A DNA stretch of 64,000 bases from a virus (Duplodnaviria; Caudoviricetes), in the IMG/VR virus record IMGVR_UViG_3300040935_000019, positions 809 to 64,808 of that record; one strand, given 5' to 3'. The notes under the pieces are model-generated. The model was given only the letters and a program-made list of their open reading frames with translations, was not told where the DNA came from and did no database searches. This document shows, in pieces, positions 1 through 64,000 of the stretch. Numbering within the stretch: position 1 is the stretch's first letter; each line of letters starts with the position of its first letter. Made by a program: the position numbers and the translations under genes.

Positions 1-70
1 GGTGGTCCTCCAGTACTTTTAGGAGATTTGGAAGTGTAAATATTTATTGGTGTTACATCTCTTCTGCTTA

Positions 71-1090
71 TCATGGAGATAACCTGAACTCAAAATAAGA
101 TGATTCCCTTCTTTCTATTGGTGGACATTTTGTTGAAACTGTATCTCTATCCTGAAGACCGTTCGGGTTATATAAATCACACAATTTACTTAAAAAAGTA
201 ATTGGATCTATTATCCCATAATACCTATTCCATGGATAATTTAGGCCCATAGAATTTTCCGTAAGACTGTTGGATGGTATGTATGGTTTTGTAGTTAATA
301 AATTTCCGTAAAAGTTAGCATTGACGTATAACGGATTGGTAAGACCATACGTTGAAGAGTTTGGATTGTAAATATAGATAGCAAGCAAAGCTAAGTTTAG
401 GTAATACTGATTATAAGGATATCCTGGATACCTACTAGTAAGAGATTGTAGCCCAGAAACGGAAACTTCCAAATGAAGATGCGGGTTAAAAATCATTCCT
501 GTAGACGTGAATGCAATTAGCTGATTTTCTTTGACATTTGTACCAGCAGAAACTTGCGGATTAACATGACCATAAAGAGCCCAAAATGTATTCTTTCTAA
601 AATTGTGTCTTATAACAATATATCCGCCACAATTAGTAGTTAAACACCAGTTTCTTTTTGCTACTTCTACCCTACCGGGGGCTATTGAAAAGACAGGAAC
701 ATTTCCAGTATTTCCAGCGTAAGCCAAATCAACCCCATGGTGAGAAGATATTGGCATATAAGCAGAATCTGTGTTTATTATCCTTCTGAACCTTATGTAT
801 AGGTTTTTATCTGCTTGACTTAATGAGGTGGGAATGTCTTTACTAAAAAATTGTTTAATTGCAATAAATCTTTCCTGTAAAGTATTGAGAGTTAAAGAGT
901 TGTTATTTGTAATCCTACGAACCAGAGGTAAAAAATCGGGATTCAAAAGAACTTTGTTAGACAAAAAGTTTTTTAAGTATTGATAATAAATTCCACGTAT
1001 AAACCTATCTTTCGGGTATGGCTCTCCATAAGTCATTGTTATATAAACAGCGTTGCAGTTTTGTAAAGGAAAGTAAAGCCTTCTTGCCAT
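71..1090 (-). CDS. M23 family metallopeptidase (probable virion-associated peptidoglycan hydrolase)
   Basis: HHGVDL (HxxxD), YGHV and PHLHLEV (HxH) M23 motifs; lies at the end of a structural operon. Confidence 0.85.
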   Translation of the reverse strand: MARRLYFPLQNCNAVYITMTYGEPYPKDRFIRGIYYQYLKNFLSNKVLLNPDFLPLVRRITNNNSLTLNTLQERFIAIKQFFSKDIPTSLSQADKNLYIRFRRIINTDSAYMPISSHHGVDLAYAGNTGNVPVFSIAPGRVEVAKRNWCLTTNCGGYIVIRHNFRKNTFWALYGHVNPQVSAGTNVKENQLIAFTSTGMIFNPHLHLEVSVSGLQSLTSRYPGYPYNQYYLNLALLAIYIYNPNSSTYGLTNPLYVNANFYGNLLTTKPYIPSNSLTENSMGLNYPWNRYYGIIDPITFLSKLCDLYNPNGLQDRDTVSTKCPPIERRESSYFEFRLSP

Positions 1091-1093
1091 AGA

Positions 1094-2053
1094 CTACCAC
1101 GCTGACATAACTACTCTGTAGTACGGACGTAAAAGTTCTCTTAGTTTGGCTTTATATTCGTTATAAAGATTTTCGTACAGTAATCCATTATTTCCAAACG
1201 AAGCATTAAAGCCTTCAATTCCGAAAGACTTAAGTCCTGCAGTTAAGTATGCGGAAAAGTTCAATATAAGTTGCATTACTGTTCTTACCGCTATAGCCTC
1301 TAGAAGGTCATATGGTCGGTCTGTATCTGTATACCCAAACTCATAGTCAATCATAACTACTTGAGGTATTCTTGGAATAACTGGACCATATTGAGAACCA
1401 TAAAGAGGGTCGTTTCCTGATGTAGTGCCTAATATTCTTGCCATAACAGCGGGAAATATCTGTATTCCTCCCTCCTTTTTGTAGACTAAAATTTCATTTG
1501 GACGATAAAGTCTGAAGAAGATATTTTTTCCTTCATATCCTGGTGGGGCAGTAAATGCAAGGGCTAGATAATACACATTAATAATAGGTGCGTAGTATGT
1601 TTGTATGTAAGCGTTGCTTCTACCATCCTGTCTTTCTGCATCACCAACTTTTATTGGAGAGTATTTAATGTTTGAAACCCACGCTGTAAGTTGTGCGGGA
1701 ACTAAAAGTTCGAACGGAAGTGTTCCAGGTTTATAAAGTGCAGGGTTATTAGCATATAGGTTTTGTTGGTCTGGAGTAAGATCGCTCCATTTAGGAAAAT
1801 CGTAGAAGTGCGGGTTAATTGCATCTTTATATTTTGCTCTATTTTCGTATGCCTCTTTCGGCGATTTTGGAAGGTTTGTAAACCTTGCTGGGGTTATAGA
1901 GGTTTTTATTCTTTGCTCTACATATTGAGTTGATCTTTCAATTTCTCTCTTTATAAAATCTTGAAGTTCTGGGGTTTCCTCAGGAAAAATAATTCCTAAA
2001 GACTTATCCAAAACTATTTGATAAATGTCTTGTAAAACTTTTTCATTTAACAT
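1094..2053 (-). CDS. Putative head-tail adaptor/neck protein
   Basis: 319-aa ORF; C-terminal GLKSFGIEGFNASF...Y...LLRPYY resembles connector proteins; structural context (inference). Confidence 0.4.
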   Translation of the reverse strand: MLNEKVLQDIYQIVLDKSLGIIFPEETPELQDFIKREIERSTQYVEQRIKTSITPARFTNLPKSPKEAYENRAKYKDAINPHFYDFPKWSDLTPDQQNLYANNPALYKPGTLPFELLVPAQLTAWVSNIKYSPIKVGDAERQDGRSNAYIQTYYAPIINVYYLALAFTAPPGYEGKNIFFRLYRPNEILVYKKEGGIQIFPAVMARILGTTSGNDPLYGSQYGPVIPRIPQVVMIDYEFGYTDTDRPYDLLEAIAVRTVMQLILNFSAYLTAGLKSFGIEGFNASFGNNGLLYENLYNEYKAKLRELLRPYYRVVMSAW

Positions 2054-2079
2054 CTTCTCTTCTTTATTTTATGTGAGGT

Positions 2080-2601
2080 TTACTGAAGATTTTTGACGAA
2101 GCGATCAAAGTCTTCTTCACTAATAAAAGTAAAAATTTCTTTGTCTTTTTTTATTTCATCAGTTAGCTCTGCAATTCTTCTCTCTATAGATTCCAAGTGT
2201 GATAAAATTTCATCAAGTTTTTTAATTCCTCCAGTGGCAACGCTTTCATGCATTTTTTCTTTAATAATTATCCGCCTTTCGTTTAATAGTGAAATTAGTT
2301 CAAATAGCTTCTTATTTTTCTTCGCTAGCTCAAGAATGGTAATTTGTTTGTTTCCAAGATATATCTCTATTCCAGAAATTAGCTTAAAGTGAAATTTTGT
2401 AAGCTTTTCTGTTTTGAAGACTTTAAAATAGTCTACTTTAGTTAATTCGAAAAGTTTTTGCGATTTTTCAATGTCCTTTAGAATTCCCGTTATGTCTTCT
2501 CTCTCCTTTGAAAAAAGAAAGGTTGGTTTGTATGATCCAGTAACGAAGCTATTTACAAAAATATATATATCTGCATCTGTCTCAATTAGCCTTTTGACGA
2601 A
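2080..2601 (-). CDS. Unannotated 172-codon open frame, probable frameshift extension (GT-type) of the upstream chaperone
   Basis: Read manually: FVKRLIETDADIYIFVNSF...FDRFVKNLQ*. No ATG/GTG/TTG near its 5' end; overlaps the upstream ORF at CCG TTT TTT CGT in the +1 frame. Confidence 0.65.
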   Translation of the reverse strand, partial: FVKRLIETDADIYIFVNSFVTGSYKPTFLFSKEREDITGILKDIEKSQKLFELTKVDYFKVFKTEKLTKFHFKLISGIEIYLGNKQITILELAKKNKKLFELISLLNERRIIIKEKMHESVATGGIKKLDEILSHLESIERRIAELTDEIKKDKEIFTFISEEDFDRFVKNLQ

Positions 2602-3097
2602 AAAACGGATCTACATCAAGAGTATTAAGCCAATCGTAAATTTGGTCTACCAATCTTGTAAAATCAACAAGGTGAACTTTTGTTGCGCTGATACTTAGCA
2701 AATCTGACGGCCTCACATCTAATCTTTCATCATTGTAGTAAACTGCTTCAGTTATAACATCTAGTAACGCAACTCTAGAAAACAGCTCTTGAAGCCTTGG
2801 GTCTATTTGAGAAAATAGTTCCTCTATGTGGGATTGTTTGTCAAAATCTGGCTCAGACTCTACAAGTTGTCCATCTTTCATGACAGTTACTTTGTACCTC
2901 AAAACGTATTCCTTAAAATCCTTATCTTTTTCTAAAATTTTCTTAAAAACATCATATCTTTTAAAAACTACTTTGGCTTCATCAAAAATGGTTGGCACTC
3001 TTACTTCAAAAGAGTAGCTTCCTATAGAAAATTTTTTGTTTTCTAAGTCGCCGAAGAGAGAAACAATCTTTGCTTTTTCTTTTTCTACCTTCGTCAT
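2582..3097 (-). CDS. Putative tail assembly chaperone (gpG-like)
   Basis: 171 aa ending ...IYDWLNTLDVDPFFRQKAN with a slippery site; TGT-TATAAT lies 8 nt before the ATG. Confidence 0.5.
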   Translation of the reverse strand: MTKVEKEKAKIVSLFGDLENKKFSIGSYSFEVRVPTIFDEAKVVFKRYDVFKKILEKDKDFKEYVLRYKVTVMKDGQLVESEPDFDKQSHIEELFSQIDPRLQELFSRVALLDVITEAVYYNDERLDVRPSDLLSISATKVHLVDFTRLVDQIYDWLNTLDVDPFFRQKAN

Positions 3098-3138
3098 ACT
3101 GATATATTATAACACAAATTTTATTTGTGTTTAGATTA

Positions 3139-3546
3139 TCAGTGATCAGGAGATTCTTCTTCAAAAGAAGCAAAGAAGTTAGGCAGTTGATCAAAAAGCC
3201 TTTTTATAATGTTTTCATCTTCCGAAAATCCTTCAAAGGATACATAAAAACTAGATTTTCCTTCATATATGTTTGGCACCCCAAATCTAACGGTTGCATA
3301 CGAGTAAAATCCTGTGAAGTTTTTTAAATATGTTTTGGAACATTCTCTTATAGTTGGAAAAATGTAGTTGTTAATGAATATTAATCCAAATCCATCTTGA
3401 TTGTTTTCAAAATTTAGATGCTGTACAAAATAAAAAGAATTAAAACCTGGACCAATTATTCTTAAAAAATTTCCGCTAAAATAAGCCGAAACATTAGTAA
3501 CAATATGATGAAACCGATTAATGAGTTGTATGTTGGCGCTGGGCAT
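3139..3546 (-). CDS. Hypothetical protein
   Basis: 135-aa ORF tightly packed in the operon. Confidence 0.7.
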   Translation of the reverse strand: MPSANIQLINRFHHIVTNVSAYFSGNFLRIIGPGFNSFYFVQHLNFENNQDGFGLIFINNYIFPTIRECSKTYLKNFTGFYSYATVRFGVPNIYEGKSSFYVSFEGFSEDENIIKRLFDQLPNFFASFEEESPDH

Positions 3547-3553
3547 AAATCTG

Positions 3554-4468
3554 TTATACGTTAGCAGAGAAGGAAAAATTAAGTAAAACTTGTCTTGTTG
3601 GAGCGTCTTCTCTTACATAGCGAAAAATAATAAACGGCAAATACGATCTTGGGGCATATGTATTTGGAAAACCTTGTGGCTGAGGATAAAGAATTACCGA
3701 TGGACCGTTAGAAGCTGTTGCTGTTATACTTGTTTGTCCATACTGAATGGTATTTGCCGTGGCTTGTATAATGTTTTCAGTTGTAAGCGCAACATTATCC
3801 ATATAATCATTTGCATCATTGCTCGCTAATGCGGTAAGTCTATAGGTTATGTTTGTATTAAACCTCAAGTCATTTGTATAAGAGGGATCTGAAAAAAATA
3901 GTCCTTTTTTATTTGCTTGTGGATCCCCAGCAAAAAAGGAAATCGGTTTTGCTACTGGATATGAAGTTAGTGTATTGTCTATTTTTGGTACAGCAATGAA
4001 CATGCCGTAATACTCATCGCATCTTCCTCTATCAACAGAAAATATTGGATTTGCTATTATGTAGTCGTTTACATCCGCACCAATTGGTAAAATAGTTGTG
4101 TTTGCAAAATACAAAACTATAAAGTCAATATAGTACCTCTTGTTATTGATTAAGTACGGCCCTACACCCCCACAAGATGGAGATGAGGGCGCACTTAAAC
4201 AAACAGCAGACCCTATTCTGCTAGAAGCATCGTTGTGTCTTTTTATGTTCTCTAAAAACTTTATTTTCCAAGAAACCGTATCTCTATACCCCCTTACAAA
4301 TGACTGTAGTCTGTCTTGAAAATTTGGCAATCCTTTTCCCTTTATCTGATTTACAAACACCCACTCGAACTGGGGGTTAACAGTTGTATTTATGTTTATG
4401 ATTACTGACCCTAGTGGATCAACTAGAAAATCTAAGCCATAAAATACAGCGTAAGATCTGTCTGGCAT
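3554..4468 (-). CDS. Hypothetical (likely virion) protein
   Basis: 304-aa beta-rich ORF in the structural block. Confidence 0.7.
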   Translation of the reverse strand: MPDRSYAVFYGLDFLVDPLGSVIININTTVNPQFEWVFVNQIKGKGLPNFQDRLQSFVRGYRDTVSWKIKFLENIKRHNDASSRIGSAVCLSAPSSPSCGGVGPYLINNKRYYIDFIVLYFANTTILPIGADVNDYIIANPIFSVDRGRCDEYYGMFIAVPKIDNTLTSYPVAKPISFFAGDPQANKKGLFFSDPSYTNDLRFNTNITYRLTALASNDANDYMDNVALTTENIIQATANTIQYGQTSITATASNGPSVILYPQPQGFPNTYAPRSYLPFIIFRYVREDAPTRQVLLNFSFSANV

Positions 4469-4488
4469 AACTCTATGATATTATACTA

Positions 4489-6399
4489 TTAATACATTCC
4501 AAAAACTACCTTCATTTGCAAAATAGTTGGCTTAATCTTGTAGTTAATATTTTGAAGAAATACCCAAAGATTAAAAAACTCGGTATCTACATTCCTATAT
4601 GTATTAGGAATAGATGTGCACGCATCTTTATCCTTTACAAATATTAAGTTATTAGAATCAAAGGAATTGCACGAATATAATTCAACATAGCTATTAAACA
4701 AGTTAACAATGTCATCATCTACAATGACAGCTTCCCTAAATTTATCTTTTGAATCGGAACATATATTACCATCATCGCACAGCACGTAATCAAAGAACGA
4801 TTCTGTAAGTCCTTCTATTGGGTTGGAAAATATTAGATCCATAAGCGTATACGCCAAAAGCTTTTGTTTTATTATATCCGGATGAATGTCTTCAGAAAAC
4901 AAATTAGTTGTAGTTGATTGTGAATAGCTGTTAACATCTATTTCTGTACTTGATGAGCTTATGAGAATATTTTTGGAAGCCGCAAAAAATAAAGATGCGG
5001 CAAACTTAAAGGTTTCTTCTAAAGGATAAAAGTATATGTTCCTGCTATCAAAGGTTAGGATATACGCATAGACCGTTAACATTGTAGACAATGTTAAATC
5101 ATTTAAGTGTTTATTCTCACTAAATGTAAAGATAGATGCATTTTTTATGTTATCTAAAAATCTAGAGATGTTGGTAGAATCTTGAGTATAAACATCAAGA
5201 GAGTATATTGGGTTGCTTAATGAGGAAGGTATGTTTATAATTCCTAGGTTATTTAATTGTTTTAAAAAGGAGGCGTATATTTTGGCCCAAGAAAAAACAA
5301 GTAAATATAAGTCGTATTTTTCTCTTTGCGTCAACACTCTTGATGAAGAAGAAAACGTTCCATTGCCTCTTATAATTTCATAAATTGTAGAGCCATCAGA
5401 AAGGATGCTGAGCAAGTAATTATATGTAGAGGCTATTTTTTCTGATGTGTCTTGTAAGTTGGTTGGTACAAAACCAGAATTAAACGTTAGCGGTTTGGAT
5501 ATTTCTGTTAAAGTTAAGTAAATTAAATCGGATATGTATTGCCAAATTGTTGTTTCTTGGTGTAAGGTGGAAACATCTAGAACATAAGAGTTTAAAGAAT
5601 CACTATAGGTAAAAATAATTTTAAATTGTGTTCCTACAAAATCTCCCTGTTTAGTAACCAAATAATTCATCAATTTGTTATCCATTGAGTAGTAGTAAGA
5701 ATCAAAAGAAGCGTTACTTAGTCTAAGTTTTACCCCATTCAGTGGGTACAAGGAAAAGAAATAATTTTTTGCTCTTTCCAAATTTTCTGTAATTAAATCT
5801 AAGGAAAATACTGGGACATAATTTGTTTCTTGTGTGAAAATCCCTACTTGCGGATAATCACTAGAGAGAGTCTGGTAATAACTCCTAGAAAACACTTGGT
5901 GATATGAGTCTATATCGGGATAAATTTTTCGAAAAAAGTGTTTTGACGAGTCCAACAAATCTACTCTAATTATGTATTCTAGCTCTTCATTTGGTCTTAC
6001 ATTCCTTGGTATCAAGATAAACTTTTTTGAAAAAAGATCTGTATCTAAGATTGATCCTATGTACTCTGAATTTTCCGTATAAAAAACCCCTACAAAGAAA
6101 TCGTCCTGATAGGCATCTTCATCTGAAGAAATGCTGTAAGAACCAGACTCGGTTGTCAAAGAAACTCTAAATTTCCTAGAAAACTTTTTATCAGATATTT
6201 TTTTGATCCTTAGAGAGTCTGTAAAGACAAATTTCAAGTAAAAAAACGGAAGATGTTCATTTATTGGATTGCTTATTTTAACCACTATTTCTTTTGAGGG
6301 ATTTTCCTCATCTAAAATTAAATCTTCGTGGGTCAGCGTTTGACCTTTATCTTTACCGTCTAAAATAAGTTGATTAAGGTAAAAAACTTTGGATAACAT
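4489..6399 (-). CDS. Hypothetical (likely virion/baseplate) protein
   Basis: 636-aa ORF in the structural block. Confidence 0.7.
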   Translation of the reverse strand: MLSKVFYLNQLILDGKDKGQTLTHEDLILDEENPSKEIVVKISNPINEHLPFFYLKFVFTDSLRIKKISDKKFSRKFRVSLTTESGSYSISSDEDAYQDDFFVGVFYTENSEYIGSILDTDLFSKKFILIPRNVRPNEELEYIIRVDLLDSSKHFFRKIYPDIDSYHQVFSRSYYQTLSSDYPQVGIFTQETNYVPVFSLDLITENLERAKNYFFSLYPLNGVKLRLSNASFDSYYYSMDNKLMNYLVTKQGDFVGTQFKIIFTYSDSLNSYVLDVSTLHQETTIWQYISDLIYLTLTEISKPLTFNSGFVPTNLQDTSEKIASTYNYLLSILSDGSTIYEIIRGNGTFSSSSRVLTQREKYDLYLLVFSWAKIYASFLKQLNNLGIINIPSSLSNPIYSLDVYTQDSTNISRFLDNIKNASIFTFSENKHLNDLTLSTMLTVYAYILTFDSRNIYFYPLEETFKFAASLFFAASKNILISSSSTEIDVNSYSQSTTTNLFSEDIHPDIIKQKLLAYTLMDLIFSNPIEGLTESFFDYVLCDDGNICSDSKDKFREAVIVDDDIVNLFNSYVELYSCNSFDSNNLIFVKDKDACTSIPNTYRNVDTEFFNLWVFLQNINYKIKPTILQMKVVFGMY

Positions 6400-6405
6400 A
6401 ATTGA

Positions 6406-8673
6406 TTATCTCTTAAATATTCCATAAACCTTTAATTGATTTGCAGAATCTGTATTTTCTACTTTTATAACTATCGATCTGTCTTGTAGAGAAGCTGAGC
6501 TGGTGTGAATGGGAGTTTCCTCTTCATTAAAGTATATGTTTACATCTGCTTGTCCTATTTCAATTTTTATAAAGTTATAAGAAGAATCATCGTAATTAAC
6601 AGAATATGTTGACGATTCAATAGTTATTTCGCCATTTGTAGCGTCTATATCTATTACCAAGCTTGGAGAACTTGCTAGTTCACCAAATTTTGCTTCAATA
6701 ATTGATATTGAAACATCTGCAGAATAATCAGAAACTACATATATTTCTGTCAATGATCCTTCGTTTGTAATTATTTTTTCGCCGGGTGATAGACGTATAT
6801 AGTGCTTATCTTTTGTAAGAGTTGTAACTTTTTCATAAAAAGCTTCGTCTATTTCTTCTGTCATTGTGTTCAGATCATTGAAAACTATATATTTCTGCCT
6901 CAATGACTGATTTGAAAGATTGAAGGAAACTGAAGAACCAGAAAGATTAAATGTCGACAAATCGCTATCCAGGTAGTCGTAAATAAGTGCTATTTTTCTT
7001 TTTGAAGCTTTTAGCGTCTGCACTACTTTATCTACTATTGATATTGAACTACCAAACAAAGAGGAAAGAGTAATCAAATCATTAAATATAAAAATACCAT
7101 TAGTTGCTGGCGGGTTAGATTGATCATATTTTTCCAACCAAACTAAATCGTCCAAGTAAAATATATCTAAACCAAAATCGCTCTCTATTTTGTTCAAGAA
7201 TTTAGAAATGTCAATATAATATGTTTCTGTTCCGTCAGAGTAGGGGCCATTGTAAATATTAAAGAAGTTTGTTATTAGCTTAAATTTAACATCTTTAAAC
7301 TTTTTCTTCACATTTAAAAATAGATGGTCAAAAATTTTATTCAAGTTCAGGAGGTTTCTTACAAACACTCCAACATTTTCAATTACTGATGGAAGGCTAT
7401 TTATCATAGCCCTCTTTAACATTTGCGCTTGTGATTCGGTTGCGTTTGTACAGGTGCTTAGATCGTTTAAATCTGTACAAAATTTTGCTTCGTAAGGATC
7501 ATAAAAGTAAATGCTATACATTCCTTGGTATTTAAGATATTCTAAAAAGTTGGTATTTGTTTGCAATAAACTTATATAGTTATCAGGAATTACTGTCAGT
7601 TCAAAAAGAAGCGAAACTCTAACCCCACTAGGTAATGCTGTTAACAATGCGTTAATTAGATTTTTTATTTCTGTTTGTTTTTCAACAAACTTGTGAAGGT
7701 ATACAGGAAGAATAATTTCTTTTATAGAAACATTTAAATCTATTTGTACTTTCGTGTAGAAATCAGAAACTTCATCTACCACATTATCTAAAGTTTCTAT
7801 GCCGTCCAAAAAGTTCTTAAGCTTTAGTCTATTAAATATGACGGGATGCCATAAAAGATTACCGTAGGTTTGATTCTTATTTTCTATGGCTTGGACTTCT
7901 TGTTGCAATTGATTTATGTTGTTGTTTATACTTGAAATTGTCGAAGAGAAAGTTGTGGTGTCAACACATCCGGAACATGTTCCGCTACCGCCGCCACCAC
8001 CACCGCCGCCCCCACCGCCACTACCACTATTGTTTTCTAGTGCAGTTACTCTACCCTCTAAGTTTGTTAATCTTGTATCCAGACTAGAGGTTTGCGATTC
8101 TAGGTTAGTGGTTCTTGTACTTAAGTTTGTGATATTTGTTTCCGCATTTGTAACTCTTGTAGAAAGGTTGTTTACACTTGATTGAAGCGTACTTACATTG
8201 GCGTTGGTAGTGTTTAACGAAGATTCTAAATTTGAAAGTCTTGTATTTATTGTTGTTATAGTGCTTGTTGGCGAGATTGCAGAATCAATATCTGCTGTTG
8301 TAAAAGATATCCCTGACCACAAAAGCTTATTTTGAGAGTTTAGAAAAGAAGAAAACGGCTCCAACTTTAACCAAGTAGAACTATTTCTTAAAACGGCTGG
8401 GTAGCTATCAACGTTAGAAACAACAGAATAATCTATACTATTGGCATTAATCTTTCCGTTGGAAAGAACATTGTTGTTAAACCAAGTTGTCAAGAAATCA
8501 ATAGTTTTTATATTACTAAGACTTAACCAAGAATTCCTGCCCAAAATAAACCTTATTACAGCTCTTATTTGATTTAGGTCGTCTTGCAAGTTTGTAGTAG
8601 TAATAAACGGGTTGCTATCATTAACGATTTCAGATTGAACTATTTCAGTCTGCAAAAGATGTGATACTGGCAT
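6406..8673 (-). CDS. Fibre/whisker (fibritin-like) protein
   Basis: Heptad coiled coil (LSTRVTNAETNITNLSTRTTNLE), 12-Gly hinge, globular C-terminus. Confidence 0.6.
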   Translation of the reverse strand: MPVSHLLQTEIVQSEIVNDSNPFITTTNLQDDLNQIRAVIRFILGRNSWLSLSNIKTIDFLTTWFNNNVLSNGKINANSIDYSVVSNVDSYPAVLRNSSTWLKLEPFSSFLNSQNKLLWSGISFTTADIDSAISPTSTITTINTRLSNLESSLNTTNANVSTLQSSVNNLSTRVTNAETNITNLSTRTTNLESQTSSLDTRLTNLEGRVTALENNSGSGGGGGGGGGGGSGTCSGCVDTTTFSSTISSINNNINQLQQEVQAIENKNQTYGNLLWHPVIFNRLKLKNFLDGIETLDNVVDEVSDFYTKVQIDLNVSIKEIILPVYLHKFVEKQTEIKNLINALLTALPSGVRVSLLFELTVIPDNYISLLQTNTNFLEYLKYQGMYSIYFYDPYEAKFCTDLNDLSTCTNATESQAQMLKRAMINSLPSVIENVGVFVRNLLNLNKIFDHLFLNVKKKFKDVKFKLITNFFNIYNGPYSDGTETYYIDISKFLNKIESDFGLDIFYLDDLVWLEKYDQSNPPATNGIFIFNDLITLSSLFGSSISIVDKVVQTLKASKRKIALIYDYLDSDLSTFNLSGSSVSFNLSNQSLRQKYIVFNDLNTMTEEIDEAFYEKVTTLTKDKHYIRLSPGEKIITNEGSLTEIYVVSDYSADVSISIIEAKFGELASSPSLVIDIDATNGEITIESSTYSVNYDDSSYNFIKIEIGQADVNIYFNEEETPIHTSSASLQDRSIVIKVENTDSANQLKVYGIFKR

Positions 8674-8731
8674 ATCCTCTTATAATATTAGCATAGAAAA
8701 GCACCATCTTCTATGAAGAAGAACATCAAAC

Positions 8732-10582
8732 TTACTCAATAAATGCGTAAATATTTACCAACTGTAGCTCTAAAACAATATTGGATATGTTAAATGTCAA
8801 ATAAACTATGCCATTTGCGGGGTTATTGTGTGTATAGGAAATCGGAGCACTAAAATTAACATTTTTGTATATATTTCTTCCAAATTCTTGGTTTGCGCTT
8901 AAATCTGTAGAACTATATACCGCTAAAGTATGTTGTGTTGCTCCATAAGTTACAATAATAGAAATATCAATTGGTACAGGAATAAAGTTTCCTCCATAAT
9001 CCGTTGCCCTTAGAATAAATTCAGCGCCATATAGCCTGAAAACTTGGTCATTTGTAAGTATTGTTATTGGTATTGAAATTGCCCCGCTGTTTGAAAACAC
9101 CATATTTCTAATCGTATAAACCATTGGTTTGCTAATCGTGGCTTGCATGTATAAGTCTTTTAATCTGTCAAATGGGGTTTTTATTTGAGAGTCCAATGTG
9201 ATAGATCCGGTAGATGGATTTATCGTTCCAAGAAGAATTCCTTGGGAATCATTAATGTCCGCTTGTATTTTATATGAAGATACCAAATTTATTAAATTAC
9301 TTTGGTTATCGTATGTAGCATTAGCATTATCAGTATGTGAATCGTTTATAATAAAAACATTCTTTGCCGATGATAAATTTCCTTTCCAAGTAAATCCCCA
9401 ATGACCGAAAATGGAAACATTATTTACATAGTCAAGATCTCTAAAAACTTTTAGTGGTGGATAAAAAGATATATTACCAAAGTAAACTGGTGCGTAGCTA
9501 TAAGGCAAGACAGAAGCTAATATATCAAACTCTCCAGTCTGATAATTGAAGACGATAAGGTCAGAGATAGAATGATACGAAGCTTCATCTATCTTTAAAA
9601 ATTCTCCGGTTCTTTCATCCAAAACAAAAATTTCTTTTGTTGAACTTGTTTCTGGAGACAAATTGTCTACTCCAACGTAGTATTTTTTCGCTAAGCTACC
9701 GGAAGTTCTTTTTATTGCTTTAGAAACAAAAAAGAATCTTACCCTATCGCTTTCAGAAAGACTTGTCTTTAGGTCCCCAAGATTCACTTTTATAAGATTT
9801 GGTATGTATTCATCGTCTTTGTAAAAAGCGCCGTTTCTATACTTTGGAAAATTTTTAGGTATGTTGTAATATCTTCTTGTATTTGTGCTCGAAATAACCT
9901 CTAAAACAAGTTCTTTATCGGTTATTTTTGTTTTTAAAAACGGGAACTCCAAAAGGATATATCCGTTCTCATCTTCTAGATTGGTTTGTAAATTTAACTT
10001 AGAAACCCCTGTTTCCTCAATTAGATCTTTAAAAAACTCTCCATTTTTATTTTTGGGCGTAGGAAATATTTTTCCAAACCTTACCCTTCGTATTACAAGC
10101 CTTCTATTTCCATTAACATTTTCAATAGTAAATTCTGAGTTATAAAGAGGTGTCCCATTTACATAAATCGCTAAAATATCCTCAAAAGAGTAAGTAGAAG
10201 ATTTTGACGGCGAAGTGGAAGACGAACGAACATATCTAAAAGTCTTTTTAAACTCTATAGGATTACCTTCTGATCCATTTAAAACACGTAGGTCATCAAA
10301 AAGTATTGAATACCTAATTAAACTGTCGGAAATCTCTGAAATACCCATTTGATCTATAAACTTTAGTTTTTGCCCACTATTTACACCAATTGTATAAAAC
10401 GTAATTGAGCCCTCTGTTATTTTTTCTCCAAAAAACAAAGATGACGGGTCTGAAAAAGATAGTAGCCCCGAACCAAAGGTAGAAGAAAACAAAGTTGTTA
10501 CATCGTCTGTATTTTCGTTAAAAGATGAAGAAATCTCAGAAAAGCTATATATTTTAGCGGTGTTAGATAAAAATTTCTTCAT
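8732..10582 (-). CDS. Hypothetical baseplate/tail protein
   Basis: 616 aa; overlaps the stop codon of baseplate J (ATGA). Confidence 0.65.
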   Translation of the reverse strand: MKKFLSNTAKIYSFSEISSSFNENTDDVTTLFSSTFGSGLLSFSDPSSLFFGEKITEGSITFYTIGVNSGQKLKFIDQMGISEISDSLIRYSILFDDLRVLNGSEGNPIEFKKTFRYVRSSSTSPSKSSTYSFEDILAIYVNGTPLYNSEFTIENVNGNRRLVIRRVRFGKIFPTPKNKNGEFFKDLIEETGVSKLNLQTNLEDENGYILLEFPFLKTKITDKELVLEVISSTNTRRYYNIPKNFPKYRNGAFYKDDEYIPNLIKVNLGDLKTSLSESDRVRFFFVSKAIKRTSGSLAKKYYVGVDNLSPETSSTKEIFVLDERTGEFLKIDEASYHSISDLIVFNYQTGEFDILASVLPYSYAPVYFGNISFYPPLKVFRDLDYVNNVSIFGHWGFTWKGNLSSAKNVFIINDSHTDNANATYDNQSNLINLVSSYKIQADINDSQGILLGTINPSTGSITLDSQIKTPFDRLKDLYMQATISKPMVYTIRNMVFSNSGAISIPITILTNDQVFRLYGAEFILRATDYGGNFIPVPIDISIIVTYGATQHTLAVYSSTDLSANQEFGRNIYKNVNFSAPISYTHNNPANGIVYLTFNISNIVLELQLVNIYAFIE

Positions 10583-12537
10583 ACTAATACCCTAATACCT
10601 ATTGCATATTTTACATTAAAAACATCATCAAATGGATCTATGTAAATCTTTGGAACAGAGTACACCTCTGTTCTTAAGATGTCAATATCTCTATATCGTT
10701 CATACTGAACATCATTCAAAATAAAATTTTTTATCTTTTCCTCATAACATCTTCCTGAGACTCCCAAATCATCACAAATCTCGTCATCGTTGGATGATTC
10801 TATCGGGATGGTTAAAAACTTTGTGTAATAGTAGTTATAAATTACTTTGTTTACTAACTTAATGTCTTTAAGCTTTATACTCCAGATAAAATCGGGACCA
10901 CTATAGTTTTGCCTCGCTATACTCCTTAAACACATGTCATCACTAATATCTTTACATGTGTTCTTGATACTTTGAACCAAACCTCCCAAACGCAAATCAT
11001 CGGCGCTTCCAGAAGTATACAGCTCATCAAAAAGCCCAGCCTTAATCATCTTCACAACTTCCCTTAGCGGGTATTTAGGATAACCTGGAGTTCTAAACGA
11101 TCCCCTTATTCCGTTGTCATCATATATTAAAACGAACAAATTTATATCTCCATTTATTAGCTTTTGTATGTAAGAAGAGTAGTCAGTAACTGAAGAAGAC
11201 ATATTTTGTAATGCCTCATTAATTGTATTTTTATATTTATCAAAAAGTTGTTGTGTTAAAGTTAGTCCTATATAAACATTGTTTACGCTACTAAATTCCT
11301 TAATATCCAAAGCGGCCTCTAAAATTTTTGAAGAAATTTTGAAGACATCTATTCCTTCAGACTGAATTTTTTCCTCGCTTTTTATTTTTCTATATACTTC
11401 ACTTTTTAAATTTTCAGTTAGAGTAATGTCAAACTCTTTACTAGAAATCACATCAAACAACACGTTAAAGTATATTGGTTTTACTCTTAATATGTTGATT
11501 ATTGTTCCAACTGGCTTATAATTTTCCAATACCTGCTCTAATGGAGAAGCTATTGCGTCATTGAGAATTTTTTCCGAATTTATATACACATTTACAATTC
11601 CTGGATACTCAGAGCTAGAAATAGCGTATTCATTTTCCGAAAGGAAAGTTTTCAGTGCAAAATCTAAAGAATCTAATGTTCCTCTTGGTAATGAGTTTAT
11701 ATAATTTACGAATCTTGTTCGGTACTCTTCATCTGTTTCTCTGTCTTGGCCACCTGTTATAAAAGCATTTTCCCCAATCGTTAGCATTAAACCATCATCA
11801 CTAAGCTTAGAAGCTCCATCAAAATCGGCAAACATCGTATTGTTTGTATCTATTTGAATAGTTATGTCATTTTTTACCAAAAATTTTCTTCCAAAGAAGA
11901 CAACGTTTTCGTTTATTCTTGATGGTAAAAGATTTTTATCCTGCCCATAATCTGAAGATATAATTGGAAGAATTAAAAGTGCTATGGGCTTACTAGTTCT
12001 AAGAAATACTGTTTTCAAGAAATTTTTATACATTCTTGAAATATTTTGCTCACCATCGACTTCAAAAAACATATCTTCTGTAAATGGCAAAAATCTTAAA
12101 GGTGGCAAAATATAATAGCTTGATACATCTCCTCTGTCATTCATAACGTCTATAGAGGGTGTATTGGGGTATACTATTAGCGTGTCGTTTTCTGGATCCC
12201 AAAATGGAAAAACAAATCTTGCTCGATCTATAGATTCTACAGAATCAAAAGAAAACCCAACCGTCTTTAGAAATGCGTATCCCATAGATCTTTTTCCAAC
12301 TTTTCTTTTTAGTCCAGAAAATCCATAAATCAAATTATCTAAATACTCACCGCTAGCTGTTGCTATAAAGCTGTTCTTTTTTAAATCATCTAGCTCCGTG
12401 TAAGCATTTTCTAATTCTACAGATACCGAATAAAACAAGGACCTTAAAACGCTTCCAGGATTTATCTTTGTAATTTTGTCTTGAACCCTAAGAAAAATAG
12501 TTTCTAATGCTTGCAGTATTTCGAAACGACTTCTCAT
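10579..12537 (-). CDS. Baseplate J-like wedge protein
   Basis: INPGSVLRSL, FIATASGEYLD and ITGGQDRETDEEYRTR..GT are typical baseplate J motifs. Confidence 0.9.
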   Translation of the reverse strand: MRSRFEILQALETIFLRVQDKITKINPGSVLRSLFYSVSVELENAYTELDDLKKNSFIATASGEYLDNLIYGFSGLKRKVGKRSMGYAFLKTVGFSFDSVESIDRARFVFPFWDPENDTLIVYPNTPSIDVMNDRGDVSSYYILPPLRFLPFTEDMFFEVDGEQNISRMYKNFLKTVFLRTSKPIALLILPIISSDYGQDKNLLPSRINENVVFFGRKFLVKNDITIQIDTNNTMFADFDGASKLSDDGLMLTIGENAFITGGQDRETDEEYRTRFVNYINSLPRGTLDSLDFALKTFLSENEYAISSSEYPGIVNVYINSEKILNDAIASPLEQVLENYKPVGTIINILRVKPIYFNVLFDVISSKEFDITLTENLKSEVYRKIKSEEKIQSEGIDVFKISSKILEAALDIKEFSSVNNVYIGLTLTQQLFDKYKNTINEALQNMSSSVTDYSSYIQKLINGDINLFVLIYDDNGIRGSFRTPGYPKYPLREVVKMIKAGLFDELYTSGSADDLRLGGLVQSIKNTCKDISDDMCLRSIARQNYSGPDFIWSIKLKDIKLVNKVIYNYYYTKFLTIPIESSNDDEICDDLGVSGRCYEEKIKNFILNDVQYERYRDIDILRTEVYSVPKIYIDPFDDVFNVKYAIGIRVLV

Positions 12538-12560
12538 ATTCTTTTATTCTATTCAGTTTT

Positions 12561-13052
12561 TCATGTGAAAACTAGATTAAGAAAGATCCTATACTTAAAA
12601 AACTTAGGCTTTACATCTATTTCAATGTTTAGATACCTAGTTGCATACTCTTCAACATCCTCTACAACTATGTCATTCACGTACTCTACATCTTCCAAAC
12701 TTTCAAGCTTTTTTATTTCTTTTAGAACTTCGTTTGTATCTATTTTTCCCGTTGCACCTATATACCTATTCAAATTCCAACCAAAAAACTCGTTATGTGG
12801 CAATTCACCAACATTAGTTATTAACCAAAAATATACTCTTTGTACAAAGGCCTCCAAGTTGTAAACAAGTCTAATATCCTGCTCGTATTCATCAAAGTCT
12901 ATAGATCCATCCCAATTAAGTCTTATATCGTTTGGAAGTTCTTGTGAGCTTTGATTCTTAAAGTTATAAGAGGAATAATCGCTAAAAATTGATTGTACAT
13001 TTTCTGTTAATACTCTAACGTCTCTTATTTGTAGAGAAGAATACCTAGACAT
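12561..13052 (-). CDS. gp25/GPW-like baseplate wedge (sheath initiator)
   Basis: LITNVGELPHNEFFG motif; immediately upstream of baseplate J. Confidence 0.75.
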   Translation of the reverse strand: MSRYSSLQIRDVRVLTENVQSIFSDYSSYNFKNQSSQELPNDIRLNWDGSIDFDEYEQDIRLVYNLEAFVQRVYFWLITNVGELPHNEFFGWNLNRYIGATGKIDTNEVLKEIKKLESLEDVEYVNDIVVEDVEEYATRYLNIEIDVKPKFFKYRIFLNLVFT

Positions 13053-13938
13053 CTACAATGTCCTCCCTCTCACCTGAAATAGCTTTTAAGAACTTCAAAA
13101 GATGGGTAGAGAAATAATTTAGTTCCTTAAATTTAATCAATGCCACATTCTCTATATCAATATATTCTTTTTTTCTAAGTTCGATAGGAAAACTTTCAAT
13201 ACCAATCTTCTCCTTACTAATAAGATTATCTACCGGAAACTCTTCTGGTAAATAAAATACTATATTTTTGTCTGTGCTAACAAACATTAGGTTGTAGTTA
13301 AAAAATCTAAGCCCACTTAATTTTATACTTAAAACAAGTTTCGACATTTCCTCAAAGAAAAATTTCTTTTCCTCTGATATTTGCTTATAATTGGCGTAAA
13401 CATTAAGAAGATCCTCTGACAATAGCGAAATTTTTTTAAAAAATGACTTTTCAAAAAATGCGAATTCTTTGTTTAAAAAATATTCAAAATGATTAAAGAG
13501 CTTGTAGTTAAAAACTCTCAATATTCTAAAGAAGAGTAGTGCTTTATTGCTTACTTTTACGTGTCTATCTTCGTCAAATTCTTTTATTTTTTCATTGTAC
13601 AGATAGACTCTGCTTTCAACTATTTTTAGCTTCGGTATGTATATTCTTTTCCCAGATATTTTTGCTAAAAGAAAATCGTCAACTATTTCTCCATCAATAG
13701 CCAATTCTTCTGCAAGCTTAAGAGCCTTTGTACTGTTAGTAAAAACTATAGAGAAGGGAAATGTATAGTGTTTAAACTTGTATAAAAAGCCTTCAACACT
13801 TTCCAAATTCTCCAAATAGCTATTCAAAGTCAGGCTATGTTTAATGCAGAAGTCATAAATAAAACAAAACTTCTCTGCATTTTCAGAAAATGCAGAATAG
13901 TTTCTTAATTTTTTTAACTTTACAACCTCTTCGCACAT
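13045..13938 (-). CDS. Hypothetical protein
   Basis: 297-aa ORF coupled to the next gene. Confidence 0.65.
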   Translation of the reverse strand: MCEEVVKLKKLRNYSAFSENAEKFCFIYDFCIKHSLTLNSYLENLESVEGFLYKFKHYTFPFSIVFTNSTKALKLAEELAIDGEIVDDFLLAKISGKRIYIPKLKIVESRVYLYNEKIKEFDEDRHVKVSNKALLFFRILRVFNYKLFNHFEYFLNKEFAFFEKSFFKKISLLSEDLLNVYANYKQISEEKKFFFEEMSKLVLSIKLSGLRFFNYNLMFVSTDKNIVFYLPEEFPVDNLISKEKIGIESFPIELRKKEYIDIENVALIKFKELNYFSTHLLKFLKAISGEREDIVDV

Positions 13939-13945
13939 AACATAA

Positions 13946-15574
13946 CTAAACTACATATGGTAAGTTATTCTGCATAACAGGCAAAGCAGATGGGGGGCAG
14001 ACTGCAGGAGGATTAACTGTTAGTGGGGTTCCTGTACGAATTGGATCTGGAGAAATTCTTACAGTGTAAATTATATCTATAGTATACTTAAGACTTGTCC
14101 ACCTAACCCTATCTCCTCCAATATCTGCAAATACGCCTGGAAATATTTTCATAGATATTACATCTGTACCCGCAGAAGAAAAACTTCTAAAGCTGCTAGC
14201 TATATCCCCAGTTATTATTCTTCTTTCTACACCCACTACGTCTTGAAGATTATCCTGTATATACACAAAATTACAATTTTGGTCAACGCTCCAAAGCCTT
14301 CCATCAACAAAATTGTAGTTTCCATTTATTATGCCAAGCGATGTGAGGGGAGATAACGAAGTTCCATAGCGAACAATCGTTCTCCATATTCCCGCCTGTA
14401 TCCATCCGCGAGGATCATTTATAGAGGCGTAGCTTCTATACAGTGCTGGAATTAAATGATAAGTCCTAGCCCAATAAGTCCCACTTTGAATTGGGTAGTC
14501 AAATCTTTCATCTGGATAAATTCTTCTATATCTATTATCTGAAGTTTTAGGTGTACGCTCGATCGGATAATACTGAACTGCATTGATTTCTACATTTACA
14601 TACATATTGGAGCCATATATACCAGGGAAATTATTTATACCAACGGCTTGATTAAGAAGTTGAGCCGCTTCTTGTATCAACGTTGAATTGTTAGTTGTGG
14701 GGTCTATATACCTTTGATAGGTAGAGGTTTCTACAATTTTATCATGCGCTAATGGCCATAAAATAAAAGTTGGATTAGATGGATATGTTCCTCCGTATTC
14801 CCAATTAAATAAAAGATGAAGATTTGATCCGTACTTTACATCGTATGAGTTTTGAATATAGGTTTGCGAGTTAGTTCCAATATCCGGATCATATCTTCCA
14901 AATCCAGGTTCACCTTCAACGCCGTTCTGATAATAGCTAACAGTAGCTGATGGGGGAAGACCTCCAATTCTATATTTAGGATGAACAGGAGGGTTAATCT
15001 TGAGATAAGGTAATAATCTGGTGGCATTAGTTGTTGAAATAGAAATAGGAGATATTATTTCGTATACACTGTGCACTAACTTATCTGTGTCCCAATTTGT
15101 CGCTCCGTTCAAATCTGAAAAAACATAGTAGTAAAAATCTGCATTTATAGGATACATTACAGGGGCGTGATCCCCGCCTATAAATTGATAATTAGCCTCA
15201 ATAAGTGAATACACCGCTACTGCTCTAACATAAAGAGTATACTCTTTAGACTTCAATGAAACACTAGTGGTAGACAAAGAATACCCACAGTTTCCATCTG
15301 CCGAAGCCTTTCTTATTAACAAAGTATCAGATGCACTGTCATAGTCTACATAACTTTTTTCTGGTAAAATTACTCCACTATTAGGGCAAAAACTATCGGA
15401 AGAAGTTGGAACATTTGGTTTTAGCTCAATACAATTTGCGCTAGCAGGAATACTAGATCTTCCAGAAAACCCTGATGGGTTGTCTACTGGAGAAGTTGTG
15501 CTATCATCAATACATATCAACGATCTTCCTGATACCGATAAGAAATAAAATTTTCTTTGCACTTTTACGCCCAT
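13946..15574 (-). CDS. Hypothetical virion protein (Cys/Pro/Tyr-rich)
   Basis: 542-aa ORF preceded by a GGAGGT SD. Confidence 0.7.
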   Translation of the reverse strand: MGVKVQRKFYFLSVSGRSLICIDDSTTSPVDNPSGFSGRSSIPASANCIELKPNVPTSSDSFCPNSGVILPEKSYVDYDSASDTLLIRKASADGNCGYSLSTTSVSLKSKEYTLYVRAVAVYSLIEANYQFIGGDHAPVMYPINADFYYYVFSDLNGATNWDTDKLVHSVYEIISPISISTTNATRLLPYLKINPPVHPKYRIGGLPPSATVSYYQNGVEGEPGFGRYDPDIGTNSQTYIQNSYDVKYGSNLHLLFNWEYGGTYPSNPTFILWPLAHDKIVETSTYQRYIDPTTNNSTLIQEAAQLLNQAVGINNFPGIYGSNMYVNVEINAVQYYPIERTPKTSDNRYRRIYPDERFDYPIQSGTYWARTYHLIPALYRSYASINDPRGWIQAGIWRTIVRYGTSLSPLTSLGIINGNYNFVDGRLWSVDQNCNFVYIQDNLQDVVGVERRIITGDIASSFRSFSSAGTDVISMKIFPGVFADIGGDRVRWTSLKYTIDIIYTVRISPDPIRTGTPLTVNPPAVCPPSALPVMQNNLPYVV

Positions 15575-15577
15575 ACC

Positions 15578-16144
15578 TTACATTACCTCCATTTCTATTA
15601 TAAGGGTTTCGAGAAGTTGTATAAACTTTCTTGCCATTTCTATCTTTTCTATGTTTATACTGTTAGTTAGTTCATATCCAAGATTTTCTGCTAGACTTTT
15701 TATTTCGTTGCTTATTTCTTCTATTGCATTTATTGCTCCTTTTTCCTTATAAAGATTTTTAAACCTTCTTACACTTTCCAAAAACAGAGAATCATCTAGC
15801 GCATAAAACTCAATAATTAGCTTTTCGTTTTCTGACACGAAAACACCAACTCCATTTTCATGCAAAAGAAAAACTTCTTGTGGGTAGTTAGAAATCTCTA
15901 GTGAAAATCTTTCTTCCCCACTCTGACTTATAACTCTGACAATCAGTAAAGCATTAACAGGCGGTACATATAAATCCAGAAGATCCAACACGTTAATAGA
16001 AAAAATTTTTTCAGAATCTACACTTCTCTCAAGTTTAACAACTTTAAAATTTTTAATAAGATTTTTAAAGCCTTCCAAATCGTCTCTTACATCTAGATAA
16101 AAATATTGGCCAAAGGGTAAAAATTTTTCAAACACCTCTATCAT
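15578..16144 (-). CDS. Hypothetical protein
   Basis: 188 aa; ATGA overlap with the upstream gene. Confidence 0.65.
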   Translation of the reverse strand: MIEVFEKFLPFGQYFYLDVRDDLEGFKNLIKNFKVVKLERSVDSEKIFSINVLDLLDLYVPPVNALLIVRVISQSGEERFSLEISNYPQEVFLLHENGVGVFVSENEKLIIEFYALDDSLFLESVRRFKNLYKEKGAINAIEEISNEIKSLAENLGYELTNSINIEKIEMARKFIQLLETLIIEMEVM

Positions 16145-16926
16145 AGAATTACCCCCGAAATAATAAGATTACCACTAACAAAAAGGTTGTTGTCGATAGA
16201 AGTAGCGCCTGATATAGTAACATCGTTATTAAATGTAGCAGTACCCCCAACAGACAAAATTGATTGTAAAGAAGTGGAACTAAAAACAGTTAAGGTACCA
16301 GAAATTGAAACATTTCCTCCTGATGTCAAAGAGCTAACGTTTGTACTACCCAATACTGTTGTAGCGGATGGAGCGTTTATTGTGAGATTTACATTTAAGT
16401 TATCTAGTGTAGCACTTGGAGCAGTTATAGCTCCATCTATCCTAGCTTTTCCTTTTACCCAAAGGGCATCTGAAGATGGGTTTATTATTTCAACGGTCAA
16501 TCCATTCTTAAGCAAAGAAGAATCGTATACAGTTAATGTTCCTCTTGCAGTAACGTTTTTATGTTGTCCTCTATATAATGGATTTTCACTATTGGTGTAG
16601 TGTTCAACGGCAAATTCGTTGTTAATATGGTAATTTAGTGAGTTATTAGCCTGGTCTATTCTTCCATCAAGTCTGTTAACTTCAGATATTACATACGCTC
16701 TAAGAGACTCAATACTATCGTAGAGATATTTTAAGGTAAAAAAAGGCACTTTATACCATTTGTTTTGCGGGTCATTAAGGTCTACTCCATAAATAGATAA
16801 AATTACAGATCGTATAAAATTTAAATCCTCCTCTAGATTCGTAGAGGATTCAGCATTAGTAATAGTTAACCTGTCGTTAAATCTAGAGCTATTGTAAATT
16901 TCTGTTTGTTGTATGTTACAAACCAC
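16141..16926 (-). CDS. Short fibre-like protein with beta-repeat C-terminus
   Basis: GxLTV/GNVSISGTLTV repeats; N-terminus paralogous to 6406..8673; TATAAT lies 6 nt before the GTG. Confidence 0.6.
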   Translation of the reverse strand: MVCNIQQTEIYNSSRFNDRLTITNAESSTNLEEDLNFIRSVILSIYGVDLNDPQNKWYKVPFFTLKYLYDSIESLRAYVISEVNRLDGRIDQANNSLNYHINNEFAVEHYTNSENPLYRGQHKNVTARGTLTVYDSSLLKNGLTVEIINPSSDALWVKGKARIDGAITAPSATLDNLNVNLTINAPSATTVLGSTNVSSLTSGGNVSISGTLTVFSSTSLQSILSVGGTATFNNDVTISGATSIDNNLFVSGNLIISGVIL

Positions 16927-16953
16927 GATTATATTATAAAGCTTGAAGTGAAA

Positions 16954-17262
16954 CTATACATTTAAAGAATCAAAATAGAAATCGATGTGCGTGAAACCTA
17001 GTAGGTAATGCACTAGGTTTTTGTCATTGTCAATAAATAAAAGCAACGGTGTAACGTATTGGTGGTTCTTAATCTCGGGAAAAATTTCTTCTACCTTCGG
17101 CTTTGCTAAATTCATATACTCCATAAACCTACTTTCATCATCTTCAACAAACAGCATCTTTACATTAGATGCTAAAATCTTGTTTAAGTGCTTATTTAGA
17201 ATGTTCTTACAATGGCCACAGGACTTAGAAAGTAAAAGCACTTGATTTACTTCTGTCATCAT
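16954..17262 (-). CDS. Thioredoxin-fold oxidoreductase (CGHC)
   Basis: SKSCGHCK and VTPLLLF cis-Pro motif; 102 aa. Confidence 0.8.
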   Translation of the reverse strand: MMTEVNQVLLLSKSCGHCKNILNKHLNKILASNVKMLFVEDDESRFMEYMNLAKPKVEEIFPEIKNHQYVTPLLLFIDNDKNLVHYLLGFTHIDFYFDSLNV

Positions 17263-17277
17263 TCCTCTTCCCCCCTA

Positions 17278-17580
17278 TTATAATATAAAAGACAAATCCC
17301 TAATAATATTTACCTTTGTAGCTTCAACAACTTCTCTCATTAAACTATCAATTTCCTCTTCTGCCCAAAATTCCTTTTGTGAAAAAAGGTTTATAAGGTG
17401 ATTGTAATTTATGGTCATATACTCAAACTCCCTAACATTGTCTAAACGCTTTATGTGCTTTTTTATATCTTTTTTAAAGTTCTCTATCTCTTCAAAATAC
17501 TTATCAAAAATCGAGTTGCTTGAATGTTCTTGACTAAACAGCATTTTGAAAATCTTTTCTTGAGAAAAGATGTTTCCCAT
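17278..17580 (-). CDS. Hypothetical protein
   Basis: 100-aa ORF in the operon. Confidence 0.6.
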   Translation of the reverse strand: MGNIFSQEKIFKMLFSQEHSSNSIFDKYFEEIENFKKDIKKHIKRLDNVREFEYMTINYNHLINLFSQKEFWAEEEIDSLMREVVEATKVNIIRDLSFIL

Positions 17581-17584
17581 ATTC

Positions 17585-18073
17585 TTAATCCTTGAAAATC
17601 ATAAGGGTTATTGTCGCATTAACAAAACCAAAAAACACCAAAGTTGTCAAGTAATTTGGAAAGATAAGCGGGTAAAAGATAATAAGAAACGCCAATATAG
17701 AAGATTTAACGATATTACCATAAGTAGACACTAAAGATCCTACTTTAGTATCGAAAAAGGTGATAATCGCACCAAAAACACCCAAATATGCAAGTAGACA
17801 TTTGACGACAATGGTACCAACATCCCAATATTCTTTTCCCCCTATAAATAAGAAGTGAACTAAATTACCTCCACCAAATAACAAATAATAAGTAAAAGTT
17901 CCTAAAACTCCAGCCCAAAATCCAGCGCAAAGCTTACAAAGAAGAAGCTCGTAGAAAACTTTATTTTCTGAAAGTTTAACATAAAATCTGTACCTTAAAT
18001 ATTTGAACCAAAAAGCTGAATATAGAACCCCTAAAAGCACTGTTAGTATTACAGAACTCATGATGCTTTCCAC
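17585..18073 (-). CDS. Multi-pass membrane protein with CxxC (DUF1360-like)
   Basis: 4-5 hydrophobic segments; ELLLCKLCAGFW motif. Confidence 0.6.
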   Translation of the reverse strand: MESIMSSVILTVLLGVLYSAFWFKYLRYRFYVKLSENKVFYELLLCKLCAGFWAGVLGTFTYYLLFGGGNLVHFLFIGGKEYWDVGTIVVKCLLAYLGVFGAIITFFDTKVGSLVSTYGNIVKSSILAFLIIFYPLIFPNYLTTLVFFGFVNATITLMIFKD

Positions 18074-18297
18074 CCCCTAAGGCTATTGAGAAAATTGTTC
18101 AGTTCACTTTCTTCAAAAAGATGTGCTCTTTTCTGAAAAAACTCTTCAACGTAGTCTAAAGTTTCTGTTACAAATAACTTGTGTTTATTAACAAACACCT
18201 CATAGGTTCCGGAATTATTCTTTACAGAGAATGTATCAGAAAATTTACAAGAGCAATCTTTTTTTGTTTTTAGTTCCAAAACACTGCCCTCAAGCAT
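18058..18297 (-). CDS. Hypothetical protein
   Basis: 79 aa; overlaps both neighbours; SD present. Confidence 0.6.
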   Translation of the reverse strand: MLEGSVLELKTKKDCSCKFSDTFSVKNNSGTYEVFVNKHKLFVTETLDYVEEFFQKRAHLFEESELNNFLNSLRGWKAS

Positions 18298-18601
18298 CTA
18301 CTTCCCCCTTCTCAATCATGAAGATTTGATCAATCGGAACAGACACATAACGATATTCTAAATCTTCTGATAAAAGCTCTACTCGCTGTTTAGACAAAAA
18401 GCGAACTTTATCGCCCTCTTTCATTACGTCAAGCAAGGGTCTGTAAGATTGATAATCTTCTGTAAGAATCTGTGGAACCTTGACAACGGTACCATAATTT
18501 ACGGGCGGGTCTTCAGAAACTACAACAATTGAGCCACGATTTTGAATGTTGTTTTTATTTATCTTAACAAGCACGTGGTTGACTAGAACTTCATCTCTCA
18601 T
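18290..18601 (-). CDS. GroES/gp31-like co-chaperonin
   Basis: HVLVK...RGSIVV...YGTVVKV...EGDKVRF...VPIDQIFMI matches the Cpn10 pattern. Confidence 0.75.
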   Translation of the reverse strand: MRDEVLVNHVLVKINKNNIQNRGSIVVVSEDPPVNYGTVVKVPQILTEDYQSYRPLLDVMKEGDKVRFLSKQRVELLSEDLEYRYVSVPIDQIFMIEKGEVDA

Positions 18602-18999
18602 TCACTTACCTCCTCACGCTTCTCTTGAACATCAAAATCGAATCTATCTTCAATCAAATAATCAAACACAACTGGACTACTGCTAAGTAGTACTAAATAT
18701 TGATCTTGAAACTTCTTAAATTCTTCTTCGTAATCTTCTTTTGTTAAATCTTTTACCTTTTCCCCGTAAGTTCTAAACAAATAAGCGTCAAAGGCGTGAT
18801 TGTGCATTGCTAATTGGAAAAGATCTTTGTTTTGCGTATATTTTTCAAACTTTTCAGTTGGCATAACAACTTGAAGAACAAATTCGAAAGTTTCTCTTTC
18901 CTGGTCTCCTTCAACCAATATAATGTTAGATCCCTTTTTCTTTACAGCGATAAAAATTCCGATTGCGTTTGGCGTGTGATCAAGGGGCTGTTTATTCAT
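18598..18999 (-). CDS. Hypothetical protein
   Basis: 133 aa with an AGGAG SD. Confidence 0.65.
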   Translation of the reverse strand: MNKQPLDHTPNAIGIFIAVKKKGSNIILVEGDQERETFEFVLQVVMPTEKFEKYTQNKDLFQLAMHNHAFDAYLFRTYGEKVKDLTKEDYEEEFKKFQDQYLVLLSSSPVVFDYLIEDRFDFDVQEKREEVSE

Positions 19000-19204
19000 T
19001 GTTATCTCCTTTCTCTAGTTGTGAAAGTATTTCTTCTAACATGCTCTTTCTCCCTTCAAGGAAAATAAACCTTTCTCTAAGTTTTGCCTCAAAATCATTA
19101 AGTTCCTGAATCTTTTCTCTAACCTCTTTAACCTTGTCAAAAATCTCCCTCATTTCCTGAGTTACCTCTTGCAACTTGGTTTGTAGCATTTCCTTTTCTG
19201 TCAT
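18992..19204 (-). CDS. Small coiled-coil protein
   Basis: 70 aa; GGAGG SD with TATAAT upstream. Confidence 0.65.
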   Translation of the reverse strand: MTEKEMLQTKLQEVTQEMREIFDKVKEVREKIQELNDFEAKLRERFIFLEGRKSMLEEILSQLEKGDNNE

Positions 19205-19287
19205 TTTCTTCCTCCAAACTGAATTATACTACGAAATCTTTTAAAGCTTAAATTAAGGCTCAAGATGAACCCTGCATTTACGTTCCT

Positions 19288-19316
19288 ATAGTACCATGAG
19301 CCCCTGGGTTTGTCAA
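19288..19316 (-). promoter_or_regulatory. Sigma70-type promoter TTGACA-17-TACTAT
   Basis: Consensus hexamers with a 17-nt spacer, upstream of the chaperone/redox operon. Confidence 0.75.
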
Positions 19317-19323
19317 GCATGTT

Positions 19324-19971
19324 TCATCCACACTTTGAATAGCCGCAATCTAAGCACGTAAAACACCCCTCACTTAATACTGCATTGTTAGAAGAACAAG
19401 AAGGACACGTCAACCCGCTATTTTTAGTTTGTTTAGCTTTTTCTGTCTTTTCTTCTTCCTTAACTTCGTTAGATGAAGCAAGATTGCTATCTAATGTATC
19501 GTTGTTATTTATTAATCTACTTAGAGAATCAAAATTTCCATAGAACATTAGCACTTTCGCTAACAAATCAGGAATAGACTTTATAAACTTACTCTTTTTT
19601 TGCATTGGGAATTTAACAAGAGCAGAAGTCCCAGAATCAAGTCCATCTAAGTGTTTTATGATCTTTTCAATAGGAACCCTATACTTCAACTGATTGCTTA
19701 TCATTCTCGCCAGTGCCTGAATGTAGGCATTGATTTCTGGCGATGTTGATGAGGCGTTTACAAATATCTCTAACAATCTCTTTTCTTCATCAAAATTGAG
19801 CGTTATGTAAAACGAGTGGTCAAGATATTTAATCTTAATCGTATATCCAAACACTACATCATTCCTTACTAAAGTTTCTCTTTCTTTAACAGTTTCTTTT
19901 GATCCTCCTTCAATTTGCTTATCTTCTACAAGCTCAAACCTTATTATTTTTCCCTTTAGCTCGTACAACAT
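19324..19971 (-). CDS. Class II RNR small C-terminal subunit (TSCPD domain plus Zn ribbon, NrdJb-like)
   Basis: KSIPDLLAK, CPSC...EGCFTCLDCGYSKCG. Confidence 0.85.
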   Translation of the reverse strand: MLYELKGKIIRFELVEDKQIEGGSKETVKERETLVRNDVVFGYTIKIKYLDHSFYITLNFDEEKRLLEIFVNASSTSPEINAYIQALARMISNQLKYRVPIEKIIKHLDGLDSGTSALVKFPMQKKSKFIKSIPDLLAKVLMFYGNFDSLSRLINNNDTLDSNLASSNEVKEEEKTEKAKQTKNSGLTCPSCSSNNAVLSEGCFTCLDCGYSKCG

Positions 19972-19984
19972 ATTTAGTCCCCTC

Positions 19985-22393
19985 TTACATCTTTCCGTAA
20001 ATACCTTCTTTCAAGGCTTCGTATAAATTACCAGCTAAATGCTTTTCTCCATCATAAAGTATTTCGTCAGAAGCCTTCACAATAATCTCTTCTCCCAAGT
20101 CAGTTACAAATTTAATCTTAGTTTTCTCTAGGTCTTCCTTCTTAACAATGACCCCTACGCCAAACTTTGGATTAAATCTAAATGTAGTAAAGCCCTTCAA
20201 GCCAAGGTCATAAGCTAGCATATAAGCCTTCTTAAAATCTTCAAACGGATAATCTGTTGGAATATTACAAGTTTTTGAAACTGCAGAATCAACATATTTT
20301 TGAACTACAGCTTGCATGTAAATATGATCTTCTACTCCTAAATCATTTGTTGTCTCAATTCCCATTTCTTTCGCTATTTTTTCTGCTTCTTCTAGCTCTA
20401 CTCCGAACTTCTTCTTAATCAGGAAAATAGTAAAGTTTAAAACTTCCTCACTTACTTTTGTCAACTTTCCAGGTACTCTAATGTTTCTTACATAGTAGTA
20501 ACTAAAGATGGGCTCTATTCCATTAGAAATATTATTGCCCCAAGAAAGAGACATTGTTCCGGTTGGAGCAACAGATGTTGCGTGAGAATATCTTAAAAAT
20601 TCATTCTCATCATAATTCTTTTTTTCCTTGAGGAACGAGTAATGTCTACTCAAATACCAATCTTTTACCCTAACCTTTGCTGGTGCTGGTCCAAGTATCT
20701 TTGCTAAGTACACGTTTTCATCCAAAGATGCCTCGGCAATAACTTGCATAACTTTCTCAACGAATTTTCTGCCCTCTTGAGATGAATACTTAAGTCCTAA
20801 CATGGCTAACATGTCTGCTAGCCCAGTAATCCCAAGCCCGTGTCTTCTAGTAAACTCTGCTTGCCTACGAAGCTCCTCAAGGGGCAGATTAGTGATATTA
20901 TTTACAGCATCAAGCATTAAGTTCATTATTCTCGCAACCTCGTATAGTGCTTCAAAATCGTAATTTTCATAAGGATCTTTTCCTGAAAATGGATCAATTA
21001 CAAAAGAGTGAATAAAAACAGACCCTAAATTACAAGATCCATAGAACGGTAATGGTTGTTCACCACAGGGGTTAGTTGCACGAATATTTTCTACGTAGAA
21101 TCCGTTTTTCCTTCTATCTTCGTTGTTTAATGGATTACCTTCATTAATCTTGTCCAGGAAAAGTACTCCAGGTTCAGCGTAATCATATGTTGATTGCATT
21201 ATAGTATCGTAAAGATCTTTCGCTTTAATTGTTTTGAAAACTCTCTTTCTAAACACTTCTGTAAATTCCATGAAGTTTTTGTCCTTATTGCTGTATTCAT
21301 ATTCTGAATGGTCTTTGTAAAAGACAAAGTATTTATACGTATCGAAATTATACGGGGAAAAATTCTTTTTAATAATTTTAGCTACTTCTCCGTTATTTAA
21401 GACAACTTCATCTTTCTCCCTAAGAACTTCTACAATTTCTAAATTTCCATCAGGCTCCCAAAACCACTGCTCAATTGTTTCATCATTTTTAACTGCATCA
21501 AAAAACTTTTTATCAATACCAACCGAAATATTAAAGTATCTTAAAGTTCCGTCCTTTCTCTTGGCTTGAAAAACATCTACAACTTCGGGGTGCCTGTAGT
21601 CTATCACAGCCATTTGAGCACCCCTTCTTCCCCCCGCAGACATAATAACAGAGCAAACACGATCAAAAATTTCCATGAAGGAAAGCAGGCCGCTTGTACC
21701 CGCTCCAGCGCCACGAACTAAACTTCCAACGGGGCGAATAGAGGAAAAGTCGTAACCAACACCAGCACCAGATTTAAGTGTTAGAGCCGCTTCTTTTGCA
21801 ACTTCCATAATTCCTTCAATTGAGTCTGGAATTTGCTTCATCACTGTGCAGTTAATCAACGTTGTGCTTCTCTTATACTTAAGCGCTCCAGCGTTAGCCA
21901 TTATTCTTCCCGCACCGAATCCGTAATTTAGGGACATTACTGCAAAAAACTTAGCAAAAACCTCGTTTAGTGTAGGCGCTTCTTTTTTGTCTTTTGCAGA
22001 AGAATTTTTCAAAGAATAAATGTAGGAAAGAGCTAAAGTATAAGCTACCCTAATAATGGTGTGAAAAGGAGTCTTATCAAGAGGGACATTTACGTACTCT
22101 CCCTTTTCTTGATCAAACACTTGGTCATATAGTCTATATTTCTGATTCCAAATTTCAGAAGAAATACTTTGTACAAAGTAGCCATCTATCAGGTCTTCTT
22201 TTTTTACAAAGAATCTTTTTGCCAAAATGTCTTTTATATCTTCTATTACCCCAATTTTATCTAACTTATTAAATATATCGTCAACGACTTTATAATCTAA
22301 AAACCCTATATCCTCCTTTGCGCTCACTTCAACCTCTGGAAGAGAAACCTGGGATACCTTGTTTATGATGTCTACTAGACTCTCCTTGTGCAT
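19985..22393 (-). CDS. nrdJ: Adenosylcobalamin-dependent (class II) ribonucleotide reductase, large chain
   Basis: AGRIMANAG, LINCTV, GGRRGAQM, TNPCGEQPL and APTGT motifs; start moved to MHKES (GGAGG SD). Confidence 0.92.
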   Translation of the reverse strand: MHKESLVDIINKVSQVSLPEVEVSAKEDIGFLDYKVVDDIFNKLDKIGVIEDIKDILAKRFFVKKEDLIDGYFVQSISSEIWNQKYRLYDQVFDQEKGEYVNVPLDKTPFHTIIRVAYTLALSYIYSLKNSSAKDKKEAPTLNEVFAKFFAVMSLNYGFGAGRIMANAGALKYKRSTTLINCTVMKQIPDSIEGIMEVAKEAALTLKSGAGVGYDFSSIRPVGSLVRGAGAGTSGLLSFMEIFDRVCSVIMSAGGRRGAQMAVIDYRHPEVVDVFQAKRKDGTLRYFNISVGIDKKFFDAVKNDETIEQWFWEPDGNLEIVEVLREKDEVVLNNGEVAKIIKKNFSPYNFDTYKYFVFYKDHSEYEYSNKDKNFMEFTEVFRKRVFKTIKAKDLYDTIMQSTYDYAEPGVLFLDKINEGNPLNNEDRRKNGFYVENIRATNPCGEQPLPFYGSCNLGSVFIHSFVIDPFSGKDPYENYDFEALYEVARIMNLMLDAVNNITNLPLEELRRQAEFTRRHGLGITGLADMLAMLGLKYSSQEGRKFVEKVMQVIAEASLDENVYLAKILGPAPAKVRVKDWYLSRHYSFLKEKKNYDENEFLRYSHATSVAPTGTMSLSWGNNISNGIEPIFSYYYVRNIRVPGKLTKVSEEVLNFTIFLIKKKFGVELEEAEKIAKEMGIETTNDLGVEDHIYMQAVVQKYVDSAVSKTCNIPTDYPFEDFKKAYMLAYDLGLKGFTTFRFNPKFGVGVIVKKEDLEKTKIKFVTDLGEEIIVKASDEILYDGEKHLAGNLYEALKEGIYGKM

Positions 22394-22456
22394 TTTTTTC
22401 CTCCTTATTTTACACACCCCTTACGGGGTGTTGGACTATCCATTTTATAACACGGT

Positions 22457-22972
22457 TCAGGATAGTTTGTCAAGATGATCAATCCTATCAATGGAGAGGA
22501 ATATTAACCCAGCATCAATAATGTTGTGATCTTTTATGTCCTCTAAATCTTTTCCAAATTTTTTTATTAGTTTCTCTCTTCCTGCATCGATATATGTTTC
22601 TTTCCCTCCCGTTCCAAGTCCTAGTTTCTTTTTCCACTCAAAATTTCTTACATATACTATTTGGGCATTAGGATTAAACTCTTTTAATGCGTAAGAAAGA
22701 TTTATTCTAACTATTGTCAAAAGTTCTTTTGTTTTGAACCCCCCTTTCCTCATTCCAAAAGTATCCGCCTCTATCACATATGTGTTTGCCAAGAAGTAAT
22801 TCTTTCGCTCTTTAAAATAGGTTTTTAAAAAATCTAAGTGGTTCTTGATAGTGTTAAAATCTTCTAAAGAAAAACTATCTTTGTATCTTAAAATTCCGTA
22901 AACAATATTTCCGTTTGCATTTTTTCCAAAAAATCCGGTATTTCTTAACGACACGTCAAAGGCTATAGTCAT
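22457..22972 (-). CDS. RuvC-like Holliday junction resolvase
   Basis: IAFDVSLRNTG, YVIE, WKK, HNIIDA. Confidence 0.8.
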   Translation of the reverse strand: MTIAFDVSLRNTGFFGKNANGNIVYGILRYKDSFSLEDFNTIKNHLDFLKTYFKERKNYFLANTYVIEADTFGMRKGGFKTKELLTIVRINLSYALKEFNPNAQIVYVRNFEWKKKLGLGTGGKETYIDAGREKLIKKFGKDLEDIKDHNIIDAGLIFLSIDRIDHLDKLS

Positions 22973-23040
22973 AATATTTATTGTACTTAGTAAGAAAAAG
23001 CCTTTATGCGCCGATAAAATATTATATCGGAGGTGAAGAT

Positions 23041-23292
23041 ATGCTACAGGCTTTGAAGTTTATCTCCATCGCATTAACCTTTTTGCCAACTATTCTTTCT
23101 GTTGTGCGGAAAGTAGAAAAGTTTTATAAGGAGAAAGACGGGGCAGAGAAGAAGAAAATAGCTATGTCTATGCTTGAAGAACTCCTTTCTAAACGTTTCT
23201 CTAAAGAAAAAACAGAATCTTTGGTACAAGTTGTAGACAAGGGCATTGACTTTGTAGTTGCCGTACTTAACGCATATAAACTCTGGAAATAA
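23041..23292 (+). CDS. Small holin-like membrane protein
   Basis: N-terminal hydrophobic helix, GAEKK motif; start corrected to the ATG after GGAGGT. Confidence 0.5.
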   Translation: MLQALKFISIALTFLPTILSVVRKVEKFYKEKDGAEKKKIAMSMLEELLSKRFSKEKTESLVQVVDKGIDFVVAVLNAYKLWK

Positions 23293-23315
23293 CTTACAAA
23301 CGTATAAGTTTCTAA

Positions 23316-23735
23316 ATGTATAAAGGTAACGTGGAAGAAGAACTTTCTTTAATAAAGAGAAGATTAAGCGAAATTGAAACCTCTCTACAAAAAGTAGAGA
23401 GATTAACCCAATTATTAGGCGGAGAAGATAAACTAATATCCTTTTTATTGAACGAGCTTAGAGAAAGCGCAAAATGGCATATAGAAAGAGAAGTTTTTGA
23501 AAAAAGAATTTCAGAACTTGAGCACTCTGTGAAAGACCTATACAAAAATCTAAAAGAAGTTGAGTTTTCTATATTAAAATCTATAAACGAGCAAAAAGAA
23601 TACTTTATAAGAATAGCTGAACAATTAAAAAAGGAACAAAGTGAGGCTAATTACAGGATTATAGCTACTGTAGGTATAATTGTAACAATTATTAACGTAG
23701 TTCTAAGGCTTGTATCAGACTTTTTTGCTAGGTGA
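23316..23735 (+). CDS. Coiled-coil protein with C-terminal TM helix (lysis-associated?)
   Basis: Heptads followed by IIATVGIIVTIINVVL. Confidence 0.55.
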   Translation: MYKGNVEEELSLIKRRLSEIETSLQKVERLTQLLGGEDKLISFLLNELRESAKWHIEREVFEKRISELEHSVKDLYKNLKEVEFSILKSINEQKEYFIRIAEQLKKEQSEANYRIIATVGIIVTIINVVLRLVSDFFAR

Positions 23736-25845
23736 TAGCCTTCAAGCATTCTTCACACAAGTTGTGTGAATCGTCTAAAGTCCTATCTATAATTATTTCT
23801 TTGTCAAGATCAAAATAAAACTGATTATCCAAATAAGTAGACCCGCATTTTTTACACACAAACTCCATCTTTGTACCCACTTCCACATCAACAGGAGTAT
23901 TTCCTCCTATAATCTCTCTTCCTGACTCCTCCATTATCTTAACTATGTTCCTTATTGCTTCAAATATTTTATCCCTTCTTATCTCAAAGAAAATAGAATC
24001 GTGTATTGAAAGAGTTATATATCCATATCCAGTCTTCACCAAATAATCAAAAAGCCTCACTAAAGCTGTTTTAGTAATAGAAGCAGACGTTGCTTGAATG
24101 GGGTGGTTTTGTCCTTCTCTTCTAATAGACGCTATTTTTGAAAAGTAAGAATTCATCTTTGCTAACTTTTCAAATGTTTCTTTATCTATCCTAAAAATCT
24201 CAAAAAGCTTTGTGTTTTTGAAATTTTCATAACCCATATCAAAAATTTCCTTATTAATATTCATTGATAAGGCCGTGTCCATAAATGCACGATAAAGATC
24301 CAGATATTTATTAATGTCAAAATCTAGATTTGGAACCTGATACCTTCTTATTCTTCCAATAGCATCCCTTGTGTAACCACGTTGTACAGCACTGTTTGCG
24401 CTTTCCTCCAAAAATCTTTTTACATCCGGAAAGCTTTCAAAAAAACTTTGAATGGCCTCCTTGGCTTCCTCCAAAGTATCAAAAAATCCACGATTATAAA
24501 GCCCCATTGCAGAAGTTCCGTAAGGAATGGCAAAAGATACTGTTTTCGCCTTTTTTCTCAAATCTTTTGGTACCGGTTGGTCCTCAGGAATTTTAAAAAT
24601 TTTTCTTGCGTTTTCTGAGTGAAGGTCTTGAGAATTTGCGCTTTGAATAAAAGAAGTATCTCCTGATAAATAAGCTAAGATTCTCAACTCTACTTGCGAG
24701 TAGTCTATAAACACAGGAACATACCCTTCTTCCGCAATAATCATTTGCTTAAACCACTGTGGAACATTCTGAAGGTTTGGATTCCTAGAACTAATTCTCC
24801 CTGTTGCAGTCATTACCGCATAGTACTCAGAAGTCAATCTGTTCCACCTGTTTAGTTTCTTCAAATACTCGTCAGAATAAGTAGAGACTTCTTTAGCGAG
24901 TTTTTTGTACTCAATAAGTTTTTGTATTGTTGGATCACTAGAGGCTTTTTCTAGTGTTTGTTTTGAAACATTTTTTAGTCCAAGAATTTTAGCTAATTTA
25001 ACCGGAGATTTAAGGTTTATTTGTTTGTATTCAACGTCATCAAAAAGCGAAGTAGACAAATTATCCTTTTTCACGAACCTGTAATAAATCTCTTTTTGCA
25101 ACTCTTCTTCCAATATTCTTAACTTTTCCTCTTCTTTTCTAAGTTTTTCTGCCCACTTGTGAGCATCAATTTTTACCCCAACAATCTCCATATATGTTAG
25201 AACAATATTTAAATCTGATTCCAAAAGAAATACTTCTCTCAAGTCCTCTTTTAAAATCTTATCCCAAAGAACTTTCGCTAAAGGAATGAGGTATATTACA
25301 TCCTTTACAGCATATTCCTTTTGCAAAGTTGTAAGAGGCCTAGACCAATCCGAAGTTTGAAGTTCTTTATCAAGCAAAACATCTAATTCTCTTTTTAACA
25401 CCGCCTGTAAGCTGTGAGAAAACTTAGTAGATTTAGTTCTCTTTCTTGCTTCCAGTTCAAATAGTTGTTCAACCTCACTCTCCATATCTTCTTTAACAGC
25501 TTCAAAAAACTCAGACACCTCGTCAATATCAATTCCCGCATACAGAATTCCAGAAGCTACCATCGTGTCAAAGATTTCTCTAGGATAGATTCTGTTTTTA
25601 ATAAAAAACTTCATGTCAAATTTAAAGTTATGTCCTATTTTAAGGATCTCCTCATCTTCCAATATTTGTTTAATATACCAATAGCTTTCTTGGTCTAATC
25701 TAAGTATTTCTACCCTTCCGTCATCATGAGCTAATTGAATAAGAGCAATATCACCGGAATATGGAGACAAACCCCCTTTAGATCCTTCACCAAATGTTTC
25801 AATGTCTATCCCAACCAATTTTTTGTGTGAATAGAAATCTTTCAT
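23728..25845 (-). CDS. polA: Family A DNA polymerase (3'-5' exonuclease plus polymerase)
   Basis: DIET, HNFKFD, YAVKD, TGRISS.NPNLQN, DYSQVELR, RKKAKTVSFAIPYG, IHDS. Confidence 0.95.
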   Translation of the reverse strand: MKDFYSHKKLVGIDIETFGEGSKGGLSPYSGDIALIQLAHDDGRVEILRLDQESYWYIKQILEDEEILKIGHNFKFDMKFFIKNRIYPREIFDTMVASGILYAGIDIDEVSEFFEAVKEDMESEVEQLFELEARKRTKSTKFSHSLQAVLKRELDVLLDKELQTSDWSRPLTTLQKEYAVKDVIYLIPLAKVLWDKILKEDLREVFLLESDLNIVLTYMEIVGVKIDAHKWAEKLRKEEEKLRILEEELQKEIYYRFVKKDNLSTSLFDDVEYKQINLKSPVKLAKILGLKNVSKQTLEKASSDPTIQKLIEYKKLAKEVSTYSDEYLKKLNRWNRLTSEYYAVMTATGRISSRNPNLQNVPQWFKQMIIAEEGYVPVFIDYSQVELRILAYLSGDTSFIQSANSQDLHSENARKIFKIPEDQPVPKDLRKKAKTVSFAIPYGTSAMGLYNRGFFDTLEEAKEAIQSFFESFPDVKRFLEESANSAVQRGYTRDAIGRIRRYQVPNLDFDINKYLDLYRAFMDTALSMNINKEIFDMGYENFKNTKLFEIFRIDKETFEKLAKMNSYFSKIASIRREGQNHPIQATSASITKTALVRLFDYLVKTGYGYITLSIHDSIFFEIRRDKIFEAIRNIVKIMEESGREIIGGNTPVDVEVGTKMEFVCKKCGSTYLDNQFYFDLDKEIIIDRTLDDSHNLCEECLKAIT

Positions 25846-25877
25846 CTGATGTCCTCCTTAAGGACCAAACACACCTT

Positions 25878-25952
25878 AATGTTACAACATTTAACCCTTC
25901 ATGTCAACCTTCAGCAAGGCTTCTTGACCTACCCCTGCTTGTCTGCTACACT
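25878..25952. promoter_or_regulatory. Divergent promoters: TTGACA-17-TAACAT (minus, polA) and TTGACC-17-TACACT (plus)
   Basis: Hexamers and spacing read directly from the sequence. Confidence 0.65.
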
Positions 25953-25969
25953 TTTCTTGGTGGCCACGC

Positions 25970-26473
25970 ATGAAGACGCATAAAGCAAACACAATTAATC
26001 TTGAACGATTTTTTGAAATCACGGAAGAAAAGCTATTGGAAAGTGGGTACATTACAAAAATAAACAATAAAGAATTTGTTTTGCGCAAATTATCAGGCGC
26101 TCTTTACGGCATTCTAGGCAAAAACTTAGCTGAAGAAATAAACGTTTGTTTTAACGTATATTTGGAACACCACAATCTGTTCACGGCGTTTTTTTCATAC
26201 AACCGCAAAACAAACTCTTTTAATTGTTCGTTTAATACTTATTCGGGACAATACAGCTCAGATATATCAGACAGCTTTATAGAGGTTGCTATTCGTGTTT
26301 CCAGCAATGATATAAAACATATTGATTCAAAAGTTCATGAAATAAAAAATATTTTTCGCAAATACTACATAAGTTTTTACGAAACACCTTATTATTATTA
26401 CGTTAATTCTGTTTCCACATCCGTGAATACGGCGTTTCATCTAGATATTGAACTAAAAAGAATAATAATTTGA
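25970..26473 (+). CDS. Hypothetical protein
   Basis: 167 aa with its own promoter. Confidence 0.65.
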   Translation: MKTHKANTINLERFFEITEEKLLESGYITKINNKEFVLRKLSGALYGILGKNLAEEINVCFNVYLEHHNLFTAFFSYNRKTNSFNCSFNTYSGQYSSDISDSFIEVAIRVSSNDIKHIDSKVHEIKNIFRKYYISFYETPYYYYVNSVSTSVNTAFHLDIELKRIII

Positions 26474-26490
26474 ATATCAATCATTAGTTT

Positions 26491-26566
26491 TGGCGGGCCT
26501 GGAGGGATTTGAACCCCCGACCTAGCGGTTAGAAGCCGCTTGCTCTATCCCCTGAGCTACAGGCCC
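26491..26566 (-). tRNA. tRNA-Arg(TCT)
   Basis: 76 nt; GGGCCTG/CAGGCCC acceptor, CT-TCT-AA loop, GTTCAAATC T-loop, encoded CCA. Confidence 0.95.
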
Positions 26567-26578
26567 TCGCAGATAGGA

Positions 26579-28042
26579 TTATAACACATCCTCACTTCCT
26601 GTCAGCATTGCCCTATATACTTTTCCTACAGGAGATTTTAAATAAGCAAACTTAATCATCTTCTTTAAGTTTTCTTCATCCCTCTTAAACTTTATCCCCG
26701 GATCAAACAAAACATTAACAAGAGAGTCAAAAATCATTTGACCAGAAAATGTTGGGCCATTTCTGTGCTTTTCAATTCTGTAGTTAAGAACTCTATACCT
26801 AGGTATTTTATTAGACTTTCTTGATGAAATAACGTTTCCAATGTTTGAAATATCATCTAAGTCATTAAGTGTTTCAAGATCTATTGAGGGACTATCATCT
26901 GATTCCTCCTCTTCTTCCTCTTCCTTCTCCTCATTCCAAAGCAATAATACAAGAGATGCGGCTTGTTCAATATCACCACTCTCCTTAAGATGGGACATCT
27001 CTGGATCTTTTGTTCCCATACGATTTAATTGAGAAAGCTCAACTATAGCTACATTTAGCTCTATCGCTAGATTTTTTAATTTTTGCACGATAGATGCCAC
27101 TTCTTGATGTCTAGATTGACTAACCGTTGGGTTGGTAATTAATTGAACATAGTCTAGATAAAATACTTTTGTATTGTGCTGTCTTACACTTTTCCTCATA
27201 ATCTCTTCAATGTTTTGTATCGTTGGATTTCCCAAAGAAGTTAACTTAAATGGAACCCAGTTCAATGTTTTATTGATAAGTTCTATTCTTTTCTTTTCCT
27301 CCTCTGTAATTGTTCCGGAAAAAATTCTAGATGGTGATAGATTGGTAATAATTGAGTAAATTTTCGCTCCTAACTGCCAGACAGACATTTCCATAGAAAT
27401 AAAGTGCACTGGGATATTAGAAAAAGCTAAATTCACAGCAGACCACAAAGAAAATGAGGTCTTTCCAACTCCTGGCCTTGCTCCAATTACAATAGTGTTT
27501 CCAGGTGTAAAGTCATTTAACTTAGAATCCATATAGCCAACATAAAATTTGTAAACTTCTTGAGATTGGCTGGCTCGTTCTAGAGTTTCTTCTAAAACAT
27601 TTTGTAATGAAAGGTTATCACTTTCGGCAAAATGCTCTGTAACCAACATTGTTCTTAGATTTTCTAGCACAGAAGAAACTGTGCTTATGTCATAGGATCC
27701 ATCAAGAGATTTAATAATTTTTTCCCTTACTGAAAATACGAGGCCCTTTTCCTTAAGCTCTGATACTAAGTAGCTAAAGTAGCTTTTATCGTTGCCAATA
27801 TCTTCCACCTGTGTAACGCTTTCAGCTTCTTCAATACCATTAGCAATTAGAATGTAAAGTATTTTTTCCCTATTCACGCCTAGAGGCAAAGACTTTATGG
27901 CTTTAAAAACGTGCTTATAATACCTAAAGTGCGATTCTTCAAGACCGAACTCTTCAATAACTGCCCTTCCATAAACTGGTATAAGCACTAAAATTTTTTC
28001 CTCAAGAGCTTTTAGGCTTTCCGCCAGTTGTTCTTTAATCAT
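26579..28042 (-). CDS. dnaB: Replicative helicase (DnaB family)
   Basis: GARPGVGKT, ISMEM, LDYVQL, LSQLNR, ESGDIEQAA, KHRNGP; acidic insertion near the C-terminus. Confidence 0.93.
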   Translation of the reverse strand: MIKEQLAESLKALEEKILVLIPVYGRAVIEEFGLEESHFRYYKHVFKAIKSLPLGVNREKILYILIANGIEEAESVTQVEDIGNDKSYFSYLVSELKEKGLVFSVREKIIKSLDGSYDISTVSSVLENLRTMLVTEHFAESDNLSLQNVLEETLERASQSQEVYKFYVGYMDSKLNDFTPGNTIVIGARPGVGKTSFSLWSAVNLAFSNIPVHFISMEMSVWQLGAKIYSIITNLSPSRIFSGTITEEEKKRIELINKTLNWVPFKLTSLGNPTIQNIEEIMRKSVRQHNTKVFYLDYVQLITNPTVSQSRHQEVASIVQKLKNLAIELNVAIVELSQLNRMGTKDPEMSHLKESGDIEQAASLVLLLWNEEKEEEEEEESDDSPSIDLETLNDLDDISNIGNVISSRKSNKIPRYRVLNYRIEKHRNGPTFSGQMIFDSLVNVLFDPGIKFKRDEENLKKMIKFAYLKSPVGKVYRAMLTGSEDVL

Positions 28043-28063
28043 TTTGTCCCCCCCATCTTTCTG

Positions 28064-29323
28064 CTATAAAAGTGCCACTGTTTTTCCAAACGCATCGGCT
28101 ACAATTCTAAAAATTGGTTTAGATTCTACGAACAGGCTTTTTCCATTAACTTTCATTTTTGGCTTAAACACGTAGGTTCTATTAGTTAAGTTAATAGTCG
28201 TTGATAAAGGATCTAAGTAGACGCTAGACCTACCAATTTTTTCCGAGAAGAAGGAAAACAACTTTGTATATACATCTTTGTCAAAGTTGTTCGTAATTAT
28301 TATTGGATTAAAGAAGTCTTTTACATTATGGCCAAAAAGCTTTGGAGCGATGTAGCTAAAAATTACAGTATCCCTAATAAGATTGTCTTCTCCATTAAGA
28401 AAATTTGTGTATCCAGAATCAACTTTATCTACAAGGTTATCCAGAGCTTCCTTAGATTTCTTTAAATTTTGAACAATGAGTATATAGTGTTTTCCGTTGT
28501 ACATAAGTTGAGCCTTTGGTGCAATATCTCCTGGTTCAAAAGCGGCAACATAAGCTAATTTGTATCTCTCTAAAAACACAACTTCTATGGATTTTATAAT
28601 ATCTTTCATGCTTACATTAAAAGTAGCACTTAGTTCTTCTATAAGCATAGACAACAAAAAGTCCCCAGAAAGTTCTTCTCGTGGTATATGCAATAAATTT
28701 ATTGTATATGGTTTCATAAAAGCCTTTTTAAATACTACCGATTCATTGTTCTTTAAGTATAGTGATGGAATAAAATCAAAGGAAATTTTCACATTAAAAT
28801 AATCGTCAGATAAGTAAAAATTTTCTAAGCTAATGTTTAGAGAATAGTCTTCATAGCTTTCATAAATATCTTTCATGTAAACCTCTTTTGTAAAGAGAAA
28901 ATTCGAAATCGATGGCACTTTATCAAGATCAAAAGTTTCTAGAAGCTTGTTAGATAGCTTATCAAAAAATTCCTTGATAAATTCGTTAAGTTCCTTTTTA
29001 CTACTAATCCTTGGTAGCTTTACCTTAAACGAATCTGACTTTTCGTTAAAAAACGAGTGAATTGTATTAAGGTGTTTTTCTCCGATAATATGAAAAATAC
29101 CAGATTGCTCATCTTCGGTACGGAAACTTTTATCTTTTAGAAACTTAGAAATGTCTTGTCTAAATAAAGAAAGCAGTCTGTCCTCTATCTTTCCGATCCC
29201 CTTGTATTCTAGTACCTTAGAGTGTTTCAAAACTGACATTTCGAGTGAAGAGGAATCTAAAAATTCTTTAACTGCTCCTCTTACTGCAGTGTTAAGAAGC
29301 TTTTTGTATTCTGCTTTGTCCAT
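28064..29323 (-). CDS. Hypothetical protein
   Basis: 419 aa with a GGAGG SD. Confidence 0.7.
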   Translation of the reverse strand: MDKAEYKKLLNTAVRGAVKEFLDSSSLEMSVLKHSKVLEYKGIGKIEDRLLSLFRQDISKFLKDKSFRTEDEQSGIFHIIGEKHLNTIHSFFNEKSDSFKVKLPRISSKKELNEFIKEFFDKLSNKLLETFDLDKVPSISNFLFTKEVYMKDIYESYEDYSLNISLENFYLSDDYFNVKISFDFIPSLYLKNNESVVFKKAFMKPYTINLLHIPREELSGDFLLSMLIEELSATFNVSMKDIIKSIEVVFLERYKLAYVAAFEPGDIAPKAQLMYNGKHYILIVQNLKKSKEALDNLVDKVDSGYTNFLNGEDNLIRDTVIFSYIAPKLFGHNVKDFFNPIIITNNFDKDVYTKLFSFFSEKIGRSSVYLDPLSTTINLTNRTYVFKPKMKVNGKSLFVESKPIFRIVADAFGKTVALL

Positions 29324-29340
29324 CTTATCCCTCCTTAGTG

Positions 29341-30072
29341 TTATTTAGCAATTGAAAAATTTAAAATATTCACATCAATCGTTATTGCTTCGTTAATGAA
29401 GTACTGATTAATGTGTTCAAATTCAAACTCATCTATAGCAAAATCTCCAGACACATTAAATACTGGATTTGTTTTTTCAAGGGTGTTAAATATAATTTTT
29501 GATACATCGGCTATCGAATGGTATAAACTCATATAATAATCTGTTCTAGATTTCTTCTTAGCAAGAAAACTTTTTCCGTATTTCAAAAAAAGTAGTCCCA
29601 CTGAGTCCTTCAAGTTCCTAAAAACCTCGTGGTAGTGTTTGTGATTTATCAATGAGCTATAATATAACGCCACGTTTTTTTCTTTTGGCATTAGAGAAAA
29701 TCTCAAGTCATTAAATGACCCCTCAAAACCAAAAACAGAATCTTCTCTGATTGAAAAAACTATAGCTTGAATGGAAGGCTCGTTCTTCATTATCAGTGAT
29801 AACGCTATGTAAACATTCTCTTTGTTAGGAATAAAAATCTTGTAAGAATCTAAGAAGTCTATAGTTTTTTCATCTGCAAATCCTCTAAGGATCTCAGAAA
29901 ACTTGCTTAAAGAAACACAGCTATTCAGATTACTTAAATCTAGATCTCCAAAGGTTTGCGAATAAAAAACATTTTCAAAGAAACAATTTTTCTCTAAGGG
30001 TAACAGGCCAACAAAGTTGGAAACAACATTTTTATCAGAGATGGTTGCAGTGATGTTCACACTATCGGCCAT
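29341..30072 (-). CDS. Hypothetical protein
   Basis: ORF downstream of TTGACA-17-TATAGT; start probably MADS. Confidence 0.65.
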   Translation of the reverse strand: MADSVNITATISDKNVVSNFVGLLPLEKNCFFENVFYSQTFGDLDLSNLNSCVSLSKFSEILRGFADEKTIDFLDSYKIFIPNKENVYIALSLIMKNEPSIQAIVFSIREDSVFGFEGSFNDLRFSLMPKEKNVALYYSSLINHKHYHEVFRNLKDSVGLLFLKYGKSFLAKKKSRTDYYMSLYHSIADVSKIIFNTLEKTNPVFNVSGDFAIDEFEFEHINQYFINEAITIDVNILNFSIAK

Positions 30073-30117
30073 ACCTACCACAGACTATAGACCAACCGCT
30101 TCTAACTGTCAAGGGGC

Positions 30118-30146
30118 AAAAAAGATAGCCCACTTGCGTGGGCTAT
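30118..30146 (-). terminator. Intrinsic terminator after tRNA-Trp
   Basis: ATAGCCCAC-GCAA-GTGGGCTAT followed by a T-tract on the minus strand. Confidence 0.75.
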
Positions 30147-30148
30147 TT

Positions 30149-30224
30149 TGGCAGACCGTGTGGGACTCGAACCCACAACCCCCGGTTTTGGAGACCGGTG
30201 CTCTGCCAATTGAGCTAACGGCCC
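30149..30224 (-). tRNA. tRNA-Trp(CCA)
   Basis: 76 nt; CCGGT-CTCCAAA-ACCGG anticodon arm, G discriminator, encoded CCA. Confidence 0.95.
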
Positions 30225-30244
30225 CCGTATATTTCCATAATAAC

Positions 30245-30277
30245 AAAAAAAATACAGCCCACACAAGTGGGCTGTAT
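30245..30277 (-). terminator. Intrinsic terminator after the endonuclease gene
   Basis: ATACAGCCCAC-TTGT-GTGGGCTGTAT followed by a T-run on the minus strand. Confidence 0.75.
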
Positions 30278-30351
30278 GAAAGGAGGGACCATCATGTTTC
30301 CAACCTATATTAGGTTATCACATTTCTTGTATCTTATCAAGTGGCGCTTCC

Positions 30352-31983
30352 CTATTTGTGATAAACATAAACCAAATTTCCACAAGTAGGAATTTTGTAG
30401 TATCCGTTAATTTCCATGTTTTTCTCTTCTGTCAAAGCCCCATCAAAGAAAGTTATTCCAAATTTTCCTGTAGAGAAATACTCCTTGATCTTGTGCTTTT
30501 GAAAAAATTCTCTTGAAAATACTTTTCTTCCATCTTTTGTGTAGAAATAACCTGGTTGAGTTATAGAAATTCTTTTGAACCCCAGCTTTTCATACACTTT
30601 TCCGTCAGAGAACATGAGATCGGCATAAGAAATGAGAGATTTAGGCTTAAAAACACTAAGAACTTTTCCTAGAAATCCAACTGTAGTCGTGTGTTTTTTG
30701 TTTGCAAATCTGATTAGTTCATACTCATACTCTTTTCTATATCTAGGTTTCGAAAAAGCGGCCACAGAAACTAATTCATCTCCAACAAAAAATCCAAAAC
30801 TATAAGAAAAAGGAACTTTTCCTCCGGAAATATGATTCTCTTCAAAAAACTCAGAAGCTTGGTTATAATCTATTTCACAAATAGTACCTTTTCTGGCATA
30901 GAAAACTTTGTCAAATATTCCAAGTTTTGCTTTAATCATGGAAGTAACCAAGTCAGTTTTTTCAAAAACCCAAAAATCGTAGAAGAAAAGAACATTTATT
31001 CCCCTATCCAAAAAGAAAAATTTTTTCTTCTGAAGGTGGTATGGATTCTTTTTTCTGTCAGAATGCCAATACGATCCATTAAGTTCCACTCCAACTCCCA
31101 AGTTTTCAAAAATAAAATCTACCTCCAATCCATCTATCTTCTTTCTGAACTCAAAATTCACAGGGATATGAGAGGCTATTTCTTCCTCAAAAAACGACTC
31201 AAGAGATGATTTCTTTTGTCTGCATTCTGGGCAAGATGAAACTTTGTATCGAAGCAAAACGTTCAAATGATAATCAAAAGTTCTTCCACAAGAGCAAATA
31301 AGACTAACCTTTTGTTCTATAGAACGAAAATTTATACCTACTAATTTTAGATTATTTTCTTCAAGGTAAGAAAAAACCCTATTCCTAACCTCAATACTCT
31401 TTTTTTGTAAAGCTTCTCTTTTTCTTTTTTCATCAGCAATTTTTCTAGCCTTTAAGGAAATGTTCTTCCTGAGATTTTCAATTTTTTCCTTTTTTCCAAG
31501 GTATCTATCACGTAAAGTTTCATAAGAGAAATCTGCCAGAATTTTTGAGTCAAGTACAAAAATAAATCTAAACCTACCAAAGTCCAGAATGGCATCTACA
31601 CCTAAATCTTTATTGTAATCTTCCAAATTGTTGACAAGTTTCATGACTTCCGAAAACTCAGGAAGAAATTTCATTTTGTTCAAAAAAATAAAAACTAACT
31701 CTGCAAGGCCTATCTCCCTAAAATTTTCACTACCTAGTTCTTTATAAAATCTTTCCGTTTCTAAATTGTACTTTATATCCTGAGCTGACTTTCTAGTGCT
31801 AATTGATTTTTGGTACAAGGTTTCGTAGGGAATTAGGTACTTTTTGTCTTTATAATAGACAATTACCCCTTCTGGAGAAAGCTTGTATTCCAAACCTTCA
31901 AGAAAGGATAACATTTTTTCTACTCTTCTTTTTGGCTTTTCAAGCGATTTATGCTCAATTGGACTAGTGAAGTCTATTTTCAT
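30352..31983 (-). CDS. Free-standing Hef/DUF559 (Vsr-like) homing-type endonuclease
   Basis: CSCG..CPEC Zn motif, EVDF...ELNGSYWHS and a long conserved C-terminal domain (FFEENHI, YELIRF, LISYAD, GKVYEKLGF). The track start lies inside the tRNA; real ATG is 31983, 6 nt after TGG-TACAAT. Confidence 0.75.
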   Translation of the reverse strand: MKIDFTSPIEHKSLEKPKRRVEKMLSFLEGLEYKLSPEGVIVYYKDKKYLIPYETLYQKSISTRKSAQDIKYNLETERFYKELGSENFREIGLAELVFIFLNKMKFLPEFSEVMKLVNNLEDYNKDLGVDAILDFGRFRFIFVLDSKILADFSYETLRDRYLGKKEKIENLRKNISLKARKIADEKRKREALQKKSIEVRNRVFSYLEENNLKLVGINFRSIEQKVSLICSCGRTFDYHLNVLLRYKVSSCPECRQKKSSLESFFEEEIASHIPVNFEFRKKIDGLEVDFIFENLGVGVELNGSYWHSDRKKNPYHLQKKKFFFLDRGINVLFFYDFWVFEKTDLVTSMIKAKLGIFDKVFYARKGTICEIDYNQASEFFEENHISGGKVPFSYSFGFFVGDELVSVAAFSKPRYRKEYEYELIRFANKKHTTTVGFLGKVLSVFKPKSLISYADLMFSDGKVYEKLGFKRISITQPGYFYTKDGRKVFSREFFQKHKIKEYFSTGKFGITFFDGALTEEKNMEINGYYKIPTCGNLVYVYHK

Positions 31984-32006
31984 AAGCTCATTGTACCAAA
32001 AAATTT

Positions 32007-32083
32007 TGGTGGGCCAGGTAGGACTTGAACCTACAACCAACCGGTTATGAGCCGGACGCTCTAACCAATTGAGCTACTGGCCC
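32007..32083 (-). tRNA. tRNA with CAT anticodon, probably Ile2 (lysidine) rather than Met
   Basis: 77 nt; GGGCCAG/CTGGCCC acceptor (C4-G69 and C5-G68, as in TilS substrates), CT-CAT-AA loop, no initiator features. Confidence 0.9.
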
Positions 32084-32146
32084 ACGTGGAAAGCCCTTCC
32101 TAGACTTAGGACCCGGGCGTTTCTAGGAAGGACCCTCCCAATCGCT

Positions 32147-32175
32147 ATACTATCACACAAAGCCAAGAGTGTCAA
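32147..32175 (-). promoter_or_regulatory. Promoter TTGACA-17-TAGTAT for tRNA-CAT
   Basis: Consensus hexamers and spacing. Confidence 0.7.
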
Positions 32176-32238
32176 GCCATATCAAAAGTATGTACTGAGT
32201 ACAAACAATTTCTTGTACTAGACTTTCTATTAGTTCAT

Positions 32239-32466
32239 TTATCTTTGCCTTTTTGAATGTTTATTACTTTTCTTCATTCTTCTCACCTTCCTCAAAAGCT
32301 CTACTGAAACTCTTTCAACGCCTATAGTATTTCCTTCTTGGTCAAAAAATTCAACTTCAACTTCGCCCCCTCCAGGATAAACTAAAACTACTGTACCTTG
32401 AGTTCCTTCAGGTATTTGCGGCAATTCTTTGACTAGCTCAACAACATCAAGTTCTTTTAGATTCAT
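32239..32466 (-). CDS. DUF4926-like small protein
   Basis: ELDVVELVKELP..PEGTQGTVVLVY...EVEF; strong SD. Confidence 0.75.
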   Translation of the reverse strand: MNLKELDVVELVKELPQIPEGTQGTVVLVYPGGGEVEVEFFDQEGNTIGVERVSVELLRKVRRMKKSNKHSKRQR

Positions 32467-32512
32467 TACCTCCTCCTATTTATGACTTCCTCTCTCTATC
32501 ATCCAGGTTCGT

Positions 32513-33886
32513 TTACATTATTTTGCCAGAGAACCCGCATGCGGCCTCCTCCCACAACTGGGCTTCCTCCTTCATCGAGGGAACATTAACACGAATATAG
32601 GGATTAGACCCAAATATTCGTGTTAAAGCTTCCCTCTCCAGAGGCGTAAGTTCGGGGCGGCCCACCCCTACGACATCCTCAGAACTCAGACCAAGTCCCT
32701 TTTTCAAAATCACCAATGCCGCATTAATATCTCTATCACACTCCCAACCGCATTCGCATTTAAATACTCGTTCAGAAAGTTTTATCTCGTTTAATTTTCC
32801 GCAAACAACGCATTCCTTAGTAGTTATTTCAAACCTTCCAACTGGAACAACGTTATCAAGGTTATTTTTTATTCTTGCTTTTATTGAACCTATTCCTGAA
32901 GAATTAACTTGAGCGCCGAAAAGTTTTGTCCATCCGTGAATATTGTCTTCTTGGTATACGACTTTTTCGTAATTTTTTAGAAACGCAATTATCCTATCGT
33001 GTACATCTTTGCGTTTTCTACTAATTTTCTCATATTCTCTTTTCAAGAGATCAATAATCTTTTGCCTATTCTTTGAACCTTTTTGCACTCGTGAAAGTTT
33101 TTTATGTAGTCTTTTTAGACGTTTAGTTTCCTTCAACTCAAAATTCAACTTTATCCCGTTAGACATAGTCAATTTAGAACTAACTCCAAAATCTATAGAT
33201 ACTGGACCAAACTTTTGTCGTCTATTAACCTCCTCTTTTGGTACAAAACAATTCAAATAAACATAATAGCCGCTTGGTTTACTGATCAAAGAAGCGGTTG
33301 CTATTTCTGCATCGGCAGGAATTCTATGTAATCCAAGAACACGGAAAGATCCGAGTTTTTGTATCTTTATCCTATTTCTTGAAAAGTCTATAGTGTGAGT
33401 GCTTCCGTATTGTTTTAGAGGTATAGAACTTATAAACGACTTAAATTTCAGTCTTCCGATTTTTTGTCCATTATTTTTTGCGGCTTTTAGAGATTTTAGG
33501 CTTCTTTTCACTTCATCCGCTAAAGCCTGCTTGACTTGTGAACCTAACAAAATAAGTTCCCTTTCTTCAAAACTATCTCCAACCTTGACTTCTACCCTAT
33601 TAATCTTATTAACTGGAAGCTTAACTCTTTCAATATCGGAAATTAACCAATTATAAAACCACTTTGCTTCAAGAAAAACTCTTTTCAACTCTTCTTCTTT
33701 CTTCTTTGAAAGATTTTGTATTTTCAATTCCACAACAAAAGGAGTTTGATTTTTTCTACGTTCTTTCGTTTCCTGAATAGCCGCTTTTATCTTTTCGTTT
33801 CTCGCCTTTATTTTTGCCTCAAGTGCCTCTTGATTTTTGATGTCAAAAATGCTATTGTTAGGTTCCTGTTTAGTTAGGTAGTCCAT
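32513..33886 (-). CDS. tnpB: TnpB RNA-guided nuclease (IS200/IS605/IS1341-type)
   Basis: RuvC-I SIDFG, RuvC-II YQED, Zn finger CVVCG..CECG, RuvC-III DRDINAA; all three acidic residues present; no tnpA nearby. Confidence 0.92.
   Translation of the reverse strand: MDYLTKQEPNNSIFDIKNQEALEAKIKARNEKIKAAIQETKERRKNQTPFVVELKIQNLSKKKEEELKRVFLEAKWFYNWLISDIERVKLPVNKINRVEVKVGDSFEERELILLGSQVKQALADEVKRSLKSLKAAKNNGQKIGRLKFKSFISSIPLKQYGSTHTIDFSRNRIKIQKLGSFRVLGLHRIPADAEIATASLISKPSGYYVYLNCFVPKEEVNRRQKFGPVSIDFGVSSKLTMSNGIKLNFELKETKRLKRLHKKLSRVQKGSKNRQKIIDLLKREYEKISRKRKDVHDRIIAFLKNYEKVVYQEDNIHGWTKLFGAQVNSSGIGSIKARIKNNLDNVVPVGRFEITTKECVVCGKLNEIKLSERVFKCECGWECDRDINAALVILKKGLGLSSEDVVGVGRPELTPLEREALTRIFGSNPYIRVNVPSMKEEAQLWEEAACGFSGKIM
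32542..32671 (-). ncRNA. Cis omegaRNA (reRNA) scaffold overlapping the tnpB 3' end
   Basis: GC-rich structured block GTAGGGGTGGGCCGCCCCGAAC...GAAGCCCAGTTGTGGGAGGAGGCC at the position expected for a TnpB omegaRNA; long internal hairpin TTAACACGAATAT/ATATTCGTGTTAA. Confidence 0.8.
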
Positions 33887-33893
33887 GACAAAA

Positions 33894-33922
33894 ACAGTAC
33901 ACCATTAGGTTTTCTTTGTCAA
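33894..33922 (-). promoter_or_regulatory. Promoter TTGACA-17-TACTGT, 7 nt before the tnpB ATG (leaderless)
   Basis: Read directly from the sequence; no SD. Confidence 0.65.
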
Positions 33923-33940
33923 GCCCCCCCTGCGCAATAG

Positions 33941-35050
33941 CTAACCAACACCGTTTTCGCTAAACCAGGTCCTTACAGACACTTGTACAAAATCTGCTTT
34001 TCTTCTAAACTCCTCTAAAGATTTTGCTCCAACATAAGACATTGAAGAACCCAAAGCATAGTTGATAGTGTTAATAATTTCCTCTAAGTTTGGAGGATCT
34101 TTAGACAAATAAACATCTCCTTCAGCGTATCTATTGCCCACATAAGTGGATGCCATTCCGTAGTATCTAGCTATTCCTGTGCTTTTATCATAAGTTTCCA
34201 TTTCTTTGCTAATAAACAATTTTCCAGACATAACAAAATCAGAAAATACTAAAGCTTTTGCTATATCTCCATAGTATTTTATCCCACCATCTGAAATTAT
34301 CTTCACGCTAAATCCTTCCTTAATTTTCTCTATTAAATCTTCATATTTCCACAAAAATTCTTCAGAAAGTTCATGAATTCCTTTGTCAAGATCTGTTTTG
34401 CCCAAAATTTTGGCGATTATTTCTAGGATTGACATTTGTGGAAATCCGACTCCACTCATTAACCTAGTTGTACACGCACTTCCGCTTCCGATGCCAACAC
34501 GAATGATAATTTCTTTGTATTTTTCCCAAGTATTTTTTGCCAAATAATATAAACCTTCAACAGAAGCAATATTTCCAACAATGACTCCCTTGTCAATTCC
34601 GAGAGAATTCAAGTAAATTAATGTATTAACTACCAAATTTGTAGATCCAAACGCCGTATCCACCAAAACAAAACTATAATAATCAAGATTTTTTTCAAAC
34701 TTTTTTCTGAATGAATGATCCTCTACTTCTCTGGGACCAATAGATATTGCAGTGTATATACTATTTTCCCCAAGATCTTTTATCAGATCTATCCTTTCTT
34801 CAATGGGCCTATTTATTCTTGAAACAGCGAACAAAAGTCTGTGTTTAGTAAAAATTTCTGCAAAATTTTTCCAAAAATAAGACATTGGTGAGCTAAATAT
34901 GGGTAAAGACAATCTTATTTCTTTCCCATTAATATTTGTAATACTTGAAGACTTGTCTATATCTCTTCTTGAAATAACTTCATCGTTGAAAGTTGGAACA
35001 ATTAAAACATCGTCAAAGGTGTACCCTTTTATTTTTTCTCTCCCCTTCAT
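33941..35050 (-). CDS. IMP dehydrogenase/GMP reductase family protein
   Basis: TFDDVLIVP, SSPM, VGIGSGSACTTR, SDGGI, YYGMAS, MSYVGA; start probably MKGREK. Confidence 0.9.
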   Translation of the reverse strand: MKGREKIKGYTFDDVLIVPTFNDEVISRRDIDKSSSITNINGKEIRLSLPIFSSPMSYFWKNFAEIFTKHRLLFAVSRINRPIEERIDLIKDLGENSIYTAISIGPREVEDHSFRKKFEKNLDYYSFVLVDTAFGSTNLVVNTLIYLNSLGIDKGVIVGNIASVEGLYYLAKNTWEKYKEIIIRVGIGSGSACTTRLMSGVGFPQMSILEIIAKILGKTDLDKGIHELSEEFLWKYEDLIEKIKEGFSVKIISDGGIKYYGDIAKALVFSDFVMSGKLFISKEMETYDKSTGIARYYGMASTYVGNRYAEGDVYLSKDPPNLEEIINTINYALGSSMSYVGAKSLEEFRRKADFVQVSVRTWFSENGVG

Positions 35051-35334
35051 GGCAAGGACAATATAGCACAAAGAAACTTTATTGTAAAGACTAGAAGCTT
35101 GAAGCTTGTGGTAAATTTAAATGAATTCCACAAGAAGTCTTCACTCTTTATAGGGCTTCTTCTGAAAGCACTTCCTGAATGTTTCTGGCATCCACAAATC
35201 CGCTAATGATCTTTGTTATGTAAAGCAGAAATTCTTTGTATGAACTAATCCTCCTTATAAGAGGCCAGGTAATATTAAAATATAAAAGGCCGTGAATATT
35301 GACGTTAAGGCAGAGGCGAAGTATCATGAACGAC

Positions 35335-35664
35335 ATGAAGAGGACCATTCCTTTTACTGTATCTCCAACCAAAAAAAGCGGCTATTTAAACATTGTTTTA
35401 GATAAAGACAAGGCATTCTTCTTTCTAAATTTTGGATTTTCAACATATCTTTCTGACAAATTTATCAACCATTCTGAAGAATTTGAGAAGTACGAAAAAT
35501 ACTTGGATTTACTAATAGAAAATATTGAAGATGTTTTTAAAGAAAAGCTCAATGAGTACGGAAAGATAAACATAATTTTCCCTTATGAAAATTCTGTTTT
35601 TATTGAGAAAATAATAAAAAAGTTAGAGCAAAAATTTGATATTAACCTTATCAAATCTCCTTAA
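35335..35664 (+). CDS. Hypothetical protein
   Basis: TTGACG-17-TATCAT then 7 nt to ATG 35335; the track start is the -35 box. Confidence 0.6.
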   Translation: MKRTIPFTVSPTKKSGYLNIVLDKDKAFFFLNFGFSTYLSDKFINHSEEFEKYEKYLDLLIENIEDVFKEKLNEYGKINIIFPYENSVFIEKIIKKLEQKFDINLIKSP

Positions 35665-35666
35665 CA

Positions 35667-36797
35667 CTAAGAAAGTAGTTTCCTTACTTCACTTAAAGTT
35701 CTATACCTTCTTTTTAGCAAATCAACAACTCCATAAACAACTTCCTCTTCTTTACTTTTCCCTATCACTGCTGGGAAAAGTTCCTCGTTTCTGTGTTTCA
35801 GTGCAAAGCTTTTTCTGTCAAAGCCAAGTTCCCTATACTCAGAAAATAGTTCAAGCGCTCTTTTAACTTTTTCGTTCACAACGTTCTTGACTTTTTCTGC
35901 TATTTCCTCTACAATTTTTTTCTTTTCCCCGTCTATGTTTATCAAAATATCGTCAAGCTTGTCATCAAGAAATGCATTAAAGATAACATCTTCTCGTATT
36001 TCAGAAATAAAGCTGTGAAGATTTAAGTACCACTTTGTTTTAAACTTGACAAAGTTGTTGTTTACAAATGCCACAAAACCCTCCATACCTTTCTCATTTT
36101 CAAGAATGTTTCTTAATCTACAGAACTGGATTTCTTTCCATTGAGCAAACTCCACTTTGTACTCTTTCGCTATTCTCCCAACTTCTTCAAGGGGTAAATA
36201 CTTGCCATTATAGATATTTCTCACCGCCAAAAGAATTAGGTCGTTTCTATCGTACCTCACTACAACTTGATTTTCAGGACCGATAAGCTCAAAAAGAGGA
36301 ACTAATCCATCTTTGTACAAATCAAAAACTAGGATTTTCTTTCTATCGTCTTTCTCTAGAATCTCCTTTCCCGCCTTTGCGTGTTCACTAAAGAAAGAGG
36401 TTTTAGACTTTACAAATAGATAATCGTCTAAAACTATTGGGTGAATAAGAGATCCATCAATCTTTTCTTGAACAACTAAAACTTCATTGTCTTCTATAGA
36501 GAAATCTGTATAAGGATTTTCCTTCCAGTTAAAAAACTTATGAAACGCCGGAAAAGCTTTTTCTCCTAAGAAGGCTATACCTCTCGCTTCTAAAGAACCC
36601 AAATGCTCATTGTTCTTAAAGTCAGAAAAAGTAGCAAACCTGTAGAAGAAAATATCAAACTCTAAATCTCCTAATTTCTCAACCTTATGAACAAAGGATT
36701 CGGAAACCCTAGTTAACTCTATGAAGTTCTTACGAGCGAACATGTCATGCATTATAGCTCTGCTCAATAGTTCTGTCAACTCTAACCTAGAATCCAA
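35667..36797 (-). CDS. T4 Rnl1-like RNA ligase
   Basis: HKFFN, EKIDGSL (motif I), FELIGP.NQVVV.Y, EGFV, VKFKTKWY; start codon uncertain. Confidence 0.88.
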   Translation of the reverse strand: MDSRLELTELLSRAIMHDMFARKNFIELTRVSESFVHKVEKLGDLEFDIFFYRFATFSDFKNNEHLGSLEARGIAFLGEKAFPAFHKFFNWKENPYTDFSIEDNEVLVVQEKIDGSLIHPIVLDDYLFVKSKTSFFSEHAKAGKEILEKDDRKKILVFDLYKDGLVPLFELIGPENQVVVRYDRNDLILLAVRNIYNGKYLPLEEVGRIAKEYKVEFAQWKEIQFCRLRNILENEKGMEGFVAFVNNNFVKFKTKWYLNLHSFISEIREDVIFNAFLDDKLDDILINIDGEKKKIVEEIAEKVKNVVNEKVKRALELFSEYRELGFDRKSFALKHRNEELFPAVIGKSKEEEVVYGVVDLLKRRYRTLSEVRKLLS

Positions 36798-36877
36798 GCA
36801 TATGTCTAAGCATTTTAAAGAGATATCATGCGCTATGTGCGATATTTAAGGGCCTTGTTAGCCATCATGTAAGCTCA

Positions 36878-36949
36878 CAGTATTAAAATCAGTAACAAAG
36901 GTCAGTAATAAAAGCAGTAATAGTTTTCAGTAGTAACAAACAGTAAAAG
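36878..36949 (+). repeat. Six CAGTA-initiated direct repeats, 12-13 nt period (iteron-like)
   Basis: CAGTA at 36878, 36890, 36903, 36915, 36928 and 36941 in the intergenic strand-switch region. Confidence 0.7.
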
Positions 36950-37006
36950 CCGCAAAGCTGTAAAAATACATTGGAGAGTAAAAACTATAAGAAGAGGGCA
37001 GAGCTA

Positions 37007-37114
37007 TTGACAAGCTTGAAGAAGTGCGGTATTTTCAGACAGAAATGTTAGAGAGGCCAGTTAGAGGTGTAGGAAGAGGCAGGTATTGACAATAGGAAAT
37101 CCTTGTACTATCCT
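37007..37114 (+). promoter_or_regulatory. Tandem promoters TTGACA-17-TATTTT and TTGACA-17-TATCCT
   Basis: Read directly from the sequence. Confidence 0.6.
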
Positions 37115-37133
37115 TATCGGAGGAGGACTAAGG

Positions 37134-38915
37134 ATGGAACAGCCCAAAAGAACCCTTTCCGCTTTTAGAACCCTAGAGGAAATTAAAAAGTACTCGTCTT
37201 ACGATGAAAGGCGTTTAAAAAGCAGAGAATTTAGACACATTTCTTTATTGTTGAACAAGATTGGGTTTATGAATTCACCGCTAACTTTGGGCACTTTATC
37301 GAAAAAAACGGGGCTTAGCAAACATGTTCTGAGAAAGCACATTTCATCTTTATCGAAGGCTGGACTCCTTTATCGTATTGTTTATAGCTACAAAAGCGAT
37401 TCTTACATTTTTATTACCGGGTACAAAGGAAAAGACTTTTACTCCCTCATTGAGGGCGGAAGAATAGGAATCTTATCAGGGCTGGACAAACTTTTTGGTC
37501 CAGAGAGAAAGATGAAGATAAAGGATTTTCTTAACGCCGATATAAGTCGTATCAGTTTTTCTACCGGAAATACTTCAGACGAAGCAGAAATACTTAAAAT
37601 TTTACACGATGTGCACAGAGTTTTATGGACCAGAAGGGGCTCGGTTTCATTTAACAGAGAAATTGAAGAAGAAGCCAACTTAAAAAAGCAGGTAGAAAAC
37701 CTCAAAAAAGAAGAAGAGAATAATATTCTGACACTTTCTAATGGCTACGAGAACTCTTTTAATGCGCCTTTTGATGAAGATCGTACCAATGTTTTTTTGA
37801 GTGATTTCTTTGTTCTTGAAAGCCATGAGGAGAGGGACAAAACAATAGAGAAGGAGGAGGAGGCAACGATGGAGCTAAGAGATGTTTTTGGAGAATTCTC
37901 CAAGAAAGAAAAGGAAAGAAACCAAGAAGCTGTTGGATGTGATGCATTTACAGATGAGGAAAACCTTGATTACGACACTTTTGAAGATGAAGGGGAGTTA
38001 AATCACGATGATGATTGTGAGGAAGGAGAGGGACAGTACACAATCAGGTATATCTCTTTTAGAGACCTATTAGGTAAAAAGGAAAAGGAGCCAGAGTACA
38101 TACCTCCAAATGTAGATGAAAATGGAAAGGTTAGCTATATTAGCGCAAGAGAAATGTTTGATTTCTTCAAGAAGGAAAGAAAAAAGAGGGAAAAAGACAT
38201 TGAAACAATGGAAAGAGAGCTAGATGAGATTTTCGGGTATTCAGATTATGATCTTCCAGAGGAAGAAAGTCAGGCACCACAAAAAGATACATTAGAAGAG
38301 TTGCAAGAACTTTTTAGGCAGTTAATAGAGGTTAGTAAAGAAAAGAAAAAGTATGAAAAGGAACTTAAGGAAAAGCTAAGTAAACCTCAAAGCACCGTTG
38401 CAACTAAGGAAGAGCTGGAACGTCTTAAAAACATTGTCAAAGATTGGAAGGAAAAAACTTCTTACATAAAAGAAGAAGAGAGTAAACTTGAAAAGCGTTT
38501 TGTTTTTAGTAACGAACTTAGAGAAAAAGTTTTTGCTATGCTCGAACGCATAAATGAGCTAAAAAGGTTAGGAAAAATTGATTTGGCCAAAGAAGAATAC
38601 AAAAAGGCGTATGAGTTTCTAAAACAAGAAACAGGACAGGTATTTATTCCAAGGGAATGGGATTTTGGCAAGCACGTTATAGACCCACTAGATCCGTTCG
38701 AGTGGAATGAATTTAATAAGCACGATTATTACTATGTAGAGATGTTTAAGAACAAACTAGTGCACAACTTTTTTGGTGGGTATAGATTCTTCCAAAGACT
38801 TGCCCTTAAGCAACTTAAAGAAGAAGGCCTTTTAAAAGGGGGGCCGTTAGATGATCCAGAATACGCTGAGATTGCTAAAATAATGGGGGACAACGATGAA
38901 GATGATACCCTTTGA
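37134..38915 (+). CDS. Winged-HTH protein with long acidic linker (possible replication initiator/regulator)
   Basis: TLGTLSKKTGLSKHVLRKHISSLSKAGLL wHTH; start moved to MEQP after GGAGGAGG. Confidence 0.6.
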   Translation: MEQPKRTLSAFRTLEEIKKYSSYDERRLKSREFRHISLLLNKIGFMNSPLTLGTLSKKTGLSKHVLRKHISSLSKAGLLYRIVYSYKSDSYIFITGYKGKDFYSLIEGGRIGILSGLDKLFGPERKMKIKDFLNADISRISFSTGNTSDEAEILKILHDVHRVLWTRRGSVSFNREIEEEANLKKQVENLKKEEENNILTLSNGYENSFNAPFDEDRTNVFLSDFFVLESHEERDKTIEKEEEATMELRDVFGEFSKKEKERNQEAVGCDAFTDEENLDYDTFEDEGELNHDDDCEEGEGQYTIRYISFRDLLGKKEKEPEYIPPNVDENGKVSYISAREMFDFFKKERKKREKDIETMERELDEIFGYSDYDLPEEESQAPQKDTLEELQELFRQLIEVSKEKKKYEKELKEKLSKPQSTVATKEELERLKNIVKDWKEKTSYIKEEESKLEKRFVFSNELREKVFAMLERINELKRLGKIDLAKEEYKKAYEFLKQETGQVFIPREWDFGKHVIDPLDPFEWNEFNKHDYYYVEMFKNKLVHNFFGGYRFFQRLALKQLKEEGLLKGGPLDDPEYAEIAKIMGDNDEDDTL

Positions 38916-40197
38916 GAAAGAAGAATTAACATTGCCGAATGGAAAAAAGATAATCTTTTTTTCTTATAAAGCTAATCTCCCATTGAAGCTTTTTAAAGAA
39001 GAAACTCCCTCCGTTTTACAAAAAGAATTTTTTGAGAAGAATTGGATTTCCGTTCTTACCGGTATATCCAATATAAATGAGCCAGAAAACTCAAATAAAT
39101 TTGAGAAGAATAAACCAGGAGAAAAAGTAGATGATGATGTTGAAAAGGAGCCGGTTTCATTAAAAGACAAGATTGGAAAGATTAAGAGCGAATTGGAGAA
39201 AACAAGGAGTCAGTTGAAGGAATTAACAAGAGATGTAGACTTGCCTTATAGAGAAATTCCTTTAGGTGAAGCGGAACTTTTAAATAAAATTCTTTCTGAG
39301 TTATACAAAGATGAAGAAAAGTTTTCCGAAGTTATAAAGATTATAGAAAACAACCTTAAGGAAAAAGGAGCAACAGGGACAATTTCTATACTCAGAAAAT
39401 ACAATATCTTTTCGAAAATATTATTTAAATGGGAAGAGAAAAGAAAATCACAATATTCTGAGTACTTCAAATTTGTTAAAACCCCCAGTTTTCCAACTAA
39501 CTTATCTTTCATAGATCCTAGGGAATATAAAAAGCTTCCTGAAATGTTTAAAGGAACTATTCTAATCTCTGAAATAGAACACCCAGTTTACATAAAAAAT
39601 ATTGAGGACTTATATTATGCTAGCGAGAAAAATGTAGATGCGATATTATCTATTTTAAAAGATCATGTAGAACCGAAGATCTTGGACATACAAACCGTTA
39701 GAGTTGTTAAAACAAAGAAAGTCTTTAATGAGTTGACTGTAGACTATAAAACCTACTTGAATGTTTTTGAGAATTTCGCCCGAAATGCTAAGAACGAATT
39801 AATCAAAGACTTCGTCTATAGAGTTCTTTTGTTTCCTGCAGTTCTTACTGAAATAACAGAAAACTTTGTTCCTATAGAAAAAAGTTCAGTTTATTACATT
39901 TTGAACACCTTTTATTTATCACTTTACGATGCTATTTATTTAAAGAATAAATCGTACCAAGAGATTTCTCAATACTTTTTAAGCAGAGAAGAAAGGTTTA
40001 GTGTTTATAAGGATGTGCTAAAGACAAAAAGGCATTTATTTTCTGATTTTTATGAGTTTACTAAACTAATAAAAAATAAGTACCAACAACAGGTTAACTT
40101 TTTAGAGTTTTGTGTTTTTTGGAATAAGTACATTTCTATTAGTTCAATAGTAACGCCAGTTACAATTGCAGGCGAGTTCGGGACGCTTGACATATGA
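38896..40197 (+). CDS. Hypothetical protein
   Basis: 433 aa; overlaps the upstream gene. Confidence 0.7.
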   Translation: MKMIPFEKEELTLPNGKKIIFFSYKANLPLKLFKEETPSVLQKEFFEKNWISVLTGISNINEPENSNKFEKNKPGEKVDDDVEKEPVSLKDKIGKIKSELEKTRSQLKELTRDVDLPYREIPLGEAELLNKILSELYKDEEKFSEVIKIIENNLKEKGATGTISILRKYNIFSKILFKWEEKRKSQYSEYFKFVKTPSFPTNLSFIDPREYKKLPEMFKGTILISEIEHPVYIKNIEDLYYASEKNVDAILSILKDHVEPKILDIQTVRVVKTKKVFNELTVDYKTYLNVFENFARNAKNELIKDFVYRVLLFPAVLTEITENFVPIEKSSVYYILNTFYLSLYDAIYLKNKSYQEISQYFLSREERFSVYKDVLKTKRHLFSDFYEFTKLIKNKYQQQVNFLEFCVFWNKYISISSIVTPVTIAGEFGTLDI

Positions 40198-40215
40198 CGG
40201 TACATGTGCTAATAT
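40187..40215 (+). promoter_or_regulatory. Promoter TTGACA-17-TAATAT
   Basis: Consensus hexamers with an extended TG. Confidence 0.75.
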
Positions 40216-40235
40216 AGCCCTGGAGGTGATGAGAG

Positions 40236-40505
40236 ATGTCCTTGAGGCTAAACCCATACACAGGAAAATACGAGTTCGCCGAAGATGATATGGGGATTAC
40301 TTACAACGAATTTGAGAGGAAGTACGAGTACGGTTACAATAATGTCAGAGAAACTAATCCATTCAACATGAGAATTTCCTCTAAAGGAAGGGTTCCGAAG
40401 TACAATCCTTATACCGGAGAGTGGGAAACTGTACCCGAACATTGGGTCATTAGGTACAATCCTTACGAAAGGAAATATCAGTATGGACCCCCAGATTGGG
40501 AATAA
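40236..40505 (+). CDS. Small protein of YNPY-type repeats
   Basis: LNPYTGKYE, YNEFERKYE, TNPF, YNPYTGEWE, YNPYERKYQ; GGAGGT SD. Confidence 0.8.
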   Translation: MSLRLNPYTGKYEFAEDDMGITYNEFERKYEYGYNNVRETNPFNMRISSKGRVPKYNPYTGEWETVPEHWVIRYNPYERKYQYGPPDWE

Positions 40506-40556
40506 AAAATGTTGATAAATAACATTTATAGTTCAAAAAGTTATAGTATAAGTTCA

Positions 40557-40642
40557 GTAGGGGTGGGCCGCCCCGAATTCACGCCCCTGGAGAGAGGTAA
40601 ATCTCTCGATGAAGGGGGAAGCCCACAAGTGGGAGGAGGTCA
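40557..40642 (+). ncRNA. Stand-alone, shortened TnpB omegaRNA scaffold
   Basis: Colinear near-copy of 32542-32671 with the long hairpin reduced to GAGAGA-GGTAAA-TCTCTC; -10-like TAGTAT lies 7 nt upstream of the first homologous base. Confidence 0.8.
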
Positions 40643-40774
40643 TCCTTGGGACGCTATATTTTTCCATTGTGGGAGGAGGTCATGCTTCCATGGAAGGGAA
40701 GCCAGAAAAGTTATCCCGTTTGTGGGAGGAGGTCAAGAGGAGACATCTGGGGGTTGTTGACGTGGAAGAAGCCA
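40629..40774 (+). CRISPR. CRISPR-like mini-array built from the omegaRNA 3' end
   Basis: GTGGGAGGAGGTCA at 40629, 40669 and 40722 (identical) and degenerate GTGGAAGAAGCCA at 40762; unique spacers of 26, 39 and 26 nt. Confidence 0.65.
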
Positions 40775-40799
40775 CTAAATCAAGAATGGAGGAACGAAA

Positions 40800-41423
40800 A
40801 TGGACCAAAATAGGAACAAATCTAAATTGGTAAATCAAGATATTAATCTCAGAAATTTAGATAACTTGTCTTATAGAGATGCACTTAAATTATTAACCAA
40901 ACCTTTTCCAATTTCTGCAATTCAATTTCGTCCAGATAGAGAGGTTAATGTTTCCGGTAAAAAGTTTTATAAAGTTGTTCCGTATCTTGACACCAGATAC
41001 ATAGTCTTAAGGCTTAACAATGTTGTTCCAGGAAATTGGAATTTAGAAACAAAAGTTTTTCCTATTTCTCAAAATGAAAAAAATGTTTACGGGTTTTACG
41101 CTACATCTACATTAACAATTTTAGGTGTTTCACATTCTGATGTTGGATCGTCTTTTATTCTTGAAAATGATTTAGACAAGTTGAAGAGGCAACAAGTGAA
41201 GCTGGATCCAAAAAGTGCAGTAACAGATTCTATAAGAAGGGTTGCCGCACTTCATGGAATTGGTCTGTATCTATGGTTCTTAAAAAAGGATCTTTTGGTA
41301 GAAGATTTAAGAGAATTAACAGATAAGTCTAGAAAAGTTGTTGAGTACGCAAAATATATTTTAGATGTAGGAAGGCTTTTATACGAGAAGGGCCTAGAAA
41401 TGTCTTTTGGAGAGGAAATATGA
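40800..41423 (+). CDS. Rad52/Sak-like single-strand annealing protein
   Basis: LTKPFP..IQFR, YLDTRYIVLRLN..PGNW, DVG, KSAVTDSIRRVAALHGIGLYLW. Confidence 0.85.
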   Translation: MDQNRNKSKLVNQDINLRNLDNLSYRDALKLLTKPFPISAIQFRPDREVNVSGKKFYKVVPYLDTRYIVLRLNNVVPGNWNLETKVFPISQNEKNVYGFYATSTLTILGVSHSDVGSSFILENDLDKLKRQQVKLDPKSAVTDSIRRVAALHGIGLYLWFLKKDLLVEDLRELTDKSRKVVEYAKYILDVGRLLYEKGLEMSFGEEI

Positions 41424-42445
41424 GCAAGAAAGAGCGGAACTTAGAGTCTTTGATAAAGGCCTTTAAAAAAGAATTTGGTGATACCATAGATATTGCAGAA
41501 AATGTTGGTATATCGGAAGATAGTCTACTTAGTACTTCCATTCTTACACTTGACTTGGCGATTGGCGGCGGAATTCCAAAGAAACGTATAGTTGAAATAT
41601 ACGGTCAAGAATCTTCAGGCAAGACAAGCCTTTCTTTAGTACTAATAAGAGAGGCACAGAGAAAGGGATTTTTGTGCTCTTTTATTGATGCTGAATCGTC
41701 TTTTGATCCTTTTTGGGCAAAAGCTATTGGCGTAGATACTTCTTCTTTGCTAGTTATAACTCCAGATTCTTTTGAGGATGCGCTTAAGAAGCTAGAGTTC
41801 CTACTTAAGCAAGGGTCAGATTTCATAGTTTTTGACTCTATACCCGCTCTTCCTACGGTTACTGAAAGCCAAAATGAAATTGGAGATGCGAATATAGCTA
41901 TTAAAGCAAGAATTTTGTCATCTACTTTAGCGAGGATAAATCCTCTAATAAGGGATAATGAGGCTATTGTTGTCTTCATTAATCAGATACGAGAAAAGGT
42001 TGGAGTTTATGGGAATCCCGAAACAACACCAGGTGGAAGAGCCTTGAAGTTTTTCTCCTCATTGAGGCTAAATCTCAGAAAAAGGACCATAAAAGATTCT
42101 GATGAGTATGTTGGTGAAGAGGTTGTGGTAAAAGTTGAGAAGAACAAGTTAGCCCCACCGGGAAAGGAGGCAAGATACATTCTTTACTACGATGGAAGAA
42201 TAGTAGTGGATTACGCTTCAATTTTGTTGAAGCTTGATTTAGCTGAAAAGTCTGGTGCTTGGTATATGGTAAACATTCCTAACATTCTTAATGAAAGGTT
42301 TCATGGAAAGGATCAGTTAAATGATAGGATCTATAGTGATAATGAAATTAAAGAAAAAGTCGAAAAGTTTATACTAGAACAATTGAAAAACAAGAAAGTG
42401 GGAGTGCTTGATGGAGAAGATGACAATGATGGATCGGAAGTGTGA
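41420..42445 (+). CDS. recA: RecA recombinase
   Basis: LDLAIGGG, EIYGQESSGKT, FIDAE, FINQIREKVGV, ETTPGGRALKF, KNKLAPP. Confidence 0.95.
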   Translation: MSKKERNLESLIKAFKKEFGDTIDIAENVGISEDSLLSTSILTLDLAIGGGIPKKRIVEIYGQESSGKTSLSLVLIREAQRKGFLCSFIDAESSFDPFWAKAIGVDTSSLLVITPDSFEDALKKLEFLLKQGSDFIVFDSIPALPTVTESQNEIGDANIAIKARILSSTLARINPLIRDNEAIVVFINQIREKVGVYGNPETTPGGRALKFFSSLRLNLRKRTIKDSDEYVGEEVVVKVEKNKLAPPGKEARYILYYDGRIVVDYASILLKLDLAEKSGAWYMVNIPNILNERFHGKDQLNDRIYSDNEIKEKVEKFILEQLKNKKVGVLDGEDDNDGSEV

Positions 42446-42890
42446 AAAATACCTGGATCATGTGAGAGAATATCCTTGTATTGCGTGTGTTAGCATCGGA
42501 AGAATAAATAGAGATGTATTTGCTCACCATGAGGACCTTTCTTTTAAGTATTCGTTTTATAAACGTGCCACAGATTTCACCGCTGTTCCGCTGTGCTTAC
42601 ATCATCACAACGAGCGACACAGGCTTGGACGAGAAAAGTTTTGGTCAAAATACTTGGGAAATGAAGTAGCTGTGTATCCTTTTGTTTTCTTGATGTTGTC
42701 AGGATATTTTGAAGAGTTAAAAAATACCCTAGAAGAAAAAATTTCAATATACACAGATAAGTACTTAGAGCAGTTTGATAGCATTACCTACGAAATCAAG
42801 AAAGATTTCGATGAAATACTTGACAAGGTGGAGCTTTTGTGCAAGAATGATAGCGAGAGTGTGGAGGTGGTAAATCATGACGAATTATAG
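42426..42890 (+). CDS. DUF968-like HNH/Zn-finger nuclease
   Basis: YLDHVREYPCIAC, AHH, AVPLCLHHHNERH. Confidence 0.7.
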   Translation: MMDRKCEKYLDHVREYPCIACVSIGRINRDVFAHHEDLSFKYSFYKRATDFTAVPLCLHHHNERHRLGREKFWSKYLGNEVAVYPFVFLMLSGYFEELKNTLEEKISIYTDKYLEQFDSITYEIKKDFDEILDKVELLCKNDSESVEVVNHDEL

Positions 42891-43356
42891 TTTTTTTGAA
42901 CAAGTACATCCAGTGTATAAGATTTCTTTGTCGGATCTTGTTGAGGATAAGAGGCTTTTAAACCAAGATGGAAGTGTTAATGTAGTTAGACTGACCGAAT
43001 ATTCAAATGAAGAGCTTGAAAAGTTTTTGCTTTACACAATTTCTTGGCTTGAAATTATCGGATTTAAGAAGGCGGCTTTAAAGTCTGTTTTCCTTAAGAA
43101 AGAAGCAGAGTATGATGCAGAAAAAGCCGAATTGTTTCTAAAGAAGAAATCTTCTCTAGAAAAAAAGATAACCGTTAAGGAGTTGGAGAGTGAGGTTGAA
43201 GCAGATCCTGGCCTTTTGGAGAAAAAGAAGAAGCTTATTGAATACGAGTCTTATTTGGAGTATTTAGATAACCTTCAGAACGTAATTGAGCTTTTACATT
43301 ACACGGTAAAAACTATTATCAATGATAGATTCTCCATGTGGAGGACCACCTCTTGA
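42877..43356 (+). CDS. UvsY-like recombination mediator (helical)
   Basis: Coiled coil with TVKELESEVEADP; sits in the recombination operon (inference). Confidence 0.45.
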   Translation: MTNYSFFEQVHPVYKISLSDLVEDKRLLNQDGSVNVVRLTEYSNEELEKFLLYTISWLEIIGFKKAALKSVFLKKEAEYDAEKAELFLKKKSSLEKKITVKELESEVEADPGLLEKKKKLIEYESYLEYLDNLQNVIELLHYTVKTIINDRFSMWRTTS

Positions 43357-43403
43357 CGGAAGAAAGAGAATATGCTATACTCTTCTCTTGACAAGGAGGG
43401 TGC

Positions 43404-43955
43404 ATGAAGATATACGCCAAAAGTGATTTTGTAAGAAGAAAAATTAAAGAACAAGAATTGTCTAGGTTATTCTTAGAAAACGCCGGCCTTGATCTTTATA
43501 TTGACCTTGATAATTACCCAAATTCTGTTAAAGTAAGAGATCAAAGCGAGCTTGATCCGCCTTTTGTATTTTTAGAAAACGGTCTAATAAAAATCGTTCC
43601 AAAAGCCGGATTAACTAGATATCCTTTTATTATCTTCTTTCATACAGGTATTCATTTAGAACTTCCTAAAGGTGTTCACGCCATTGTTCACGGAAGGAGC
43701 GGCAGATTCTTTAAAGATTCTATAGACGTTTTTAGGGGCGTTATAGATTCTTCTTATAGAGGTGAGATTGTGGTTGGTTTGATTTTTTATAGAGCAGATC
43801 CAGTTATCCTCAATCCAGAAAATGCCATAGCTCAGTTGGTTTTTATAGATAATAGAAATCTTTTAGGTGAAAAGGTTGAGTTTGTTGATACGTTAGAAGA
43901 ATTGTCAAGTACGGACAGAGGGCAAAAAGGCTTCGGTAGTACAGATAAGATGTGA
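43404..43955 (+). CDS. dut: Trimeric dUTPase
   Basis: AGLDL, GRSG, GVIDSSYRGEI, IAQLV, RGQKGFGST; promoter TTGACG-17-TATACT at 43353-43381. Confidence 0.93.
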   Translation: MKIYAKSDFVRRKIKEQELSRLFLENAGLDLYIDLDNYPNSVKVRDQSELDPPFVFLENGLIKIVPKAGLTRYPFIIFFHTGIHLELPKGVHAIVHGRSGRFFKDSIDVFRGVIDSSYRGEIVVGLIFYRADPVILNPENAIAQLVFIDNRNLLGEKVEFVDTLEELSSTDRGQKGFGSTDKM

Positions 43956-43966
43956 GGGGGAAGACG

Positions 43967-44545
43967 ATGGAGAATAGAGTAGTGTTGTTCGGGAAAGCTA
44001 AGGAAATAAAGGACAATGACTTGGTAATCTCATTGAAAGATTTAGAAGTTCTGGTCTTCTTAAGTAAGGACTTCAAAGATTATGTGAGTAATATTATGTC
44101 TAGAGGAGGAACTTACTATGTTCTTGTAAACGGATTTTTGGCAACATTGCCGGAATACACATACGTTTATCCTTACAACCTTGTTGTTACAAAAGAGGAG
44201 CAGAGAGAGTCTAATGTAGTTGTATTTTCCGGTAAAGTTTCTGATGTTTATACTTACGAGAACAGATTCAGATTATTTGTTCGTTCCGAAAGAAAGGATA
44301 AAATCACAAAGATGTTTGTTACTGCCTTCAGGAGCGATTTCCCTGATTTAAATGTTCCAGTTGGTAGTGATGTTATAGTTGTTGGTAGACTTACTGCAAG
44401 TACAAGTAATCCTCAAAACCCATTTATTACTGCTAATGAAATTTTTGTCAGAGGACAAATTAATGAAAATATTAGTAGTGGGGGTGATATCAATGTAGAG
44501 AGTGATGATCTTTTTGACGTGGATTCCGATGAAATAGTTTTCTAA
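43967..44545 (+). CDS. Single-stranded DNA-binding protein, tandem OB folds
   Basis: NRVVLFG...VLVNGFL and NVVVFSG...VIVVGRL; acidic tail ending EIVF. Confidence 0.65.
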   Translation: MENRVVLFGKAKEIKDNDLVISLKDLEVLVFLSKDFKDYVSNIMSRGGTYYVLVNGFLATLPEYTYVYPYNLVVTKEEQRESNVVVFSGKVSDVYTYENRFRLFVRSERKDKITKMFVTAFRSDFPDLNVPVGSDVIVVGRLTASTSNPQNPFITANEIFVRGQINENISSGGDINVESDDLFDVDSDEIVF

Positions 44546-44565
44546 AGAAAGAGGGGGGATAGAGC

Positions 44566-44799
44566 ATGCTAGAGGATACCAAGAGAGGCGTAGTAGATGT
44601 CAGGGAAGACGAAGCGCTTCACGAATCCTTGTCAAGGATGTCTGTAGAACTAGAGAGGGCTTTTTACGACTTTAGTAAAAATCTTTCTGACTTTCTTAAT
44701 AAGAAGAAGCTTGTTTCTCTAAAAAGGGCACGTAGAGTTTCTAGGACTTTAGAGGCAAAGCTTAAGGAATTCAGAAAGATGCTTAGGGGATTACTTTAA
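44566..44799 (+). CDS. Small basic helical protein (Hc1-like)
   Basis: KRARRVSRTLEAKLKEFRK. Confidence 0.55.
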   Translation: MLEDTKRGVVDVREDEALHESLSRMSVELERAFYDFSKNLSDFLNKKKLVSLKRARRVSRTLEAKLKEFRKMLRGLL

Positions 44800-44819
44800 T
44801 ACCTTACTGGAGGTGTGTG

Positions 44820-45533
44820 ATGGGAGATCTTACCTTGCTGGACAATAAAGTGTACAAAGACGTTAACAATAAGGTTAACCTACTTGTAAACGTAAAAGAG
44901 GGCGAACATTACCTTTACCCACCCAAATATATTGATGACATGATTGAGAAATTTTCTAAAATTATTAAGTCTGATGAAAAATTGAAGGATAAGGTTATTA
45001 TTTACTTTGTTGGTGGGCATAGGGAAGGTAAATCTTCATTGGCTAGGTACTTGAGATCTTCACTGCCAAATTCTTATTTGTTATCCCTTTCCAGGCCAAT
45101 TAAGCTTATTATTGACAAGCTGTTTCCTAGAGAATTTATACAAGCTAAACCACCGGAAATGAGGAGGTTGTACCAATCTTTTGGGGAGGCAAAGAGGGCG
45201 GTAACGTTAAATTACTTTTTAAATATTTACTTGTCTACGTTAAAGGGAGAGTCTTCTGAAATTCGTTATGTTATAACAGATGACGTTTATCACATAAACG
45301 AAAGAATTTTAATGCATTTGTTTGATAAAGTTATTTCTGTTAAATTTGAGCCTCGTGATCTTTCTATGTACTATGACCACAATCCAAATCCAAATTACGA
45401 TACCGCAAGGGAAAGTGTTAAGCAACTTAAGTATCTTTTAGAAGAAAGCGATTACGATATAGAAGTTCCTAGGAATTTTAGGGATTCAAGAGAAATTGCA
45501 GATAAAGTGTTGGAGATGCTTAAAAGGTTTTAG
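44820..45533 (+). CDS. Deoxynucleoside monophosphate kinase
   Basis: P-loop GGHREGKS, LSRPIK, RRLYQSFGE, VITDDV...NE. Confidence 0.75.
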   Translation: MGDLTLLDNKVYKDVNNKVNLLVNVKEGEHYLYPPKYIDDMIEKFSKIIKSDEKLKDKVIIYFVGGHREGKSSLARYLRSSLPNSYLLSLSRPIKLIIDKLFPREFIQAKPPEMRRLYQSFGEAKRAVTLNYFLNIYLSTLKGESSEIRYVITDDVYHINERILMHLFDKVISVKFEPRDLSMYYDHNPNPNYDTARESVKQLKYLLEESDYDIEVPRNFRDSREIADKVLEMLKRF

Positions 45534-45536
45534 GTG

Positions 45537-45579
45537 AAAAATTTATAAGGCCACCCATTGGGTGGCCTTATAAATTTTT
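45537..45579. terminator. Perfect 21-bp inverted repeat, bidirectional terminator-like
   Basis: AAAAATTTATAAGGCCACCCA-T-TGGGTGGCCTTATAAATTTTT. Confidence 0.8.
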
Positions 45580-45630
45580 TGGTATGTAGTATTGACAAGA
45601 TCTCTGTATTTTGTTATTGTTAATCTTGAT

Positions 45631-46200
45631 ATGATTATTTCATATCTGTACGGTCCAGAAGGAACTAAAAGCTCAATAGTTTTCAATCAGGTTCAGTTTT
45701 CAGAGGCATATAACGTCTCTTTAACTCTTATTAGGCCTAAAATTTACTACCTTTTAAACAGGGAAGAAGATCCAAGTTACGTAAGATTAAGAGGGAGAAG
45801 AATAAAAGTTAAAAACCTAGTTCTTTTTCCAGAACAAATAAATAAGAAGACAAATATATACTCAATAGAAAAATCGCATCTGTATAGCGTAGATGACTTA
45901 AAGAAAATTCTTTTGTTAATAGAAAGGGCTAACTCTCAAGCACTAGTAATGTTTTTGGGGCTTGATAGAAACCATTTTGGTGAAGTATATCAAAGTCATT
46001 ACTTCTTACTTGATGTTGCATACTACAAAGAGAGAATTTTTACGACATGTTCTGTGTGTGAGGACAGACAAGCGGTATTTACTCAAGCCGTAGACGAAAT
46101 AGGCCTAGAACTTTTCATTCCGTCAGTAGAGAGTCAGATAACATACAAGTTGTATGAGCCAAGGTGTGAAAGTTGTTTTGTGTTCCCTTCAGATACTTGA
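45631..46200 (+). CDS. Thymidine kinase-like protein (degenerate active site)
   Basis: GLDRNHFGE, CSVC, AVFTQ and YEPRCESCF match the TK C-half; P-loop eroded; start follows TTGACA-17-TATTGT. Confidence 0.7.
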   Translation: MIISYLYGPEGTKSSIVFNQVQFSEAYNVSLTLIRPKIYYLLNREEDPSYVRLRGRRIKVKNLVLFPEQINKKTNIYSIEKSHLYSVDDLKKILLLIERANSQALVMFLGLDRNHFGEVYQSHYFLLDVAYYKERIFTTCSVCEDRQAVFTQAVDEIGLELFIPSVESQITYKLYEPRCESCFVFPSDT

Positions 46201-46231
46201 CACGTGCTGAGATTGGTGGTATCATATAGGC

Positions 46232-47863
46232 GTGAGGGCGCTAAGTTCAACTTTTGATGTGATAAAACGAGAAATCAACATTGTTGATGTAGTTTCTAAC
46301 TACACTTCCCTTAAGAAATCTAATGGAAGGTATTATGGATTGTGCCCGTTACATAAGGAAGATACACCCTCATTTTATGTGAATGAAGAGCTTGGACTTT
46401 TCTATTGCTTTGGTTGCATGAGGGGTGGAAGTGTTATAGATTTTCTAATGTATGCGGAAAATCTTGATTTAAGCGAAGTACCAGAGTTTGTTGAAAAAAG
46501 GTATGGCTTAAGGGTTTCACAGGAGGTAAGTGTCAGTACCTTCAGAAAGCTGAGGGTTTTATCTGGAAAGTATACGGATAGGGAATTTTTGGAGAAGTTT
46601 ATTATAGAAAGATTTGGCTTTTTGGACGAAACTACTTTAAATAATCTTTACTATATAGGAAAAAAGAACATGAAAGAATTTATTTCTGAATTTTCAAAGG
46701 AAGAAATTGAGTTTTTGCGATCAAAAGGTATTAGTTTTTATTCTTCAGAGCCCTCTTTTTACCATAGGGCGTATTTGTTTATCAAAGACGAACACGGTAA
46801 CGAAGTTGGAATAAGCGGGAGAACAACGCTTAATAGAAACCCAAAGTATTTGCATTCTAAATTTCCAACCTCCAAGTTTCTTCCCCTGATAGATATAGCT
46901 AAAAAGTTTCAGAAAAGTTACGTCTTTGTAACTGAGGGAATCTTTGATGCCTTAGCCTTTATAGCCGCCGGACATCCTGCAGTTTCTCTATTGGGAACTA
47001 GGCTTAGTGAAGAAAAGATAAACCTGCTTGAAAAAAACTTTACTGAGATTTACTTTGTTTTTGATGCCGATGACGCTGGAATGAGGGCTAGGCACATGAC
47101 TGCAAATTTACTTGTAAAGTCCAATAAACTTCCAGATTCGTATTTTTTAACTCCAACTAAGGATGCCGATGAGATGCTTAAAGAATTTGGAAAAGAGTTT
47201 GTGGACAAGCTTTTAGAGACAAAGGTTAGAGTAGAAGAAGAATTTATAAACCACAAAGCAATTATTGCGTACAACTCACTTAGTACAAAAAGTGAAACCT
47301 CAGTTAAGAACGAAACAATACGTAGAGTATTGTTAGAGATATCAAATTATAAAGAAAATCCTATGGAATATAAAGTGTTAGAAAAGCTTTCGGATATGAC
47401 AGATTATCCGCTTTCTGGACTACTTCAATACCTTGAAAGAGTGAAAACTTCGTCAAAGATGAAGGCTTATAAGGAGCTTAAAAGCTTTAACGTGTTTAAG
47501 TTTACGCTGATTGAGCAACGAATAATTTCCACGCTTTTGAAGTTGTCTAGCCAAGAAAGAGATGAAATATTTAGAAACTATATCAGAAAAAACAAATCTG
47601 CTTTTAACCCAGAAGCCTTTGGAATTATTGAATCTATTAGTTCTGGAGATTTAAATTTGGAAGTGGTCAAATTCTTAGCGGTTAATAAATTGCCCGCACC
47701 CTTTTCATCGAAGAACGAATTATTAACGAGTATTTTAGAGTTTGTAAATAAAAAATCTTCAATAGAGAAGGTATTGAGGATTTCTAAAAGAATTAGCATG
47801 AAAAAAGAAGTTAATGAAGAGAATAAAGTAAAAATGGAGGGTAGTAGCGAAGATGAACTATGA
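46232..47863 (+). CDS. dnaG: DnaG-type primase
   Basis: CPLHKEDTPSF..CFGC Zn finger, PKYLHS, EGIFDA, FDADDAG, KDADE; TTGACA-17-TATCAT lies 6 nt before the GTG. Confidence 0.93.
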   Translation: MRALSSTFDVIKREINIVDVVSNYTSLKKSNGRYYGLCPLHKEDTPSFYVNEELGLFYCFGCMRGGSVIDFLMYAENLDLSEVPEFVEKRYGLRVSQEVSVSTFRKLRVLSGKYTDREFLEKFIIERFGFLDETTLNNLYYIGKKNMKEFISEFSKEEIEFLRSKGISFYSSEPSFYHRAYLFIKDEHGNEVGISGRTTLNRNPKYLHSKFPTSKFLPLIDIAKKFQKSYVFVTEGIFDALAFIAAGHPAVSLLGTRLSEEKINLLEKNFTEIYFVFDADDAGMRARHMTANLLVKSNKLPDSYFLTPTKDADEMLKEFGKEFVDKLLETKVRVEEEFINHKAIIAYNSLSTKSETSVKNETIRRVLLEISNYKENPMEYKVLEKLSDMTDYPLSGLLQYLERVKTSSKMKAYKELKSFNVFKFTLIEQRIISTLLKLSSQERDEIFRNYIRKNKSAFNPEAFGIIESISSGDLNLEVVKFLAVNKLPAPFSSKNELLTSILEFVNKKSSIEKVLRISKRISMKKEVNEENKVKMEGSSEDEL

Positions 47864-48764
47864 ATTAATGAATAAAGATCCTGAGCAAGTAGAACTAAGT
47901 AATATTGAGGATTTGATTTTACACATAAAAGAAGATTTACATGAACGAATTCATCTTTCTGCGTCATCATTAAAGCAATATCTGGCGTGTCCTAGAAGTT
48001 TCCTTTTTAATAAAATTTTGAAGCCAAAACCCACTCACCCCAGTTATCATTGGGGGTGGTTTGGAACAATGGTTCACAATAGTATATATTATTCTTTTTC
48101 AGATTTTGAAGACGGCGAATGGATTCCAAGAAATAATATTGTTCGTTCTTATCAGGATGTCAAGGATTTTTACGATAAGTACTTTCAAGGAAAATTTGAA
48201 GATCACGAAGTTCTTAAAAAGATTAATGAGTTTGAACTTATTGACCAAGAAGAGTTTGTGTTTTTTAGACCAACTAAAGCAGAAATTAGTGGCATTTACG
48301 AAACTGGACTTTCTTTGATCGAAGCTGGTATTAGGTTTGTTAGTAAGTTGTTTTCAAAAAATGTTCACTCAATACAAGTGGAAAAGGAAATATTCTTTAA
48401 ACCATCGAAGTTTAGAATATTAGGCTACATTGATATGAAGTTTGAGCATAATGGCAACATATATTTCGTAGATTTTAAAACTTCTAGAGTGCCATTAAAG
48501 GGCCAAGAATTGTCAGAGGATTTGCAGTTCTATTTATATAACAAATATTTGAGAGAGAAGTATAATACAAATAGAGTTTATGGATTTTTGGTTCACTTGA
48601 GATCTAATACGGCGTATCGTCATACAGTAAACGAAGAAATAGAAGAAAAGAACATAAGAAAAATTCAAATGATTGAGGAAGAAATTCTTAAAAAGAACTT
48701 TCCTCAAAACTTTGGGCCTCTTTGCAGGTATTGTGAATTTAGAGGCTACTGCAACATAAAATGA
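47853..48764 (+). CDS. PD-(D/E)XK RecB/Cas4-like exonuclease with Fe-S cysteines
   Basis: LSASSL..CPR, GTMVH, GYID..VDFKTS, QFYLY, CRYCEFRGYC. Confidence 0.85.
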   Translation: MNYELMNKDPEQVELSNIEDLILHIKEDLHERIHLSASSLKQYLACPRSFLFNKILKPKPTHPSYHWGWFGTMVHNSIYYSFSDFEDGEWIPRNNIVRSYQDVKDFYDKYFQGKFEDHEVLKKINEFELIDQEEFVFFRPTKAEISGIYETGLSLIEAGIRFVSKLFSKNVHSIQVEKEIFFKPSKFRILGYIDMKFEHNGNIYFVDFKTSRVPLKGQELSEDLQFYLYNKYLREKYNTNRVYGFLVHLRSNTAYRHTVNEEIEEKNIRKIQMIEEEILKKNFPQNFGPLCRYCEFRGYCNIK

Positions 48765-48768
48765 AAAT

Positions 48769-49128
48769 ATGCTTTCAGTAGCAGAAGTGAAAAACGTTTT
48801 GAATGAGATTTATTCAAGGCTCTCCTTTTTGTATAAGAAAGGATTTATAAAGCATTTTTCTTCTGAGCTTATAATGGACAAAATCAATAGTGATGATTTG
48901 GTATTTTATGTAAAAGAGATTTTTTTAAAACCTTACGAAAGAAAAATTTTTGAAGACGAAACTTTGACACAAAAAGAAAAATTAGAGATTCTTGAAGAGT
49001 ACTCTTATGTATTTTCAGAAATTGATAAAGTTATAAAAGATTTTCTGCGTTTAAAGGAACAGGTGGAAAAAGAAAAAGAGTCCATTGGTCTAAGCGTTGC
49101 AAAAAGGTTTGCAGAGAAAAAATTTTGA
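48769..49128 (+). CDS. Hypothetical protein
   Basis: 119-aa ORF. Confidence 0.6.
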   Translation: MLSVAEVKNVLNEIYSRLSFLYKKGFIKHFSSELIMDKINSDDLVFYVKEIFLKPYERKIFEDETLTQKEKLEILEEYSYVFSEIDKVIKDFLRLKEQVEKEKESIGLSVAKRFAEKKF

Positions 49129-49161
49129 AGCGCATAATGTAACATATAGAAAGGAGAGGCA

Positions 49162-49608
49162 ATGAACAATACTTTAGATCTACTAGTAATACAAGATCAG
49201 GACTTAAAAAATAAAATAAATGAGCACATTTCCTTTTTCATGCAAAGCTTAGTTTCTTTTATAACATTTTCTTACTTAGTTGGAAAATCGGAGGAAAATG
49301 AAGAACATAGGCAAAAACTTTTAGATTTTATGAAATTTTCCATGCCCGATCTCTCAGAAAAAGAGATTGAGGAAAACTTGGACATTCAAAAAGCTTTAGA
49401 AAGTTTTAAAAACTATACTTTAAGAAGTCTAATTCAAATAGTTATGATTGCGGCACAAAATTCAGATAAAATAAAGGTTCTTGAAGGATTTTCTCACCTT
49501 ATGGATGAGTACGTAGATTTAGTTATTAATGAAGATTCTATCGATGACAATACCAAATTAAAAATTTTGGAATCGGTAAGGGTTGCAAATAAAATCTTAA
49601 ACGCTTGA
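49162..49608 (+). CDS. Hypothetical protein
   Basis: 148 aa with an AGGAG SD. Confidence 0.65.
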   Translation: MNNTLDLLVIQDQDLKNKINEHISFFMQSLVSFITFSYLVGKSEENEEHRQKLLDFMKFSMPDLSEKEIEENLDIQKALESFKNYTLRSLIQIVMIAAQNSDKIKVLEGFSHLMDEYVDLVINEDSIDDNTKLKILESVRVANKILNA

Positions 49609-49662
49609 TGGAGAGTTTTTTCATAAAAGTTTGTATAATCAAAAAAGGAGGAGAAGTAGATT

Positions 49663-50883
49663 ATGCTAAATAGCCATCATTTTAAAGTGCTTAAGGCTGG
49701 TTGGGGAGTATCTGTGGAGGGTCCCTATACCTATTTAGCCCGAAAGTCTGACGGCGCTCCATTTGAGTATTTTCTTAACCCTGCAGTTTACAGTGGTGTA
49801 ACTAGTGAAGTTTATCATGACGGTACCGGATACAAACTTATGACCGCATCTTACCTGGACGACCGTTATTCTGTTGGTCAGCAAAATAGGCCTGTGTTTG
49901 GTGGTAGCAATGCTTATCCACTTTACCTTTCTACTGGACCCCTTGTTAACACTGATGCGTATGAGCTTATCAAGCTTCCTAAATCTGGCAAACTTGTTCC
50001 TTGGCTTTTAGTTAGAGCTTACGATTATAGGTTGGCCTCTTTTGAGTTTTATACTCTCACCCTACAGAAGTCGTTCAGCGATCTCTTGACTGATACAGAC
50101 CTTCCTGGAGCTACAGAGGACGATAAGTTGTCTGCTCTCACCAATGAAGCCACCCTTAGAGGTTATCTTTTCACAAAACTAGTTAACGCTTTAACTGGTA
50201 TTTTTGGTACTTCTGTTGTTATAGACCCATCTACTCAAGAGTTTTATTTCCAGGAATCTCAAACTCCGTTTGTAGGGGAGCATGTGTTGTCTTATGGGTA
50301 TGGAGAGCTTAACAAGGGCTCTTACCTTGATGCTCTTCTAAATGTAAACTTTGGTAGGGTTGGTAGAGATTATACCTTTGCTTCGATAAGAACTCCCTAT
50401 CCTCTAGAAAAACCTCTTTCTGGGATGTTTACAGTGATGCAACGTCCAGAGCGCCTTAATGATCTAAGCCTTGTTGTTAAGAATGCTATACAAAACGCAC
50501 TTTCTGCATTTACTGATGCTTCCGATACAGTTAAACAGGCATTTGAAGCCTTAGTAAGTAGAGTTGCCGCCGAAAAAGTCAATGATTGGTTTAGAGGCGT
50601 GAGCTATAAGATTGATATTGGTGGCGGAAAGTATTTAGAGGCCAAGGTTTTCCTGGCCTTCCATGGTTCCCCAAGAGGTGGTCTTGCTTTAGTAAACTTT
50701 GGCTCTAGTAGCTATTATGCTGTTCCAGTTATTCTTGGAGATATCTTTGATTATGAAGAGAACGAATTTGATAGGGCTTATCCTGATTCCAAGTCTTATG
50801 TTACCGGCCCTTACGGCTCTATTCCTATTTACGATGCCTCTGGAAACATTATTGGTTGGGCAAGTGATGCCTACAATAAATAA
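49663..50883 (+). CDS. Hypothetical, probably abundant virion protein
   Basis: 406 aa; own TATAAT, strong SD and own terminator. Confidence 0.7.
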   Translation: MLNSHHFKVLKAGWGVSVEGPYTYLARKSDGAPFEYFLNPAVYSGVTSEVYHDGTGYKLMTASYLDDRYSVGQQNRPVFGGSNAYPLYLSTGPLVNTDAYELIKLPKSGKLVPWLLVRAYDYRLASFEFYTLTLQKSFSDLLTDTDLPGATEDDKLSALTNEATLRGYLFTKLVNALTGIFGTSVVIDPSTQEFYFQESQTPFVGEHVLSYGYGELNKGSYLDALLNVNFGRVGRDYTFASIRTPYPLEKPLSGMFTVMQRPERLNDLSLVVKNAIQNALSAFTDASDTVKQAFEALVSRVAAEKVNDWFRGVSYKIDIGGGKYLEAKVFLAFHGSPRGGLALVNFGSSSYYAVPVILGDIFDYEENEFDRAYPDSKSYVTGPYGSIPIYDASGNIIGWASDAYNK

Positions 50884-50897
50884 GGTTATTGTTATAG

Positions 50898-50926
50898 ATT
50901 AGGCCCCATTTGGGGCCTAATTTTTT
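50898..50926 (+). terminator. Intrinsic terminator
   Basis: ATTAGGCCCCA-TT-TGGGGCCTAAT followed by a T-run. Confidence 0.8.
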
Positions 50927-50967
50927 CTTTTTGTTTTTTCCTTTTACTCTGTGATAATATTTCTTTT

Positions 50968-51366
50968 GTGAACTGTAATAGCTCCGCTGTTCCAACTGTA
51001 GGTATACATTACATTTTAGAGCTTTCTGCAAAAGAGAAAGATTTTTTGCTTAATAATCATAAAGTTTTGGAGTTCTTTAACAACACACTAAAGGAAATAG
51101 AGGCAACAATAGTATCTGTTTCTTTTAAAGAGTTTAACAATTGCGGGATGAGTGGAGTTTTTGTTTTGGCAGAATCGCATTTTTCCTTTCATACGTGGCC
51201 AGAAGAAAATTATGTTTCTGTTGACTTATATGTTTGCGGATCAAAAACCAAACATTCTAAATTCCTTAAAGAAATTTCTAAAAAATTTGAAGTAAATGAT
51301 GTTTTAATAGTTAAAAGGGGAATCAGAGACCACATAAAATTTAAGATAGAGAAATTTGACGTATGA
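50968..51366 (+). CDS. speD: S-adenosylmethionine decarboxylase proenzyme
   Basis: GIHYILE, GMSGVFVLAESHFSFHTWPE, VDLYVCG. Confidence 0.92.
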   Translation: MNCNSSAVPTVGIHYILELSAKEKDFLLNNHKVLEFFNNTLKEIEATIVSVSFKEFNNCGMSGVFVLAESHFSFHTWPEENYVSVDLYVCGSKTKHSKFLKEISKKFEVNDVLIVKRGIRDHIKFKIEKFDV

Positions 51367-52031
51367 ATAAAATATTTATAAACTTTATAAATTACGGGAA
51401 AACCTTGGTAGAAAAGCTTTCTAGTGGTGGTAACATTTATAAAATTTTGGGAATTTTTGGAATAGCGATAAATCATCTTCGCTTAGATTTTTTGAAGCAT
51501 GTTAATTCTCTTTCAGTTTTTAAAGATAAAGAGGCGCTTTTAAATATTTTTCTAAAAAGAAAAGACGAACTTTCAAATATTTTATCTTACGACTCTATAG
51601 ACTTTAAGAATGAGTACTTATATAGCGATTATGAGTCCATAATCAAATCCTCCTTCGACTTGGATTACCCATACGATGAGAGTTTGAGGCTTAAATTTTC
51701 CGGTAACATCACAAGAAGCGGAATGGAGGAAATTTTTAGGTGGAAAGTTATATATAAATCCTGTTATCAAAATACCTTTGACGATGAATTCTGTAGAAAT
51801 TTAGCAAGCGAAGTTAATATAAACATACTATCAATAGAAAATGAAATTTCTGAAGACGGAGAAATTTTTTATATGCCAGAAACTACTTATTCAATTGTGT
51901 TTTACATAACTCCCAAAACTGAGGGGGCTAGAATGTATTTAAATACTATCAAACACTACAAAGAATTTTTGGAAAACATAGACAATTTTAGAAGAGAAAT
52001 GATATTTTACAAGGTTGCGGCGATTATTTGA
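51363..52031 (+). CDS. Hypothetical protein (possibly baseplate-related)
   Basis: 222 aa; ATGA overlap with speD. Confidence 0.6.
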   Translation: MNKIFINFINYGKTLVEKLSSGGNIYKILGIFGIAINHLRLDFLKHVNSLSVFKDKEALLNIFLKRKDELSNILSYDSIDFKNEYLYSDYESIIKSSFDLDYPYDESLRLKFSGNITRSGMEEIFRWKVIYKSCYQNTFDDEFCRNLASEVNINILSIENEISEDGEIFYMPETTYSIVFYITPKTEGARMYLNTIKHYKEFLENIDNFRREMIFYKVAAII

Positions 52032-52049
52032 TAGAATCAAATAGTAGAT

Positions 52050-54806
52050 ATGACTATCGAAAGTGTAGAAAAAGTATTAAAGGACCTAGTATCTTATAGG
52101 GTACAAAGAAAGGTACCCGTAAAGGCCTCAAGAGCAAAAATTGTAGAATATGGGAGAGGTAAAAATTATCCAGGAACAAGGCCTTTAATAACTTATCGAG
52201 CTATAGCTTGGTCCTCCCCAACAGTGTTTTCTATTTTAGTTTTTAGAAAAAATCAGGTGGCGAAAAAAGAAATCACCATAGTTCCTGCCTCAAAAGAAGA
52301 GCCCCCCTTTCGTTTTGATCTTCTTGAATATGATTTGGAAGTTTACCCAAATATACCTAGCCTAGATATTTCTGAAGCTAGAGCGCTTACAAAGATAGCG
52401 TTGAAACTTAAGAGAAACAACCTTAGCGTACTTAACCGAAAAAAGATAAGAGATATTTTAACTCCAGGGGAGGTTGCACTATTAGATTATTTGAACGATA
52501 AACACGTTGATTTTTATTTTAGACGAACAGATGACTCTAAAAGAATTTTGAACTTTTTAAGAAAGCCAGATCCCTATTTTATGGAGGAAAACAGTTGGTT
52601 TTCTTTGATTCATAATGTTTTGGACGATCTTCTAACTATTGATAGAGGTGTTCTCTATAAAATAAGAAACGAGAAAGGAGAGCTTGTTGCCCTAACTCCT
52701 CTAGATGGAACCACAATCAAACCTGTAGTAAATGAGGAAACAGGAGCAATAGAATACTATGTACAAGAAGTCGATGGAGAGGTTGTAAGTGATTACTTAG
52801 ATAAAAGAGACATAGTGATTTTCAAACAAAATTACAGTCCAGACATTTACCTTTATGGCTACGGTGTTCCTCCGTTAGAAGTTTTGTACACGGTAGTTTT
52901 AACGGATATCTTTATTGATAAAGGAAATTTGGATTATTACAAAAAAGGAGGAAGTGTACCTGAGGGTATTATTGCTGTGGAACCCCCAGGCGAGGCTGAA
53001 GGAGATCCTTATCCTCAGCTATCTCGTGAACAGTTGGAAGGTATACAAAGACAATTACAAGCCATTCTAATTGGCGATCATACACAAATACCAATTGTGA
53101 GTGGCGGTAAGTTTACGTGGATTGATTTTAAAGGAAAAAGAAGGGATATGCAGTATAAAGAGTTGGCAGATTATGTGGCAAGAAAAATTTGCGCCGTTTA
53201 TCAAGTGTCCCCTCAAGATGTTGGAATTTTAGAGGGTGCTAATAAAGCCGTAGCAGAAGTTATGGCTTCTTTGACCAAGGCCAAAGGATTAGAGCCTCTT
53301 TTGTCAACCATTTCTAGAGGTTTTGATTCTGTCATAAAAGAATTTAGAAAGGAGGGCGATTTAAAACTTTGGTTTGATGATGAAGATCTAGAGAAAGAAA
53401 GAGAAAAATGGACTATAACCCAAGGGCAATTATCGGCTGGGGTAAAGACAATTAATGAGGTTAGGATGGAAAAAGGGTTGCCTCCAGTACCTTGGGGAGA
53501 TACGCCATTTATGGGCCTAAGAAACTGGATTCCGCCACAAGAGGAGGGGCAACCAGGGCAATCAAAACAGCCAGGAGGCAGTCAACAGGAAGCGCAAGCA
53601 CTTCTCCAAGCGCTTGCGCAAAATAAATCTCTTGTTGAGGTTATTAATCCTCTAGTTAATGATCAAAACTATCTTAGCGATGAGGAAGAAAGGAAAGAAA
53701 TTTTTAAGGCATTAGGAATAAATATACCAGATAAAAATGAGGAGAATGGCGGTAGAGAAATAAAACTGGAAGATTTTACAAAAGAAGTTCTTTTAAAAGA
53801 AATATTAGATTATTCGTTATATTGCGATGAAGGAGAACTTTCTTTGGTCTTGTTAGTACCAGAAAGTATTAATAGAAACAGAATGATTGCGTTTTTATCC
53901 TCTTTGGGAATTTTTGAAAGTACGCCTTCTATCTACTTGGATACCGGAATAGTAAAAATTAGTATGAAAGCTTTTAGAAAAACAAATGTACCTAAAGAGG
54001 TTGAAACCGAAATAGACAAACTTTTAGAGAGAAACAAGTTTGACTATGTTATATTCTGCACAAATCCGAATGTATTTGATGAAATGACGAGAAATTTAGA
54101 TGGCTTAGACGTATGTAAAGATAAATTGTCATATCTTACAAATAAGGTTACACAAAAGTTACTGGAAAACCCGATGGAATACCTATTGGATGTGGACTTT
54201 GAAAGCAAGGAGGATGTATTAAAAGATATAGTTAAAGGTTTTAATATAAAGTCAAAGTTTGTTTTTGAGAAGTCTTTAAAACCCGAGCAAATTGTAAAGA
54301 TAGCTAAAGTTCTTTTGAGGGATAGAGAACTTGATAAATCACTTTCGTTGAATAAAATTTACGCTGATTTCTTTCTGCTGTTTATATTAGAAAGTGATGA
54401 CTTTGAGGGAGGGCCAGAAGAAAATTCAAGGTACGGAAAAAAGATAGCGGAATATTTAAATGACACATCTATTGATACACTTCTATCGTTCATCAGAAGA
54501 CATTACTCTGGGGACTTGTTGGACATTTATCGTAATTTCCTCATCACTTTTACACCCAAAGATTATGTGGATGTTGAGAGGTTTATCAGATATTCTGATT
54601 ATCACTTAAAAAGCGATGTTGAGCTTTGCGTTTTTTACAATATTTCACCTATAAAGATAGTTAAAAACATTTTTGAGGACGAGATCTTGCCAATAGAAAT
54701 GAAGAATGTTGTTAGTAAGTATATATCTGGTGAACATTTAGACGATATAGATTTGTATAACATAAATTCCTTAATTAAAGACTTCTCAGAAGATGAACAG
54801 CAATAG
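52050..54806 (+). CDS. Portal protein with long C-terminal extension
   Basis: DLLTIDRG, LTPLDGTTI, YGYGVPPLE, ICAVYQVSPQDVG and TINEVR..GLPPVPWGD portal motifs in the first ~495 aa. Confidence 0.88.
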   Translation: MTIESVEKVLKDLVSYRVQRKVPVKASRAKIVEYGRGKNYPGTRPLITYRAIAWSSPTVFSILVFRKNQVAKKEITIVPASKEEPPFRFDLLEYDLEVYPNIPSLDISEARALTKIALKLKRNNLSVLNRKKIRDILTPGEVALLDYLNDKHVDFYFRRTDDSKRILNFLRKPDPYFMEENSWFSLIHNVLDDLLTIDRGVLYKIRNEKGELVALTPLDGTTIKPVVNEETGAIEYYVQEVDGEVVSDYLDKRDIVIFKQNYSPDIYLYGYGVPPLEVLYTVVLTDIFIDKGNLDYYKKGGSVPEGIIAVEPPGEAEGDPYPQLSREQLEGIQRQLQAILIGDHTQIPIVSGGKFTWIDFKGKRRDMQYKELADYVARKICAVYQVSPQDVGILEGANKAVAEVMASLTKAKGLEPLLSTISRGFDSVIKEFRKEGDLKLWFDDEDLEKEREKWTITQGQLSAGVKTINEVRMEKGLPPVPWGDTPFMGLRNWIPPQEEGQPGQSKQPGGSQQEAQALLQALAQNKSLVEVINPLVNDQNYLSDEEERKEIFKALGINIPDKNEENGGREIKLEDFTKEVLLKEILDYSLYCDEGELSLVLLVPESINRNRMIAFLSSLGIFESTPSIYLDTGIVKISMKAFRKTNVPKEVETEIDKLLERNKFDYVIFCTNPNVFDEMTRNLDGLDVCKDKLSYLTNKVTQKLLENPMEYLLDVDFESKEDVLKDIVKGFNIKSKFVFEKSLKPEQIVKIAKVLLRDRELDKSLSLNKIYADFFLLFILESDDFEGGPEENSRYGKKIAEYLNDTSIDTLLSFIRRHYSGDLLDIYRNFLITFTPKDYVDVERFIRYSDYHLKSDVELCVFYNISPIKIVKNIFEDEILPIEMKNVVSKYISGEHLDDIDLYNINSLIKDFSEDEQQ

Positions 54807-57504
54807 AAAAGTTCAATACATTGAACCAACAAATAACGGATACATTGTTCGTTATGTACCCCCAGGATTTGTGCTTATAAATACTGTTACCGGTAACTAC
54901 TTTTCTTCTGGACAGAAGGCCGGGTATAAAGGAATTCGTGTTGGTCCTGGAAGCGATTGGGTGCTTGTTATAGACGAGAAAAGCCCAGATGTCCAACAGG
55001 GAAAACAAATCTTTGCCGGAAATAATATAAACTTAACTAGCACCTTTGATCAAACAAAAAAGCAACTTAGAAGAAAAAATATTCACCTTAGGGAAGTTAC
55101 TATTATTCATAAAGACTTTGAGAACGCCTTAAGGAATACCGGTATAAATGATTTTATATACCAGAAGGTAATAGAAAAACATGAAGAATTTTTGTCTGAA
55201 TTAGAAAACTTATTAGACTTCTTAAAGTCAAACATTACAACTATAAACAACACAACAATTTTTAACCAGATAAACGAGCTAATTAAAAGTTTAGAAAATT
55301 ATAATTTTAAGGACGTTCATGATTTAGCAAATAAATATGGGAAAAAAATAAGAATAATTTTAGGGGGCCTAAGAAATTTTATTGTACAGAAACCTTTATC
55401 ACCCTCAACCTTTTCCGTAGTTCCCGGGAATGCTGTAGATGACGAGGATGAGATTAGTGCGGGTAAGGATTTAGAGGACATACTTAGTGGATTTTCTTCT
55501 AAACTTGATAGTTATCTGTTTTTCTATAGGTTAAGAAAACTTGCAACAAAATCAATGCTTTATGCGGATTTCGTTGGAAAAATTGGAGAAGTTGTTCGGC
55601 CGGCAAGAATATCAGATAGAGAGATAAGAAAAACCTTAGTTGAGGATCTACTAAAAATTCATGAAGCGAAGGAAAGTATAATCGAAAGAGAAGATACCGA
55701 AGCCAAGTGGTTTCTGGTTAATAGCTTTAGTAGCCCATTAGAAGACCTATTTGTTTTGGACAGCATACCAGAGATATTAATTAAGGAGCTTGAAGACAGG
55801 GGAATTTCTCTTGATAATGAAGAAATAGAAATTAAGCTTGATCCATTTGACGAGCCAAAATTTAGTGTCCAGCTTAAAAAATCAAATATAAGAGTTTCGG
55901 TGTCCGTAGAAGGTTTAAAGATTAAACCAAGTCAATACATTCAGCCATTTTTTGGAAAATCTGAGGAGTCTTATAAGTTTTCTTCTTCTCCATCAATCTT
56001 GCCGCTGTATCCAATTGAAAGAGAGTTTACATTTAACTTTTACGTGGATTCTAATAGCGGAACGGATAAATTTTCTTCTAAATACAGGGTAAGAGCATTT
56101 GACTATTCCGGAATGTCTAGTGCAAAAGTACCGGTTTTTTACTCCATCAGAAGGGTCGGTACAAATAGGGACGATTTGAACGATCAGAAGAATAGATTCA
56201 GAAGTCTGCTAAGGAAACTCAAAAAGGATTTTTACGAAAGGGCCAAGTCTAACATAGGGAGCTATTTAAAGAATCTTATTTTTTCAACACCAACTGCATC
56301 TAACTTTTACTATTATTTGATTTCTAGGTACTCTATGTTAGAAATTTTAGAATACACAAAAAGCATTATCGGTAGCAATGTTAGCGATGAAGATTTTGAA
56401 AAGGAATTTTTAAAGAATATTTTCAGAACTGCCTATGGAAGAACTTTATCAATGGATAAAAACCAACGGCAAAAATTTTCTTCTATGTATTCATATGAAG
56501 ATGGTGAATTTCCTAAAATAACTGTTCCGGGATTTGTTACTGCATCGCTTCATTATGTAAATTATTTGTTTAACAAATTTTCTGAAGCAAACACTGAACT
56601 TTATTTTACCTTTGATGATGCAAACAACGATGTATTTTTAGGTACCCCGCTTCATAACTTACTAGATAAAGGCTTTATGATTTCATTTTCAACTTTCACA
56701 TCATCAACGTTTAAGCGTGTATTAGAGATAATTTCTAAATCTACTGACATTAACATTAATATTAAAGAGGATGATATAAAGGATATTTTTGACGACTTTG
56801 TAAAAGAAAACAACAAAAAATTAAACTTTGATGAAAAAAAATTTTTAACAGAGCTTACAAAGTTTATAAATTCAGAAATACAAAACCTTGGTGGAGTGCA
56901 AACCCGTGCAACCCAAGCAGAGTTTTTAGAAAAGGTATTTGGAAAATCAATCGAGATGTATATTGGGTACTCGTTTTGTGGAACAAAATGCGCAAAATAT
57001 GAAAAACCTGGTAAATATGTTATTTATAGCTACGAAGGAAAGTCAGTATATTTATCATTAGACGCTAAATCTTCTGGATTTGGAGATATAAGAATGTTTT
57101 TACATGACGAAAATACAAACTCTGTAGTACCAATTTTTATAGAACTTAAACACACCTTGAACCCAAAGGTACAAAATTTGTTTTCTCTAATAGAAGCTTT
57201 TAGAGATCTTCTAAACTTTAAAAACGCATTAGGATTTAAGGGAGTCGTAAATGTACACTTACCGGAAATCCTTACTATTAACTCAGTTAAGCCTGGCGCT
57301 AATACTCCCAAACCAAAGGATGTTTTTGTAATTTTTAATAAGAGAATTGATAGCGCACAAAATTCAGATTTTGAAACTGTGCAGACACATGACAAGTATA
57401 ACGTTATAAGGTATAATACTGCTGTGCTTTCTCAGTTTACCCTTTATGGCCCCTCTTTAATGGTTCCAGAAAGGCGTTTGCCACTGAAAGGAGGTAAAAC
57501 GTGA
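54793..57504 (+). CDS. Large hypothetical protein
   Basis: 903 aa; coupled to the portal gene. Confidence 0.75.
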   Translation: MNSNRKVQYIEPTNNGYIVRYVPPGFVLINTVTGNYFSSGQKAGYKGIRVGPGSDWVLVIDEKSPDVQQGKQIFAGNNINLTSTFDQTKKQLRRKNIHLREVTIIHKDFENALRNTGINDFIYQKVIEKHEEFLSELENLLDFLKSNITTINNTTIFNQINELIKSLENYNFKDVHDLANKYGKKIRIILGGLRNFIVQKPLSPSTFSVVPGNAVDDEDEISAGKDLEDILSGFSSKLDSYLFFYRLRKLATKSMLYADFVGKIGEVVRPARISDREIRKTLVEDLLKIHEAKESIIEREDTEAKWFLVNSFSSPLEDLFVLDSIPEILIKELEDRGISLDNEEIEIKLDPFDEPKFSVQLKKSNIRVSVSVEGLKIKPSQYIQPFFGKSEESYKFSSSPSILPLYPIEREFTFNFYVDSNSGTDKFSSKYRVRAFDYSGMSSAKVPVFYSIRRVGTNRDDLNDQKNRFRSLLRKLKKDFYERAKSNIGSYLKNLIFSTPTASNFYYYLISRYSMLEILEYTKSIIGSNVSDEDFEKEFLKNIFRTAYGRTLSMDKNQRQKFSSMYSYEDGEFPKITVPGFVTASLHYVNYLFNKFSEANTELYFTFDDANNDVFLGTPLHNLLDKGFMISFSTFTSSTFKRVLEIISKSTDININIKEDDIKDIFDDFVKENNKKLNFDEKKFLTELTKFINSEIQNLGGVQTRATQAEFLEKVFGKSIEMYIGYSFCGTKCAKYEKPGKYVIYSYEGKSVYLSLDAKSSGFGDIRMFLHDENTNSVVPIFIELKHTLNPKVQNLFSLIEAFRDLLNFKNALGFKGVVNVHLPEILTINSVKPGANTPKPKDVFVIFNKRIDSAQNSDFETVQTHDKYNVIRYNTAVLSQFTLYGPSLMVPERRLPLKGGKT

Positions 57505-58046
57505 GTGATCTTAATGATTTAGCGATTTATAGGTTTTTACCAGAAAATTCTTCAAATATCTATAATGCGTTGAAAGAATTTTTTGGTCATGAGGAGTATG
57601 CCAGAGAAGTGCTAAACCTAATAACTATGGACGATAAACCAAACGTAGATTTTTTCAGAAAAAATATTGTTGTATTTCCAGACGGTCTAATAGAAGATTT
57701 GGTCAACATCTTATTAAACAACGTAAAAGTAGAAGAAAAAACAGAAGAAATGAGAGAAATCATAAGCAGTTCTCCATTACAAAGAAATTTTGATTATAGT
57801 TATGTTTTAACTTTTGAGGATTTTCTAAGAGCGCATATGATAATACGAGATGTTTTTGGATACGATTCAAGACAAGAAAAGTTTTTTGTTCAAAGTTTAA
57901 TTATAGCTTTAGCTATATTAGCAGTTAAAGAAAAAAAATTAAAGACAATCACTGATTACGAAAAGACGACAAATATTATAAAAAGGTTAAAAAGATTTTT
58001 TATCGAAGTTAGCAAACTTTCAATTGGCGGGAAAAAATTGTTATAA
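57501..58046 (+). CDS. Hypothetical protein
   Basis: 181 aa; GGAGGT SD and GTGA overlap. Confidence 0.7.
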   Translation: MSDLNDLAIYRFLPENSSNIYNALKEFFGHEEYAREVLNLITMDDKPNVDFFRKNIVVFPDGLIEDLVNILLNNVKVEEKTEEMREIISSSPLQRNFDYSYVLTFEDFLRAHMIIRDVFGYDSRQEKFFVQSLIIALAILAVKEKKLKTITDYEKTTNIIKRLKRFFIEVSKLSIGGKKLL

Positions 58047-58685
58047 ATTCTGCTCAAGTTCTTGCACTAAAGAGTTTAGTCTTTTTATTACCAGCATGCC
58101 GCCTTCGTGTAAGAAAGTCATTGTTGTTGGCAGTAAAGGCTTTAACTCTTTATAATTTTGTAAAAGTTCGTTCTTTACTTCCTCCAGGTCCTGTTTAAAC
58201 TGCTCTATTTCTTCTTTAAATTCACGCCTGTTTATTTCTGGGTTATCTTTATTAAGATAGGCCCAATCAAGGAAAGAAATGAGGTTGGTTAGGCTTGCGA
58301 AATTCATTGACAAAATATTTGCGACATTTTCAAGCCCTAAATTTCTAAAAGTTTCAGATTTTTCGTTAAAGGTATTGGCTAAGAAGTATAAGTCGTTTAA
58401 CTCTTCTTTACTGTACACTTGGTGAAGTGTGTGATGAACGATAGATCCATAAAAGTCGTTATAAACTTGCTCTAAAGCGTGTTCTGAGCTTTCAAAAAGT
58501 TCTTTATATTTTTCATACCCTTCAATTAGATCGGCGATAACTTGGGAGAAAACCTCTGCTGAAACAGATGTAATCTTTTTGGGAGTAGGGGGAGTGTTGT
58601 TCTTAACGCTGTTTTTTCTTTTACCTCTGAAGATGCTAAAAAATTTAGAAAGCATATCTGTTTCACCTCTCGTGGGTGTATTCAT
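58041..58685 (-). CDS. Hypothetical protein
   Basis: TTGACA-17-TATCAT lies 7 nt before the ATG; a second ATG (MLSK) has a GAGGTG SD. Confidence 0.7.
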   Translation of the reverse strand: MNTPTRGETDMLSKFFSIFRGKRKNSVKNNTPPTPKKITSVSAEVFSQVIADLIEGYEKYKELFESSEHALEQVYNDFYGSIVHHTLHQVYSKEELNDLYFLANTFNEKSETFRNLGLENVANILSMNFASLTNLISFLDWAYLNKDNPEINRREFKEEIEQFKQDLEEVKNELLQNYKELKPLLPTTMTFLHEGGMLVIKRLNSLVQELEQNL

Positions 58686-58739
58686 ATGCTACATGATAGC
58701 ATGTGGTAGCTCGTGTGTCAAGTGTCTGAAGAGTCCTTT

Positions 58740-59867
58740 TCATAATTTTTCTGCAAAGTCTGCGTATTTTGACCTATAAATATTTTTTAGTTTAACGTAG
58801 CTAAACAATGGGTTGGGGAGACTTTCAAGAATCTTTTTTAATCCTATATAATCCGCTATACCATAGCTTTGTTTTTCGTCATAAAGCATGATGAGTTTCG
58901 ATCCCTCAGATATTCTAGAGATAATTTGCTTTATTAAATCAAGGGAAAGAAACTGAGACTCGTCTACTATAACGATAGAGTTATGAATAGAGTATCCTTG
59001 AATCATGTTTAAAGGAATGTGTTTTATGTATGAGTTTATGATAGTTTCTGCTTTTTTCTCATCTCCTAGTATATAGCTTAAGTTTGTTATTACACCTCCA
59101 ATCCAAGGGTGCAGTTTATCGTCTAAATCTCCAGGTAAAAATCCAATATCAAATCTTGGATCAATGCCTATATTTGGCCTAATTACAAAAATTTGTTTGT
59201 AGGAGTTCATGTTTTTTAGTGCGGAAAGAAGAGCTATTAATGTTTTTCCGCTACCAACAGGACCATCTATGATAGTTGCTACATCTGGATTTATACAAGA
59301 GTCGTAGGCGATTTTTTGGTAAACATCTTTTACTTTAAAAGAATATGGTATTGAAGTATGCTCTACAAGGCGATATTGATTTCCTGTAGTGTTTTTGTAA
59401 ACTATTGAATTACTTTCGTCTACCCAAATAATTAAGTATTCGTTATGAGTTAATTCTACACCTAAAAGATCTTTTACGAGTTGCTTGTTTAGATTTAACT
59501 TTTCTCTATTGCTTGATTGTGTATATATTTCGCTTAATAAGGACTCTGTAACATTTTCTGGATATTCACTAAGATAAATTTCTTTATATCCAAAGTATTC
59601 TTGTTTTCTTTTAATTTCTATATTTGCAAAATACTCATACTTGTCTGGGAATAGTTTAGATTTTGCCTTATTAAAGGTTACAAATTTTTCGCAAGAAGAG
59701 ACGATTTCTACATTGTCATAATCTAAACAATTTAAAACTTTTTCATATGTTTTATCTCTTAATGCACTCTCTAGGTCTGTTTTTCTTACTTTTAAGTTTT
59801 TTAGATTTTTAGCTTCCTGGCAAATATCTTTTGTTATTGAGAAAATATCTATACACATTCTTGTCAT
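58740..59867 (-). CDS. phoH: PhoH-family ATPase with N-terminal extension
   Basis: GPVGSGKT, IGFLPGDL..K, QGYSI, VDESQ, SRISEGSK, IYRS. Confidence 0.9.
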   Translation of the reverse strand: MTRMCIDIFSITKDICQEAKNLKNLKVRKTDLESALRDKTYEKVLNCLDYDNVEIVSSCEKFVTFNKAKSKLFPDKYEYFANIEIKRKQEYFGYKEIYLSEYPENVTESLLSEIYTQSSNREKLNLNKQLVKDLLGVELTHNEYLIIWVDESNSIVYKNTTGNQYRLVEHTSIPYSFKVKDVYQKIAYDSCINPDVATIIDGPVGSGKTLIALLSALKNMNSYKQIFVIRPNIGIDPRFDIGFLPGDLDDKLHPWIGGVITNLSYILGDEKKAETIINSYIKHIPLNMIQGYSIHNSIVIVDESQFLSLDLIKQIISRISEGSKLIMLYDEKQSYGIADYIGLKKILESLPNPLFSYVKLKNIYRSKYADFAEKL

Positions 59868-59877
59868 TCATAATAAC

Positions 59878-61710
59878 TTATAGATTGCTAATTTTCCTCC
59901 TTCCTTCTAGCAAGATTTTTTTGAAGTGTTCATGTAGATTTTTTATAATTTCACTTTCTGATATTTCTGTCTCGTTTTTATCGTATATGTTCTTAAAAAA
60001 GTCATTTTTTGGATAATGTTCTGCCATCCAAACAAACATAGCGAGTGTGTCAGATATGTCTTTTGATGTGTCTGGCTTGTGGTCTATTTTTCCTTTTACC
60101 CTGTCTTCTATTAGGTTTGACAATTCCCAAAACAGTATTGGGTGATAGAAAAAGTCTATTCCGGCGTTTTCTAAGACTTCTGGAGGTTGCTCACTACCTT
60201 CAGAATATATTTTTTCTTTGAGTAGCTTATAGTGCTTATACTCAACATATTTTGAGTATGTAACTTGAGCGCCTACAACTCTATCTCTAATCCATTGACC
60301 AAGATAAGCAGAGTTCCATTGGTCAAAATAAAAGTACCTTAAATTAAACCCACGCTTTAAAAGATTCTCTATAAGTCTTTTTATGGCTTCTATTTGTATT
60401 TCTTTTTCCTTGAACATGTGTCCAGTAAAACGAAAAACAAAGTCTACTACAGGTCTTACAAGAATTTTCCCGCTGTTGGAAAGTATATATTCTCTGTGCC
60501 CAACGGTTAAGCCAAAAGAGTCCCCAGTTTTTGAATCAGCAACTTTTCCAAGACCCGGATCCCCTACAAAGAAGTAATCCACTCCAGGTTTTCCAACAAA
60601 CCAATCATGAAATTCTAGATTATAAGGATCAAGCTCAATTAAACTTCCATTAACTTCTCTTATTACTTCAGATAGAGGTCTTCTGTAGAAATCTTCCGGC
60701 GGTAAAGGAAATTTTAGCGGCCACCTATCTTCTGGAGGCTTCATTGCTTTTCTTAGCTTTTCAATGTCCTTAAAAAACGAGTCTATACTGTACTCTGGAG
60801 GTTCGCATTCATAAATAGTTCTTGCTTCCTCTGGATTCAGTTCGTATTCTGATGCAAATGTTTCTTTTGTAATATTTGGATTTGGATTAAATACCCAAGT
60901 TGGATATTTAGCTACGAAAGAATCTTTTTTAAACATGTGCTCCTCATAAAGTTTTTTGATCATCCCGTTAGATTCAGAAAATCTCATATAGGAAATGGCC
61001 ATTATTTTTTCTTTTCCAAAAAATCTTGATCTTGATGATGACCTTAACATTGTCCACATTTTTTCTGGGTTTCTGAAAGTTTTGGCATCTATTTCATCTG
61101 CTACAGCAACTAATATGTTTTTTCCTTCAAGCGTGTCAGCTTCTGAGTGGCCAGATAGGAGAATAATGTTTTTTGGGAAAACTATCATCCTTTCTTTTAT
61201 ATCGGTTTCTGGGTTAAAACCAAATTTTACGAACGCACTCTCTCCAGCACTTTTTAGCATGTTTTTAAGAGGCTCAAAAAATACGTTTTGAGCCTGATCT
61301 GCAGATGCGGCTACGTTTAAGAAAGTTATTATTTCAGTCGATGGAATTCCTAAATAAGCGTGAGGAGAACGCATGCATAATAGTTTATAAACCAGTCTTA
61401 AGAAAATAATTCTTGTTATGAAGTCTTTCCCGCCTCCCTTACCAACCCAAAGTATGAGGTAATTTATTCCATTCTCAAAATCATCCGCTACTTCTAAAAC
61501 TCTTCTTTGGGCCTCTGAAAGCCCATACAAGCTTTGTCCTAGATATTGCTTGCTGATTACAAAAGTATCTATATCTACAGGCTCTTCTTCATAGAGAAGG
61601 TTTTTTAATTCATTCTTATCTGCTGTAGAAATTTTTCCAACATAGGCCTTTTGAGTCAAAAGGCCCTTTATTTCGGATATTAAATTTTCTCTAGGTTGTT
61701 TCTTTTTCAT
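59878..61710 (-). CDS. terL: Terminase large subunit
   Basis: GKGGGKD Walker A, NVAASADQA, VADEID, GDPGL, FDQWNS, IDHKPDTSKDISD. Confidence 0.9.
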   Translation of the reverse strand: MKKKQPRENLISEIKGLLTQKAYVGKISTADKNELKNLLYEEEPVDIDTFVISKQYLGQSLYGLSEAQRRVLEVADDFENGINYLILWVGKGGGKDFITRIIFLRLVYKLLCMRSPHAYLGIPSTEIITFLNVAASADQAQNVFFEPLKNMLKSAGESAFVKFGFNPETDIKERMIVFPKNIILLSGHSEADTLEGKNILVAVADEIDAKTFRNPEKMWTMLRSSSRSRFFGKEKIMAISYMRFSESNGMIKKLYEEHMFKKDSFVAKYPTWVFNPNPNITKETFASEYELNPEEARTIYECEPPEYSIDSFFKDIEKLRKAMKPPEDRWPLKFPLPPEDFYRRPLSEVIREVNGSLIELDPYNLEFHDWFVGKPGVDYFFVGDPGLGKVADSKTGDSFGLTVGHREYILSNSGKILVRPVVDFVFRFTGHMFKEKEIQIEAIKRLIENLLKRGFNLRYFYFDQWNSAYLGQWIRDRVVGAQVTYSKYVEYKHYKLLKEKIYSEGSEQPPEVLENAGIDFFYHPILFWELSNLIEDRVKGKIDHKPDTSKDISDTLAMFVWMAEHYPKNDFFKNIYDKNETEISESEIIKNLHEHFKKILLEGRRKISNL

Positions 61711-62588
61711 TCAGGAAGCTCAAAAACATTTTTGTCTATCGTCTTCACATCTTCAAATGTTTTTGCGATTTTTGTTTTATTTTGGAAAATCTCAGATAAA
61801 ATTGCTATTAGTTCTTCGGTACTTGAGGCTTCTAATAGCGCCCTTGCGTATTCATCACGATAAAGGGCTTCTTGAAGCTTGTAGGCAGTTTCAGGGTCAA
61901 GTTCAGACATGACTCTATAAAGGGCGCTAATAAAGGCCGCCTCCCTTTGTTTATCTAATACTCTTTCTAAGAGGTTTAAGTAAATATTTGTCTGTTCGTT
62001 AACTAGTTTTAACAACATCTCACTTGTTCTCAATGCACTTCTCCAAGCTGACAAGGTTTTCTTTTCTTCTAATACTTCTCCTATTCCTCCTCTTGCCAAA
62101 ATTTCCGCAAGTTCTTCTCTTATTCGTTTAGATAGAATTGCGTTGAATGCTATGTCTTGGCTCAACATCGCCACGCTTGCAAAGAAAGAAGCCAGTATGT
62201 TAGCGTGCTTGCTTAAGTCATCATATACAACTCTCTTTATTTCTAGCTCGTCAAATGTGGTCAAATAGAAATCTGTAAAAAACTTGTGTACAGTTGGGTA
62301 GCTTACACCGTGCCGTTCGGCTATTTGTTTTAGGTTGTACCCATTTAAGTAATCCCAAAACATGTTTTTTGCTTTACCAGATGAAATTATTTTTCTGTGT
62401 CGGGCCGCAACCTCTGGATCCTTTATGAACTTTTCAAACTTCAATTGAAGGTCTACTTCTTCTTTCAAAAGCTTTTTCCATTCGCTTTTGCTTATTTTTT
62501 CTTCTTGTTTATTTTCCTTTTCAAAATCGTGTGAAGTATTTGTATTTTCTAAAACTTCTGGATGTTGATTTTTTATTTTTTTGCGCAT
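61707..62588 (-). CDS. Probable terminase small subunit (HTH)
   Basis: GYNLKQIAERHGVSYPTV HTH; directly upstream of terL. Confidence 0.55.
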   Translation of the reverse strand: MRKKIKNQHPEVLENTNTSHDFEKENKQEEKISKSEWKKLLKEEVDLQLKFEKFIKDPEVAARHRKIISSGKAKNMFWDYLNGYNLKQIAERHGVSYPTVHKFFTDFYLTTFDELEIKRVVYDDLSKHANILASFFASVAMLSQDIAFNAILSKRIREELAEILARGGIGEVLEEKKTLSAWRSALRTSEMLLKLVNEQTNIYLNLLERVLDKQREAAFISALYRVMSELDPETAYKLQEALYRDEYARALLEASSTEELIAILSEIFQNKTKIAKTFEDVKTIDKNVFELPE

Positions 62589-62947
62589 AAGTCCAAATCC
62601 TCCGGATAGAAATGATTCTTTCCTCTTTGCTTAGTTTTATAGACTATCCATATTTTTTCTCCATAAGGAGCGTTTTCAATACTTTTGAATAAAAAAATAG
62701 TTCCACCAGGAAACCAAGAGAATGTATCTCCGGGTTCTAAACACTCAAATCCTTCATATGGAAAGGTTTCATAGTCATTTGGGTCTTCTATGTTGTTTTC
62801 TTTTATGTAGTTGAGAATGTATCTCCTTAATGTTGAGTAGGGAAGGCCGTACTTTTTTGCAATTTTTAAAATAGGCTCCCCGTTAAGATATTCTCTTAAC
62901 GAAGTTTCGAACTTTTCGTAGTCTATTTTAGACTTTTTTCTTTGCAC
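62573..62947 (-). CDS. HTH DNA-binding protein
   Basis: ILKIAKKYGLPYSTLRRYI; the track ATG overlaps TATAAT, so the start is probably the GTG 7 nt downstream. Confidence 0.7.
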   Translation of the reverse strand: MQRKKSKIDYEKFETSLREYLNGEPILKIAKKYGLPYSTLRRYILNYIKENNIEDPNDYETFPYEGFECLEPGDTFSWFPGGTIFLFKSIENAPYGEKIWIVYKTKQRGKNHFYPEDLDLCAKK

Positions 62948-62997
62948 TATTAACATTATATCAGAAAATTTTCATTTCAAAAGACGGATAATATTTT

Positions 62998-63639
62998 ATG
63001 ATGAGGATAGTTTATCCTTTACCACCAAATAAAAGCGCAAATAGAGTAGATGCAGGATTTTTAGATCCCAACTATCCAATTTGGAGAAGGAATGCTGGTT
63101 TAACTCCAGACGAACATCCAGGAGTTGATTTTAATTTGTCAGGAACTAGCGGTGATGGCGATTTAAGATATCCTGTGGTTGCAATAATGCCAATGAAGAT
63201 TATACATGCAAAGTTTCATAGAGTTTGGGGAAATATTGTTTTAGGTGAGGTTTCAAATACTCTTGCTAGAGAATTTGGATTTCCTCTCCTTCATGTTCAA
63301 TATGCTCATTTAAACGATGTTCTAGTAAAGGAGGGAGATGTAGTTTATCCAGGTGAAGTTATTGGAACTATAGGAAAAGGAGATCCGACAAGGCCGTTCT
63401 TGGCGCACTTACATTTAGAAATGAGAATTCAAAATTTACCGCCAGATTATTGGCCTAAAACTAAACAAAATATTGTAGGAAGATATATAGATCCAGTAGA
63501 ATTTTTAAACAAAAATGCTTCTTACGAAAGAAGGTTCAAGTATGCTTCTTATAGAGTAATAGAAGATAAATCTTTAAATGGCGCTATTGTTAACCAAAAC
63601 GATTTGGATTTTGTCTGGGTAAGGGTCCAAAAGCTCTAG
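62998..63639 (+). CDS. M23 peptidase (probable endolysin)
   Basis: EHPGVDF, WGNIV, YAHL, VKEGDVV, AHLHLEM, IDP. Confidence 0.88.
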   Translation: MMRIVYPLPPNKSANRVDAGFLDPNYPIWRRNAGLTPDEHPGVDFNLSGTSGDGDLRYPVVAIMPMKIIHAKFHRVWGNIVLGEVSNTLAREFGFPLLHVQYAHLNDVLVKEGDVVYPGEVIGTIGKGDPTRPFLAHLHLEMRIQNLPPDYWPKTKQNIVGRYIDPVEFLNKNASYERRFKYASYRVIEDKSLNGAIVNQNDLDFVWVRVQKL

Positions 63640-64000
63640 AATTTGCAGTTTTTGCTTTTTTCTTTAAAAAGAACCGGATCCATTCTCTTTATATCATCTG
63701 GAAGTTTTTCAAAATCTGAAGACATTCCGCACCGATTGGCAATAAAGGTTATTTTATTTATAAGCTCGTTCTTTCTTTGCTGATGTTTTTCATCTACAAC
63801 TACTGCTGTTTTTTCTGAAGATAATTCAGAACTATTTTTTTCGCTTTTATCTTTAACAACCTTGGGGAATTGCTTTTTAAAAAGATCGGGGGACAAAGTT
63901 TTAGTTTCCTCGGAAAGAGATTCAAATTCTTTTAGTGTGCCAACATTAGCGAGAAAGTATGACTTATTCTCTAAGTAGTTAAGCCTTTTTTCGTCAAATA
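63636..64000 (-). CDS. Partial hypothetical protein (5' end outside the window)
   Basis: Frame stays open from the window edge to the stop at 63636. Confidence 0.65.
   Translation of the reverse strand, partial: FDEKRLNYLENKSYFLANVGTLKEFESLSEETKTLSPDLFKKQFPKVVKDKSEKNSSELSSEKTAVVVDEKHQQRKNELINKITFIANRCGMSSDFEKLPDDIKRMDPVLFKEKSKNCKF

What the first reader, a model, noticed from the sequence alone, without database searches (positions are those of the whole stretch)
40544..40774. Stand-alone TnpB omegaRNA fused to a CRISPR-like multi-guide array in a phage
Seen: 40557-40642 is a colinear copy of the structured RNA at the tnpB 3' end (32542-32671, opposite strand, about 8 kb away), with no tnpB attached. 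Its last 14 nt, GTGGGAGGAGGTCA, recur exactly at 40629, 40669 and 40722 and degenerately at 40762, separated by unrelated 26, 39 and 26 nt segments. The periods (40, 53, 40) are not multiples of 3, so this is not a protein repeat. A -10-like TAGTAT sits 7 nt before the first homologous base. Known: in IS200/IS605 TnpB the guide follows the scaffold 3' end directly, and Cas12 crRNA repeats are thought to derive from that end. Inference: one scaffold acts like a tracrRNA (its CCCAC can pair with the GTGGG of any repeat) and serves several repeat-guide units in trans to the phage TnpB. That would be a minimal multiplexed RNA-guided system, a TnpB-to-Cas12 intermediate, aimed at host or competitor DNA. 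I saw no spacer match inside this window.
Basis: partly seen in the sequence, partly recalled or inferred. Interest (0 to 1): 0.92.

Follow-up and report, generated by a model that had tools for sequence, protein, structure and literature searches.

The report
Orphan TnpB guide-RNA with mini-array
A hot-spring phage carries, 8 kb from its TnpB nuclease gene, a protein-less copy of that nuclease's guide-RNA scaffold whose last ~15 letters recur three more times with different sequence in between, which looks like a CRISPR-type guide array caught at birth, but its use is unproven.

Summary
Window 40557-40643 is a stand-alone, internally trimmed copy of the omegaRNA (right-end RNA) scaffold that overlaps the 3' end of the phage tnpB (32541-32705, minus strand). 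Its last 14 nt recur exactly at 40669 and 40722. The fourth copy at 40762 is weak.

The scaffold family has a covariation-supported fold. In mobile relatives the flanks diverge right after GGAGGAGGYCAY, so the repeat is the scaffold's guide-adjacent handle.

A syntenic relative phage (L004) carries the homologous cassette at a different locus, behind a strong promoter. Its scaffold and second repeat are conserved, but the 23-24 nt between them is unrelated, as expected of a guide. Contigs of a diverged relative from an RNA library show two extra repeat-spacer units.

- The window copy lacks the 5' hairpin and the 5' strand of the closing helix.
- Predicted trans pairing is no better than shuffled controls.
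- The segment after repeat 2 is conserved.
- No targets were found.
- Close relatives are invariant.

Verdict: a trans-acting orphan guide-RNA cassette with a proto-array made by serial duplication of its 3' handle. Multiplex use is unproven. It is a new variant of a known kind (stand-alone omegaRNAs, TranC). This scan has noted similar phage TnpB arrays on other DNA.

The parts
40187..40215 (+). TTGACA-17-TAATAT promoter-like site upstream of the 89-aa ORF. It is the nearest strong same-strand promoter, so the element is probably co-transcribed with 40236-40505, erf and recA.
   Evidence: regex listing of 13 TTGACA-N16-18-TAnnnT sites in the window. No terminator-like site in 40200-41000.
40519..40547 (+). 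Weak promoter-like site ATAACA-17-TATAGT.
   Evidence: 9 of 12 matches; not above the shuffle expectation.
40557..40643 (+). Stand-alone omegaRNA scaffold, 87 nt. P1: 40560-40565 with 40569-40574. P2: 40584-40588 with 40614-40618. P3: 40592-40596 with 40603-40607. P4: 40622-40625 with 40630-40633. Handle/repeat 1: 40629-40643. It lacks P0 and the 5' strand of the closing helix.
40644..40666 (+). Segment 1, the candidate guide (23 nt). It is unrelated to the 24-nt segment at the same place in the L004 cassette.
   Evidence: (12 matches of 24, shuffle mean 11.6), while the flanks match 75 of 87 and 28 of 34.
40667..40683 (+). Repeat 2 (TTGTGGGAGGAGGTCAT).
   Evidence: Conserved in L004.
40684..40719 (+). 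Segment 2 (36 nt). Its first ~17 nt are conserved in L004. It contains GGGAAGCC, identical to scaffold 40616-40623.
40720..40736 (+). Repeat 3 (TTGTGGGAGGAGGTCAA), preceded by CCCG, which can close a small P4-like hairpin.
40737..40761 (+). Segment 3 (25 nt), unique. Its ATCTGGGGGT is complementary to 40487-40496.
   Evidence: (I6).
40762..40775 (+). Decayed repeat 4 (GTGGAAGAAGCCAC). It ends in CCAC, like the right-end tip of the mobile relatives.
   Evidence: Read. Not found at up to 3 mismatches.
32541..32705 (-). Full-length omegaRNA scaffold overlapping the 3' end of tnpB. Its handle is GTGGGAGGAGGCCGC, and the flank starts at 32540.
   Evidence: 145 bits.
32513..33886 (-). tnpB (457 aa): OrfB_IS605 plus TNB zinc-finger domains. 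RuvC acidic residues align with those of ISDra2 TnpB.
33894..33922 (-). TTGACA-17-TACTGT promoter directly upstream of tnpB. There is no transposon left end.
19205..19326 (-). Orthologous site of the L004 cassette. The same TTGACA-17-TACTAT promoter (19316-19288) and a remnant of scaffold hairpin P0 (19266-19245) are kept, but P1 through the repeats are absent.

Best explanation
This is an orphan guide-RNA cassette of the phage's own TnpB. It is a protein-less copy of the IS200/IS605-type omegaRNA scaffold, and its guide-adjacent 3' handle has been duplicated serially. The handle consists of the 3' arm of the last hairpin, the AGGAGG stretch, and the terminal TCAT that corresponds to the transposon's right-end cleavage motif. 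The result is a short proto-array: three exact copies and one decayed copy, each followed by a different 23-36 nt segment.

Shown: homology, the conserved fold, the position of the scaffold end, replacement of segment 1 between homologous cassettes, and unit number differences in relatives.

Inferred: the locus is transcribed within the 40187-promoter operon (89-aa ORF, cassette, erf, recA). TnpB made 8 kb away binds scaffold plus segment 1 in trans and uses segment 1 as a guide against DNA outside this fragment (host or a competing element). The downstream units are young or partly decayed products of recombination between handles. At most they are used weakly, as extra guides that need the rest of a scaffold supplied by another RNA.
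For: Scaffold identity. The fold is under selection: across 11 family members 96.5% of cells are paired and 15 of 36 pairs show changes on both sides (0 of 500 shuffles reach this; slid controls reach at most 4).

The scaffold ends at GGAGGAGGYCAY and unrelated flanks follow it in 5 tnpB-borne copies at distinct sites. None of 6 mobile or truncated Aquificae-type copies has a second handle within 170 nt.

L004 is a syntenic relative: 17 of 17 ORFs match window 14.8-28.8 kb at 62-93% aa identity. Its cassette has a TTGACA-17-TACTAT promoter with TG, a complete scaffold and two handles. Window against L004: scaffold 75 of 87 identical without gaps, repeat 2 region 28 of 34, but the segment between them 12 of 24, which equals the shuffle mean of 11.6.

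TnpB has catalytic residues aligned to 8exa and 8h1j.

The island is exceptional for this genome. GGAGGAGG occurs 8 times on both strands of a 34% GC window, and 4 of those are omegaRNA handles.

DNA contigs of three other samples span 40438-40949. Within 40557-40799 they differ only at 40580, 40608 and 40795. The first two lie in unpaired linkers, and there is no change in 40609-40794.

Contigs from one RNA library, of a relative 90-95% identical, show two extra units (tables 5c and 8). One has 32 new letters after repeat 1, followed by a 28-nt repeat starting at 40616. The other has 23 new letters between two copies of repeat 3.

Literature (passages read):
- Stand-alone omegaRNAs work in trans with compatible effectors, and arrays may arise by serial duplication of omegaRNA segments (PMC10691335).
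- PATE-borne omegaRNAs need TnpB in trans (PMC10055086).
- The ISDra2 omegaRNA is a natural sgRNA with a crRNA-like 3' region (PMC10097598).
Against: The window copy is 5'-truncated. It lacks hairpin P0 and the 5' strand of the closing helix that L004, L011, L013 and all tnpB-borne copies keep. It scores 89 bits against 113-203 for the others. By analogy with the ISDra2 pseudoknot this could cripple it.

Its own promoter is weak and not above chance.

No protospacer was found for any segment:
- window and all held loci (only self hits and chance-level hits);
- 50,697 phage records (best E 0.1, unrelated hosts);
- 72,556 plasmids;
- IMG/VR exact 20-mer of segment 1;
- the L004, L011 and L013 guides against phages.

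The whole-region fold is not unusual (z -1.0). The repeat-2 region has no significant hairpin (z 0.0 and -0.8).

The close relatives are only 1-2% diverged, so their invariance says little.

The RNA-library contigs are low depth (about 4), may contain DNA, and may come from more than one genome.
Confidence: 0.45

Rival explanations
1. This is a working multiplexed system in which one scaffold acts like a tracrRNA and each 14-17 nt repeat plus the following segment is a crRNA-like unit loaded into TnpB. The locus would then supply three or four guides against host or competitor DNA.
For: The repeat corresponds in position to the crRNA-like part of a TnpB guide RNA. Three copies are exact although the sequence between them is unrelated. 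Segment lengths are guide-sized (23-36 nt). Unit number differs in a diverged relative while the window's repeat 2, segment 2, repeat 3 and segment 3 are kept at about 94% (records 4 and 5). No substitution in 40609-40794 in three other samples. TranC systems show that reRNA splitting into tracrRNA and crRNA works in nature, including in a phage (10.64898/2026.03.27.714800, passages).
Against: Only 4-5 bp (CCCA(C) with (G)UGGG) are available for trans pairing. The 5' strand of the closing helix is absent from the stand-alone scaffold. Dimer energies with either scaffold are not better than shuffled units at 37 or 65 C. Segment 2 is conserved between the window and L004 (13 of its first 17 nt) and is partly scaffold-like. 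Repeat 4 is decayed. No targets found. The repeats are far shorter than the 32-38 bp of TranC arrays.
Confidence: 0.2
2. A non-functional relic. The locus is the decaying remainder of transposon right ends. It would be a 5'-truncated scaffold plus scars of recombination or slippage between right-end tips, carried passively in an intergenic region.
For: No left end, no tnpA and no cas1 in the three records (all are fragments). The window copy is 5'-truncated. The orthologous L004 site in the window keeps only the promoter and P0, which shows that these cassettes are being broken up. Repeat 4 is decayed. RNA-library contigs show head-to-tail and partial duplications of different extents (tables 5 and 5c), as expected of recombination-prone repeats. 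No targets found.
Against: The G-rich island persists in a 34% GC phage. The fold shows compensatory changes, including between the two stand-alone phage copies (GAGAG/CTCTC against GAGAA/TTCTC). Three 14-mers are exact while the intervening sequence is unrelated. Within the 243-nt element there are 3 differences, against 10 in the 459 flanking, mostly coding nt, in the same contig of run X2. Segment 1 has been exchanged cleanly, with its length kept at 23-24 nt.
Confidence: 0.25
3. A leader element of the erf-recA operon. The GGAGGAGG repeats would act as ribosome-binding or standby sites for short peptides, or as protein-binding iterons, with the omegaRNA origin being incidental.
For: Each handle is a strong Shine-Dalgarno look-alike. 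TTG at 40646 and ATG at 40681 open a 55-aa frame (40646-40813) that overlaps the erf start at 40800. The locus sits directly upstream of erf.
Against: In L004 the homologous repeat 2 is read in a different frame, and the frame after it stops after 4 codons (read), so no peptide is conserved. The periods are 40 and 53 nt. erf has its own GGAGG 6 nt upstream of its ATG. Erf relatives at 42-51% identity have only a short promoter-bearing spacer there (5 of 5 loci). GGAGGAGG is not this phage's usual ribosome site (8 occurrences against 104 of GGAGG).
Confidence: 0.05

Closest known systems
Stand-alone (effector-less) omegaRNAs and PATE-like non-autonomous IS200/IS605 elements (described in PMC10691335 and PMC10055086; passages read)
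   Same: A guide-RNA scaffold without a protein gene, in the same genome as a compatible TnpB, expected to be used in trans. Sequence and fold are shared with the tnpB-borne right end.
   Different: There is no left end or TAM-flanked insertion, so it is not an intact mobile PATE. It lies inside a phage operon. It is 5'-truncated. It is followed by further copies of its 3' handle.
TranC / young type V CRISPR arrays (Jin et al. 2025, known to me only through bioRxiv 10.64898/2026.03.27.714800, passages, and PDB entries 9jfo/9jfq named LaTranC)
   Same: A TnpB-type effector, with guide units whose repeat derives from the 3' part of the right-end RNA. Arrays are small, lack Cas1-Cas2, and occur in phages too.
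   Different: Repeats are 14-19 nt, not 32-38 bp. The array is 8 kb from the effector on the other strand. No demonstrable anti-repeat. The effector keeps its own complete omegaRNA and matches LaTranC only weakly, over its C-terminal 65 residues (E 2e-4).
ISDra2 TnpB-omegaRNA (PDB 8exa, 8bf8, 8h1j; PMC10097598)
   Same: The protein aligns over residues 133-398 with the acidic RuvC residues in place. The RNA has the same logic: several stems, a last hairpin, a short crRNA-like 3' strand that pairs with a 5' strand, then the guide.
   Different: The RNA sequence is not comparable. The closing helix here is predicted only, with no double-sided covariation (helix 1). The last hairpin is only 4 bp in the phage copies.
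Irregular omegaRNA-like arrays with repeats over 60 bp (PMC10691335, passage)
   Same: Arrays built from omegaRNA segments, with a sharp scaffold/guide boundary and no adaptation genes.
   Different: Here only the last 14-28 nt of the scaffold are repeated.

Membership tests
TnpB omegaRNA / reRNA scaffold (IS200/IS605) | Sequence and secondary structure shared with the RNA encoded at the 3' end of a tnpB gene | tested here: met
   (89 bits, E 2e-25).
TnpB omegaRNA / reRNA scaffold (IS200/IS605) | Scaffold ends at the transposon right end and is followed directly by variable (guide) sequence | tested here: met
   Flanks of 5 tnpB-borne copies diverge after GGAGGAGGCCAC. Segment 1 is unrelated between the window and L004.
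TnpB omegaRNA / reRNA scaffold (IS200/IS605) | Complete scaffold, including the 5' hairpin and the strand that closes onto the guide-adjacent end | tested here: not met
   The window copy has unrelated AT-rich sequence in alignment columns 1-43. The unpaired cells of helices 1 and 2 are mostly this copy.
TnpB omegaRNA / reRNA scaffold (IS200/IS605) | A cognate, catalytically intact TnpB in the same genome | tested here: met
TnpB omegaRNA / reRNA scaffold (IS200/IS605) | RNA is made, bound by TnpB and guides DNA cleavage | not testable with these tools
   There are only contigs from an RNA library that may hold DNA.
PATE / non-autonomous IS200/IS605 element | Both transposon ends present: a left-end hairpin preceded by the target motif, which is TTTAC in 4 of 4 distinct sites of the related mobile copies | tested here: not met
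   Left ends defined. No such hairpin or TTTAC junction upstream of 40557 or upstream of tnpB.
PATE / non-autonomous IS200/IS605 element | Copies at several sites with precise boundaries | tested here: inconclusive
   The cassette is at different loci in two syntenic phages, but the boundaries are not transposon-like. No Y1 transposase in 3 of 3 fragmentary records.
CRISPR array (including TranC-type) | Direct repeats of CRISPR length (TranC 32-38 bp) | tested here: not met
   14-19 nt. Lengths for TranC.
CRISPR array (including TranC-type) | Three or more repeats separated by unique spacers of similar size | tested here: inconclusive
   Three exact and one decayed repeat. Spacers 26, 39 and 26 nt. 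Segment 2 is partly scaffold-like and conserved.
CRISPR array (including TranC-type) | Spacer content differs between relatives while repeats are kept | tested here: inconclusive
   Segment 1 is replaced in L004. There are two extra units in RNA-library contigs of one sample. Relatives 1-2% diverged are invariant.
CRISPR array (including TranC-type) | Spacers match foreign DNA next to a consistent motif | tested here: not met
   No credible match. Host genomes and hot-spring metagenomes could not be searched for spacers.
CRISPR array (including TranC-type) | Repeat pairs with an anti-repeat of a tracrRNA, or folds on its own | tested here: inconclusive
   4-5 bp possible. Dimer energies are not better than shuffles. 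Pseudoknots and protein are not modelled.
CRISPR array (including TranC-type) | Array adjacent to the effector gene; adaptation genes optional | tested here: not met
   It is 6.7 kb from the tnpB start, on the opposite strand. No Cas1 in 3 of 3 fragmentary records.

The most novel reading that the evidence does not exclude
A natural proto-CRISPR. A phage TnpB would be served in trans by an array whose repeat is only the 14-17 nt crRNA-like handle of its own omegaRNA. The array would grow and shrink by recombination between handles, without Cas1-Cas2, and would give the phage several guides against host or rival DNA. That would be the 'serial duplication of omegaRNA segments' step, proposed for the origin of type V arrays, seen in action and at an earlier stage than TranC.
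Probability: 0.22. Interest if true: 0.85.

Novelty: new variant of a known kind. Interest (0 to 1): 0.58.

Why it matters
How CRISPR arrays first arose from single transposon guide RNAs is still inferred mostly from end states (TnpB, TranC, Cas12). This locus, its L004 homologue and the variants seen in one RNA library offer a small natural series:
- a complete single-guide cassette;
- the same cassette with its handle duplicated;
- versions with duplications of 16, 28 and about 84 nt;
- unit gain or loss with shared segments kept.

If the units are loaded by TnpB, very short handles would suffice for trans guide use by an unmodified TnpB. That bears on the origin of type V systems and on making multiplexed TnpB editors. 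If they are not loaded, the locus still documents how right-end RNAs are broken up and moved within phage genomes.

Tried and rejected
Relatives of the locus:
- The search for related loci with the Erf-like protein alone found none.
- With an alignment of 8 homologues it found 5 loci at 42-51% identity. None has the element upstream of erf.

Array pattern scan of IMG/VR: 45 loci, of which 44 are unrelated, mostly coding Gly/Glu-rich repeats. Only L004 is relevant. Three further IMG/VR scans returned L004 only or nothing.

High-GC hits L006 and L015 are chance matches to the P1 hairpin.

Rfam: nothing in 40400-40900 at E up to 1, and only three tRNAs in the window at gathering score.

Terminator idea for repeat 2: there is no terminator-like site, and the folds are not better than shuffles. 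Only L011 has a solid 9-bp hairpin followed by a U run.

Conserved small protein: the 83-aa frame 40509-40760 and the 71-aa frame in L004 share the scaffold's frame but diverge after it. The frames over repeat 2 differ (and my reading), so this was rejected.

TAGTATAAT as a phage promoter motif: not enriched (17 matches, 34 expected).

Similarity of the 40.5-kb upstream flank to the tail of the L004 cassette is not significant (shuffle fraction 0.10). Its similarity to the 19-kb locus is marginal (0.03).

L013 second CM hit (5390-5499, E 0.005) lies inside an ORF and looks like chance.

Parts of the stretch without cover in X15 are not interpreted. Complex prediction, structure prediction and the atlas were not used, because the protein family is clear. 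Supplementary files of papers are closed. The TranC paper itself, its array tables, and the SI of PMC10691335 on omegaRNA arrays may bear on novelty, and I did not see them. PMC10278001 (TnpB processes its own mRNA) was seen only as a listing and the start of its abstract.
Full report
**What the window is.** The window is 64,000 of the 64,808 bases of an IMG/VR virus record, estimated 42% complete. It has 34% GC. It carries phage replication and recombination genes: RecA/UvsX-like, Erf/Rad52-like, RNA ligase and an IMPDH-like gene. There are weak DNA matches to Thermus phage phiYS40-type recA/erf. Public runs that hold the stretch are hot-spring and sediment metagenomes.

**The observation.** tnpB is 32513-33886 on the minus strand: 457 aa, OrfB_IS605 plus Cas12f1-like TNB domains. 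It aligns to ISDra2 TnpB (8exa, 8h1j) over residues 133-398, with the RuvC acidic residues in place. The RNA-like region at its 3' end reappears at 40557-40643 on the plus strand: 92% over 38 nt and 89% over 35 nt. The distal part of one long hairpin is replaced by a short one. The 14-mer GTGGGAGGAGGTCA is exact at 40629, 40669 and 40722, separated by 26 and 39 nt, and a further 26 nt precede a weak fourth copy at 40762 (and my reading). GGAGGAGG occurs only 8 times on both strands of the window, and 4 of those are in these handles. Only the fourth copy and the 'unrelated' nature of segment 2 need qualification.

**The family and where the scaffold ends.** A 20-nt core pattern found eight metagenome loci. 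Six carry a full tnpB at 54-57% aa identity. Their right ends are alignable up to ...GTGAGGGAGGAGGCCAC and then diverge completely at five distinct sites. So that point is the transposon end, and the guide starts there. Upstream, homology among four distinct insertions begins right after TTTAC, which is the likely target/TAM motif of the mobile relatives (an inference).

An alignment of 11 scaffolds (5 without tnpB, 6 with) gives a consensus fold:
- a 5' strand that closes onto the AGGYC of the 3' tip;
- hairpins P0 and P1;
- a P2/P3 junction;
- a terminal hairpin P4.

Overall 96.5% of cells pair and 15 of 36 pairs change on both sides. None of 500 shuffles reaches this, and slid controls give at most 4. 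The closing helix has only one-sided changes, so it is a prediction. Its position mirrors the pseudoknot of the ISDra2 omegaRNA. There the 3' strand after the last tetraloop is called the crRNA-like region (PMC10097598, passages). The repeated 14-17 nt of the window is exactly this part: the 3' arm of P4, then AGGAGG, then the tip.

**The stand-alone copy is a cassette shared with a related phage.** L004 (an IMG/VR contig) is syntenic with window 14.8-28.8 kb: 17 of 17 ORFs match at 62-93% aa identity. Between its RNR-associated TSCPD gene and a 70-aa gene it carries, in order:
- a TTGACA-17-TACTAT promoter with TG;
- a leader with P0;
- a complete short scaffold;
- handle 1;
- 24 nt;
- a second handle followed by GCCTCCATGG.

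The window and L004 scaffolds are both 87 nt and 75 of 87 identical without gaps. They share the same trimmed P3, with a compensatory change (GAGAG/CTCTC against GAGAA/TTCTC). The repeat-2 region is 28 of 34 identical. The segment in between is no more alike than shuffled sequence (12 matches, shuffle mean 11.6). A constant-length, replaced segment between conserved flanks is what a guide looks like, and it cannot be a mere insertion flank.

At the orthologous site the window keeps the same promoter and a P0 remnant but lacks P1 through the repeats. Its copy at 40.5 kb is the reverse: it has P1 through the repeats but lacks the promoter, P0 and the closing strand. So the cassette has been split, or a paralogue has been truncated, in this lineage. 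I cannot tell which.

**Variation in other samples.** DNA contigs of three other samples span 40438-40949. Inside the element they differ from the window only at 40580 and 40608 (both in unpaired linkers) and at 40795. There is no difference in 40609-40794, while one of these contigs has 7 differences in 40337-40382. These relatives are 1-2% diverged, so this is weak evidence of constraint and says nothing about spacer turnover.

Contigs from one metatranscriptome library are more informative. They are 90-95% identical to the window, at depth about 4, and DNA carry-over is not excluded.
- One contig runs through the scaffold and repeat 1, then has 32 new letters, then resumes at 40616. This adds a unit with a 28-nt repeat next to the scaffold.
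- A second contig covers repeat 2, segment 2 and repeat 3, then has 23 new letters, then resumes at 40720. This adds a unit with a 36-nt period.
- A third contig joins 40644 to 40561 head to tail.

Handles of 16, 28 and about 84 nt have therefore been duplicated in this family. That fits 'serial duplication of omegaRNA segments' (PMC10691335, passage).

**What argues against a working tracr/crRNA array.**
- The cis hairpin P4 is only 4 bp in the phage copies, and the proposed trans pairing is 4-5 bp.
- Predicted dimer energies of the stand-alone or the tnpB-borne scaffold with each unit are no better than with shuffled units at 37 or 65 C.
- The stand-alone scaffold has no sequence able to pair with AGGUC (my reading).
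- Segment 2 starts with 17 nt conserved in L004 and contains GGGAAGCC from the scaffold.
- None of the segments has a credible match in the window and held loci, in phage or plasmid collections, or in IMG/VR. The guides of L004, L011 and L013 have none in phages either.
- Handles are not repeated downstream of any of 6 mobile or truncated Aquificae-type copies. The array is so far confined to one phage lineage's cassette. Window and L004 are not independent instances.

**Other readings.** A conserved peptide or a Shine-Dalgarno function is unlikely. Frames over repeat 2 differ between the two cassettes, erf has its own ribosome site, and more distant Erf loci have only a promoter there. A pure relic remains a serious rival because of the 5' truncation, the decayed fourth repeat and the broken 19-kb locus.

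**Comparison with what is known.** Stand-alone omegaRNAs used in trans, and PATE-borne omegaRNAs, are described. TranC systems show reRNA splitting, small arrays without adaptation genes, and a phage example (I did not see the original paper). This locus is not a member of either class in the strict sense. It has no left end. Its repeats are 14-19 nt rather than 32-38 bp. It is not next to the effector, and no anti-repeat can be shown. It works most like a stand-alone omegaRNA, with a rudimentary array appended.

Earlier notes of this scan describe comparable phage loci on other DNA: a heptamer array behind a phage tnpB, a TranC-like array, and orphan scaffolds in phages. Notes on this genome agree on scaffold covariation and on the left-end-less, promoter-driven tnpB. 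I rechecked the latter two here.

**Verdict.** The feature is real and non-random, and it is a new variant of a known kind. Moderate to high interest as a candidate snapshot of array birth. The multiplex function is unproven, and the specific tracr-like pairing mechanism is not supported by the tests I could run.

Noticed in passing
window 19205-19326 (minus strand): This is the orthologous site of the L004 cassette. It keeps the TTGACA-17-TACTAT promoter and a P0 hairpin remnant (19266-19245), but the rest of the scaffold and the repeats are missing. Only about 12 nt stand where L004 has about 160 nt. Together with the promoter-less, P0-less copy at 40557, it looks as if one cassette was split between two loci.
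   Followed up: partly
window 40487-40496 and 40745-40754: A perfect 10-nt complement (ACCCCCAGAT / ATCTGGGGGT) brackets the whole scaffold and repeats 1-3. One arm lies in the end of the 89-aa ORF and the other in segment 3. By my rough estimate about 0.2 such pairs are expected by chance in 600 nt, so this may be nothing.
   Followed up: no
window 40524-40556 versus 19257-19223 (minus): The AT-rich flank just upstream of the stand-alone scaffold aligns with the 19-kb locus (P0 3' arm, filler, second -10, TTCA). The score is 22 against a shuffle mean of 15.2, fraction 0.03. This is a possible trace of recombination between the two loci.
   Followed up: partly
window 33894-33922 (minus) and 12 other sites: There are thirteen TTGACA-N16-18-TAnnnT promoter-like sites in the window. 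They include ones directly upstream of tnpB, of two tRNA genes (32175, 30112) and of the 89-aa ORF (40187). tnpB has no room for a left end.
   Followed up: partly
window 26494-26566, 30152-30224, 32010-32083 (minus): Three tRNA genes sit close to the tnpB / DUF4926 region.
   Followed up: no
L011:5922-6118: A high-GC stand-alone scaffold (59% GC contig, no tnpB within 10 kb). About 25 nt after its end comes a 9-bp hairpin and a U run (-19.3 kcal/mol). This looks like a tidy single-guide RNA gene with a terminator. The hairpin also resembles a second P4 plus tip.
   Followed up: partly
L009:7567-7693 (minus); same element in L007:7239-7365: A 5'-truncated copy of the mobile element (last codons of tnpB plus a short scaffold) lies 3.7 kb from a full copy. 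It is preceded by a TTGACA.
   Followed up: no
L070:700-950: In a 45%-identity Erf relative, the sequence just upstream of erf carries an opposite-strand ORF end and a GC-rich hairpin (ACACCTAAAGGTGT). This is reminiscent of an insertion-element end at the same genomic position.
   Followed up: no
L017:2576-2631 (minus): A 222-kb viral contig has a roughly 45-nt direct repeat containing GGAATCTCCGTGCTCGCGGAGGAGGTCAATAGCGGTCAATGACC. It is unrelated to the TnpB scaffold and may be a CRISPR-like or regulatory repeat.
   Followed up: no
run X3, record 17: An L004-like stand-alone scaffold, with a first segment different from both the window's and L004's (only 10 letters visible after the handle), sits in a contig of depth about 1750 in a sediment metagenome. 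The carrier is very abundant there.
   Followed up: no
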